A stretch of 38,702 nucleotides of DNA from a virus. Lineage: Duplodnaviria; Caudoviricetes. The notes beneath the pieces are model-generated. The model was not told where the DNA came from. It made no database searches and saw nothing but the letters and a program-made list of their open reading frames with translations. Positions 1 through 38,702 of the stretch are shown here, piece after piece. The stretch lies in the IMG/VR virus record IMGVR_UViG_3300036982_000387, positions 1 through 38,702 of that record; one strand, written 5' to 3'. The translations under genes were made by a program, and so were the position numbers. Every line of letters begins with the position of its first letter. Position 1 is the first letter of the stretch.

Positions 1-88
1 TTTAGAATATTTTAGCTTGCAAACCTCCCCCGATGAGATAAAATAAAAACGTGGCTGCAGTTTCCTTTGAGGATATGCCACACCTACT

Positions 89-206
89 GTGGAAGGTAGG
101 AGATGTAAAACAGATAAATCTCAAAGAGTTTTCGAAGCTGGTTTGATTGTCGCGTTTTCTGTTCGCGCCATTCATCTTCCACCCAGCTCCGAAAGCTCTT
201 TTTTTT
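89..206 (+). ncRNA. c4-antisense-like structured leader RNA upstream of rha
   Basis: Stem AAAGAGTTTTCGAAGCTGG (123-141) pairs with CCAGCTCCGAAAGCTCTTT (183-201), followed by a T-run. Enclosed TCTGTT (158-163) and CTTCCAC (176-182) are complementary to upstream AACAGA (109-114) and GTGGAAG (89-95), the a/b-a'/b' layout of P1/P4 c4-type RNAs. Confidence 0.55.
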
Positions 207-218
207 CGAGTAAATTTT

Positions 219-884
219 ATGATTCCTTCAATTCAAACCGCTTTGACAATGACCAGCCGCGAGATTGCAGAATTAACCGGCAAAGACCACAAAAATATAA
301 TACGCGATATAGAAACAACGCTTCTTCAGGCTGAAATAGATGCGCTCAATTTTGAGCACACCTACATTGACTCACAAAACAGATCACAGCGCGAATACCG
401 ACTACCGAAGCGCGAGTGTGATCTGGTTGTATCTGGCTACTCGGTTAAATACCGGTTAGCAATTATAGACCGTTGGCACGAACTAGAAAACAAGCCAGCA
501 AAAAATCAGATATTGGTTCCCGACTTTAGTAATCCAGCGGAAGCCGCTAGAGCGTGGGCAGCGCAATACGAAGCTGCGCAGTTAGCAATCGCAACAAAGG
601 CCGAAATAGGCTCTAGGCGCGAAGCTACCGCAATGAATACCGCAAGCCAAGCAGTTAAGCACGCAAACAAGCTAGAGATAGAGCTAGACCGTTCAAAGCA
701 GTTTTCATCTGTTAAGCGCATGGAGATGCTTTACCACGGCCAGAAATTCAACTGGCGCGAACTAAAGAGCACTTGCGCGCTTATGGGCTTGGAGCCTATC
801 GATATTTTTGATGCTAACTATGGAACCGTAAAGGCGTGGCCTGCTGAAGTCTGGCGCGAGGTTTATGCATTGGAGATTATTTAA
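219..884 (+). CDS. rha: Rha-family phage regulatory/antirepressor protein
   Basis: N-terminal MTSREIAELTGKDHKNIIRDI and YRLPKRECDLVVSGYSVKYRLAIIDRWHELE are Rha-domain signatures. ATG 219, after the leader hairpin, is preferred to TTG 147. Confidence 0.85.
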   Translation: MIPSIQTALTMTSREIAELTGKDHKNIIRDIETTLLQAEIDALNFEHTYIDSQNRSQREYRLPKRECDLVVSGYSVKYRLAIIDRWHELENKPAKNQILVPDFSNPAEAARAWAAQYEAAQLAIATKAEIGSRREATAMNTASQAVKHANKLEIELDRSKQFSSVKRMEMLYHGQKFNWRELKSTCALMGLEPIDIFDANYGTVKAWPAEVWREVYALEII

Positions 885-892
885 TTCAGTAG

Positions 893-920
893 TTGCGTGC
901 CGCTGAATTAAGGTTATAAT
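893..920 (+). promoter_or_regulatory. sigma70-like promoter
   Basis: TTGCGT (893-898), 16 bp, TATAAT (915-920). Overlapped by inverted repeat TTAATTCAG/CTGAATTAA (881-889/903-911). Confidence 0.55.
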
Positions 921-931
921 TATCGCGCAGT

Positions 932-1058
932 GTCGAAACTGTAAACAATTGAAAGGTAACAGAAGCATTCTCCAGAGTCGCCCTTTGTTGCCGTAATCTT
1001 AACCGCCTTGGTTGCGCCTTTCAGCGGCATTTCGACCAAGGGGCGACCCTAGAGAATG
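932..1058 (+). ncRNA. second c4-antisense-like structured leader RNA
   Basis: 22-bp stem 966-987/1037-1058 (19 Watson-Crick pairs plus 1 G-U) and inner stem TGCCG/CGGCA. Loop CCTTTCA (1017-1023) and TTTCGAC (1030-1036) are complementary to upstream TGAAAGG (950-956) and GTCGAAA (932-938). Confidence 0.65.
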
Positions 1059-1607
1059 TTTATGACAAAACGTAAATCAATTTCTAAAAAAGTCCGATTT
1101 GAAATATTCAAACGGGATAATTTTTGCTGCGCTTATTGCGGACAACGGCCACCACAAACAACTCTTGAGGTTGATCATATCCATCCTGTATCTGAAGGCG
1201 GCGGAAATGATGATAACAACCTAATAACATCATGCCTTGAGTGCAATCGCGGAAAATCAGCCCGACTATTGACCTCTATCCCTGAAAGCCTTTCTGAAAA
1301 AGCCAAGCGAATAAAGGAATGTGAAGAGCAGCTTTCCGAATACAGGAAAATAATAAACTCACAAAACGACAGAATCGAATCTGATTGCTGGAAGGTGGTT
1401 CATGCGATATTCGGCGAGGAAATAGATAGATTAAGGACTGACTGGTTTTCTTCGATAAAGCGATTTTTATCATCACTTGATCTTGATGAAGTTATTGAAG
1501 CTGGCGAGATTGCAGGATCAAAAATGCACTTCAATTCCGATAAAAAGAAATTTACTTATTTTTGCGGTATCTGCTGGAACAGAATAAGGGAGAATCAAAA
1601 TGGCTAG
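1056..1607 (+). CDS. HNH endonuclease
   Basis: RFEIFKRDNFCCAYCG...LEVDHIHPVSEGGGNDDNNLITSCLECNRGK is a classic HNH/Zn motif. Confidence 0.9.
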   Translation: MFMTKRKSISKKVRFEIFKRDNFCCAYCGQRPPQTTLEVDHIHPVSEGGGNDDNNLITSCLECNRGKSARLLTSIPESLSEKAKRIKECEEQLSEYRKIINSQNDRIESDCWKVVHAIFGEEIDRLRTDWFSSIKRFLSSLDLDEVIEAGEIAGSKMHFNSDKKKFTYFCGICWNRIRENQNG

Positions 1608-2436
1608 AGCGCGCAACATAAAGCCAGCATTCTTCACCAATGAGCAGGTTTCCGATAACTGCCCTCTTGGTAGATTGCTGTTCATCGGTTTATGGACTAT
1701 GGCTGATTACAAGGGCGATCTTGAGTGGAAAGAAAAAACGCTCAAGATTCAAATATTGCCGTGGGATGAGTGCAGCGTAAAAGAACTCGCGATTAATCTG
1801 GATAAATCTGGATTAATACGGTTCTACTCGGACGGGGTTAAGACTTACATCAATATCCCTAATTTTGAGAAGCACCAGAACCCACATAAGAATGAGCGCG
1901 ACAAAGGAAGCGAAATTCCGGTGTTTACAAATGAAGGCCGCCAACTTATTGATTTTAAAGGACTCACGATTAATCGCGATTTATCTGGATTAAAACGGAA
2001 CGACTCGCATAGTGATCGTGCTGATTCCCTCTTACTGATTCCTGATTCCCCTATCCTGAATCCTGATTGCGTAAAACCGGAATCGCAACAAGTCGCTCAA
2101 GTTACGCCTTCGGCTCCACCGCGAAAAAAGGCAAGCCGATTGCCTGATGACTGGCGACCTGATCGCGAATACTTGGAAGCTGCAAAACTGATTAAACCTG
2201 ATTTAACTCAAGAATGGTTTATTCAGGTAGCACACAAGTTCAAAGATTACTGGATAGCAAAAGCTGGAAAAGACGCGACTAAGGCAGATTGGTTGGCTAC
2301 TTGGAGAAACTGGATAAGGCGAGAGGTTGATAATGCAAAAAGTGGAACTGGAACAAATGGCAAAAAATCTTATGGTGAGCAGCGCGCCGAACTCTTCGAC
2401 GGACTCACAGACTACGCCAAAGCAACAAAATTTTAG
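1600..2436 (+). CDS. phage replication initiator (replisome organizer, O-like)
   Basis: N-terminal ARARNIKPAFFTNE...RLLFIGLWTMADYKG and C-terminal FKDYW...DWLATWRNWIRRE are typical of lambdoid initiators; internal short repeats present. Confidence 0.8.
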   Translation: MARARNIKPAFFTNEQVSDNCPLGRLLFIGLWTMADYKGDLEWKEKTLKIQILPWDECSVKELAINLDKSGLIRFYSDGVKTYINIPNFEKHQNPHKNERDKGSEIPVFTNEGRQLIDFKGLTINRDLSGLKRNDSHSDRADSLLLIPDSPILNPDCVKPESQQVAQVTPSAPPRKKASRLPDDWRPDREYLEAAKLIKPDLTQEWFIQVAHKFKDYWIAKAGKDATKADWLATWRNWIRREVDNAKSGTGTNGKKSYGEQRAELFDGLTDYAKATKF

Positions 2437-2899
2437 CGACCACGAACGAGACGTTACTGGTTACTTGTTCGCAAAGCTTGTGGTGCTGTATGCCGGAGCG
2501 TTTTATCTGGTTTACCCAAGCTTGAAAGAGGCAGATTTTGCAAAGCGTGAATACGCCAAACAAATTGGTCAATATTCCCGCGACCAGATCGACACAGCTT
2601 TGAAGCTACTGGCAAGCCTCGCCATTTCGCCAGAGAGAGAAAACAAGATATTCCGCGAGCCAAACATCCCCGCAATCTTAGCGTTGATGGAAGAGGCTGT
2701 TAAACGCGATAGAGCGCACCAGCTATTTTTGCCAGTACCGCCAGAATCGGCAGAAGATAAGGAAAATCGGATAGAGCTCGGGCGAGTTGAAGCGGCTAGA
2801 TTGCTTGCCATGTTCGAGCAAGAGCCGGAACAAAAACAGCTAACGCAGGTTGAAATTGACGATCTTGCACGATTGGAGAGAATCAAGAATGACGTATAG
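2333..2899 (+). CDS. putative helicase loader (lambda P-like)
   Basis: Overlaps the initiator 3' end; LFAKLVVLY...AKREYAKQI pattern resembles P-like proteins. Start uncertain (2333 or 2357). Confidence 0.5.
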   Translation: MQKVELEQMAKNLMVSSAPNSSTDSQTTPKQQNFSDHERDVTGYLFAKLVVLYAGAFYLVYPSLKEADFAKREYAKQIGQYSRDQIDTALKLLASLAISPERENKIFREPNIPAILALMEEAVKRDRAHQLFLPVPPESAEDKENRIELGRVEAARLLAMFEQEPEQKQLTQVEIDDLARLERIKNDV

Positions 2900-3002
2900 C
2901 CAGAGACTAGATATTTTCTGTTATTGGGCAGACTTTTACGGTCTAAAAATAATTGCGCCAAAATATGCGCACAATGATAACGATACAACATGGGCGAAAT
3001 AA
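2889..3002 (+). CDS. small hypothetical protein (37 aa)
   Basis: Hand-translated ORF in a tightly packed operon. Confidence 0.4.
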   Translation: MTYSQRLDIFCYWADFYGLKIIAPKYAHNDNDTTWAK

Positions 3003-3004
3003 TC

Positions 3005-3157
3005 ATGTTTAAACAACAGCTAAAGCAATGGAACCAAAACCGCAGCCAGTACCGAGGCATTAAACCCACGTTTGAAGGTATGTGGTGCATCCGTGGGGGT
3101 GACGTAGTAAGCGATTTAAAGAGAGCGGTTTTGATCCGAGACGGTGTTTTGAAATGA
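3005..3157 (+). CDS. small hypothetical protein (50 aa)
   Basis: Hand-translated ORF with an ATGA overlap to the next gene. Confidence 0.5.
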   Translation: MFKQQLKQWNQNRSQYRGIKPTFEGMWCIRGGDVVSDLKRAVLIRDGVLK

Positions 3158-3297
3158 CTGAAATCAAAACGGCATGGCACTTCTACTGCGTAAACGGCAA
3201 GCAAGGCACGATGGTAATGCCATACCCTTGCAGCGCAGAAGAAGCGCTACGGGAATGCAGGCTATCATTGGGCGTTAAGGTTATGAGGGTTTACTAG
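3154..3297 (+). CDS. small hypothetical protein (47 aa)
   Basis: Hand-translated ORF, ATGA-coupled to the previous gene. Confidence 0.5.
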   Translation: MTEIKTAWHFYCVNGKQGTMVMPYPCSAEEALRECRLSLGVKVMRVY

Positions 3298-3298
3298 T

Positions 3299-3312
3299 GC
3301 AAAGAAATGTAA
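3299..3312 (+). repeat. 14-bp direct repeat, left copy (GCAAAGAAATGTAA)
   Basis: Identical to 5620-5633; the pair brackets the ibrB/ibrA-like module. Confidence 0.8.
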
Positions 3313-3370
3313 GTTCAAATTACAGGAAGCGCGAAAACTGAAACAATGATAAAAACAACGGAGATACAAA

Positions 3371-4042
3371 ATGCTTGAAGAAATATTAAATAAACTGGAT
3401 TTTATCGGATCGCTTGATCTTGATGAAAAAGTGGTAGCAATTAACGCGATAAGAAAGCGCTTGCATGAGTTAAGCCCTTTTAATTCTTGCCCTGTAGATT
3501 TTGTTGAGTGGGTTAAGAATGAAAACGTACACGCTAACGACTACAACCCAAACAGCGTAGCCCCCCCAGAAATGAAGCTTTTGGAGCGATCTATTGAGGC
3601 AGACGGATACACGCAGCCAATTGTTACATGGCCAAACAATGGCTACGAAGTGGTTGACGGGTTCCACCGCCACAGAGTTGGCAAAGAATCGGAAATTGTC
3701 CAAAAAATGGTTATGGGTTATTTGCCTGTAGTTTCTTTGGCTGTTGATCGCCACGAAAGAAATGACCGTATGGCCGCCACAATTCGCCATAACCGCGCAA
3801 GAGGCAAACATAGTGTATCTGCTATGTCTGAGATTGTAGTCGAGCTGAAAAGGCGTTTTTGGAGCGATGAGCGAATTGCAAAAGAATTAGGAATGGAGCC
3901 TGATGAGGTTTTGCGGTTGCAGCAAGTTAAAGGCTTGGCGTTCGCGTTTAAAGATTCTGATTTTAGTGAGTCATGGGAGGCTGAATCTTTCGCTGATTTA
4001 GGTAAGGATGAATTTGAAGGGGAGCTGATTAATGAGAATTAA
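3371..4042 (+). CDS. ibrB: ParB/Srx-domain protein (IbrB/YbdM-like)
   Basis: ANDYNPNSVAPPEMKLLERSIEADGYTQPIV...VVDGFHR...RMAATIRHNRARGKH; RBS GGAG. Confidence 0.85.
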   Translation: MLEEILNKLDFIGSLDLDEKVVAINAIRKRLHELSPFNSCPVDFVEWVKNENVHANDYNPNSVAPPEMKLLERSIEADGYTQPIVTWPNNGYEVVDGFHRHRVGKESEIVQKMVMGYLPVVSLAVDRHERNDRMAATIRHNRARGKHSVSAMSEIVVELKRRFWSDERIAKELGMEPDEVLRLQQVKGLAFAFKDSDFSESWEAESFADLGKDEFEGELINEN

Positions 4043-4418
4043 AAGAATTTACCACCACTTTTCAAAATGCGAAGAATTCAAAAGCGTTATGTGGCAGTCA
4101 TCACTTGGATTCGATAAGAAAGAAAAGGCTAAGCAGTGCTCTGAGTTTATGTCAGATACAGATTTATTTAGCGCTGCAATGATGCTGGTTATTGCTGAGT
4201 GGCCGTTGTCATGCGAGGCAAACTTTACAAATACAGGGATTAATCAGGTTGCTTGGCTTGGTCAAGCTGCTGCTGCAATAGCTATTGAATGCCCCGAAGA
4301 CATAACAAAAGAGGCTTGGGGTTTGCTGGGTTCAGATAAGCAAGAGCTGGCAAACAATGCGGCAAAAATGCACATTAAAAAATGGAAGCTTGCGCATTTG
4401 GAGAGTTTTTATGCCTAA
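4032..4418 (+). CDS. hypothetical protein within the ibr module
   Basis: 128-aa ORF overlapping both neighbours; EWPLSCEANFT...AWLGQAA motif. Confidence 0.75.
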   Translation: MRIKRIYHHFSKCEEFKSVMWQSSLGFDKKEKAKQCSEFMSDTDLFSAAMMLVIAEWPLSCEANFTNTGINQVAWLGQAAAAIAIECPEDITKEAWGLLGSDKQELANNAAKMHIKKWKLAHLESFYA

Positions 4419-5619
4419 GAAATACATTGGTGTTGACGTTTTAACGTCCGCAAAAGAACGAATAGCCTACACATTTGATAATTTTGAGCGCGTATGTGTG
4501 TCGTTTTCAGGCGGTAAAGATTCGGCGGTAATGCTTCACTTGGTTATGGATGAGGCTATCAAGCGTGGTGTTACCGTGGGGGTGCTGTTTATCGACTGGG
4601 AATGCCAGATGAAAATGACAATCTCGTTTTGTGAACAGATGTTTGAAAAGTACGCGGGAAACATTGATCCGTTTTGGGTATCGCTTCCAATGAAAACATG
4701 GAATGCAACAAGCCAGTTCGAGCCGGAGTGGACAGCTTGGGATAAAGACAAAAAAGATTTATGGGTTCGCCAGCCAAGCAAGCATTCAATAACTGATTAT
4801 GATTTTTTTGACTTCTGGCACTATGGAATGCCATTTGAAGAGTTTGTGCCATGCTTTGCAAAGTGGTACGCACAAGGAAAATCATGCGCTCAATTTGTTG
4901 GAATCCGTGCGGATGAGTCATTAAACCGATTTAGAACAATTTCCCGCGATAAGCCTATGTTTGACAGTAAGCCATGGACGACTAACGTTATCGAAAATTC
5001 ATGGAACGTTTACCCAATTTACGACTGGAAGACAAAAGACATTTGGGTTTACTTGGGTAAGTTTGAAAAAGAATATAACAAGCTTTATGACTTCATGATG
5101 CAGGCCGGAATGAAGCTATCACAAATGCGAATCTGTGAGCCGTTCGGTGATGAGGCTAGAAAGGGTCTATGGCTCTATCAAGTGTGTGAGCCAGAGATGT
5201 GGGGCAAGCTAGCTTTGCGTGTCGCTGGCGCTAATACTGGTGCCTTATACGCAACCGAGAAAGGTGCTGTCATGGGCAATCACTCTATAGCCTTGCCAGC
5301 CAATCACACTTACGAATCTTTTAGTATGCACCTGCTAGAAACAATGCCAAGCCGAACAGCGGAGCACTACAAAAACAAATTGTTTGTGTACTTGAATTGG
5401 TGGGCTAAGCGTGGCTACGAAAACGGAATACCGGACAAGGTTGAGGTTAAGCTAGAAAACAATGGCAAGGTTCCATCGTGGAGAAAAGTTTGTAAAACAA
5501 TTCTTAAAAATGACTTCTGGTGCAAAGGTCTTGGGTTTAGCCCGACAAAAAGCTCAGCTTATGAAAAGTACATGAAGCAAAAGGCAGAAAAGCGCAAAGA
5601 GACAGGCGTAATGGCTTAA
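4411..5619 (+). CDS. ibrA: PAPS-reductase-family protein (IbrA/YbdN-like, DUF3440)
   Basis: PP-loop VSFSGGKDS, VGIRADESLNR, YPIYDWKTKDIW, MRICEPFG and PSWRKVCKTILKNDFWCKGLGF motifs. Confidence 0.85.
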   Translation: MPKKYIGVDVLTSAKERIAYTFDNFERVCVSFSGGKDSAVMLHLVMDEAIKRGVTVGVLFIDWECQMKMTISFCEQMFEKYAGNIDPFWVSLPMKTWNATSQFEPEWTAWDKDKKDLWVRQPSKHSITDYDFFDFWHYGMPFEEFVPCFAKWYAQGKSCAQFVGIRADESLNRFRTISRDKPMFDSKPWTTNVIENSWNVYPIYDWKTKDIWVYLGKFEKEYNKLYDFMMQAGMKLSQMRICEPFGDEARKGLWLYQVCEPEMWGKLALRVAGANTGALYATEKGAVMGNHSIALPANHTYESFSMHLLETMPSRTAEHYKNKLFVYLNWWAKRGYENGIPDKVEVKLENNGKVPSWRKVCKTILKNDFWCKGLGFSPTKSSAYEKYMKQKAEKRKETGVMA

Positions 5620-5633
5620 GCAAAGAAATGTAA
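5620..5633 (+). repeat. 14-bp direct repeat, right copy
   Basis: GCAAAGAAATGTAA immediately after the ibrA stop codon. Confidence 0.8.
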
Positions 5634-5691
5634 ATCCGCTAACGCTCACCAATAAACTCGGGTAGATTACAAAAAACAAACAGGAGGATTC

Positions 5692-6042
5692 ATGAACAGA
5701 GACGAATTCGAAGAATGGTACGTTAAAAAGTACATGGCCATGATGATAGGCGGTAAAGAAGCTATCGAAGGCTTGCGCAATGGCGCAGGATACGATAACG
5801 AACACATTGATGGAGCATGGGAAGGCTGGCAGCTATCAGAGCAAGGAATAGACCTACAGTGTCACGTTAAAGTTAGCGCTGCGCAGGCCTTTGTGTTCAT
5901 TCTGCTGATTATGGCAATAACTGGCCTGCTGTATTGGGTGTGCTTCTCAGAGTCATTTTACAAAATTTTAATGGCTTATTGTGATGCGTGTAGAGAGGTT
6001 GCGATTATTAACTATTTGGAGTTGACGCGTGCTAACACTTGA
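5692..6042 (+). CDS. hypothetical protein with a TM segment
   Basis: Strong RBS AGGAGG; N-terminal RDEFEEW...AWEGWQ phage motif; hydrophobic stretch. Confidence 0.7.
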   Translation: MNRDEFEEWYVKKYMAMMIGGKEAIEGLRNGAGYDNEHIDGAWEGWQLSEQGIDLQCHVKVSAAQAFVFILLIMAITGLLYWVCFSESFYKILMAYCDACREVAIINYLELTRANT

Positions 6043-6214
6043 CCAAGACGGCAGTGCTTTAACTGTCACGCAAGAAGGTGTAACTATGCCAGCCAATTAC
6101 TCGTTCAGGTGCATTAATGATTTTGTTCATGCGCACGATACGGATTTTGAAGACTTGCAATACTTGGCGCTTGGAATGGCCACATACATCGAAGAACTGG
6201 AGCTAAAGAAATGA
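6029..6214 (+). CDS. hypothetical protein
   Basis: Overlapping ORF in the operon, RBS GGAG. Confidence 0.55.
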   Translation: MLTLDQDGSALTVTQEGVTMPANYSFRCINDFVHAHDTDFEDLQYLALGMATYIEELELKK

Positions 6215-6342
6215 GAAAAACACAGTGCGAGAAGTGCAAAGCTTATGCGATTTACTACGTGCTCGGTAAGCCTGAGTGTGCAAGCTGCAAAGAGATTGAG
6301 CGGTCTAAGATTGTGAATTCAGGGGTTAAAGTACGATCTTAA
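6211..6342 (+). CDS. small Zn-finger protein (43 aa)
   Basis: Hand-translated; CEKC...CASC; ATGA overlap with the previous gene. Confidence 0.55.
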   Translation: MRKTQCEKCKAYAIYYVLGKPECASCKEIERSKIVNSGVKVRS

Positions 6343-6374
6343 TAAATCTTTACGCTTCTATTTGAAAAAAGAGC

Positions 6375-6403
6375 TTGCGTGACAAGTCACAATATATAAT
6401 AAT
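6375..6403 (+). promoter_or_regulatory. promoter with palindromic operator
   Basis: TTGCGT (6375-6380) overlapped by GTGAC-AA-GTCAC (6379-6390), then AT-rich TATAATAAT. Confidence 0.5.
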
Positions 6404-6453
6404 GATCTCACTGAAGCGAAAGGCGCGACAGAAAAACAAAATAGGTGATTAAG

Positions 6454-6660
6454 ATGGAAGCTAAATTGATTGCAGCAGGTGGTAAAGTTTGGGAAAAAGA
6501 CGCAATGAAACGCATTTACCTTACTCAAGAGATTGTCAATAAGGCTGATTTAGGTATCAACTTTAACGAAAAGAAACACAAACTGTTTTTTGATTGTGTT
6601 ACCTCTAAATTTGCTGGAACTTCTGATACTTTTGTGAAGGCATTAAATGCAAACATCTAA
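6454..6660 (+). CDS. hypothetical protein
   Basis: RBS AGGTGA; GKVWEK...KRIYL motif seen in small phage proteins. Confidence 0.7.
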   Translation: MEAKLIAAGGKVWEKDAMKRIYLTQEIVNKADLGINFNEKKHKLFFDCVTSKFAGTSDTFVKALNANI

Positions 6661-6877
6661 AGAAAAGGGCGCGAAAGCGCCCCAATCAGCCGCCCAACGC
6701 AAAGCAGCACAAAGGGCAAGGCTAAAGGCCCAGGGGCTTGTATCTGTTAAGTTTCCTGAGTTATGGGTAACGCCAGAGCAGGCGAGGGAAATAGAGTTCA
6801 GAACAGCGGATTTTATAGAGGATTTTTTGGAGAGATTTCATGCCAATAACGATAACCCTAAACCAGATAATTGCTAA
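6647..6877 (+). CDS. small putative DNA-binding protein (RHH-like)
   Basis: SAAQRKAAQRARLKAQGL...ELWVTPEQ pattern. Confidence 0.6.
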   Translation: MQTSKEKGAKAPQSAAQRKAAQRARLKAQGLVSVKFPELWVTPEQAREIEFRTADFIEDFLERFHANNDNPKPDNC

Positions 6878-7238
6878 AAAGCCATGCCAAAACGGATTAG
6901 AGCGATTACTTAAAATTAAAGGCAAGCCGATTGATTACGCTGGCGATGACGTTGAGTTCCCAATGTCCGATATACTAAAAAGCAATATCTTGGATGATGC
7001 AATTTGGGCAATGCGCTGCTTACCTCAGTACGCGCAAATGTGGAGAAAGTTTGCAATCTGGTGTGGCAATGCGGATTTACAGGTAAAGTTCGTTCAACAG
7101 AACGCAGCTTATTTGGCATTTAGGTGCGCAAAGTACACATCTGGCAAGATGCAAACAGCGGTACAGTTTTTAAACGAAAGAGAGCGGCAAACCGAAAAAT
7201 TAAGACAAATACTAACTTTGGGACATTGGGAAGATTAA
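6840..7238 (+). CDS. hypothetical phage protein
   Basis: ITLNQI...PCQNG...ILKSNILDDAIWAMRC pattern; RBS GGAG. Confidence 0.7.
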   Translation: MPITITLNQIIAKKPCQNGLERLLKIKGKPIDYAGDDVEFPMSDILKSNILDDAIWAMRCLPQYAQMWRKFAIWCGNADLQVKFVQQNAAYLAFRCAKYTSGKMQTAVQFLNERERQTEKLRQILTLGHWED

Positions 7239-7239
7239 A

Positions 7240-7506
7240 ATGCTAACTAAGACACAACTACTACTTTTAACACTGATGACGACTTTGGGTGGCTCATTCG
7301 CTGCGCTAATCGTTATCGGCATATTCTCTGGCGATTTCACTTTTGCGGCGTATAATCTGGTTTTGATTATTGCAATGTTCGGCGCTGTATTCACATTTGG
7401 CGATACATGTAGGCGCAAATACAAATTCTATGACGACTCAACACCAATGAGAAGATCGACTGATTTACACATAGGCGGTGAGATTCACGAACACTTTAAA
7501 AGCTAA
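7240..7506 (+). CDS. membrane protein with 2 TM segments
   Basis: Two hydrophobic helices. Confidence 0.6.
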   Translation: MLTKTQLLLLTLMTTLGGSFAALIVIGIFSGDFTFAAYNLVLIIAMFGAVFTFGDTCRRKYKFYDDSTPMRRSTDLHIGGEIHEHFKS

Positions 7507-7585
7507 TCGGTAGAGTCGCCCACTATTAAAAATGGGCAATAATTCGCAGGAAGGCACAAAGAGCATTACCTAAGCACCCTGTCTT

Positions 7586-7608
7586 GCCTCGCTATGCGGG
7601 GCTTTTTT
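7586..7608 (+). terminator. rho-independent terminator
   Basis: GCCTCGC-TAT-GCGGGGC followed by TTTTTT. Confidence 0.8.
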
Positions 7609-7613
7609 GTTTA

Positions 7614-7622
7614 TGCTATAAT
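7614..7622 (+). promoter_or_regulatory. extended -10 promoter for the late/packaging operon
   Basis: TGCTATAAT directly after the terminator and upstream of terS. Confidence 0.5.
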
Positions 7623-7704
7623 CTCACTATCTGCAGCGGTGCTGCGATAACATGAGGAATGACCGGTGGTCAGTGATACATATGTTTGCAAGGCGGGATT
7701 ATAG

Positions 7705-8298
7705 TTGGCTGAAGCAAAGGCTAAAAAAAAGGCAATAAGCCCATCAAAATGGGCAGATGTGATGCGCCGTTATATTGTTGATGGCGAATCCGCTAGCGTA
7801 TTGGCTAGAGAATTGGGGGTGTCAGAGACGGCAGTACGGAAGCGCGCAGGTTCGAAAAGGTTTGAGGTAAAAGACATTGCAAATCAAATAGTTAGCGCTG
7901 AACAGCAATATGAGCGGCTCGACAAAGGTTCGAAATCGCTTGTTGATGATATGGCGGCGCAACTAAGGGCGGTAAATAGCGGACTAATGCGTGCAGCGGT
8001 CAACGGGGCAAACAGTAGCGCAAGACTATCGGCCTATGGCGTAAAGCAGTTGGATGACATAGACAAGCTCGCAGCCGCAAACCCAAATTTCAAAATCATG
8101 GACGCGCAGGAAGAGCTGCAGGCATTTGGTGTGGTTACAAAACTAGGCAATGATGCCGCGCAGTTAAGTGTTCAGCTCATCAATGCGAACAAGGAGAGCC
8201 TAAAGGCGCAAGAAGATAAAGAAGTGGCTCAACCTATCAGCGTGATGATAGAGGTTCAAAACGCCCGCAATCCAAGCCGCCAAAATGCCGAAGCTTAA
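7705..8298 (+). CDS. terS: terminase small subunit
   Basis: N-terminal HTH (SASVLARELGVSETAVRKRA), directly upstream of terL. Confidence 0.7.
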   Translation: MAEAKAKKKAISPSKWADVMRRYIVDGESASVLARELGVSETAVRKRAGSKRFEVKDIANQIVSAEQQYERLDKGSKSLVDDMAAQLRAVNSGLMRAAVNGANSSARLSAYGVKQLDDIDKLAAANPNFKIMDAQEELQAFGVVTKLGNDAAQLSVQLINANKESLKAQEDKEVAQPISVMIEVQNARNPSRQNAEA

Positions 8299-9544
8299 CG
8301 TTCCTCAAGCTGAGTTTTTATCATTACCTCATAAGTACCGCGCACTTGTTGCAGGCTTCGGCACAGGTAAAACTTGGGGAGGATGCGCAAGCCTTTGTAA
8401 GCACGTCCTAGAGTGGCCAAAAATCAATAGCGCTTATTACGCTCCTACCTATTCCCATATTCGCGATATTTTCTACCCAACGATAGAAGAGGTTGCGGAA
8501 GATTGGGGCTTGCGCGTTAAAATTCGCAGTTCTGACAAAGAAGTCGATTGGTATATCGGTGAAGTTTACCGGTCAACGACTAAATGCCGCTCAATGGACA
8601 ACCCAAACTCAATTATTGGATATAAGTCAGGCCACTCGCTGATAGATGAGTTTGATACCCTGCCAACGGACAAAGCGCTCAAGGCATGGCGTAAGATCAT
8701 TGCGAGGATGCGATACAGAGTAGCCGGATTGCGCAATGGTGTGGACGTTGCCACAACTCCTGAAGGGTTCAAGGCCACTTATCAGCTATTTGTCGAGCAA
8801 TTAGAAAAAGACCCGTCACTATCAAGTGTTTATGGATTAATCCATGCCAGCACCTACGACAATGAGTTAAACCTGCCGGACGATTACATCGACAGTCTAA
8901 TCAGCAGCTACCCGCAAGAGCTTAGAGACGCTTATCTAAACGGGCAATTCACAAACCTAACGAGCGGCACCGTTTACCGCAATTACAGCCGCAAGACATG
9001 TGCAAGCAATGAAGTTGAGGACGGTAAAGAGCCGCTATTTATTGGCATGGACTTCAACGTGGAAAACATGGCCGCGACTGTATACGTCAAGCGGGATAAG
9101 GTTTGGCACGCGGTAGACGAGTTCAGCGACTACTTGGACACGCCCGACATGGTGCGCGCAATTGACTTGAGATACGGCGGGCGCAAGATATACATCTATC
9201 CTGATGCCAGCGGCAAGAATCGTAAAAGCACTGGGGCGAATACATCAGATATAGCCATTTTGAAGCGGGCTGGTTTTACAGTTAGGGCTACAGAGTCAAA
9301 CCCGCCTGTTCGCGACAGAATCAATGCGACAAACAAAGCCTTTGCGGATGGGCTGGTAAAAGTCAATCACGCAAAATGCCCAAAAACTGCCAAGTGCTTA
9401 GAGCAGCAAGCGTATAATAAAAACGGTGAGCCGGATAAGTCTGGCGGGCAAGATCACCAAAACGATGCAACTACCTACCCTATAGTTTTTGAAATGCCGA
9501 TAACCAAGCCCTACAGCGCAGGCGCAAAAGTGAGGATGTTCTAA
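8285..9544 (+). CDS. terL: terminase large subunit
   Basis: Walker A AGFGTGKT, Walker B LIDEFD, TTPEG coupling motif, nuclease IGMDFN and DHQNDA. Confidence 0.95.
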   Translation: MPKLNVPQAEFLSLPHKYRALVAGFGTGKTWGGCASLCKHVLEWPKINSAYYAPTYSHIRDIFYPTIEEVAEDWGLRVKIRSSDKEVDWYIGEVYRSTTKCRSMDNPNSIIGYKSGHSLIDEFDTLPTDKALKAWRKIIARMRYRVAGLRNGVDVATTPEGFKATYQLFVEQLEKDPSLSSVYGLIHASTYDNELNLPDDYIDSLISSYPQELRDAYLNGQFTNLTSGTVYRNYSRKTCASNEVEDGKEPLFIGMDFNVENMAATVYVKRDKVWHAVDEFSDYLDTPDMVRAIDLRYGGRKIYIYPDASGKNRKSTGANTSDIAILKRAGFTVRATESNPPVRDRINATNKAFADGLVKVNHAKCPKTAKCLEQQAYNKNGEPDKSGGQDHQNDATTYPIVFEMPITKPYSAGAKVRMF

Positions 9545-10776
9545 TGATTTCACAATTTGAAGAAGCAATGCGTCATGAGACTTACATTCAGCGGCTTGCA
9601 AGCGGCATATCAAACGCGCGCATTGATCCGGCCTTTATTGATATTAACGCGCTGGTATTGAGGTATTTGGATGACTACTCGGTCGATATGTCTCAACGTG
9701 ATTTTAACGCACTAAGGAAAGAGATTGCGGCGGCTATCGAGAAAAAGCTCACTCCCATGTGGGATAAAATAACGGCAGATTTGGGTGAGATGGCAGACTA
9801 TGAGGCGAGCTATCAATCGAACACTATCGCGGCGATTGCAGATATTGAGGCGGCGGCAATTAGCGCGGCGGCTATCGAGGCTAAAATAAATCGGCCTTTG
9901 GTATTGGGTCAAGGGTCTAGTGCTACTGTAGGTCTATGGCCTGAATATGTTGCGGGGAATAAATTAGGGCTTTATGATTTGGTCGATAAACAGATCAGAA
10001 TTGGAAGAGTCGAAGGCTTAACGCGTGAGCAAGTCGTAAAGAATATTGTTGGCACAAAAAAAGCAGGATATTCAGACGGGCTAATAACGGACAAGTGCAG
10101 GCGGTGGGCGCAAACATTAGTGCAAACTGGCGCGAGTCACTATGCGAATGCGGCTAGAGATGCGGCCGCAGATACTTTTGGCGATTCAATCGAGGGAAAG
10201 GTTTTTAGTAATGTTTTCGACAACAGAACTACGCCGCAGTGCCTCCACCACGGCCAAGAGGCGCACGCTGGCAAGGTTTACGCACGCAATGACCCAAAAG
10301 CCCCGCGCATTCCTTTGCATATGCGGTGTCGTTCGCTTTGGATTATGAAGATAAAAGGCGTTGATCCGTTCGGTGGTACTCGTGCAAGCGTTGGAGGCAA
10401 TCGAGGAGCAGAAGCGGCCAATGAATTTGATTCGCGCAACACTAAATTGGCAAAGCAAAGGGCTGATAGAGCGGCAAAGCGCGCGGAAGGCTTGGAAACA
10501 CCTGAAACCGCGAGCAAGGTGAGATACAAGGGCAAGAAGGACGCTGGGATATTTGAGCCAGGCCAAATTGAAGCCGACATAAGCCCGCAAAAGTTCTTTG
10601 AGCGTCAGCCGGATTGGTGGATTAAGTCAAACCTTGGAGCCACACGTGCCAAACTGTTCCGCGAAGGCGGCCTAACTATCGACAAGTTCACGGATAAGGA
10701 TGGAAATTTTTTGACGCTAAAGCAAATGCGCGAGCTTGACGAGTACAGCCCGTACTTTAAAAAGGCTGGATTGTGA
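9544..10776 (+). CDS. head morphogenesis protein (SPP1 gp7/Mu gpF-like)
   Basis: FDNRTTPQC...IPLHMRCRS motif and C-terminal LGATRAKLFREGGL...LTLKQM. Confidence 0.85.
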   Translation: MISQFEEAMRHETYIQRLASGISNARIDPAFIDINALVLRYLDDYSVDMSQRDFNALRKEIAAAIEKKLTPMWDKITADLGEMADYEASYQSNTIAAIADIEAAAISAAAIEAKINRPLVLGQGSSATVGLWPEYVAGNKLGLYDLVDKQIRIGRVEGLTREQVVKNIVGTKKAGYSDGLITDKCRRWAQTLVQTGASHYANAARDAAADTFGDSIEGKVFSNVFDNRTTPQCLHHGQEAHAGKVYARNDPKAPRIPLHMRCRSLWIMKIKGVDPFGGTRASVGGNRGAEAANEFDSRNTKLAKQRADRAAKRAEGLETPETASKVRYKGKKDAGIFEPGQIEADISPQKFFERQPDWWIKSNLGATRAKLFREGGLTIDKFTDKDGNFLTLKQMRELDEYSPYFKKAGL

Positions 10777-10857
10777 AATAGTCAACACTAAACCGTGTAA
10801 AGTTGCGCAATGTTTTGTTAGGGTTTAGAATAATGAAAAATCTTGTAGGGTTTACGA

Positions 10858-12348
10858 ATGTCGTTTATTGAGAATAGTTTATGGTATGACCAAGACGCGC
10901 CAGATGTTGCGCTGGTTCGCCACGCTATCGAAGGGCAAGCGGCAATCAAGCGCCAAAGAACGACATACCTCCCCCACCCCTCAATGGTCGACAACACCAG
11001 CAAAGAGCAGCGGGCGCGTTATGACGCGTACCTTGGTCGCGCTGAGTTTGATAGTTCGTGTGGTCAAACCAAGACCGAGCTGGTCGGGGCATTCACCCGT
11101 GCAGCCCATGAGATTAACCTGCCTGCAAATATCAAATACTTAGAAGTCGATTCCGATGGCGACTGGCTGTCATTGTCCGACTCTATGAATGTGACCTTTG
11201 CGAATATCCTCGCAGTCAAGTATCACATTCTGCTAGCTGAATTTGAAGATGGCGGTGTCGATCCATCCGTACAGATCAGCAAGGCGCAGAAAGCTCAACT
11301 AAATCAGCGCTCAAAGATCGTTCACTACCCGCGCGAGAGCTTGACAAATTGGGCCTTCGGCGTGGTTAATAATCGGATGCAGCTAACTCACGTTGTTTTA
11401 ACGTCTGAAAGTTCAGAGCTTAATTCTGAGTTTGTTTCCGTTAAGACCAAAAAACAGCTATTGCTAAACCTTGATGAAAACGGCGAATACCGCCAGCGCT
11501 TAATCGTTAGCGATGGCGAGAACACAACCGAGGGCGAATGGATTTATCCTAGTGCAAGCGGAAAAAGGCTGAAATATATCCCGATTGAAGTGGTGCAAGA
11601 TGAGCGCAGTTATTCGGGTTCATTACCTCGCGCAACTGGTTATCTAGGATCTATCGCGCTGAAAGACGTTGCACGCTATCAGGTAAACGCAGATTTAAAA
11701 GAGAAGCTAGCGGTGTTGCAAGACACTATCAATTCGACTGGATGGACTGATTCGCTTTGGGAAGAGTACAAGCTGATTAATGGGCGCGATTATGTTGCTA
11801 CTGGCCTGGGGGTTTCTAATCAGTTCCCCGATGGCGTTGCCGTTGACGTGATGAAAATGCAAGCTGATGGCGATGCGCATTTTAAATACATTGCAGAAAA
11901 CGAGAAGCAAACCCGCGCACTTGGCGGAAGATACGAAACAGAGCCAGACGACACCAATACCGCAACTGAGTCTGTAATTAAATCAGCAAAAGAAAACTCA
12001 GTTTTAAGCATGATTGCTGTGAATATTGAAGGTGCTTATCGCCGTCTAGCTGCTTATTGCAGCGACTTTGAGGGCGTTTATATTGAGCCTGATAAAATAG
12101 AGATTACAGCAAACCGCCAATTCAGCGCTACTAAAATGCAGCCAGAAGAAGCGGACAGAATTCTAAGTATTTACGATCACTCTTTAATGTCAAAAGCTAC
12201 AGCGCTTAAAAAGTTACGCGCTGGTGGTTATGGTGATGATGAAATCACTATTGAAGCAGAATTGAATTTAATCGACGAAGAGGCTCCACCGCCTCTATTG
12301 TCAAAAGCGGGCGGTGCCCAAAACGCAGAAGCTGAGGTTCAGCCATGA
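10858..12348 (+). CDS. portal protein (DUF4055-like)
   Basis: 496 aa; YLPHP...RYDAYLGRA N-terminus; lies before scaffold and capsid genes. Confidence 0.85.
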   Translation: MSFIENSLWYDQDAPDVALVRHAIEGQAAIKRQRTTYLPHPSMVDNTSKEQRARYDAYLGRAEFDSSCGQTKTELVGAFTRAAHEINLPANIKYLEVDSDGDWLSLSDSMNVTFANILAVKYHILLAEFEDGGVDPSVQISKAQKAQLNQRSKIVHYPRESLTNWAFGVVNNRMQLTHVVLTSESSELNSEFVSVKTKKQLLLNLDENGEYRQRLIVSDGENTTEGEWIYPSASGKRLKYIPIEVVQDERSYSGSLPRATGYLGSIALKDVARYQVNADLKEKLAVLQDTINSTGWTDSLWEEYKLINGRDYVATGLGVSNQFPDGVAVDVMKMQADGDAHFKYIAENEKQTRALGGRYETEPDDTNTATESVIKSAKENSVLSMIAVNIEGAYRRLAAYCSDFEGVYIEPDKIEITANRQFSATKMQPEEADRILSIYDHSLMSKATALKKLRAGGYGDDEITIEAELNLIDEEAPPPLLSKAGGAQNAEAEVQP

Positions 12349-13001
12349 TTGAAGTAGATGATATTAACGAAGTTCCTGAAAAATACCGTGACCAATATGC
12401 CGAAGTAAAAGAAGGCGAAAAAACTATTTGGAGAAACAAAGGTTTTGTAACTCTGAAAGAAGTAGCCGAAAAATACAAAGGCCGTGCGGCTGAATTGGAT
12501 AATTTACAACGTGATTTATCCGAGAAGCACACGAAAGCCGAAGCGGATCGAATTAAGGCTTTGAAGGAAAAGGGCGATTTTGAAGAGCTTTATAAAGTTG
12601 AATCTACTAAAAACGCTGAAACTTTGGAGCGTTTACGCAAAAAAGATGAGGCACTAAGCAACAAGGCCAAGCAATCGTTTATCAATGGCGTTAGTGATAT
12701 TTTTACGGATGCAGGCCGCGAGACTGCCAAGCGACTATTGGGCGGCATGGTTGGTTTTGATGTCGAATCTGAGAAATACACTTTTGTCGATGACGCTGGA
12801 AACTCGCTTAGCGTTGACGAAAAAGGCTTTAAAAGTTACGTGGAAAACAGCCCGCTATTTGCCCCTCTTGTCGCCGCTAAAAGCTCGGTGGGCGGAAAAG
12901 GCTCAAATTCTTTGGGTGGCGGTGGCGGCGAAGTGAAAACAAATTTAGGCGGTAGCAAGTTAGAACGAACGGCTGCTATCGCAAAACGATTTAATTTATA
13001 A
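12345..13001 (+). CDS. capsid scaffolding protein
   Basis: Charged coiled coil with a Gly-rich C-terminus, between portal and capsid genes. Confidence 0.75.
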   Translation: MIEVDDINEVPEKYRDQYAEVKEGEKTIWRNKGFVTLKEVAEKYKGRAAELDNLQRDLSEKHTKAEADRIKALKEKGDFEELYKVESTKNAETLERLRKKDEALSNKAKQSFINGVSDIFTDAGRETAKRLLGGMVGFDVESEKYTFVDDAGNSLSVDEKGFKSYVENSPLFAPLVAAKSSVGGKGSNSLGGGGGEVKTNLGGSKLERTAAIAKRFNL

Positions 13002-13017
13002 ATAAAGAGGATTTACC

Positions 13018-13986
13018 ATGTCATTATCTCAAATGCAGGTTTTTAACGAATACATCATGCCAGCGACTATCGAAACATTGTCGCAAAAGGTGGAGAAGTT
13101 TAACCAAGCCAGCAATGGCGCAATCCGTTTAACCACAAAAGGTTTTGACGGTGATTTCTTGCAAGAGTCTTTTTTTGCAGGTATTAGCTCAGCTCAACGC
13201 CGTGTAGATCGTTACGCAGCTCAGGCAGCGGCTACCGCTACCGACCTAACTCAATTAAAAATGAGCGGCGTTAAAGTTGCCGGTGGATTTGGCCCCATTC
13301 GTTTTGAACCAAGTCAATTAACTTGGCTACAAAAGCCTACCGCTGAGGGTATCGAAGTTGCTTCAAGAAATTTTGCCGAAGCCCTAATGTCTGACCAGCT
13401 TAATACTGTGATAGCTGCTTTGGTTGCGGCGATTGGCAACCAAGCAACAGCCACCAATGATATTTCTGGTTCTGCTGGTCTTTCATACACTGCAATGAAT
13501 ACCGCGCACGCGAAGTTTGGGGATCATTCTGGCAATTTGGTTGCGTCTGTTATGCGCGGCTTTGATTATCACAAACTGGTTGCTGCAAACTTGGCAAACA
13601 CTCCAACATTGTTCCAAGCGCAAAACGTTCTTGTTATCGATATTCTTGGCAAGCCCGTTATTGTTACTGATGCGCCTGCCCTGTACTTGGCTGGCACACC
13701 GAACAAAGGCCGTGTATTGAGCTTGGCGGAAGGCGCTGGTACTGTTTACGATACTGCCGATATTATCAGCAATATCCAAACCAACAACGGCCAAACCCGC
13801 ATTGAGACCACAATGCAAGTAGATTACACCTTTGGCGTGAGCTTGAAGGGCTACACATGGGATGAAACCAACGGCGGCAAGTCACCAACTGATGCAGAAT
13901 TGGCGACAGGCACCAACTGGGATAAAGTAGCAACCAGCATTAAGCACACCGCTGGCGTGATTACTGTATTTAACGCAGACCTGTAA
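13018..13986 (+). CDS. major capsid protein
   Basis: Strong RBS GAGG; FNQASNGAIRL...KGYTWDETNGGKSPTDAELATGTNWDKVATSIKHTAGV family signature. Confidence 0.9.
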   Translation: MSLSQMQVFNEYIMPATIETLSQKVEKFNQASNGAIRLTTKGFDGDFLQESFFAGISSAQRRVDRYAAQAAATATDLTQLKMSGVKVAGGFGPIRFEPSQLTWLQKPTAEGIEVASRNFAEALMSDQLNTVIAALVAAIGNQATATNDISGSAGLSYTAMNTAHAKFGDHSGNLVASVMRGFDYHKLVAANLANTPTLFQAQNVLVIDILGKPVIVTDAPALYLAGTPNKGRVLSLAEGAGTVYDTADIISNIQTNNGQTRIETTMQVDYTFGVSLKGYTWDETNGGKSPTDAELATGTNWDKVATSIKHTAGVITVFNADL

Positions 13987-13996
13987 GGGGTAATTT

Positions 13997-14140
13997 ATGG
14001 CTAGTGAAAAAATCAAATACTTGGAGCATCCAGTGGATGCTGAAACAAAGAAAGAATGGTGCGAAAAAGGATATAAAATTATCGATGCCGTTTTTGAGCC
14101 AAAAGCTGATAAGGCTGAAAAGCCAAAAGCTGATAAGTAA
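13997..14140 (+). CDS. small capsid-associated protein (47 aa)
   Basis: Hand-translated MASEKIKYLEHPV...GYKIIDAVFEP; RBS GGGG; ends just before the terminator. Confidence 0.65.
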   Translation: MASEKIKYLEHPVDAETKKEWCEKGYKIIDAVFEPKADKAEKPKADK

Positions 14141-14146
14141 AAGTTT

Positions 14147-14168
14147 CGGGGGTTCGCCCCCGTTATTT
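14147..14168 (+). terminator. rho-independent terminator after the capsid genes
   Basis: CGGGGG-TTCG-CCCCCG followed by TTATTT. Confidence 0.8.
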
Positions 14169-14216
14169 CAAAGCGCCTTCTTTGAGGGCTTTTTGCAATA
14201 ACTCAGAGGATTTAGC

Positions 14217-14525
14217 GTGATAAATATAAACCACAAGCGCGGTGATACTTTTGAGTTATCTTGCTCTGTTCCGCTTGCGTTTGGCCAAAGCCTTACATCT
14301 ACAACTTGCCAAGTTAGACACAATGGCGATCTGATAACGAATCTAACATTTACCGCAGGAACAAACACTCCAACAGAGTACAAATATACTCTAAGCGCCA
14401 CCGCTGCCGTTACTGCGGCTTGGCCGTTGGCCGTTATGCTGATGGATATTCAATACACAATAGGCGCAAAAGTTGCCAGCACTGAAACGCTCAGCATTAC
14501 GGTTGTAGAGGATATTACTAGATGA
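14217..14525 (+). CDS. small beta-sandwich virion protein (fibre adaptor-like)
   Basis: HKRGDTF...QVR...T..WP....MDIQYT pattern typical of BppU-N-like domains preceding fibres. Confidence 0.6.
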   Translation: MININHKRGDTFELSCSVPLAFGQSLTSTTCQVRHNGDLITNLTFTAGTNTPTEYKYTLSATAAVTAAWPLAVMLMDIQYTIGAKVASTETLSITVVEDITR

Positions 14526-15832
14526 GTATCGTCACCACTGTAGAAGTAATGAGCAATACCATTTTAGGCTCTCAGTCTTTTACTATTACCACAGTCAATA
14601 CTGGCTTTACTTTTGTAGAGGGTGGTGGCGTATCTGACCACGGGACGCAAACCGGCCTTGATGACGATGACCACTTGCAGTACCACAACGACACACGCGG
14701 CGATGTTCGTTACTATACCAAGTCGCAGGCAGATACCCTGCTAGATGGCAAGTTCGACAACCCCACCGGAGATTCAACTCAGTACTTAGATGGATCGGGA
14801 ACCCCAGTTGCGTTTCCCGTTGCCGGTCAAGCTGGTACATTGGTGCGTCAAGTACGCAATGAAACAGGGTCAACAATTACAAAGGGAACGGTTGTTTATA
14901 TATCCGGTGCTGCTGGTAATAAACCTACAATAAGTAAGGCGATTGCTACAGCCGATGCCACAAGCGCGCAGACTTTCGGTTTAATCCAAGCGGACATCAA
15001 CAACAACCAGAACGGGTACGCGGTGGTACGCGGTGACTTAGTGGGTATCGATACAAGTGCGTTCACCGCTGGTGCGCAGTTGTACTTGAGCGGTAGCGTC
15101 GCAGGAAGTTACACAGCAACAAAGCAAGTTGCGCCTATTCATATGGTGTATGTCGGGGTGGTAACTCGATCTCATGCGACTCAGGGTCAGATCGAGGTAG
15201 CAGTTCAGAATGGTTACGAGCTTGATGAAATTCACGATTGTTTAATTGTATCTAAAACTAATAAAGATGTTTTATCATATGACTCAGCAAGTGGGTTGTG
15301 GAAGAACAAACAACTCGCACCAAGTGACATAACCGGTCTAGGTACACTCGCCACTCAATCAGGTACATTCTCAGGTACAACTTCAGGTACTAACACCGGT
15401 GATCAGAACCTATTCAGCACGATTGCTATATCTGGTCAATCTAATGTTGTGGCGGATTCTGCTACAGACACGCTCACGCTGGTTGCGGGCACCAATGTTA
15501 CAATCACCACTGATGCTGGTACTGACACCATCACGATCAATGCGTCAGGTGGGGGCGGGGGTAGCGGTAACAGTATTACTACTATCGTAAGTTTTGGCGC
15601 ATCATTCACAGATTCAGCGTCAACCGTTGTCACGGGTCAATCGTGGGTTGCGGTTGGTAGCGAGATTACTGCACAGGTGGTGTGTGATTCAGGCGTTGAT
15701 CCGCTAGAGATCGCACTACTAGATTTTAAGATTGTGATTAGTAATTTGGTGGCAGGCGTTGGGTTTACCGTGACGCTCTACTCAATGCCGCAAGCTCGCG
15801 GCGATTATTCAGTTATGTGTATAGGGGTTTAA
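14522..15832 (+). CDS. fibre-like virion protein
   Basis: Gly/Thr/Ser-rich; DDDHLQY motif, VRNETGSTITKGTVVYISG domain, VLSYDSASGLWKN repeat unit. Confidence 0.7.
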   Translation: MSIVTTVEVMSNTILGSQSFTITTVNTGFTFVEGGGVSDHGTQTGLDDDDHLQYHNDTRGDVRYYTKSQADTLLDGKFDNPTGDSTQYLDGSGTPVAFPVAGQAGTLVRQVRNETGSTITKGTVVYISGAAGNKPTISKAIATADATSAQTFGLIQADINNNQNGYAVVRGDLVGIDTSAFTAGAQLYLSGSVAGSYTATKQVAPIHMVYVGVVTRSHATQGQIEVAVQNGYELDEIHDCLIVSKTNKDVLSYDSASGLWKNKQLAPSDITGLGTLATQSGTFSGTTSGTNTGDQNLFSTIAISGQSNVVADSATDTLTLVAGTNVTITTDAGTDTITINASGGGGGSGNSITTIVSFGASFTDSASTVVTGQSWVAVGSEITAQVVCDSGVDPLEIALLDFKIVISNLVAGVGFTVTLYSMPQARGDYSVMCIGV

Positions 15833-15833
15833 T

Positions 15834-17315
15834 ATGGCCGGTGTAGGAATTAATTTGGTTGGTGACGCTGCCCTGATGGGTGGTGATGGGTTTGGTAATA
15901 CTAAGGTAACGCTACCGCTTGATTATCAACAATCAGGCTATGGCCGAGTGCTTGCTGAAAATGACAGTGGCGCAATAACTGGTGTGTCTGATGTAACCTC
16001 GACCGAGAATGACATAGATTATCGTCAGCGTACCGCGCCCGATTTAATCCTTGATGAGTGCGTATTCAACTACACAGCTCAAGATACAGGGAAACACTTC
16101 TACAATAACACTACAATGACTGCAACGTGGACAGCGGGGCAGTTGACAACCAACGGTGCCTCAATCACCACTGCCAATACGGGTGCTCAGGTTGTTACCT
16201 ACGCCACTTTCCCCAACACTGGAACACAAACCCTCAGCGCTGATTTTGAGGTCGCATTCAGTGCGCAACCAACTACCAACTCATTCATCGAATTTGGTCT
16301 TGGTTTAGCGGGTGCAGGAGTAACTGCACCTACTGATGGTGTATTCTTTCGTTTGAGTAGTGCTGGATTACAGCTAGTTACTTCAAACAATGGTACTGAA
16401 ACTGTTATTCCTGCACCCTTAGCAGATGGTGCTGGTGTGTGGGCGTACACGAACAACAAACGTTACCAGTTCATTGCATACATGGGCGGTGTTCTGGCTA
16501 AGTTTTGGGTGAATGATGGTGTAAGTACCTATTTGCTGGGATCGATTCCACTCCCCGCAGGTCAGGGTCGCATTTGTATGGCGCGCGGTGTTCAATTATT
16601 CATGAAGCAACGTATCGTTGGTGGCGCGGCTTCTGGCGTATTACAAGCGTATTTCGGTGCGTATAACGTGCGACTTGGTGGTTCCAACTTAACATCATGT
16701 ATAAGTACACAGGGCAACCGAATCGAGGGCAGCTATCAAGGTTTCGGTGGTGGCACACTAGGGTCGCTTGCTCGCATTGGTACAATCACCACAGGCAACG
16801 AGGCTAACGTAACGGCAGCGGTTCCCACCACTACTACGGCTGCACTAGGTAGTGGTTTAGGTGGTGCATTTTGGGAAACGGTATCACTCGCCGCAAACAC
16901 CGATGGTATAATCCAAAGCTATCAGGTGCCAGCATTATCGGTGAACGTAGCGGGTCGCCGCCTATGTGTGCGCGGTGTATTCCTGAATAGTTACGTTCAA
17001 ACAGTAGTAGTAGGTGGCCCATACATTGCCGAATGGTTTTTAGCATTTGGCCACACGAATGTTTCTCTAGCTACAACTGAGGCCGCAGCAGCTAAAGCAC
17101 CTAGGCGTATTGTGTTACCATTCGTGCAGGCTGTAACCGCTGCTCAAGCAGTAGGTACTCTAGTCTCACAAAACGGAACTTTCTGCGATTTTGGCGATGC
17201 ACCTATATTCGTAAACCCCGGTGAATTTATCCAACTCTGCACTCGCCACATTGGTACACCAGGCTCAACTGGTACGGTAGTTCACCGAGTAACTTATGTT
17301 TACGGATGGGAATAA
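15834..17315 (+). CDS. beta-rich virion protein (putative lectin/receptor-binding)
   Basis: 493 aa, Gly/Thr/Ala-rich with aromatic beta-strand patterns. Confidence 0.6.
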   Translation: MAGVGINLVGDAALMGGDGFGNTKVTLPLDYQQSGYGRVLAENDSGAITGVSDVTSTENDIDYRQRTAPDLILDECVFNYTAQDTGKHFYNNTTMTATWTAGQLTTNGASITTANTGAQVVTYATFPNTGTQTLSADFEVAFSAQPTTNSFIEFGLGLAGAGVTAPTDGVFFRLSSAGLQLVTSNNGTETVIPAPLADGAGVWAYTNNKRYQFIAYMGGVLAKFWVNDGVSTYLLGSIPLPAGQGRICMARGVQLFMKQRIVGGAASGVLQAYFGAYNVRLGGSNLTSCISTQGNRIEGSYQGFGGGTLGSLARIGTITTGNEANVTAAVPTTTTAALGSGLGGAFWETVSLAANTDGIIQSYQVPALSVNVAGRRLCVRGVFLNSYVQTVVVGGPYIAEWFLAFGHTNVSLATTEAAAAKAPRRIVLPFVQAVTAAQAVGTLVSQNGTFCDFGDAPIFVNPGEFIQLCTRHIGTPGSTGTVVHRVTYVYGWE

Positions 17316-17809
17316 TGGCAATAATCATAGAAGACGGCACAGGTTTATCAAACGCGCAGGCGTATTGCGATTATTCGTACTTTAATAACTATGTCACCAT
17401 GCGCGGGATAACGCATTCTTTTAGCCGGCCAGCAATTGAGGCTGCATTAGTGGTATCTGCTATCGATTGGGTAGACGGCGAACATGAATATGCAAACGAA
17501 AAATTAAAAGATACGCAGTCGCTAAAATTCCCGCGTACTGTGTTTGGGTTGCCTGTGAACATCAAAGAGGCAAACGCGCAGGCCGCTTGGTTGCATCTTA
17601 ATAAGCAGTTGTTCCCAGACTTATCAAAAATTAGCACCTATGGCGATATTGAAAGCGAATCAAAACAGCTTGCAGTTATGTCAAAATCAGTTACTTACGC
17701 AAAAGGCACAAGTCAAAAGTATTCGCGTGTTTTACCAAAGGGATTGAGAATGCTTCTCGCTCCTTATTTGTCGTTTTCCGGCGGTGCAACAGTTAGGCGG
17801 GTTTTATGA
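17315..17809 (+). CDS. head-tail adaptor
   Basis: IIEDGTGLSNAQAYC...QSLKFPR...LLAPYL motif. Confidence 0.75.
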   Translation: MAIIIEDGTGLSNAQAYCDYSYFNNYVTMRGITHSFSRPAIEAALVVSAIDWVDGEHEYANEKLKDTQSLKFPRTVFGLPVNIKEANAQAAWLHLNKQLFPDLSKISTYGDIESESKQLAVMSKSVTYAKGTSQKYSRVLPKGLRMLLAPYLSFSGGATVRRVL

Positions 17810-18162
17810 GTACGATTCCACAAGAATTCATAGATTTAGCTGCCGAGCTATTTGAGGAGTTTGCGGCTTTTGCTGATGATTGCGTTTTGTTAAACGTGAC
17901 CGGATGGAATAACATTACGCAAACGGCAACAACCGAAACGCAAAATATCAAAGCGATACGCATTGATTATAAGGCGCGCGATATTAATGGCGAGAGCGTT
18001 CAAATTAATGATTACATGCTGATCGCTGAATTTACGCCAATCACGATACCGGTGCGCCCAGACTCGACCACATGCACGTTCAAAACTGAGAAATTGCAGA
18101 TTAAAAACGTCACTATTGATCCTGCCGGTGCAACGATTATTATGCAGGTGCGCAGACTATGA
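17806..18162 (+). CDS. head closure protein
   Basis: Size, synteny and C-terminal DPAGATIIMQVRR. Confidence 0.65.
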   Translation: MSTIPQEFIDLAAELFEEFAAFADDCVLLNVTGWNNITQTATTETQNIKAIRIDYKARDINGESVQINDYMLIAEFTPITIPVRPDSTTCTFKTEKLQIKNVTIDPAGATIIMQVRRL

Positions 18163-18521
18163 TTAGGATAATTGACAGCGAAAACTTGAGCGGGTTTCTC
18201 GATGAATTTGTGCTTGAAGAAACAAAAAAAACGGCTGTCTTTATTGATACCGCTTTAGTATTGCAAACGCCAAAAGACACAACACAGGCGGCTAGTTCGT
18301 GGAATGTTTCGCTTGTTGCTGCTGATAATTCAAAAGTAAATCATGGCTCACCAGCGGCGGCGATTAGCGATGGCGATGCGCAAATAAGAAGCGCGCAACC
18401 GTATAAAAGAATTATGATCCAAAACATGCAGCCCTACATTGGGCGATTGAATAACGGGTGGTCGCTACAAGCTCCAGCCGGATATGTTGATCGAATTATT
18501 TTACAGGCGGCGAATCGTTGA
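18159..18521 (+). CDS. HK97 gp10-like neck protein
   Basis: TPKDT...ASSWNVS...NMQPYIGRLNNGWSLQAPAGYV. Confidence 0.75.
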   Translation: MIRIIDSENLSGFLDEFVLEETKKTAVFIDTALVLQTPKDTTQAASSWNVSLVAADNSKVNHGSPAAAISDGDAQIRSAQPYKRIMIQNMQPYIGRLNNGWSLQAPAGYVDRIILQAANR

Positions 18522-18937
18522 GAGTATCACTAGGGCAAGTCGAAAAAGATTTAACTGATTACCTGGCTGCGAATTTGCCGAGCGGGATAATCGCCTCGCG
18601 TGTTGAGTGGCCTAACGCGCCATTTACAACGCCTAGCAATTTGCCATGGGTAAGAGCGACAATCGGCTCACCGGTGCGAATCGACAAAGACGCGGCAAAT
18701 AGTTTTCGGATTTATCAGGGATTTTTTTACGTTGATGTTTTCTATCCGAAAAAAACCGGCTCAGTTGCAGCTATGACAACTGCCGAATCTATCTCATTGA
18801 GCTTTGACGGGGCTGCAATGCCTTATACTGTGTGCCTAAGCGCTGAGCCGGAAGTGATCGGTGCCGAGGCCGATACGCCGTGGTATCACGTACAAGTAAT
18901 CTGTTTATACCAATATCAATCTATTACCGGAGTTTAA
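18518..18937 (+). CDS. tail terminator protein
   Basis: WPNAPF...PWVR...G...VDVFYPK.TG pattern; upstream of the tail tube gene. Confidence 0.7.
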   Translation: MRVSLGQVEKDLTDYLAANLPSGIIASRVEWPNAPFTTPSNLPWVRATIGSPVRIDKDAANSFRIYQGFFYVDVFYPKKTGSVAAMTTAESISLSFDGAAMPYTVCLSAEPEVIGAEADTPWYHVQVICLYQYQSITGV

Positions 18938-18940
18938 AAA

Positions 18941-20131
18941 ATGGCGCTTACCCCTACAGCAGTTGCCAATTCAGCACTATCAAAACGCGATACAGTTTTA
19001 TTAACTTCATTGCAAACCAATTACGGTGCAATTAACACTAGCCCTGTATTTGAGACAGTTCGCCGTGTTAGTGGTGGCACAATTAAGAAAGTGAATTACA
19101 CCCAATCAGGTGAAATTGTTGCAGGATACAATCCACAAAACCAAGTGCAGAGCGGAATTGATTTAACCTGCGCATTTGAAACCGAAGCAAGCAAGCAAAC
19201 AATTAAATATTTAATTGAGGCGCTTTATGCTGAGGATACTAGCTACACAAACACAGCTAGCACCTTTGCCTCACTAGTTAATGGCTTTACCGTTCCGGCA
19301 GCAACTTATGCTGCATTGAGCGCTGGCGATGGTTTTTGGGTTAATGGCTTTGCAAACACTTTAATCAGCGGTTTCTATTTTGTTGCATCGAAAAGCGGCG
19401 GCACAACTATTGCGACTACTATCGCGCCGGTAGCGACTGAGGCGGCAGGCGCAAGCGTTACAATCAAATCAAACAAGCACCTGAACAGCAATGACCCTTA
19501 CTATCGCACGTTCCAAACGGCTACAACTGACTTAAGCACTGTAAGTGATGTATCCCGCCACACTGTTTATGACGCAATACCCAATACAGGCTCTGTTTCG
19601 ATCCCAGAAGAGGGGGCGGTTACCGGCTCGTTTGAATACATGGCCGAGCGGGAAGTTTCAGGCTACGAAGCGATTGCAGGACAAACAGTTACCGCCGCGC
19701 CTACTGACTTGGTTGTAAGTGCTGTGGATGGAGTTAAAGCGTTTTACGTCAATGGACTGTCTGCAACTTGCATCATGAAATCAATGGATGTGAGCATCTC
19801 TTTGGCTCAAGCCGGCGATAATGCGGCGGCATGTGGTAAACGCTACTCGCGCGGAACACCAGAGTTTACAGGCTCGGCAGTATTGCGAGCTTTGCGTGAT
19901 GCACCGTTTACGTGGCGCAACTACGCACACGGCGGCACTCGCGTTTCAGTAGCGTGCAGAATGTCACACGGCGGCGCTGATGAAACTGTGATTGTGTTCA
20001 CTCGTTGCGTAGTTACAGAAGCAACCCCAGACCTAGACGCTGATATTGTGACGACTTCGGCCTCATTCAGTGCCGAGCTAGACCCAACACTAGGCTATAG
20101 CGTTGGCGTGTTCACCAACTGGACTGTTTAA
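18941..20131 (+). CDS. major tail (tube) protein
   Basis: 396 aa, Thr/Ala-rich, RBS GGAG, lies before the chaperone and tape measure genes. Confidence 0.75.
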   Translation: MALTPTAVANSALSKRDTVLLTSLQTNYGAINTSPVFETVRRVSGGTIKKVNYTQSGEIVAGYNPQNQVQSGIDLTCAFETEASKQTIKYLIEALYAEDTSYTNTASTFASLVNGFTVPAATYAALSAGDGFWVNGFANTLISGFYFVASKSGGTTIATTIAPVATEAAGASVTIKSNKHLNSNDPYYRTFQTATTDLSTVSDVSRHTVYDAIPNTGSVSIPEEGAVTGSFEYMAEREVSGYEAIAGQTVTAAPTDLVVSAVDGVKAFYVNGLSATCIMKSMDVSISLAQAGDNAAACGKRYSRGTPEFTGSAVLRALRDAPFTWRNYAHGGTRVSVACRMSHGGADETVIVFTRCVVTEATPDLDADIVTTSASFSAELDPTLGYSVGVFTNWTV

Positions 20132-20132
20132 G

Positions 20133-20534
20133 ATGCAGCTAAGCGCGTTTAAAGAGTGTGTAAAAAAGCAAAACGGCGGATTCCCATTTGTTTTGGGTTC
20201 CGCAACTTACACTTTGCGGCGATGGGGGACGAAAGAATCTGAAAGGTTCCTTGTAAGCCTTCGCCGTGAGCTTTACGGCGCGTTTAGCGATTCGCCAGAA
20301 TACTTTCCCGAAGTTATCGCGCACTGGCTTGCAGGCTATGGCGTGATGGATTGGGAAGGGGTCATGCAGGATGATGGCGAATTAATACTGCACACAGAAG
20401 CTATAGCAAGGCATGTATTTTTAGACCAAGGCTATTGGCTATCGCTAAACATGGAATTATTCGCAGCAGCCCAAAAGTTTGAGAACTTCCTTGAAGATAT
20501 TGCCAAGGAGGACGCAGAAGATTTAAAAAAGTAG
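20133..20534 (+). CDS. tail assembly chaperone (gpG-like)
   Basis: Between tube and TMP genes; DWEGV motif; ends in a slippery sequence. Confidence 0.75.
   Translation: MQLSAFKECVKKQNGGFPFVLGSATYTLRRWGTKESERFLVSLRRELYGAFSDSPEYFPEVIAHWLAGYGVMDWEGVMQDDGELILHTEAIARHVFLDQGYWLSLNMELFAAAQKFENFLEDIAKEDAEDLKK
20522..20531 (+). other. -1 programmed frameshift site
   Basis: T TTA AAA AAG just before TAG; the -1 frame is open to 20842. Confidence 0.8.
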
Positions 20535-20842
20535 TCGCGTGGGTGTTCAATGAAAACAACACCTACGAAACATGGAAAGACGCTAAAAAGTTGGGCGCGC
20601 TTGATAAACTGGAAGCGGCAAGGCCAAAAGTTAAGGCTTTAATTTATGAGTTTTACAATGCGTTTAGCGCCTTGCGCCGTGAAGCCGAAGACATGAAAAT
20701 TCTAAAGCGCTGCGATATCGAAAGAGCCGTTGAAACGATATACTACGAACAAGACAAAGCTGTCGAGATCATCCAAAAAGCTGATGATTATTATTTGAAA
20801 CTTTGCGATGCAAAAATTAAACGGATGGCCGCGAAAAAATGA
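20531..20842 (+). CDS. tail chaperone frameshift extension (gpT-like)
   Basis: -1 frame relative to gpG, no good start/RBS of its own, ATGA overlap with TMP. Confidence 0.7.
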   Translation, partial: VVAWVFNENNTYETWKDAKKLGALDKLEAARPKVKALIYEFYNAFSALRREAEDMKILKRCDIERAVETIYYEQDKAVEIIQKADDYYLKLCDAKIKRMAAKK

Positions 20843-23031
20843 CAACTACCGCAACCCGCACAATCCGAATAATAGTAGATTCCTCTAACTCAGAGAGCAA
20901 TATCAACCAGATAAACAACCGCCTAGATCAAACCACTCAGAACACAAACCGCGCATCATTTGCCATGAATAAACTGGCCGCTGCTATTGCTTCGGTGGTG
21001 TCTGTTTATGCTGCAATGAATGCGGTAAAGGGTATCGCGGCTATTGGTGATGAATACGCAAAAATTACCGGCCTGCTTAGAAACGCCACCGAATCACAAG
21101 AGCAATTCAACGCAGCTCTAGCAATGTCAAAGCAGGTTGCAGAATCAACCCGCGCATCACTTACTGGAACCGTTGAAACTTTCTCAGCGCTTAACCGAGT
21201 AACGCAGGGCACTGGCAGAAGCCAATTAGAGTTATTTGGTATTCTCGAAACGATCAATAAATCCATTGCGCTAACCTCACCAAATGCGGTAAGCGCGGCG
21301 GCGGCATTAACGCAATTTGGGCAGGCATTGGGTGGAGACTTCAAGGCGGGCGCGCAAGAGTTAAACTCAATATTAGAACAAGCCCCAGGTCTGGCTGAGG
21401 CCGTGGCGAGAGGATTGGGGGTGCCAACTTCCGCGCTAAAGAAAATGGGTGAGGAAGGCGAGCTTTCGTCTGAAAAAGTTTTAGACGCACTTAAAGAAGT
21501 TGCTGATGACGTTGAGACCAGATTCCAAAAGATACCAAAAACAGTATCGGGGACTTTGCAATTAATTAAAAACGACTTGCTAGTTACTTTTGGTGAAAGT
21601 GACGTTGCCTCGCCTCTGGTAAGCTCACTTGAAGAGCTTAGGGATACACTAAGAGATCCGGCTGTAAGAGAGGGACTTATTTCTCTCGCATCGGCATTAA
21701 TAACAATAACCGGATGGGCGGCTAAAGCTGCTTCAACATTTGCAGCGCTTGGGAAAAACATAGGATTCTTTTTTGCGAGCGTTACTGGTCAAGTTTCTGA
21801 AGTTGACGCACTAGAGCGCAAGATTAAAAACTTGGATAGCGCTTTGAATGGCGGGTTTATATCTAGTCTTAACGAAAAATTTGCATTTAGAAACGCAGAA
21901 GAAACAAAAGCGCTGCGAGACTCATATCAAGCGCGCATTGACGCCATAAACGAGGGCATAACAGGCGTAAAAAAAGCACAAGAGCAATCCAATTCGCCGG
22001 ATATTAAATTCGATGCGCCTAATCTTGAGTTTGACTTGCCTGACATAGAGGCAGGGCTTAAGGCAGGCTATGAGGCGCAAGAGGAGCTAGCAAGGCAGCA
22101 CGCCAAAAACCTAGAGAGCATAGAGACCGACTTCTGGGAGCGAGTTAATCGCGAGGATAGAGAGCAATCGCAAATAGATAGCGCAAAACGCACAACCGAA
22201 AGCATGATTTTTGAGCTTCAGTCGCGCGCCCAAGCAGCGCAGTTTTATCGCGATCTTAATCTAGCTAAAGATAAGGGAGTTTATGAGCAAGAGCGGCTAA
22301 TTTTACAGGCAGGAACACAAGATAAGCTTGCGGATATTGAGCAGCGGGCGGCTGAAGACATAGCAAGGCGCGCCGAGGCGCTTGAGGGAACGATTAACTA
22401 TGAAACAATGACTGCTGACCATATCAAATCTTTGCGTGATGAGGCTCGCAATCAAGACTTAATTGCGGAGATGACCTACGAGCAGCAAAAAATAGCAATA
22501 AAAGAAGATGCCGCAAGGCGGCGAGTAGAAATCGACGAGTTGGAAAAAAAATCCAGAATGGCCTCATTTGGCGCGCTAGGCAATGCGTTGATGAGTTTGG
22601 GCGAAGGCCAAAGCCGTAAAGTTTTTGAGACTGGTAAGGCGTTGGCTTTGGCGCAAGCTGCTGTTTCGCTTCCTTCCGCTGTTATCCAGTCGTTTAAAAA
22701 TGGTGGTGGATACCCTTGGGGCTTGGTGCCAGCGGCTGCAATGCTTGCGACTGGACTAAAGAATATTCAGCAAATCAAATCTGCAAAGTTTGGCGGCGGT
22801 ACTGCTAGCGCAACAGTTGGGGGTGGCGCAGCTTCTGGGGGCTTACCAACAACCGCAAATCAGTCAAGCGGCGAAACTTTTAAACAAAAGCAGGTTATTG
22901 AAGTGCGCGGAATAAATAAGGATTCGCTTATCACTGGAGAGCAGTTAGTCGATATAATGAAGACTAATGACAATGTAATAGTGGCGCTTGCGGGTGCGCA
23001 GCAAGACGCGCAGCGAAGAGGTGTGATCTAA
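20839..23031 (+). CDS. tape measure protein
   Basis: AAALTQFGQALGG...QELNSILEQAPGLAEAVARGLGV...LKKMGEEGEL tape-measure domain; Ala-rich helical. Confidence 0.9.
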   Translation: MTTTATRTIRIIVDSSNSESNINQINNRLDQTTQNTNRASFAMNKLAAAIASVVSVYAAMNAVKGIAAIGDEYAKITGLLRNATESQEQFNAALAMSKQVAESTRASLTGTVETFSALNRVTQGTGRSQLELFGILETINKSIALTSPNAVSAAAALTQFGQALGGDFKAGAQELNSILEQAPGLAEAVARGLGVPTSALKKMGEEGELSSEKVLDALKEVADDVETRFQKIPKTVSGTLQLIKNDLLVTFGESDVASPLVSSLEELRDTLRDPAVREGLISLASALITITGWAAKAASTFAALGKNIGFFFASVTGQVSEVDALERKIKNLDSALNGGFISSLNEKFAFRNAEETKALRDSYQARIDAINEGITGVKKAQEQSNSPDIKFDAPNLEFDLPDIEAGLKAGYEAQEELARQHAKNLESIETDFWERVNREDREQSQIDSAKRTTESMIFELQSRAQAAQFYRDLNLAKDKGVYEQERLILQAGTQDKLADIEQRAAEDIARRAEALEGTINYETMTADHIKSLRDEARNQDLIAEMTYEQQKIAIKEDAARRRVEIDELEKKSRMASFGALGNALMSLGEGQSRKVFETGKALALAQAAVSLPSAVIQSFKNGGGYPWGLVPAAAMLATGLKNIQQIKSAKFGGGTASATVGGGAASGGLPTTANQSSGETFKQKQVIEVRGINKDSLITGEQLVDIMKTNDNVIVALAGAQQDAQRRGVI

Positions 23032-23837
23032 TGTCGAATACTTATGTAGTAAGCAGCGTAAGCACGCAGGATAATATCTGCAAGTCAGTACTAGGGTTTG
23101 ATAATGTGATGATTGATAGCTTAGTTGTTGCCTCAAGCGAGGATGATGCCTACCCAGTCGGCTTGGCTTACGACTACAAAACAAATACTGAATATTCACC
23201 TTTTGTTCAAAGCGGGTATGTTGTTATAGATTTTACGCAATCAAACCCCACTGAAATAAACTATTTTGGGCTATTTTCAAAAAATGCGCGTGACTGTGGG
23301 CTTAGTTTTATATTTGAGGTTAAAGACATCGTAACAGGCAATTATGTTGAGGTTGGCGCACGCGGATCATTTGAAAACGGCTCCCCGCAGATGCTTTATT
23401 TTGAGCCAATACTTTCTTTTACTCAACGCCTTACAATATATTTTATTCGCAAATGCTATATAGCGAGCCTTGCAACTGGCAAAGCGATTGTGTTTAGCCG
23501 AACAGTCTCGCAGGGCTACCAACCTGCAAGAAACGCATCTATAGACGAGGTTTCTAACTTCTCAACCGATGGAAATAACTTTGTGCAAGGCCGAAGAATT
23601 GTGAACGGATATCAAGAAAAAGCACCAATCAATTACCAGAACTATGCCTTTATAGATACATGGTGGCGCAGATTTATGAACCACGTTTTAGATTCAAAGC
23701 CGCTGTATTTTATGGCAAATAATCAGCATCCGCTTAACTGTGTTTTTGGGCTTCAAAATCCTTCATCTATGCCAAAACCAAGCTATAAAAACAGCGACGA
23801 AACTGATTTAGAATTTGAGATAAACGGGTGGGCTTGA
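23031..23837 (+). CDS. distal tail protein (putative)
   Basis: Synteny after TMP. Confidence 0.55.
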   Translation: MSNTYVVSSVSTQDNICKSVLGFDNVMIDSLVVASSEDDAYPVGLAYDYKTNTEYSPFVQSGYVVIDFTQSNPTEINYFGLFSKNARDCGLSFIFEVKDIVTGNYVEVGARGSFENGSPQMLYFEPILSFTQRLTIYFIRKCYIASLATGKAIVFSRTVSQGYQPARNASIDEVSNFSTDGNNFVQGRRIVNGYQEKAPINYQNYAFIDTWWRRFMNHVLDSKPLYFMANNQHPLNCVFGLQNPSSMPKPSYKNSDETDLEFEINGWA

Positions 23838-26383
23838 TGAGTTATTCTTTACGAAAAGCAAAATCAGGCCAAGAGGTTGTTAAAAAAATCACTCTATATC
23901 TCAATGCGTGCAAATACACGCAGGGCGATTTCATAACTCAAAGCCAGCTTATTACAGATAACCCAAGTGTAATTTCATCATCATCAGTCGGTGGGGCGCT
24001 TGTTTTTACGCACACCAATAGCCCAGACTGGATTGCAACATGGGCTGACTATCCAACATACCCATACTTGTACTTTGTGATTAGAGGCGAAGCTATCAAG
24101 GTTCAAGTGGTAAGCAGTACGCAGGTCACTATTATTGAGCGTGGAATGTTTGGGACAACTCCGGTATCTATAACGCGATACAGCGTCGTACGTATTGACC
24201 ACGGCGGGCGATTAGATAAGTCATGCTTCGGCTATTCGCAAACATGCTCTACTACAGATTCTTACTCAACGAGCGCAATAAAAGAGCTGGTATTTTCATC
24301 TGCCCCGCTCCCGTCTGGCAGCGTGTACCACGGCGGGCTAAATTTCAGGGATGTGAGCTATACATCATCGGAATTAAAGCCTGGCGAGGCGATTTCTAGT
24401 CGTTCAAAAATATCATTCAAAATCTCTGACCAGATGCACAATGATTATGATTTTGTTTACTGGCCAGAGCAGAGAGTAAAAACCGGCACGCTTTTTGGTA
24501 AGCTGCTTGCAAGAAATCCCTATTTCAACGGCAGGACAGTTAAGTATTCCGTCGGGCTTAGAGATGCGGGGAAAATAACTGAGCCAGACTGGGAGGACAG
24601 AAAGTTTTTAATCGACGACATTAATCTTAGTGATGATGTTTTTTCGGCATCTGGGCTAGATCCTCTTATTTTGACTGAAGGCAAAAAGGCAAAAATGCCC
24701 ATCGTGGCCACTGCGCAATTAACTACTGCGATAACATCGGGATCTACAAGCGTGCAGTTCGGTAACGCTTCAGCCGGTTATTTTGGTTCAAGCGGTAATT
24801 TAATTGTACGCATAGACTCAGAGCTGATAGAGGTAACTGCAAACGGCACCTCAACCATGCCAATTGTAAATAGAGGCTTTGGCCGCTCAGAAGTTAAAGA
24901 TCACTCTATCAACGCAACAGTACAAAATTGCATACGTTTTATTGATGAACATGTTGTTGATTGCATAACCTACGCGCTAGAAACGTGGACACAGGTGCCT
25001 GCTGAATTTATAGATGATTACTCTGATGTGATTGCTCTAAATCCAACAGCAATAATAAGCGACTATGTTTTATCGTCGCCGAGGGATGTTGTCGATTTTA
25101 TTAATATGTGTATCTTTATCGGCAATTTGAGTTTTTATTTTGATGATGTCGAGCAAAAGATCGTAATCAAATACGTGACAGAATTTAGCGCAAATCAAGT
25201 TTATATCGACGACATAAACACTATTAAAAAAGGCACGGGGAAAAGAGACTTAAACTATAAAGAGCAGTGGACTAGGTTTAATTTATCGTGGGCACCTTTT
25301 GACATAACAAAAGACACAGATCAAAAGAACTACCAAACTAGCCTAACTGCAATTAATGCAGATCTTGAGTCACCAAACAAGCGCGGTGAAGTAAACGAAA
25401 AGAAGGCAATTCTTGTGCCAATGCTTACCGCTAGTTCGGCTGATTACCTTTTGGGAGCAGCGGCAGTAAACAGAGTATTAACAGAATCTAAACAGGTGCC
25501 GGACATTTTCGAGTGCGAGCTTGACGCTGAGTCAATCGGCGATACGCAAGGCGCAAGGCTAGAGCTTGGTAGTGTTGTAAGCATAAAGACTAGCTCCAAT
25601 CAAGATAAATCCGGGCAAGCAATCGCAGGTCTTTATCAAGCCGTTCGAATCAGCGGCGATGCCTTTGCAGGATTTAAAGTTAAGTTTAAGCGATTTCAGT
25701 CGTTTATACCGCAGCTTAGCGAGTACGATTACGCCATAGAGCCGGGGACATATATTAACTACGTGCTGACCGATCACTTTAACCCGCCGAGCGAAGGTGT
25801 CTACACAGTCTACATTAAGGAAGGGTCTGTTTTTGGTAGTTATAATGCTGCAATCGCAGCGTTTAGAACCGGAATGCCAGCCGCAGGGGTTTCTTTCAGA
25901 TTTATTGCACGATGGCAGTTAATGGGCATGGGCGGAGCTGGTGGTGATGCCGGCATTTACGGAACCCCAAACGAGCAAGGCGAAGTCGGCGGCACTGCTT
26001 TTGAGGCCAACTGCGATGTCGAGATAGATAACGGCGTTGGTCTTATTTGGGCGGGCGGCGGCGGCGGTGATGGACAGTCGTACTTATCATATCCCGGCCC
26101 TACATTTATTCCTAGATTAGGTGGCGGCGGCGGTCAAGGTTATGGTTACTCTGTTGCCGGCAGAAGCACAAACGGCATATCTTTTGTATCAAGTGCAGAA
26201 GGCGGAAATATCACAACAGCCGGAAATTATGAAAACGAAAACTTCGGTGGGGGGTGGGGCGAAGATGGATATAATGCGACAGGAAGGTCAAGCAATGCCG
26301 GAATAGCTGTAAAATCAAACGGTTTTTCGGTAACATTCACAGCAGGTGATAATACTAACTCAATCAGAGGCAGAAGAACATGA
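23837..26383 (+). CDS. tail tip/hub protein
   Basis: ~850 aa; two IRGE/IDSE...RG.GT repeat domains; Gly-rich C-terminus. Confidence 0.7.
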   Translation: MSYSLRKAKSGQEVVKKITLYLNACKYTQGDFITQSQLITDNPSVISSSSVGGALVFTHTNSPDWIATWADYPTYPYLYFVIRGEAIKVQVVSSTQVTIIERGMFGTTPVSITRYSVVRIDHGGRLDKSCFGYSQTCSTTDSYSTSAIKELVFSSAPLPSGSVYHGGLNFRDVSYTSSELKPGEAISSRSKISFKISDQMHNDYDFVYWPEQRVKTGTLFGKLLARNPYFNGRTVKYSVGLRDAGKITEPDWEDRKFLIDDINLSDDVFSASGLDPLILTEGKKAKMPIVATAQLTTAITSGSTSVQFGNASAGYFGSSGNLIVRIDSELIEVTANGTSTMPIVNRGFGRSEVKDHSINATVQNCIRFIDEHVVDCITYALETWTQVPAEFIDDYSDVIALNPTAIISDYVLSSPRDVVDFINMCIFIGNLSFYFDDVEQKIVIKYVTEFSANQVYIDDINTIKKGTGKRDLNYKEQWTRFNLSWAPFDITKDTDQKNYQTSLTAINADLESPNKRGEVNEKKAILVPMLTASSADYLLGAAAVNRVLTESKQVPDIFECELDAESIGDTQGARLELGSVVSIKTSSNQDKSGQAIAGLYQAVRISGDAFAGFKVKFKRFQSFIPQLSEYDYAIEPGTYINYVLTDHFNPPSEGVYTVYIKEGSVFGSYNAAIAAFRTGMPAAGVSFRFIARWQLMGMGGAGGDAGIYGTPNEQGEVGGTAFEANCDVEIDNGVGLIWAGGGGGDGQSYLSYPGPTFIPRLGGGGGQGYGYSVAGRSTNGISFVSSAEGGNITTAGNYENENFGGGWGEDGYNATGRSSNAGIAVKSNGFSVTFTAGDNTNSIRGRRT

Positions 26384-28215
26384 TTTTAGTGCCGCAGAGC
26401 ATTACAGCGTTGGCCGAAACCGATCTAATCGGATCAGGTAAAAATATCGTTGCCGGCGCTTCGGTAAGCATTACAAAGTCAGGCGGCGGTAGCGCAACAA
26501 TCTATTCTGATGCTGCAGGAACTACAACAATAACCCTCCCAACAGTTACCGATTCAAGCGGTGAGCTATTATTTTACATTGAGAGCGGTAGCTATATTTA
26601 CACAATAGCAGGATCGGCATACCCTGTTTTTGTTGGCGATAAAAATCAAGTAGTAACAGTCGAAACATTTTCAGCCCTAGCCACAACAGCAGCAACTACA
26701 GCGGGTATGGTTGTCTACGTTAAGCATCATACAAGTGGTGGGGTTGGCGGTGGGCACTTTAAAGACACAGCAGGAACGATCACTAATGATGGTGGCACCG
26801 TAATAAACAACACTGTTACGGCTGGTAGACATTGGAGTCGAATCGACACTGAAATGCTTTCTATTGATGATTTTGGCGCAAGTCCTTCATCAACTTCGCA
26901 AACTGACTCTGCTTTAACACTGATAATGGCGTCAACGCAAAAATACTTCTATGTGCCAGCGGCATCTTACACAACCAATAAATCATTTTCACAGCTAACA
27001 AAAACATTTTTTGGCCCAGGGCAAATTACCACTGCCTCAGATTCGTTGCCAGGTAACTATACCTACGTGGCAACGAAACCCGTTTTTCCCGCTGGTAGCG
27101 GCCTGCCCTATGATTTTCAGGGCGATATAACCAAAACCGAAGCCAAATACTATGTTTTGGGATCAGGCGTAAGAACATCACTTACTGATAACTATTTTCA
27201 GGCTCAGACAACACCAAAATTTACGGTGTTTGATAATAGAGCAGGAAGTAGTGGAACGCTGGCCTTAACATTAAATGCCCCAGCCGCAGGCACTGCGGTT
27301 TTTCAGTTTAGTAGCACTGCTGGGTTTTATGTTGGGCAAGTGCTTGGGATTAACGATGCCAGCGACAATATAACGGATATAAGAACAGTTACAGAGGTGT
27401 CCGCAGGATATGTGACTGTTGATGCAGCGCTTTCAAATAGCTATCCCATTGGGACTAGAGTTACAGACTCAAAAAGGACGATGTGCCCATCTGACAGAGT
27501 TGATGTTTTTCATCGTGGCGGTGGCGATGCTTATGCATGGCTTGCGCGGGTAGAGGTCAGCAAAGCTCCCCTGGCCTCGCAAAGTCACATATTTTTTAAC
27601 GCTACTGGTGGGATAGTTGGTGGGGATTTGAATGCGTCCGCCAATGGTGTATTCCTGACGGGATCTGAAATACAACACAATGATAATGGTTTTGATATTG
27701 GTGCAGTTGGTAGTATTTTAAATTTCAATCGGTCAAACGCGACAGGCGCTCGCGGGGCTTTTTGGGCTGGTGTTCTTCTAAAGTCGGAAGGAACTCAGCC
27801 TATGAACTCAGGATTTTCGGTAGGCGGGAAATTTAATACGGGGCTAGACACCGTAAAAGCTGATTTTGGCACAACAGGAATGGCGGTAAGTCTTGCTGCC
27901 GATCAGAAAATTGGTTTTGATTCAAGTGCGACAGACATGGCTGGTTACTCAGTGATTGGTAATGTGATGGCGACAACGTACATGCAAAAGAAATCGTCCC
28001 TTTCAAGGATGGAGAATTATTACGAGGGAACACTAAGCTTCGTTTGGAACGCAGCTAAGCTGGCAACTACGGGATATATTGAAGCTGGTACGCATATAAG
28101 CGTACCGGTGAATGGTCGTGTTTATTTGAATGGCTTTGGTAGTACGACCTTTATTGATTACAATGGCACAAATATCCGAGCCTCAAAAGCCGGTGTTATC
28201 ACAAACTTAGCATAG
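26380..28215 (+). CDS. tail fibre/tailspike
   Basis: N-terminal ATIYSDAAGT...TDSSGELLFY head-binding-like domain, GGGHF...NDGGTVI...W.R module, SIDDFGA start of a beta-rich domain. Confidence 0.8.
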   Translation: MILVPQSITALAETDLIGSGKNIVAGASVSITKSGGGSATIYSDAAGTTTITLPTVTDSSGELLFYIESGSYIYTIAGSAYPVFVGDKNQVVTVETFSALATTAATTAGMVVYVKHHTSGGVGGGHFKDTAGTITNDGGTVINNTVTAGRHWSRIDTEMLSIDDFGASPSSTSQTDSALTLIMASTQKYFYVPAASYTTNKSFSQLTKTFFGPGQITTASDSLPGNYTYVATKPVFPAGSGLPYDFQGDITKTEAKYYVLGSGVRTSLTDNYFQAQTTPKFTVFDNRAGSSGTLALTLNAPAAGTAVFQFSSTAGFYVGQVLGINDASDNITDIRTVTEVSAGYVTVDAALSNSYPIGTRVTDSKRTMCPSDRVDVFHRGGGDAYAWLARVEVSKAPLASQSHIFFNATGGIVGGDLNASANGVFLTGSEIQHNDNGFDIGAVGSILNFNRSNATGARGAFWAGVLLKSEGTQPMNSGFSVGGKFNTGLDTVKADFGTTGMAVSLAADQKIGFDSSATDMAGYSVIGNVMATTYMQKKSSLSRMENYYEGTLSFVWNAAKLATTGYIEAGTHISVPVNGRVYLNGFGSTTFIDYNGTNIRASKAGVITNLA

Positions 28216-28222
28216 GAAAATT

Positions 28223-28429
28223 ATGGAAAACTTAGATAAGAAAGATTACCTAATCCAAGCGTTGATTCACCAAAGGGATGAGGCATTAAATGCATTGGCG
28301 CAATCTCATGCAAACTTTGAGGTTCTTACTGCTGAGGCTAATAGGCTTGGTAAAAATGTCATCGCACTTACTAACGAGCTGGATGGATTGCGCGGATTCC
28401 CAGCAGAGCAAGAAAATGAAATCAATTAA
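28223..28429 (+). CDS. small coiled-coil protein (fibre-associated)
   Basis: RBS AGGA; follows the fibre gene. Confidence 0.65.
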   Translation: MENLDKKDYLIQALIHQRDEALNALAQSHANFEVLTAEANRLGKNVIALTNELDGLRGFPAEQENEIN

Positions 28430-28538
28430 CGGTATTATTGGTGTTTAGTCATATATTCTAAAGTGATACGCTGACACTCAGTTCGCTATCAAATAATACT
28501 TGTGCATAATGGTCAAACCTAAAAAACTGGAGAATATC

Positions 28539-28595
28539 ATGGCAACACGTAAATCAGGAAACAAAAGCGGCTCAAAAGTGAGAGTCCGTAAATGA
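28539..28595 (+). CDS. 18-aa basic peptide
   Basis: RBS GGAGA, MATRKSGNKSGSKVRVRK, ATGA overlap with the next gene. Confidence 0.5.
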   Translation: MATRKSGNKSGSKVRVRK

Positions 28596-29035
28596 AAAAG
28601 AATGCCGCTGTAATTGCGGCTTTTTTATGTGTTTTATTTTATGCGATGCCGTGGCATTTGCTAGTGCCAGACCCATTTTATGTGCACGTAGCTAGTATCG
28701 CGGCTAGTACTGCTCTAGTTATCGTATGCGCACTATTGAGTCGTGCAATGTGGTCTACAGTCATCCAGTGCGTAGAGTCGGCCTGTGTGATATGGCAGGC
28801 GAAAATAATTATGAATTGGGACAATCAGCAAGATATTTTTTACCTGCTTCACGATGATTTTATGCTGTTAGCGTTTGGAATTGAGCTACTCTTTCTAGCA
28901 AATCAAACCCCAATTTACAGGACGCTCAGGGATGCCATATCAAACACTACCAGACGTGCATTTCTGGCTCTTGTGCGCGTATATCCTAGTCAGCGTGAGC
29001 TGCACGATACACATAACATTAAAGGGAATTATTAA
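28592..29035 (+). CDS. multi-TM membrane protein
   Basis: Three to four hydrophobic segments; start of the lysis region. Confidence 0.65.
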   Translation: MKKNAAVIAAFLCVLFYAMPWHLLVPDPFYVHVASIAASTALVIVCALLSRAMWSTVIQCVESACVIWQAKIIMNWDNQQDIFYLLHDDFMLLAFGIELLFLANQTPIYRTLRDAISNTTRRAFLALVRVYPSQRELHDTHNIKGNY

Positions 29036-29298
29036 TGCTATCAGATGCTATCGAGCTGCTAAAAAATAAAATAGTTTCGGGTGTTGGTGCTGGCGGCTTG
29101 GTGGTTTCAGCGGAGGCAACGAAGGGCGGCTATATTGATTTAGCCCATCACGGTTTTTGGATTCTTTCATTCGCTAGTTGGATGCAGATTATCGGCTGTC
29201 TTTGGATAAGTATTTTAATACTTGAAAAGATCGGCGTTTTTAAGCTCATTAAATATTTATTTGAGAGATTTAGAAAATGGCAGAATCAAATAAAATGA
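29035..29298 (+). CDS. putative holin/antiholin
   Basis: Small TM protein with a basic C-terminus, upstream of the endolysin. Confidence 0.5.
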   Translation: MLSDAIELLKNKIVSGVGAGGLVVSAEATKGGYIDLAHHGFWILSFASWMQIIGCLWISILILEKIGVFKLIKYLFERFRKWQNQIK

Positions 29299-29588
29299 AA
29301 TTCATCTTATGGATTGGTCGTTTTGTGCATGACTCGACTAGTGATAAGCCAAGCGTTAAACGGTTTGGATTGGCGATTACTGTTACTGTTTTATGCGGTG
29401 TTTTGTTTGGCCTGGGGGCTGTAATTGCTAAGGCTGTTGTAACGTCCGTAGGGCACGATCAAGTCGAGATGGTGCGCATAGCTAGCGAAACTTTTGTGTG
29501 GACTGCTACGGCCTTGCTTGGCACCGTTGGCGGTTCTTATGTGGCAGATAAAGCGCTTGGGAGAAAGTCGAATGACACAACTAACTGA
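29277..29588 (+). CDS. putative holin (2 TM)
   Basis: SVKRF followed by two TM helices and a charged tail; directly before the endolysin. Confidence 0.55.
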   Translation: MAESNKMKFILWIGRFVHDSTSDKPSVKRFGLAITVTVLCGVLFGLGAVIAKAVVTSVGHDQVEMVRIASETFVWTATALLGTVGGSYVADKALGRKSNDTTN

Positions 29589-29982
29589 AAACTTTAAGTT
29601 CAAAGAGTTAATCGTCACAAATACAGGAATCGACAACACTCCACCTAATCACATAATCGATAATCTTTACACATTGGCGCAGGCGTTAGAGAAGGTTCGC
29701 ACAGCTTGCGACAACAATCCTATTCGAGTTTTGAGCGGCTACCGCTCGCCAGACGTTAATTCGGCTGTCAAAGGCTCAAAGACTAGTGCGCATATGAAAG
29801 GCTTAGCTGCTGACTTTACGGTGGGCGGGATGACCATTAAAGACGTGTTCTATTTGCTGAGAAAATCCGGCATTGTTTACGATCAGCTTATACTTGAGCC
29901 GAGCTGGATACACATTGGCTTAGCTGCGACTCCACGCAAGCAAAACCTTATTTATGATGGTGGCAATTATGTTCCCGTTTAA
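29572..29982 (+). CDS. endolysin, peptidase M15A family
   Basis: LTENFKFKEL...SGYRSPDVNSAVKGSKTSAHMKGLAAD...DQLILE..WIHIG. Confidence 0.9.
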   Translation: MTQLTENFKFKELIVTNTGIDNTPPNHIIDNLYTLAQALEKVRTACDNNPIRVLSGYRSPDVNSAVKGSKTSAHMKGLAADFTVGGMTIKDVFYLLRKSGIVYDQLILEPSWIHIGLAATPRKQNLIYDGGNYVPV

Positions 29983-30475
29983 CATTAAGTTTGCTGCTAT
30001 AGCCTGCCTACTCGTTGCGTTTATTGCGTTTGCAATGCACTACGATCACTTAAAAGAAAAAGTAGAATTGCAAGAAGGCAAAATAGCGGAGCAGGTTGGC
30101 GAGATTGAAAGCAAAGATAATCTAATCAAAAAAGAGCGCGCCATGGCTAATGACGCAGCAAGCCGCGAACAAAAAACCGCAGACGACCTAAAGGTAAAAC
30201 AAGATGAATTTAAAAAATTGCGCGATTGTTTTGATGCTGGCAAGTGCGTTGTTAAGTTGCGGAACAGTACAAAAGAAACCGCAAATAGCGTGCCCAATAC
30301 CTCCAGCAGCGGATCAGAAACTTCTAGCGAAAATGCCGAATATACGCGAAGACTTGAGCAAGATTATATACGTCTCACCGAAACAATCGGATTAGTTGAG
30401 GTCAATTACGCTGCATTACAGCGCGAACTGATTGCACGATCTGATAGAGATTACTGCAATCCATCATCTCTGTAG
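29969..30475 (+). CDS. i-spanin (Rz-like)
   Basis: N-terminal TM followed by a coiled coil, after the endolysin. Confidence 0.75.
   Translation: MFPFNIKFAAIACLLVAFIAFAMHYDHLKEKVELQEGKIAEQVGEIESKDNLIKKERAMANDAASREQKTADDLKVKQDEFKKLRDCFDAGKCVVKLRNSTKETANSVPNTSSSGSETSSENAEYTRRLEQDYIRLTETIGLVEVNYAALQRELIARSDRDYCNPSSL
30204..30395 (+). CDS. o-spanin (Rz1-like lipoprotein) embedded in the i-spanin gene
   Basis: +1 frame; signal peptide with lipobox-like LLSC; Pro-rich CPIPP. Confidence 0.7.
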   Translation: MNLKNCAIVLMLASALLSCGTVQKKPQIACPIPPAADQKLLAKMPNIREDLSKIIYVSPKQSD

Positions 30476-30520
30476 CGAGCGGCGGCCTAACCAATGCAGG
30501 ATTAACGTCTAGCGGATTGT

Positions 30521-30542
30521 AAAAAGCCCCTTAATTGGGGCT
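30521..30542 (-). terminator. rho-independent terminator between convergent operons
   Basis: AGCCCC-TTAATT-GGGGCT with an A5 run on the left (U-tract on the minus strand). Confidence 0.7.
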
Positions 30543-30840
30543 AGTTCATACTCTTAGCAAGCGCGAACAATATTTTTTCAATGTTATCGTGCTTGTGCTT
30601 ATCCCAAAAAGCATCATCTGAAAATTTAGCTAGAATAATCCTAGTAATAGGCTCTTGCGCTTCAGTGCCAACCACTGCCAACAAAACCCCCTCTAAAATT
30701 ATCAACTTGTCAGTATCGCTAAACGCCGCTTTAGATGCTGCAGTTTTTTGCGATTGCTTAAAATTACGCACCTTGGCGCGCAGGTTCATGTTCTGGTTTT
30801 TGAGTTTGGTTAATTCTTCTTCGCGTATTTCAATTTTCAT
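30541..30840 (-). CDS. hypothetical protein
   Basis: ORF with RBS GAGG before ATG 30840. Confidence 0.65.
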   Translation of the reverse strand: MKIEIREEELTKLKNQNMNLRAKVRNFKQSQKTAASKAAFSDTDKLIILEGVLLAVVGTEAQEPITRIILAKFSDDAFWDKHKHDNIEKILFALAKSMN

Positions 30841-31081
30841 TATTTGTCCTCTTAAGTTTAGCATCTAGCTTTTTAGTGTTTGCGCCATTTTGGCCTCCAC
30901 GTTTTACCGCTTCGGCCTTGGCGTTGATGGTTTGAAACTCGGCAGTTTCACCGATTGCGCACTGTTTAATCTTGCCACCATTCGCTTTAAACCGTTCAAC
31001 GTCTTTAGCTAGTTGATCGTGCAAGCTAACGTTAATGCGGCTGAATACTATGTGTTTTGGTGGTAGCTCATCTGCTAGCAT
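30830..31081 (-). CDS. hypothetical protein
   Basis: RBS GAGGTG; VERFKANGGKIKQC motif. Confidence 0.65.
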   Translation of the reverse strand: MLADELPPKHIVFSRINVSLHDQLAKDVERFKANGGKIKQCAIGETAEFQTINAKAEAVKRGGQNGANTKKLDAKLKRTNNEN

Positions 31082-31089
31082 GTTTCACC

Positions 31090-31509
31090 TCACCAAGGAA
31101 TATCTTCAAGATCATCAAAACCCGCCGGAGCTTTTTGTGGTGCAACGGATTTAGCATAGGCCTGCTGCGCTGCGTCTGGCGCTCTTACTTGGCTTGGTGA
31201 TGCAATGTACTCAATGCGCGCGTTATTTAGTCCTAGTGTTATTTGTAGCCCTTGCTGGCCTTGGAACTCTTCTACCGCTATAGACTCGCCGGAAACAGTT
31301 ACCACTGCGCCTTCAATTAGATTTCCCGCGTAAAAGTCAATTTGCTGCTGATTCTTAGCAAATACAGCGGCTTGGTAGTTTGTCCACTTTTCTGACTTTG
31401 TTTTTCGGTCATAGTATTTAACACCGCCGCGAATACCGAAGCCAGTAGAGTCGCCAGCTTGGAATTGTTGAGCTGGCTTGTTAAGTTTAAAAACGACTGT
31501 ATGTGACAT
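31090..31509 (-). CDS. ssb: single-stranded DNA-binding protein
   Basis: OB-fold pattern with acidic C-terminal FDDLEDIPW. Confidence 0.85.
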   Translation of the reverse strand: MSHTVVFKLNKPAQQFQAGDSTGFGIRGGVKYYDRKTKSEKWTNYQAAVFAKNQQQIDFYAGNLIEGAVVTVSGESIAVEEFQGQQGLQITLGLNNARIEYIASPSQVRAPDAAQQAYAKSVAPQKAPAGFDDLEDIPW

Positions 31510-31517
31510 AATTTTAC

Positions 31518-32003
31518 CTATTTAATTCTGATTGATGATTGCCCGCGCTGCAGTGACGCGCCCGCGATTATTTTACCCTCTTTAATCGCTTTAGAAATTG
31601 CGATTTTATCGGGGGTTATTACTGTTTTAACGTTTAAAAATTCATCGGGTAGTGCGTGTTCGTCACTAATTGCCACCGACTCACGGCCAGCAACTAGAGT
31701 GACTGTAAAAAGCGGGCACTGAATTTTAGTGATTCCCGTGGACTCCATGTTGCGCAAAAGGTAATCTTTTAGCGAATCTTTGCGCGCCACTACCTGTTTT
31801 TTTCTTGCATTGAGCCGATCAATTGCCGCCTCGATTTTTTCAATATCGCCATCAATATCCAGCGCCCAAGACGCAAGCGAAACGGCTTTTTCTTGTATTG
31901 ATCCGCCAATTGCTTCTAGGGTATCCGCGATTGCTTGCGGGTCTAGTTCATCGTTGTTTGCCAATTCTAAGTATTGGCCTGTTAGTGTGTGCAGTGCTGT
32001 CAT
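31518..32003 (-). CDS. siphovirus Gp157-family protein
   Basis: DTLEAI...K...LKDYLLRNMESTG...PDKIAISKAIKEG..IAGA.L. Confidence 0.85.
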   Translation of the reverse strand: MTALHTLTGQYLELANNDELDPQAIADTLEAIGGSIQEKAVSLASWALDIDGDIEKIEAAIDRLNARKKQVVARKDSLKDYLLRNMESTGITKIQCPLFTVTLVAGRESVAISDEHALPDEFLNVKTVITPDKIAISKAIKEGKIIAGASLQRGQSSIRIK

Positions 32004-32737
32004 TTGGATAACTCCTCTAGTTTTAATTCAGACGCTTTGCTGATTGCAGCTATACCGCGCTCGCATATGTCTGTGATTGATTGTATTGACTTCTGGCGGC
32101 TTAGGTGAAGAACTGCGACCTTTGTTAGCCCCTTGGTCTCGCTCGCTGTCTTAGCGGATTCTATGGCCTCTTTGTTGCGAGTTACGTATTCAGTTGTTTC
32201 AAGTCTGCGCGCTGCAATTTCAGCATCACGATCGTTTGCGCGCTCTATTTGTTGCTCAACTTCTAGCGCTTGAACATATTCACGATCTTCAAACATGCCT
32301 GTAAAAATATCCGAACAAAAGCCAAGCATAGATAATGCCTTTTTAATCGCATCCATAAGTGACTTTTTCGGGGCTTCACCGTCATCACTTATGCCGTATT
32401 TGCTTTTGTAGATTGCTTGAGTGTGGCCGTACTGAGTGATTTCGCCGCGCTTACCGTCCTGGATAAACCAAAGCAGTATTTTAATCGTGTGCGTTTTCGA
32501 TTGTTCTAGCCGTGTTGATCCGTCATCTTGCTTGATTGTGATCATTGCGCCATTGTCCCAGCGCTCTTCAGCTACTTCCCAGCCCCAGCCAATGCCAACC
32601 ATACCAAACTTTTCAGTGGCCTGCTTTATCATCCAGTAGCCGTTAATGCTGGTTTGTTCGCGCCCGCCCTGATTACTGGTTTTTGTTGCGCTGGTATCGG
32701 TTTTAGATACCGACTGCCAAAACTCTAAATTATCCAT
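32000..32737 (-). CDS. putative single-strand annealing recombinase (Rad52-like)
   Basis: TSING...ATEKFG..GIGWG...EAPKKSLMDAIKKALSMLGF.SDIF.G; located next to gp157 and ssb. Confidence 0.65.
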   Translation of the reverse strand: MDNLEFWQSVSKTDTSATKTSNQGGREQTSINGYWMIKQATEKFGMVGIGWGWEVAEERWDNGAMITIKQDDGSTRLEQSKTHTIKILLWFIQDGKRGEITQYGHTQAIYKSKYGISDDGEAPKKSLMDAIKKALSMLGFCSDIFTGMFEDREYVQALEVEQQIERANDRDAEIAARRLETTEYVTRNKEAIESAKTASETKGLTKVAVLHLSRQKSIQSITDICERGIAAISKASELKLEELSK

Positions 32738-32747
32738 ATGTTACCCC

Positions 32748-32975
32748 TTAGTTAAAGCGCAACTTTGCCAAGATATTGCGCATAATTACATTAAATTTAC
32801 ATTTCTTATCATTAGGCTTTAAAACATGGCCGACTTTTGCATTGCCATATTTCAACCTTGACTCATAGAACTCATAAATCAAAACCGCTGCCGTTTCTGC
32901 GATGCAAAAAGCGGCCATCATGGAGATGGCGTAGAAAGATAGAATTACTAGATTCTCAAACATGATTAACTCCAC
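32748..32975 (-). CDS. small membrane protein
   Basis: Hydrophobic N-terminal half; part of the leftward operon. Confidence 0.55.
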   Translation of the reverse strand: MELIMFENLVILSFYAISMMAAFCIAETAAVLIYEFYESRLKYGNAKVGHVLKPNDKKCKFNVIMRNILAKLRFN

Positions 32976-33160
32976 AGAATTGCGCTTTTGTAAGCGTATT
33001 TAATCGAATAAAAAAGAAATGTGTCGTGCTTGCTAGTCCACATGGTATCGCCTTTTACATGAACGCCAATTAGTCGAGGCTTATACTGATTAATTAGCAT
33101 GTCCTCCCTGTCTGCCGTTTCGTAAAAGCTGAATTTATCATCTGGCACTAAGTGATCCAT
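32966..33160 (-). CDS. hypothetical protein, first gene of the leftward operon
   Basis: RBS GAGGG. Confidence 0.6.
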   Translation of the reverse strand: MDHLVPDDKFSFYETADREDMLINQYKPRLIGVHVKGDTMWTSKHDTFLFYSIKYAYKSAILWS

Positions 33161-33291
33161 TTTTTAACCCTCGTTTGTTTGTGTAATTGCAGAATAATAC
33201 ACTATATTGAGAATTGCAAACAAATTGCAAAAAACTTGCACAAATAAAAAAGCGTGTTATTATTAGTAAAACCAACCAACGAGGGTAAACA
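33161..33291. promoter_or_regulatory. divergent early promoter region
   Basis: Rightward TTGCAC (33236), 16 bp, TATTAT (33258) with TG extension. Leftward TTGCAA, 18 bp, TATAGT. TTGCA repeats at 33187, 33214, 33225 and 33236. Confidence 0.65.
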
Positions 33292-33462
33292 ATGAATCGC
33301 AAATGGGTAGGGCTAAACGAGTACACAGCTAAAAAAATGCAAGAAAAAATAGACGAGGCAAACGAGCAGCGCAAAGAGCTAGGCCGAAAGCCTATACGGG
33401 CTTGCGATTTTATGGCCGAGGCCGTTGACCGCGTAACAGTGGCGCAGTTAGTTAGGGTTTAA
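33292..33462 (+). CDS. small putative regulator (56 aa, RHH/Cro-position)
   Basis: Hand-translated MNRKWVGLNEYTAKKMQEKIDEANEQRKELGRKPIRACDFMAEAVDRVTVAQLVRV; RBS GAGGG; stop TAA lies within the first attC core. Confidence 0.65.
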   Translation: MNRKWVGLNEYTAKKMQEKIDEANEQRKELGRKPIRACDFMAEAVDRVTVAQLVRV

Positions 33463-33536
33463 CGCAAAGGTAAACGGCGCACGGAACGTGCGTCCAGTGG
33501 AGCGAAGCGGAGCGATGTTTGACCGCCTTGTTATGA
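33457..33536 (-). repeat. attC site (80 bp)
   Basis: Minus strand: TCATAAC-AAGGC-GGTCAAAC...GTTTACC-TTTGC-GTTAAAC. Confidence 0.9.
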
Positions 33537-33557
33537 CCAACATTTTGCAGGTGATTT

Positions 33558-33812
33558 ATGGACGGCTTTAAGATTTTAGAAATTGCACACAGAACCGCGT
33601 GGAAATATAAAAAGAGTAGTGACCCGCACCACTCGGACACATACACTTTTAACGAGCACACACTTATTGATTTTGTGCAGAAAGTTCAGACGCATTTAAT
33701 ATTAGATGAGAGAAATCGTTGCGCAGAACTAGCAAAAGATTTAGATAATGACGAAAACACATATGACTACAGGGCGGCAGCTAGATATATTGCTGAGCGC
33801 ATAGAGTCATAA
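33558..33812 (+). CDS. cassette hypothetical protein (84 aa)
   Basis: RBS AGGTGA; DERNRCAELA...AARYIAERI phage motif; TAA within the core site. Confidence 0.75.
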   Translation: MDGFKILEIAHRTAWKYKKSSDPHHSDTYTFNEHTLIDFVQKVQTHLILDERNRCAELAKDLDNDENTYDYRAAARYIAERIES

Positions 33813-33893
33813 CGCAGAGCGCAGCCGCGCGCATTTAATCAGTGATCATTTAGCCGATTTATGACGCGTCCGAGTTGCAGCGTATTGTTATTT
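33807..33893 (-). repeat. attC site (87 bp)
   Basis: Minus strand: AAATAAC-AATAC-GCTGCAAC...GCTGCGC-TCTGC-GTTATGA; slightly degenerate. Confidence 0.8.
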
Positions 33894-33937
33894 TTTGCTA
33901 CAGAGTGAATTATTTTCTATTTTGTAGTTTAAAAAGC

Positions 33938-33966
33938 TTTACATTCAATGTAATGTGTTTTAATAT
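33938..33966 (+). promoter_or_regulatory. cassette-internal promoter with palindromic operator
   Basis: TTTACA, 17 bp, TAATAT; TTACATT-C-AATGTAA (33939-33953) overlaps the -35. Confidence 0.65.
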
Positions 33967-34018
33967 ACATTCACTGACTAAGGAAATGGCTCCGAGGCAG
34001 AAACCAAGGTGAATAAAA

Positions 34019-34294
34019 ATGGCAAGATCAACAGTTAAAACAGTTCAAATTAAAGGCGTGGATTACATAGCTTCAATTGCTTCAAACGATGATAATAATT
34101 TGCGTAGCGCGTACTTGACACCGAAATTTGTTGTGGATGCTAACTTAGACGCTGAACATCCTGACTTTTGGAATCACATAAATTCAGAGATTGATGTCTG
34201 CCGTTTGGTTGACGCAACAGATGATGAAATTTTGGCGATGATTGATGCAAAAATTGAATTGATGCAATCAGACAGTCTTGAGAGCTTTTTCTAA
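34019..34294 (+). CDS. cassette hypothetical acidic protein (91 aa)
   Basis: RBS AGGTGA; TAATG-coupled to the next gene. Confidence 0.75.
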   Translation: MARSTVKTVQIKGVDYIASIASNDDNNLRSAYLTPKFVVDANLDAEHPDFWNHINSEIDVCRLVDATDDEILAMIDAKIELMQSDSLESFF

Positions 34295-34482
34295 TGAAAA
34301 CCGAGGCGCAGGCGAAAGCCTGCACTCTTTTAGAGTTTATTGATTTACATTTTGAAGGCAACCAAAGCGCGTTTGGCCGCGCTCAAGACGTTTCCCGCCA
34401 GCAAGTGCGCGAATGGGTTGATAAAGATTTTATTGTAGTAAATGGGAGGCTATACAGCCCACGGCGCGAACTGAAAACATAA
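34294..34482 (+). CDS. cassette small HTH (Cro-like) protein
   Basis: FEGNQSAFGRAQDVSRQQVREWV helix-turn-helix; TAA within the core site. Confidence 0.75.
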   Translation: MKTEAQAKACTLLEFIDLHFEGNQSAFGRAQDVSRQQVREWVDKDFIVVNGRLYSPRRELKT

Positions 34483-34560
34483 CGCCAAGTTCAGCCCGTG
34501 GCTGGGAGTAAGTAAATAATGGCCGATTCTAGCACCATCGGCTGAAACTTTTTGTTATGT
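34477..34560 (-). repeat. attC site (84 bp)
   Basis: Minus strand: ACATAAC-AAAAA-GTTTCAGC...GCTGAAC-TTGGC-GTTATGT. Confidence 0.9.
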
Positions 34561-34586
34561 GCAGGCTTGCTTGCGAGGATTTATAA

Positions 34587-34766
34587 ATGGAAGAAACAAA
34601 ATTAGAAAGTGCGGCATTCTTGATGGTTGATGCTTACCACAAAAATACAAAAATGATTGACGCATTGAACTATGTTGCAAGCAAAGAAACATGCAAAGGC
34701 GTTCCGTATAATGTTTTACAGGGTATGTGGATTGTTTTGGACGCTTACCATGAATCAAAAAAATAA
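34587..34766 (+). CDS. cassette hypothetical protein (59 aa)
   Basis: Hand-translated MEETKLESAAFLMVDAYHK...; RBS GAGG. Confidence 0.7.
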   Translation: MEETKLESAAFLMVDAYHKNTKMIDALNYVASKETCKGVPYNVLQGMWIVLDAYHESKK

Positions 34767-34783
34767 GCCGTTTTGACTGATAC

Positions 34784-34869
34784 ACATAACGCCAATATAA
34801 CTGGTGCGCTTTTCACAAGTGATTAGTGCACCTAACTTAAACCGCATCCAGTTCATATTCTTGTTATGT
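34784..34869 (-). repeat. attC site (86 bp)
   Basis: Minus strand: ACATAAC-AAGAA-TATGAACT-GGATGCG...CGCACC-AGTTATA-TTGGC-GTTATGT; two extrahelical bases. Confidence 0.9.
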
Positions 34870-34893
34870 GCTGGAACTTGAGATGATTTAGCT

Positions 34894-35097
34894 ATGGAAG
34901 AATTAATAACAGAAGTAAGAGCGTGGCTTAGGGCGCACGGCGATTACGATATAAAAATAAGTTTGCATGGTTTATACGGTGTTATTGAGGTTCGCGGTTT
35001 TAAATTGAATAGAGAGATTGCTTTTAGTAAGGGGCAGGATTTTAACAAGCACATAAAAATAGTGCTCGGAATTTTGATAGCCGATAGCACCACATAA
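34894..35097 (+). CDS. cassette hypothetical protein (67 aa)
   Basis: Fills the cassette; TAA within the core site. Confidence 0.7.
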   Translation: MEELITEVRAWLRAHGDYDIKISLHGLYGVIEVRGFKLNREIAFSKGQDFNKHIKIVLGILIADSTT

Positions 35098-35176
35098 CGC
35101 CAAGTTCAGCCCGTGGCGGGGAGTAAGAATTTAATTAGCCGTTGGTGCGACCATCGGCTGCAACTTTTTGTTATGT
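35092..35176 (-). repeat. attC site (85 bp)
   Basis: Minus strand: ACATAAC-AAAAA-GTTGCAGC...GCTGAAC-TTGGC-GTTATGT; close paralogue of 34477-34560. Confidence 0.9.
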
Positions 35177-35202
35177 GCAAGTTTTCTTGCGAGGATATTT
35201 AA

Positions 35203-35424
35203 ATGGGTAAAGTTATTCCGTTCAAAGGGAAAACAATGGTGGATATACCGCCTAGCCAAATTTTAGAAGCTGCGCCAAAAGACCTTTTATATGTTTTGGT
35301 GATTGGCATTGATAAAGATGGCGAGCGGTATTATGCCAGTTCTGAATCAGACTTAGGCCGCGCATTTTACGAGATGGAAAAGATGAAGTTGTTTGCGCTA
35401 GATGGCGGTGACGGCAACACATAA
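35203..35424 (+). CDS. cassette hypothetical protein (73 aa)
   Basis: RBS GAGG; KVIPF...ILEAA...VLVIGIDKDGERYYASS phage-type motif; TAA within the core site. Confidence 0.75.
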   Translation: MGKVIPFKGKTMVDIPPSQILEAAPKDLLYVLVIGIDKDGERYYASSESDLGRAFYEMEKMKLFALDGGDGNT

Positions 35425-35502
35425 CGCCGAGATTTGCGGCGGCTGGGAGTAATTAAACTGGGCGGCAATGTAGATTCCGTCCGCAAGATTGACTTGTTAC
35501 AT
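35419..35502 (-). repeat. attC site (84 bp)
   Basis: Minus strand: ATGTAAC-AAGTC-AATCTTGC-GGACGG...CCGCC-GCAAATC-TCGGC-GTTATGT. Confidence 0.9.
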
Positions 35503-35524
35503 TTACAAAACATGAGGATTTAAG

Positions 35525-35665
35525 ATGATTGGATTTACCCAGATTTATATTGACGATGATGGCTACCCAAGCGAAAGAGAAACGCAGTGGGCTGCAAGTG
35601 CGTTTGTGTTTCTGTTTTGGACTATTTACGTTGGCAAGGTGCGCCATGTGGGTGACATAAAATGA
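35525..35665 (+). CDS. cassette hypothetical protein (46 aa)
   Basis: Hand-translated MIGFTQIYIDDDGYPSERETQW...; RBS GAGG; ATGA overlap with the next gene. Confidence 0.6.
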   Translation: MIGFTQIYIDDDGYPSERETQWAASAFVFLFWTIYVGKVRHVGDIK

Positions 35666-35853
35666 CCGAGAAAGTTGTTTATTTAGCCTACTCACACAAA
35701 GAAGCCGCAACAGAATCAACTACTTTTCTTGCTTGTGCAAACTGCAAAAACAAGACGTTCTCAATAGTGTATGAGAACGAAAGCGAAATACCGCGAATGA
35801 AATGCGGTGCGTGTGGCTGGAATGGTGGGCGGATAGGTTTTCTTGATGAGTGA
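35662..35853 (+). CDS. cassette Zn-ribbon protein (63 aa)
   Basis: CANC...CGAC; TGA abuts the core site. Confidence 0.7.
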   Translation: MTEKVVYLAYSHKEAATESTTFLACANCKNKTFSIVYENESEIPRMKCGACGWNGGRIGFLDE

Positions 35854-35937
35854 ATGTAACGCCCGAATAACGGGCGCGCATACGGTGCCAGTAAAAACGC
35901 ATATTTCTACCGCGTCCCGTTCATTTGCTGGTTACAT
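35854..35937 (-). repeat. attC site (84 bp)
   Basis: Minus strand: ATGTAAC-CAGCA-AATGAACG-GGACGCG...CGCGCC-CGTTATT-CGGGC-GTTACAT. Confidence 0.9.
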
Positions 35938-35964
35938 TGTTTTTGCACTTTGTGAGGTTTTACG

Positions 35965-36660
35965 ATGATAAAAATGTTGAATATGGATTGCATGGAGTAC
36001 ATGCGAACCGTGCCAGACAAGTATTTTGATTTGGCTGTTGTTGATCCGCAGTATGGTCTTGGTGAGCATGGCGGAAAAAATAGAAGCAAAGCCGTTAGGC
36101 AAAAAAATGGCGGATCTCTAATGTGTGTTGATGGCGGATATTCAAAAAAGAATTGGGATGATGAGCCGCCTAAGCCAGAATATTTTGAAGAGCTATTACG
36201 AGTTTCTAAAAACCAAATAATTTGGGGTGCTAATTATATGCCTGCCAAATTAACGGGAGGCGCAATTGTTTGGGATAAGATTAATGATGGCTCAGATCAA
36301 AGCGGCGCAGAGATTGCTTTCTGCAGTTTAAACAATAGGGTTGATGTTGTTAGATACATGTGGCGCGGGATGATGCAGGGCGAAGGAATTGGGAGCGTTA
36401 AGCAGCAAGGCAACAAAGCGCTTAACGAGAAAAGAATTCACCCAACGCAAAAGCCGGTAAAGTTATACCAGTGGCTCTTGCAAAACTACGCTAAGCCAGA
36501 GTTTAAGATTTTAGACACACACCTTGGTAGCGGTTCTAGCGCGATTGCAGCGCATTACTTTGGTGTTGCTGAGTTTGTGGGTACTGAGCTAGATGAGGAT
36601 TACTACAAAGCTTGCTGTGAACGGTTTGAGAATGCCACGGCACAAGAAGCACTTTTTTAA
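35965..36660 (+). CDS. cassette DNA methyltransferase (N6-adenine/N4-cytosine, beta class)
   Basis: MDCMEYM...FDLAVVDPQYG, IHPTQKPVKLY, ILDTHLGSGS, GTELDEDY. Confidence 0.9.
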   Translation: MIKMLNMDCMEYMRTVPDKYFDLAVVDPQYGLGEHGGKNRSKAVRQKNGGSLMCVDGGYSKKNWDDEPPKPEYFEELLRVSKNQIIWGANYMPAKLTGGAIVWDKINDGSDQSGAEIAFCSLNNRVDVVRYMWRGMMQGEGIGSVKQQGNKALNEKRIHPTQKPVKLYQWLLQNYAKPEFKILDTHLGSGSSAIAAHYFGVAEFVGTELDEDYYKACCERFENATAQEALF

Positions 36661-36663
36661 ACA

Positions 36664-36700
36664 ATGTAACAGTTTATTCAAAGGGTCGACCCGTAAAACT
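36664..36700 (-). other. attI-like recombination site
   Basis: Minus strand AGTTTTACGGGTCGACCCTTTGAATAAACTG|TTACAT: core matches the end of the first cassette, with no attC hairpin partner. Confidence 0.6.
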
Positions 36701-36828
36701 CCGACATTTAGACGACATGATGCATTGATTTTATTGAAGTTTTTTAGCGTGTTTGGAGTTTTTCTTGGCAGGCCGCAATTCCACAAAAACCGCACTGAAA
36801 AAGTGCAAATGATTTGATATGGTGCAAT

Positions 36829-37281
36829 ATGGGTGAATCTTTTGTTGTTAATAGCGATGCAAAAGATAAAGGTTTTGCGGTTTATGCGCATGATCTTTAT
36901 GCAAAGCACAAGCATGTAACATGGACTTTTACGACTGGCGAAAAAAATAGCTGGCCGATGAAAAAAACATGGCGTATGTGGATGAGCGAGACAGCGGCTT
37001 GGATGGCTGAGAGAGGCGCTACAATGCCGCTAGTTGTTCGCGCTGACGGATCGTTTAGCGGTAGCCGTAAATTTACGCCAGAAGACGCGCACGAGCTTTG
37101 GGTGCGCACTTGGCTTGGGGTTGACGAAAATGGCGACAGATACAAAACCGCAAGCGATGACAAGGCTCAAATGCTACACATGATGAACAGGCATGTTCAA
37201 TGGGCTGCTGAGCGAGGGCTATCTTTAACGATTCCAAAAGATGGTGAATATAAAAAACTAAACGACAGGCAAGAACAATGA
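36829..37281 (+). CDS. NinB/YbcN-like protein (putative)
   Basis: WRMWMSETA...TPEDAHE...WAAERGLSLTIP...EY pattern; upstream of ninG. Confidence 0.55.
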   Translation: MGESFVVNSDAKDKGFAVYAHDLYAKHKHVTWTFTTGEKNSWPMKKTWRMWMSETAAWMAERGATMPLVVRADGSFSGSRKFTPEDAHELWVRTWLGVDENGDRYKTASDDKAQMLHMMNRHVQWAAERGLSLTIPKDGEYKKLNDRQEQ

Positions 37282-37397
37282 AATTCAGAAAGAATATAAA
37301 AAAGAAATTGAACGGAATCAACAATCGAAATATTGATCGCAATGTTGACGATCTTACAAAAAAGATAATGGCTTACATGGGGTTTGAAAAGGTATGA
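37278..37397 (+). CDS. small hypothetical protein (39 aa)
   Basis: ATGA overlaps at both ends. Confidence 0.55.
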   Translation: MKFRKNIKKKLNGINNRNIDRNVDDLTKKIMAYMGFEKV

Positions 37398-37882
37398 AAG
37401 CAGCAGTAAGGAAAGTAGAAAAAAAGCGCAGCAATGACAGCAAGAAAAAAGCGCAGTACATGAAGCGTGTTCGTGCTGGTATGCGCGGGTTTGTGTTGAG
37501 CTGGGCTAGCGATGATCCATTTTCAGAATTGAAAGAAGGCGGCGAGATTACAGACTGTAAAATTGACCATGCAAACCCGACTCAAAAACTAATTTGCATT
37601 AGTATGTGGCAACAGTGCGCGCATTGGATTGTTGAGAATGAATTTCAATGGTGTGTAATCATGCGCGTGATATTCGAAGGTGCGCCCCGTGGTGATGTGT
37701 GGGTTGATTGCGAGTTTAATTTTACATGCTCACTACGCGGTAAAAAATCAGAGATTTTGAACGATGCAATGGAATCTGCACTGATTGACGCAAAAGCAGG
37801 CAATGACGCTTACCCTGATGGGCACAAGAACAAAGGAGTATATTCTCGCTGTGAATTTCTAGCGCAGATTGTGGGGGTGTAA
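37394..37882 (+). CDS. hypothetical protein
   Basis: 162-aa ORF in a coupled operon. Confidence 0.7.
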   Translation: MKAAVRKVEKKRSNDSKKKAQYMKRVRAGMRGFVLSWASDDPFSELKEGGEITDCKIDHANPTQKLICISMWQQCAHWIVENEFQWCVIMRVIFEGAPRGDVWVDCEFNFTCSLRGKKSEILNDAMESALIDAKAGNDAYPDGHKNKGVYSRCEFLAQIVGV

Positions 37883-38461
37883 ATGAATAGAGTACCGAAG
37901 CCGAGAAAATGCCTTAGCCCAGCTTGCAGGCAGCTATTCACGCCAGTACGCAAGGGGCTATCGCTTACAAAGTATTGTTGCGCTGCTTGTGAGCTTGACC
38001 ACGCCGAAGCAAGCGGGCATCTAAGGGGTAAGGCTAAGCCAAAAGTAAAGAAGCCTAAAACGGCTGCTAAGCTGAAAAAAGAGCTATGGCCTATATTTAG
38101 TTTGCACCAAAAATTAGTTCATAGCGCGGACGGTGAATGGTGCCAGTGCTACACATGCGAATCTGCCATCAAGATCGGAACCATTAACTGTCAAGGCGGC
38201 CACTGCGTACCGAAGGGAGCCTATAAGAATCTTTACTTTGATGAGCGCGCAGTCCGCCCCCAGTGCTACTCATGTAATATTAATTACGGCGGTATGCACT
38301 ATGACTTCTGCGAAAAGTTAAGGATTGAGATAGGGCTGGAAGCGTTTAACGATATGATGCGTCATGGCAAAGACGCGGTAAAACGAAGTGCGCTATGGTA
38401 TCAAGATCAAATTGACTACTACAGCAAAGAAGTTTTAAAAATCAAAGAGGCTAAAAAATGA
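37883..38461 (+). CDS. ninG: NinG/Rap-like recombination endonuclease
   Basis: KPRKC...C...F.P...C...C N-terminus; CYTC...GGH...LYFDE...PQCYSCN. Confidence 0.8.
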   Translation: MNRVPKPRKCLSPACRQLFTPVRKGLSLTKYCCAACELDHAEASGHLRGKAKPKVKKPKTAAKLKKELWPIFSLHQKLVHSADGEWCQCYTCESAIKIGTINCQGGHCVPKGAYKNLYFDERAVRPQCYSCNINYGGMHYDFCEKLRIEIGLEAFNDMMRHGKDAVKRSALWYQDQIDYYSKEVLKIKEAKK

Positions 38462-38697
38462 GAGAACTATGCAATAGATTGTCAGCGGCTACCGGATTAA
38501 CTTTTAAGATAGACTCTGATACCTGCGAGCCTGCCGCTGAGGGCGCTGCATTGAATTACTGGTTAACGTCTTACAAAGACGGGTTTCACTTGGTAGCAAA
38601 CAGTATTTATGATGAAGTTTTTGATGGTCACGTTGGTGGTGAAGCCGGATTAATTAAGAAGATTAACGAGTTAGAAAATGATTTCAGATATGTATGA
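38458..38697 (+). CDS. hypothetical protein
   Basis: RBS GAGG, ATGA overlaps. Confidence 0.65.
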   Translation: MRELCNRLSAATGLTFKIDSDTCEPAAEGAALNYWLTSYKDGFHLVANSIYDEVFDGHVGGEAGLIKKINELENDFRYV

Positions 38698-38702
38698 AGA
38701 AT

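Follow-up and report, generated by a model that had tools for sequence, protein, structure and literature searches.

How does a phage come to hold a row of small genes separated by integron attC sites, and which enzyme would move them? The window (the whole stretch of DNA that was analysed, 38,702 nucleotides) contains such an array, which probably sits in the early operon of a lambdoid phage and is flanked by an exonuclease/annealing module, SSB, and NinB- and NinG-like genes. We consider it probable that the array is an integrase-less platform, the mirror image of an ordinary integron, on which a host IntI would act in trans. We favor this reading because of the attC anatomy, the inversion of the cassettes, the match to a host attI, the lack of a PF00589 match, and the turnover of cassettes at the attC cores.

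Seven attC Sites in a Phage Operon

The seven attC sites proposed in a sequence-only reading were recovered at the starts given there (33457 to 35854), with the lengths of 80-87 bp that it claimed. A scanner purpose-written for this analysis reported exactly seven sites with scores of at least 16 in the 38.7-kb window, and none in any of 20 sequences resampled to match its dinucleotide composition. We also trained a covariance model on 49 attC sites from chromosomal loci of bacteria, and it matched all seven sites on the minus strand, although its training sites were chosen by our scanner and the test is thus only partly independent. Six sites score 32-48 bits (E at most 1.3e-5), site 33807 is weak (15 bits, E 0.15), and the sole further match in the window reaches 12 bits.

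The claimed architecture is present in every site: R'' (RYYYAAC), a 5-nt spacer, an 8-nt L'', a loop, a 7-nt L', a spacer, and R' (GTTRRRY), under a definition with a variable loop, 5-nt spacers, and a total of 55-141 bp. In constrained folds, the L boxes pair at 7/7 positions in six sites, with site 33807 reaching 6/7; one base bulges from L'', and some 6 bp deeper in the stem there is a second bulge, a T. These folds follow the extrahelical-base rule for attC sites as given in the accessible text of PMC5027507 (bases in one arm, the first and last about 6 bp apart). On the bottom strand, G forms the first bulge in two sites, C in four, and A in one. When folded freely, only two of the seven plus strands are clearly more stable than shuffled sequences (z -4.3 and -2.8), and the remaining five have z values of -0.3 to -2.1.

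Some sites have identifiable relatives. Within the R''-side half of attC1, 42-44 nt match stretches of Cellvibrionaceae chromosomes at 93-98% identity, and several of these stretches lie inside integron arrays. Site attC2 is a chimera in which the left arm of a 66-70-nt attC type meets the rest of an 87-nt type at a shared CGCGCG, and between the same genes in sequencing runs X2-X4 the site has a form 17 nt shorter. We dropped the idea that it arose by loss of an intervening cassette, given that the 66-70-nt type is native in relatives. In attC3 and attC5, the common sequence extends as far as the start codon, which belongs to a different gene in each.

Cassettes and Their Genes

The units delimited by these sites agree with the earlier description in size and content (307-810 bp, one or two ORFs each; Table 1). 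The 56-aa ORF at the head of the operon is likely to be a regulator; it has no family match in profile searches, and its homologues at 82% identity occur in L017, immediately before the array of that locus, and in L132.

Table 1. Features of the array in the window
Feature	Position	Strand	Description
56-aa ORF, head of rightward operon	33292..33462	+	stop = TAA of first attC core
attC1	33457..33536	-	80 bp; covariance model 48 bits
cassette 1	33463..33812	+	350 bp; 84-aa ORF 33558-33812, ends at core TAA
attC2	33807..33893	-	87 bp; chimera, lowest model score
cassette 2	33813..34482	+	670 bp; 91-aa ORF 34019-34294, 62-aa HTH-like ORF 34294-34482 (phrog_10103)
attC3	34477..34560	-	84 bp; scanner and covariance model
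cassette 3	34483..34789	+	307 bp; 59-aa ORF 34587-34766, no family match
attC4	34784..34869	-	86 bp; scanner and covariance model
cassette 4	34790..35097	+	308 bp; 67-aa ORF 34894-35097, ends at core TAA
attC5	35092..35176	-	85 bp; type as attC3; scanner and covariance model
cassette 5	35098..35424	+	327 bp; 73-aa ORF 35203-35424 (phrog_11040)
attC6	35419..35502	-	84 bp; scanner and covariance model
cassette 6	35425..35859	+	435 bp; 46-aa ORF 35525-35665, 63-aa zinc-ribbon-like ORF 35662-35853
attC7	35854..35937	-	84 bp; scanner and covariance model
cassette 7	35860..36669	+	810 bp; 231-aa DNA methyltransferase 35965-36660 (PF01555)
attI-type docking site	36664..36705	-	crossover G at 36670; sequence match only

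The cargo had been described as phage-type genes. PHROGs matches do exist, but they cover only a modest share of the ORFs, namely three of the nine in the window cassettes; the corresponding figures are 20/106 for related arrays versus 8/119 for host cassette ORFs. The N-terminal 38 aa of the ORF in cassette 1 match a cassette gene of L009 at 74% identity. Cassette 2 has its own promoter-like site (33938-33966), its leader and HTH gene recur with other first genes in two loci from bacterial genomes (L182 and L184), and the five homologues of its 91-aa ORF are all unnamed. The gene of cassette 5 is found at 96-99% identity in L075, L114, L128, and L141, each time with another attC body, and cassette 7 recurs in L082 with its attC retained, its middle diverged, and a different downstream neighbor. 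The zinc-ribbon-like match in cassette 6 falls under the Pfam cut-off. Among 314 modules, an ATG lies within R'' in 132, and an open frame of at least 40 codons stops at the core TAA in 192. GenBank phages yielded no relative of the array, the only matches being to the methylase and one attC, and a query with the NinB-like gene returned one distant locus, without attC.

Inverted Cassettes

All window attC sites lie on the minus strand and all nine cassette ORFs on the plus strand, reading toward attI, so that the cassettes are inverted. This opposition to the gene strand of ordinary cassettes is a point that the earlier description did not stress. The layout is a mirror image of a complete integron, in which genes lie on the top strand and Pc is located upstream of attI: here the genes run antisense to the top strand of attC, and attI is promoter-distal. 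Raw, uncorrected counts, scored by the longest ORF, give inverted units in 100 of 110 viral cases, 138/154 metagenome cases, and 7/7 prophage cases, and canonical units in 135 of 168 cases from host integrons and 13/14 from published phage arrays. On inspection, shadow ORFs or bacterial contigs seem to account for the 20 host units scored as "inverted" and for most of the 20 units from phages or metagenomes scored as "canonical." In L185, one canonical and one inverted cassette are adjacent. A top-strand ORF of 163 aa in L091 possibly represents a captured host cassette; it has no Pfam or PHROG match and no match in 251 family genomes.

Gene Turnover at attC Cores

The locus had been claimed to be a plug-and-play variable region, and comparison with relatives bears this out: flanks are conserved, cassettes differ, gene content is variable rather than invariant, and breakpoints fall at the cores. 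The closed-circle relative G001, which has a terminal repeat and an exonuclease 98% identical to that of the window, differs at this locus in its genes and in its attC sites, of which it has 10. In run X2, from another study, one contig lacks cassettes 3-7 and joins 34479 to 36667 with four letters in common, the TAAC core; a single contig, whose short side is 27 letters, represents this joint, in one of four runs, and contigs with cassettes 3-7 occur beside it. The back-joint of an excised circle was not found in the contigs examined from these runs.

The ends of the cassettes carry a further signature. Of 66 cassettes taken from 11 viral loci, 63 have own ends that are complementary to each other, against 10/66 for the composite sites (permutation mean 10, maximum 22). 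In the window, R'' and R' would pair at 7/7 positions in the excised circle of six cassettes and at 6/7 in that of the seventh. Judged from sequence, complementary ends are the state that insertion by an integrase would leave. By itself, this complementarity is not diagnostic of which core is cut.

An attI-Type Docking Site

The attI-like site noted earlier is real by sequence match, with a minus-strand crossover G at 36670, and it heads the array as an attI does in a complete integron. The 13-15 nt before the crossover are identical to the attI adjoining intI in L025, L035, and L062. Cellvibrionaceae intI loci have an attI ending in CTG|TT in 25 of 33 cases, and 18 of these are also placed by complementarity to the first attC. 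A matrix from 23 such sites, selected partly via the same motif, scores position 36670 at 20.4 bits and the next best at 6.2 among 1443 GTT positions. In 24 of 34 arrays, the best-scoring antisense site downstream bears a core matching the last cassette, versus 1/34 upstream; a matching attI is absent in the other 10. A first attI pattern, derived from two phages, matched no viral contig and was abandoned. According to the accessible text of PMC2095811, IntI is specific for its cognate attI.

We also dropped end complementarity as proof of polarity, as it is compatible with a cut at either core. The polarity is instead assigned from the side of the bulges, the position of attI, and the 17 of 33 moved pairs that keep the upstream attC, none keeping the downstream one only.

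Exchange of attC Hairpins

In the other 16 of the 33 moved pairs, the gene module stands behind a different attC hairpin, and identity stops at the far core in 15 of the 15 swapped pairs inspected. Within-genome duplicates in hosts retain their attC; host sites are homogeneous and thus provide no real control for swapping. The bottom-strand folding bias is mostly lost at phage sites, which are near symmetric (-0.6 and -0.3 versus -3.6 kcal/mol), and the first bulge is G in 30% and 25% of them versus 54%.

Such swaps could also mean that the attC sites are integron relics, which phage proteins now use only as short linkers in homologous or microhomology-based recombination, with IntI playing no present part. 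The changed attC bodies are in line with this view, as are the recombination genes flanking the array, the 6-nt shared stem at which attC2 is joined, the exchange of the first gene between conserved ends among cassette 2 relatives, and the attC3/attC5 sequence common up to the start codon. Nevertheless, we regard it as unlikely that linkers are all that remains: the X2 joint has only TAAC in common, complementary ends are retained in nearly all cassettes, a host-type attI persists at the end of most arrays, and L-box pairing and bulges are conserved over 87 attC clusters with little sequence identity. Three features do point to homologous recombination as a process that may be acting as well: the chimeric attC2, the differing first genes in cassette 2, and the methylase cassette, whose middle has diverged.

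Recombinase Genes and the Host

CALINs are described in the accessible text of PMC4889954 as clusters on a single strand of at least two attC within 4 kb, with no neighboring intI, and the window array is of this kind. Neither the window contig nor G001 has intI beside the array, as a complete integron does. The window contig, which is 86% complete, has no PF00589 tyrosine recombinase; G001 has no PF00589 match, and no recombinase family was detected in 41 scanned ORFs. A tblastn search with host IntI (E 1e-4) returned nothing in 102 viral, prophage, and metagenome loci. A phage integrase is present in one of eight array-bearing viral records and in two prophage loci.

These integrases, together with the incompleteness of the contig, leave some room for another recombinase that moves the cassettes, whose gene would lie in a helper phage, in a prophage, or in the portion of the genome that the contig lacks. 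We consider this improbable, since the closed circle has none, the host-IntI search was empty, and the docking site equals a host attI. For the platform served by a host IntI, the source is likely to be Cellvibrionaceae, as shared sites and prophages suggest. The window attC type also occurs in two Cellvibrio/Cellvibrionaceae assemblies, each with two IntI over the TIGR02249 cut-off, and host-type attC bodies of 133-134 nt (76-86% identity to L153) occur in L010, L015, L091, L098, L110, and L111. Among 201 genomes of the family, there is one close exonuclease homologue (49%), in a prophage without attC by our scanner. None of 352 protein families has both host and phage members, in a small sample of 418 proteins from different species.

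Proposed Mechanism

We propose that host IntI, made in infection or SOS, would cut the folded bottom strand (here the coding strand) at AA|C and insert cassettes into attI at the promoter-distal end, for expression by read-through from the phage operon. Reversed polarity would separate two pools, because a host cassette lands antisense in the phage and a phage cassette is silent in a host array. Genes would be re-paired with new attC hairpins by a further crossover, this one at the far core (R'', G|TT), either through top-strand recombination by IntI or through short-homology recombination via phage proteins. This step is the least certain as to its enzyme, with the chances about even.

Because the bottom strand is also the mRNA, the hairpins might be kept mainly as RNA signals that direct processing of the early transcript, attenuation, or translational coupling, as the start and stop codons in the cores and the lost folding bias would allow, but this is very improbable given that it leaves end complementarity, attI, and core breakpoints unexplained and that none of the seven hairpins is listed as a plus-strand terminator.

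Beyond the platform itself, we tentatively suggest, with more doubt than confidence, that Cellvibrionaceae phages share a pool of hundreds of reversed cassettes that move between unrelated phages via copies of host attI. Reversal would shield them from host cassettes, including defence cassettes. With relaxed strand selectivity, IntI would cut both cores and hairpins would move as their own units, a route to new cassettes.

Relation to Known Systems

The sequence-only reading knew of no described phage system of this kind, but attC clusters in phages are on record. Qi, Rajabal, Ghaly, Tetu, and Gillings (2023; PMC9892861) published 17 CALINs with at least two sites in phage genomes, and the accessible text reports that IntI1 recombined five of six sites tested, that one phage has divergent sites, and that an attI precedes the CALIN of M16-3. 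Those clusters resemble the window in lacking intI, in IntI-type anatomy, and in methyltransferase cargo; the methylases of the window and of phage TJE1 share 46% identity. In contrast, TJE1 and Shewanella phage M16-3 have the ordinary gene orientation (13 of 14 units canonical, none inverted), and our scanner found no unit in P12002L. Unlike the present analysis, the accessible text of PMC9892861 describes no inverted pool, turnover between relatives, or hairpin swapping. A literature search, with subscription journals and bioRxiv supplements outside its coverage, found no inverted phage array, host-type attI, or hairpin swapping in phages, and no phage use of a borrowed integrase beyond PMC9892861.

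The sedentary chromosomal integrons of Cellvibrionaceae (L025, L035-L063, L153-L172) share attI sequence, attC anatomy, and some attC bodies with the phage arrays. Unlike these, they encode intI and carry genes on the top strand, with a cassette median of 508 bp versus 330 bp and attC lengths (10th-90th percentile) of 64-133 nt versus 80-87 nt. The early regions of lambdoid phages contain short shared intergenic boundary sequences that let small early genes reassort by sequence homology. The window likewise reassorts small early genes, whereas its boundaries are structure-defined attC sites with about 50% mutual identity and a terminal attI.

Nivina et al. (2016) indicate, in the accessible text of PMC5027507, that IntI can recombine the attC top strand at the R'' crossover, depending on bulged bases and folding asymmetry, and that this is 1000-10000 times rarer; among the moved modules compared here, roughly half show a change at R''. 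The same text states that promoter-facing cassettes are never observed in mobile or chromosomal integrons, and this is the polarity of the present array. The system also names a testable enzyme-site pair, Cellvibrio IntI and the phage attI.

The large pool of small, uncharacterized early genes offers candidates for counter-defence. Gene modules and hairpins newly combined at a sharp breakpoint bear on how cassettes acquire attC. Integrons are usually seen as bacterial tools and have lately, it is reported, been found to store phage defence genes (bioRxiv 10.1101/2024.07.02.601719); phages appear to use the integron enzyme for accessory genes of their own.

Inverted Cassette Polarity

The sequence-only reading proposed seven attC sites, and all are present at the positions it gave. 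Read on the plus strand, they carry their bulged bases in the right arm, the side on which PMC9892861 (supplement) shows them for the aadA7 bottom strand, and therefore the window plus strand corresponds to the bottom strand. Given that all nine cassette ORFs also lie on the plus strand, the cassettes are inverted relative to the canonical arrangement, in which genes occupy the attC top strand. In four of the seven cassettes, the ORF stop is the TAA of the next core.

Other loci were gathered with patterns from the window attC types (10 plus 18 stretches from viral contigs, 75 from metagenomes, and 3 from genomes), and unit polarity was scored by the longest ORF using the same code for all sets. 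Inverted units account for 100 of 110 in viral loci, 138 of 154 in metagenomes, and 7 of 7 in prophages; canonical units account for 135 of 168 in host integrons and 13 of 14 in published phage arrays. Units against the trend mostly resemble shadow ORFs or bacterial contigs. The inverted polarity is systematic. An ATG occurs in R'' in 132 of 314 modules (stretches from G|TT to AA|C).

Features of the window and of related loci
Sequence	Coordinates	Strand	Feature
Window	3371-5619		Consecutive ParB-like gene, 128-aa ORF, and PAPS-reductase/DUF3440 gene
Window	30830-31081	-	83-aa ORF, SutA RNA-polymerase-binding domain above Pfam cut-off
Window	33457-35937		Seven attC sites bounding cassettes 1-7
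Window	33534-33572		ATG within attC1 R'' opening a 12-codon leader that overlaps the cassette gene start
Window	33885-34482		Promoter, variable gene, and conserved HTH gene module
L182	1115-1690		Same module
L184	1047-1700		Same module
Window	36664-36705		attI-type docking site
L091	289-928		Module pairing a 133-nt attC of host type with two ORFs that overlap in antisense (163 aa on the top strand, 122 aa on the bottom strand)
L020	2725-20079		P2-like prophage with four-site inverted array and attI

A Lambdoid Phage without Its Own Recombinase

The window spans an entire viral record, which is linear, 86% complete, and by gene families (terminase, portal, head, tail, and lysis) represents a lambdoid siphovirus. 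A recombination operon (exonuclease, Gp157, and SSB) runs leftward, and a rightward run includes NinB- and NinG-like genes, with Rha, HNH, and replication initiator genes beyond the contig break. On one side of the array is the divergent promoter region, which contains a 56-aa ORF, and on the other is the NinB-like gene, a position from which we infer that the array belongs to the early operon. The ParB-like gene cluster is likely a DNA-modification module, and the relative G001 carries a ParB-methylase fusion at a comparable position. The SutA-domain ORF, also present in G001, may mimic a transcription factor of the host.

No tyrosine recombinase was found in the window. The G001 genome is a closed circle, as indicated by its terminal repeat, and it yielded no match to the tyrosine recombinase family PF00589; a Pfam search of 41 of its ORFs likewise found no recombinase. 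Because neither an integrase nor a CI-like repressor was identified in the whole window or in G001, both phages may be strictly lytic. Among eight further array-bearing records, mostly fragments, a PF00589 gene occurs in one; it resembles an ordinary phage integrase and lies approximately 15 kb from the array. No homologue of the integron integrase IntI was found in 102 viral, prophage, and metagenome loci.

The P2-like prophage L020 indicates that the system spans unrelated phage types. This prophage and the array-less L174 prophage adjoin the same chromosomal genes.

The Docking Site Matches an attI Type of the Likely Host

Genome matches to the array patterns came from two assemblies, one Cellvibrio and one Cellvibrionaceae, where they lie in a prophage-like setting. 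Each assembly encodes two IntI proteins above the TIGR02249 cut-off, and 153 of 201 Cellvibrionaceae genomes have a match at E <= 1e-60 to one of these proteins. In 25 of 33 intI loci examined, attI ends in CTG|TT (common form TTGAATAAACTG|TT), and in a second clade the ending is ACAAATG|TT. Of these two Cellvibrionaceae types, CTG|TT is the only one matched by the phage arrays.

The terminal half-site of the window is identical to those of three chromosomal loci with attI beside intI (L062, L025, and L035) over the 13-15 nt preceding the crossover. When 1443 GTT positions were scored with a matrix made from 23 host sites, which were selected partly by the same motif, this half-site came first (20.4 vs 6.2 bits). 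Of the 34 arrays whose flanks were long enough, 24 have a core complementing the last cassette in their best antisense site downstream, and 1 has such a core in its best site upstream. IntI is reported to show specificity for its cognate attI and tolerance of attC sites (PMC2095811), and the half-site match thus indicates an IntI of the L025/L035 type as the enzyme suited to the window docking site.

Cassettes Turn Over at the Cores

As the sequence-only reading anticipated for a variable locus, cassette content differs between related phages: G001 shares an exonuclease 98% identical and a flank 84% identical to the window, and has ten other sites and other genes at the locus. Across 66 cassettes from 11 viral loci, a cassette's own ends are perfectly complementary in 63, compared to 10 for the composite in-array sites (permutation mean 10, maximum 22). 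Cassette 7 and its attC recur in L082 beside another neighbour, and the cassette 5 gene recurs in four loci. In L075 and L114, a decayed attC directly precedes the cassette 5 gene and attI, and this cassette is possibly immobilised.

In X2, a sequencing run from a study other than the probable source, a single contig (depth 8.2, 27 letters on its short side) joins 34479 directly to 36667, sharing only TAAC, while cassettes 3-7 lie on other contigs at depths of 3.5-4.9. No excised circles were seen among contigs, from which rare forms drop out.

Hairpin Exchange at a Second Breakpoint

Among 41 homologous module pairs (at least 80% identity from G|TT to AA|C), downstream neighbours differ in 33. 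The upstream attC body is kept (at least 70%) in 17 of these and not in 16, and in none is only the downstream body kept. The 15 swapped pairs inspected show near-background identity as far as the R'' core and high identity starting at the G of GTT. This set was selected for low body identity, a bias against partial sharing, and several of its pairs have a locus in common.

Phage attC sites show weaker asymmetry than those of hosts. The bottom-minus-top folding energy is -0.6 and -0.3 kcal/mol for phage sites and -3.6 kcal/mol for host sites, and the first bulge is G in 30% and 25% of phage sites vs 54% of host sites. According to Nivina et al. (PMC5027507), strand choice is tied to folding asymmetry and bulge features, and top-strand recombination is 1000-10000 times rarer. 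If top-strand excision were followed by ordinary insertion, a gene would receive its former neighbour's hairpin.

Short-homology or phage recombination could equally produce the swapping, and we regard it and IntI as about evenly matched causes. Site attC2 is a chimera of two attC types with its junction within the stem, and in runs X2-X4 a site 17 nt shorter lies between the same genes; both are signs that short-homology recombination acts as well. The weaker folding asymmetry could also reflect selection on mRNA.

Cargo and Exchange with Host Pools

Cassette proteins are short, with a median length of 74 aa compared to 112 aa in host arrays, and few belong to named families: DNA methyltransferases, HNH, a Lar-like protein, a RecX-like protein, and a repressor. 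Cassette 7 encodes a methylase that plausibly protects against restriction, in line with the argument of PMC9892861. Cassette 2 has a promoter-like site of its own as well as an HTH gene, and the first gene of this module differs in each of the three copies compared. G005, G006, and G009 each contain more than one array.

Half of attC1 is 93-98% identical to host chromosomes, host-type attC bodies of 133 nt occur in phage-type arrays, and in one short contig (L185) a canonical cassette accompanies an inverted one. Host-phage traffic is thus visible at the sequence level. The 155 host and 263 phage cassette proteins nevertheless have no protein family in common. The L091-type module, present also in L086, L127, and L017, is possibly a host cassette captured by phage arrays.

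Implications for Phage Gene Acquisition

The window array is a CALIN, an attC cluster without neighbouring intI, and CALINs in phages have already been published (PMC9892861). It is not a complete integron, because it has no intI, its genes are reversed, and no Pc lies upstream of attI. A search of literature accessible without subscription found no inverted pool with a host attI and hairpin exchange.

What the sequences show is the attC anatomy, the reversed polarity, the attI match, the lack of a recombinase of its own, and turnover at the cores. The array presumably works like an integron, and we consider it quite likely to be an integrase-less platform served by host IntI. The host enzyme, which is SOS-regulated in most integrons according to PMC8946536, would act in trans on the phage array. 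New cassettes would join the distal end of an operon transcribed by read-through, and the reversal would silence host cassettes entering the phage array.

Follow-up and report, generated by a model that had tools for sequence, protein, structure and literature searches.

The window analysed here, a viral contig of 38,702 nucleotides (IMG/VR record IMGVR_UViG_3300036982_000387), holds what we take, with a probability of about 0.7, to be an integrase-less phage array in which each cassette consists of a hairpin followed by phage genes on its bottom strand, the series ends at a copy of a bacterial attI site, and the cassettes are likely excised and inserted by the integron integrase (IntI) of the host. 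The units begin with their hairpin and are exchanged at AA|C, the terminal site is identical to bacterial attI, and no IntI was found in the 22 phage contigs searched.

Layout and polarity of the array

Seven attC-type hairpins span positions 33457-35937, their bottom strand being the plus strand, which also carries the cassette ORFs (Table 1). The first crossover core takes its left half from the TAA stop (33460) of the backbone ORF upstream, ninB follows the terminal site, and recombination genes lie on both sides of the array. The original prediction, made from the sequence alone, had the stops at or near the crossover correct at every position it named (33810, 34480, 35095, 35422, 35851 and 36658), as well as the leaders of about 30 nt in six of seven cassettes (25-31 nt when measured from GTT, against 129 nt in cassette 2); absent from it were the stop of cassette 3, which falls 23 nt short of the crossover, and the position of the backbone stop within the first core. 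The leader of cassette 2 is conserved in two other phage contigs (G133 and G113), and this cassette may have a promoter of its own, judging by a weak consensus match. A promoter scan returned 5 sites versus 9.9 expected, i.e. below chance. The 63-aa ORF of cassette 6 has weak zinc-ribbon matches, below cut-off, and an Rfam search gave no match.

Table 1. Features of the cassette array and its borders (window positions; hairpin strand is that of the attC top strand)
Feature	Positions	Strand	Product or length	Remarks
Backbone ORF	33292-33462	+	56 aa	cro-like by position only; no Pfam or PHROG match
attC-type site 1	33457-33536	-		bottom strand plus; heads cassette 1 (33463-33812)
Cassette 1 ORF	33558-33812	+	84 aa	partial homolog follows hairpin in contig G015
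attC-type site 2	33807-33893	-		probably hybrid; heads cassette 2 (33813-34482)
Possible internal promoter	33938-33966	+		in leader of cassette 2; weak, 9/12 consensus match
Cassette 2 ORF a	34019-34294	+	91 aa	
Cassette 2 ORF b	34294-34482	+	62 aa	phrog_10103, HTH-like phage protein
attC-type site 3	34477-34560	-		heads cassette 3 (34483-34789)
Cassette 3 ORF	34587-34766	+	59 aa	
attC-type site 4	34784-34869	-		two bulged bases; folding z -4.9; heads cassette 4 (34790-35097)
Cassette 4 ORF	34894-35097	+	67 aa	
attC-type site 5	35092-35176	-		heads cassette 5 (35098-35424)
Cassette 5 ORF	35203-35424	+	73 aa	phrog_11040; near-identical gene within L109 array
attC-type site 6	35419-35502	-		heads cassette 6 (35425-35859)
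Cassette 6 ORFs	35525-35853	+	46 aa and 63 aa	35525-35665 and 35662-35853
attC-type site 7	35854-35937	-		heads cassette 7 (35860-36669)
Cassette 7 ORF	35965-36660	+	231 aa	N6/N4 DNA methyltransferase
attI-type terminal site	36664-36810	-		crossover AA|C at 36669/36670; 16-nt simple site 36667-36682
Terminal site, second box	about 36688-36702			followed by conserved, non-folding tail

All seven hairpins show the features of attC sites (R'' and R' cores with AAC/GTT, L boxes, 5-nt spacers and an extra base in L''), imperfectly so in site 2. The 8-nt L box lies in the right arm of the plus strand in 7/7. The original claim that the extra base of L'' marks minus as the top strand holds for six sites, in which it is the fourth base in the minus reading, and is ambiguous (third or fourth) at site 33807. 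This base is the classical G in only two of the seven sites, and a second bulged T occupies its canonical place in three (34784, 35419 and 35854). Six of the seven pass the hairpin score, for which 200 Markov-1 simulated sequences gave chance means of 0.02-0.095 sites; site 33807 scores below the other six and seems to combine two hairpin families. Neither folding energy nor G/C skew was kept as a strand marker, as neither fixes the strand: the plus strand is the more stable in 5/7 sites and most minimum-energy folds differ from the full recombinogenic hairpin. Plus is the bottom strand at all seven sites (for the strand rule, see Nivina et al. 2016, PMC5027507, in the portion available).

All nine ORFs (9/9 on plus) are thus inverted relative to attC, as originally predicted, and the standard arrangement, in which attC follows a gene carried by the top strand, does not occur in the window. 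Three tests independent of the extra-base rule back this polarity: the units shared between arrays (see below), bacterial arrays oriented by their intI, and third-position bias. In phage arrays the bottom-strand ORF is the longer one in 60/67 units, and each of the seven exceptions (one being cassette 6 of the window) has either a plausible bottom-strand ORF with a GTG or TTG start or several ORFs; where bacterial integrons with attC sites of this family are oriented by their intI, the top-strand ORF is longer in 50/60. The core TAA serves as stop codon in 34/67 phage units versus 3/60 host units. Substitutions show a third-position bias on the plus strand, which bears out the premise that the plus ORFs are the real genes, and none of five minus-strand ORFs matches Pfam, their tblastn matches falling over plus-strand genes or the terminal site.

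At 36667 the array terminates in a site that agrees in 16/16 nt with the attI of six integrons from one gammaproteobacterial group. Trained on 20 phage sites, a matrix finds a site at 13 of 28 IntI loci, at a distance of 248-382 nt upstream of intI; six of these sites are identical to that of the window, and the motif is missing from the remaining 15 loci. The terminal motif alone retrieved six new viral contigs, all with hairpins directly upstream (6/6). No convincing empty attI was found; three of 27 matrix hits have no hairpins, and those are also without the second box. The long terminal motif has no match in genome contigs and, among metagenome contigs, matches only G001. No minus-strand consensus promoter (Pc) was seen in the terminal site, and the cassette genes face the other way. 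IHF and LexA sites were considered for the terminal element and rejected, as neither consensus fitted. With attI located at the downstream end of the array, new cassettes would enter promoter-distal, in agreement with the original prediction; a reversed expression gradient along the array is a further prediction.

Exchange between phages and the probable enzyme

Whole-hairpin identity between cargo-sharing units being uninformative, breakpoints were mapped instead. In all five cassettes shared between arrays, the end lies within 0-6 nt of the AA|C that follows; the whole upstream hairpin is included in three and the downstream hairpin in none, one unit beginning inside a hairpin and another at its cargo. 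Core and inverse core match by at least 4 nt beyond GTT in 51/67 units in cassette register versus 12/67 within integrated sites. In an independent metagenome (run X2), a contig joins 34479 to 36667 and so lacks 2187 nt, which is exactly what cassettes 3-7 add up to, although the short side of the joint has just 27 nt, at a likeness (85%) that also admits sequence from other organisms; a second X2 contig runs past 36670 into a new hairpin. In L100 and L198, homologs of cassette 2 directly adjoin the terminal site, and array content varies among related phages at the same genome position.

These breakpoints bear on the strongest alternative, an array first built by IntI whose present exchange is mainly homologous recombination between repeated hairpins, carried out by phage exonuclease and Nin proteins. 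The hybrid look of site 2, the two shared units that begin inside a hairpin or at the cargo, and the flanking recombination genes speak for it; we nevertheless consider it unlikely, as every shared cassette ends at AA|C, only 4 letters are common to the cassette and the attI joined in the short form from X2, and core complementarity is kept in cassette register.

With no IntI in the 22 phage contigs, the enzyme is likely IntI supplied in trans by the host, on sequence grounds. PF00589 occurs in one of these contigs (TIGR02249 score 16.5 bits, cut-off 265) and in neither of the two that are at least 90% complete (one of them 100% complete); the window, from a contig 86% complete, has none, and PF00239 is absent from the five contigs checked (5/5). 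An IntI query of viral contigs with a single protein, which reaches close relatives only, gave 28 loci, none with an inverted array beside IntI; at least two attC sites occur at only two of them, both canonical Vibrio-type arrays. The counts of PF00589 and PF00239 argue against a phage-encoded or other non-IntI recombinase (e.g. Xer-like) as the mover of the cassettes, a reading we find somewhat less probable than homologous recombination. The incompleteness of the window contig leaves room for it, and tyrosine recombinases do lie near the arrays of contig G017 and of a prophage in genome G114, but both score as ordinary phage integrases, and the terminal site equals the attI found beside bona fide intI genes.

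Hosts and known integrons

The host of the window phage likely belongs to the same gammaproteobacterial family, a link made through a cassette gene and site shared with a MAG-binned phage contig. IntI scores above cut-off in 23/31 genomes around G022, and G114, which encodes IntI, carries a P2-like prophage with such an array, adjoining housekeeping genes. The ESM Atlas resolved taxa to phylum level only. Among 277 genomes of the family, window cassettes matched six contigs, five of them phage contigs and one (G108:C72) mixed, in which a phage-type inverted cassette, with a near-identical copy of site 4 (34784), sits in register beside a canonical one; this short bacterial contig (1.19 kb) lacks intI and may itself come from a phage. 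The search for window genes as inverted cassettes in bacterial integrons, suggested at the outset, thus gave one mixed contig, while no cargo gene is common to the 60 host units and the phage contigs. Nor is there a clear canonical host cassette among the 67 phage units, though one enzyme should sometimes mix the two pools.

By our own attC scan the window fits the definition of a CALIN, a cluster of attC sites with no integron integrase nearby (in a contig 86% complete); attI is present at the array end and the intI of a complete integron is not beside it. The array could be a piece of chromosomal integron captured once and now inert, as suggested by its host-type attI and related attC sequences and by such captures in Vibrio phages (described by Qi et al. 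2023, PMC9892861, in the text available). This seems very improbable to us: the genes carried are of phage type and face the other way from those of host arrays, related phages differ in content at the same position, hairpins have a median length of 77 nt versus 123 nt in hosts, and window cassettes matched only the six contigs above. That the strand call is wrong and the cassettes canonical is hardly credible. In its favour, the sites are nearly palindromic, and recombination of top strands is possible, at reduced rates (Nivina et al. 2016, PMC5027507, same portion); against it, the upstream hairpin travels with shared cassettes, the terminal attI is downstream, similarity to host attC falls on the same strand as intI (40/42 nt of the right arm of site 1 match a host attC), and the scanner used reports Vibrio integrons as canonical.

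Like sedentary chromosomal integrons, the phage array has attC sites with R and L boxes, spacers of 5 nt and bases that bulge from the 3' arm of the bottom strand, as well as the AA|C crossover, core/inverse-core complementarity and attI at one end. It differs from them in having no intI beside attI and genes on the bottom strand, after the hairpin; its cargo consists of phage genes, and its transcription would start opposite attI. Single inverted cassettes are known in bacterial arrays, for example toxin-antitoxin cassettes with their own promoter, and individual bottom-strand-gene cassettes were seen in the bacterial arrays examined here. Cassettes are reportedly also inserted at attG sites, so outside integrons (Loot et al. 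in 2024). Unlike these cases, the phage arrays are inverted throughout, with insertion at one conserved attI.

Also close are the phage CALINs of Qi et al. (2023, PMC9892861), which share integrase-less attC clusters, methyltransferase cargo and sites usable by IntI1; the available text makes no mention of ORFs inverted relative to attC, of an attI identical to that of the host or of phages exchanging cassettes. The bottom strands of the phage H101 sites were recombined better by IntI1 (same text), and by our own scan these are the coding strand of the annotated genes, so that two assayed sites are of the inverted type. By the same scan TJE1 is canonical, and arrays were recovered in none of four of the seven phages fetched (P12002L, jenny 12G5, 3/49 and H188). 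Our literature search found no description of the inverted-array arrangement in phages, though the two sites of Qi et al. belong to it. The label "reverse integron", under which the array was first described, already names integrons with intI co-directional with canonical cassettes (PMC7691350 and PMC4909258, as far as their available text goes). The Treponema integrons so named, whose stops lie at R'' and whose cassettes are canonical, share nothing else with the phage array, which has no intI and non-canonical cassettes.

A model and its implications

In the mechanism we propose, IntI from the host chromosome would, during infection or lysogeny, recombine the folded plus strand at AAC. The attI lies within the early rightward operon, in the orientation opposite to the bacterial arrangement, so that only back-to-front cassettes would be read from the phage promoter, with new ones being added at the far end. 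Ordinary host cassettes would insert antisense and then drop out. Phage cassettes that entered a host array would likewise run antisense to Pc, and this antisense landing either way would keep the two pools largely apart. A blastn search of the array against cultured phages matched only the methyltransferase. For two of the cargo genes, cultured phages have homologs that no hairpin surrounds, which suggests that ordinary genes were turned into cassettes. To the wider scenario we would give even odds: phages of one bacterial family would hold a stolen host attI against their early operons and trade, through host IntI, back-to-front cassettes of phage genes only, newly built from those genes, each side's cassettes being silent in the other.

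Integrons are viewed as bacterial tools and, lately, as stores of anti-phage genes. If the model is true, phages reshuffle early genes, a methyltransferase included, by means of a host enzyme, and the integron also feeds its host's parasites. Together, the attI, the IntI clade that goes with it and paired attC sites from host and phage can be tested at the bench, and comparing free and cassette forms of the cargo genes makes the question of cassette origin testable. Cassettes being built from phage genes would then offer a handle on where integron cassettes come from.

Polarity of the cassette units

The seven hairpins of the window have AAC/GTT cores, 5-nt spacers and, on the plus strand, a 7-nt left and an 8-nt right L box; six of them pass our own hairpin score (0.02-0.095 expected), and the positions in the original prediction were all correct on re-checking. 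The plus strand is taken as the bottom strand of these sites because of the attC strand rule in the accessible text of Nivina et al. 2016 (PMC5027507) and a second strand reference, the bottom-strand sequence of aadA7 given in Qi et al. 2023 (PMC9892861). In control runs the scanner called Vibrio chromosomal arrays canonical (gene on the attC top strand), the bottom strand lying on the intI strand in 6/6 sites of control locus L020 and loci L026 and L031 agreeing with that call. For these particular sites we infer both the preferred strand and the expression of the genes.

A polarity survey independent of the extra-base rule covered 16 phage contigs (87 sites, 67 units). The longer ORF lies on the bottom strand in 60/67 units, and in 34/67 the bottom-strand ORF terminates at the TAA supplied by the core that follows. 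Five of 13 between-array alignments of at least 150 nt are shared cassettes, and each of these has its end within 0-6 nt of the following AA|C; three run from the core through the upstream hairpin, one starts inside the hairpin and one holds cargo only, so the hairpin travels with the gene behind it. Another is a shared backbone gene that stops at +1 of the first site, and the remaining seven cover terminal sites, a methyltransferase stretch and flanking genes. Bottom-strand ORFs and shared upstream hairpins thus uphold the claim that cassette genes are inverted relative to attC. In some phage cassettes the gene begins within the loop of the hairpin, and the right arm of attC therefore encodes its N-terminus.

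Substitutions at codon positions 1/2/3 of the bottom-strand frame number 63/52/208 over eight homologous pairs, three of which are among relatives only while four reuse one window gene; one antisense frame mirrors the third-position bias, as expected. Three of the nine plus-strand ORFs have PHROG matches, and for two small ones homologous genes occur in cultured phages of Pseudomonas and enterobacteria, with no hairpins found at 3/3 of these loci. In cassette 2 the leader, which contains a possible promoter, and an HTH-like gene are conserved among phages, with a variable gene between them.

The window, an entire virus record (38.7 kb, estimated 86% complete), is a lambdoid-type tailed phage by its PHROG matches to replication, terminase, head, tail and lysis genes. 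Beyond the lysis genes come a leftward recombination block and a rightward one that includes NinB and NinG (PHROG), the array lying between a 56-aa backbone ORF and ninB.

Features of the window and of compared loci (L, individual loci; G, genomes or phage contigs)
Feature	Position
ParB-like and PAPS-reductase-like genes, probable DNA-modification module	window 3371-5619
56-aa backbone ORF	window 33292-33462
First core, in many arrays also the TAA stop codon of the preceding backbone gene	window 33460; L095:1119; L098 flipped 5674; L197:7624; L200:7711
Cassette 2, leader and genes	window 33894-34482; L095, L100, L197, L198
Cassette gene start within hairpin loop	L008 flipped 13482; L009 flipped 11327; L003 flipped 4675; L197:10066
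Identical 16 nt, terminal site and host attI	window 36667-36682; L110:243-258
Terminal element, with direct and inverted copies of a box that also occurs between host attI and intI	window 36688-36770
Two arrays in one phage, each with its own terminal site	G001 (35236, 42869); G002 (opposite strands)
Excisionase-like ORF and ordinary phage integrase directly after terminal site	G017 (L095:4500-5642)
attI-like 17-mer (score 16.3), lacking both hairpins and a second box	L007:3101 minus
Recurrent ORF-less host cassettes, ~430-590 nt	L177, L178, L183, L110:1-242
Assayed attC sites of phage H101	NC_029094 (L014), 75500-78000

The terminal site and the probable integrase

Similarity to other phages starts at the last core of the array, where a terminal site that does not fold (z +0.8) closes most arrays. 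Searching for its motif without attC information gave 12 viral matches, six on new contigs, and hairpins lie directly upstream in 6/6 of these. Of 27 matrix matches in 655 kb, 24 follow a hairpin (20 of these being training sites) and none precedes one. The isolated 17-mer of L007 is either a chance match or an empty remnant.

In the GTDB collection the terminal-site motif had a single match, on a phage contig binned in a gammaproteobacterial MAG (G022); the array of this contig contains the cassette-5 gene in near-identical form. This MAG encodes IntI (382 bits, cut-off 265), IntI also exceeds the cut-off in 23/31 genomes around it, and the intI is preceded by the identical stretch listed in the table. 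The phage-trained matrix finds a site 248-382 nt upstream of intI in 13/28 IntI loci, six of the 13 being identical to the window over 16 nt. Phage terminal site and host attI also have in common a second box ~20 nt from the crossover, which may be an accessory IntI site.

No tyrosine recombinase was found in the 86% complete window. PF00589 occurs in 1/22 phage contigs, in a protein that is not IntI, and PF00239 in 0/5. We infer both the enzyme and the host of the window phage.

Host integrons and cassette movement

On the intI strand, the attC sites of these host integrons are similar to the phage hairpins (40/42 nt agree between window site 1 and one of them), with a median hairpin length of 123 nt versus 77 nt in phages. 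Host integron genes are on the top strand in 50/60 units. The other ten comprise seven ORF-less cassettes of one family, a top-strand gene with a TTG start, one unclear unit and an inverted two-gene cassette resembling a toxin-antitoxin pair. A conserved ORF-less family recurs in host arrays and is also found in first position in G022.

Window cassettes matched 6/277 genomes of the family of G022. Phage contigs account for five of the matches, with inverted arrays on four and a free methyltransferase on the other; contig G114:C152 is a P2-like prophage that adjoins housekeeping genes including folD, and its genome encodes IntI. The sixth match (G108:C72; L192, 1190 nt) begins with a short hairpin almost identical to site 4 of the window, a ribosome-binding leader similar to those of the window, and a gene on the bottom strand that has three homologs at 73-76% identity. 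These are followed by a long attC of host type whose nucleotidyltransferase gene is on the top strand, and by another host-type attC, all in register. It is a mixed array, with a phage-type inverted cassette beside a canonical host-type one. The suggested search of bacterial integrons for inverted cassettes thus yielded one in a host-type array, on a contig whose length does not allow it to be placed. When the 277 genomes were searched with hairpins three more times, the matches were confined to this contig and phage contigs.

A contig of X2, a metagenome run from another study, joins 34479 to 36667 with four shared letters, skipping 2187 nt, exactly cassettes 3-7 (307+308+327+435+810), and a second continues past 36670 into a fresh hairpin. 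Since each depends on 26-27 nt at the end of a contig, matching at 85% likeness, these junctions are supporting rather than decisive. In two other phages homologs of cassette 2 lie directly against the terminal site, and a cassette of 1165 nt takes the terminal position in phage G001 and an internal one in G003.

Relation to described integrons

According to the accessible text of Qi et al. 2023 (PMC9892861), phage attC sites recombine with attI1, bottom strands better. In H101 the annotated genes are encoded on the bottom strand of both tested sites; sites of inverted polarity have therefore been assayed, and one CALIN already in print belongs to the inverted type, with no mention of the inversion found in that text. 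The array of phage TJE1 is canonical, though its methyltransferase is related to that of cassette 7. The window array differs from the 'reverse integron', a term used in the accessible parts of PMC7691350 and PMC4909258 for a co-directional intI. CALIN mobilisation in trans is an established idea in the available text of PMC11389934. In the mostly open-access literature searched, no paper was found on inverted phage arrays or a phage-borne host attI.

The window thus appears, with a probability of about 0.7, to carry a genuine array of inverted, exchangeable cassettes that is joined to an attI of host type and most likely served by the host IntI. It is a novel form of integron system, assembled from known parts.
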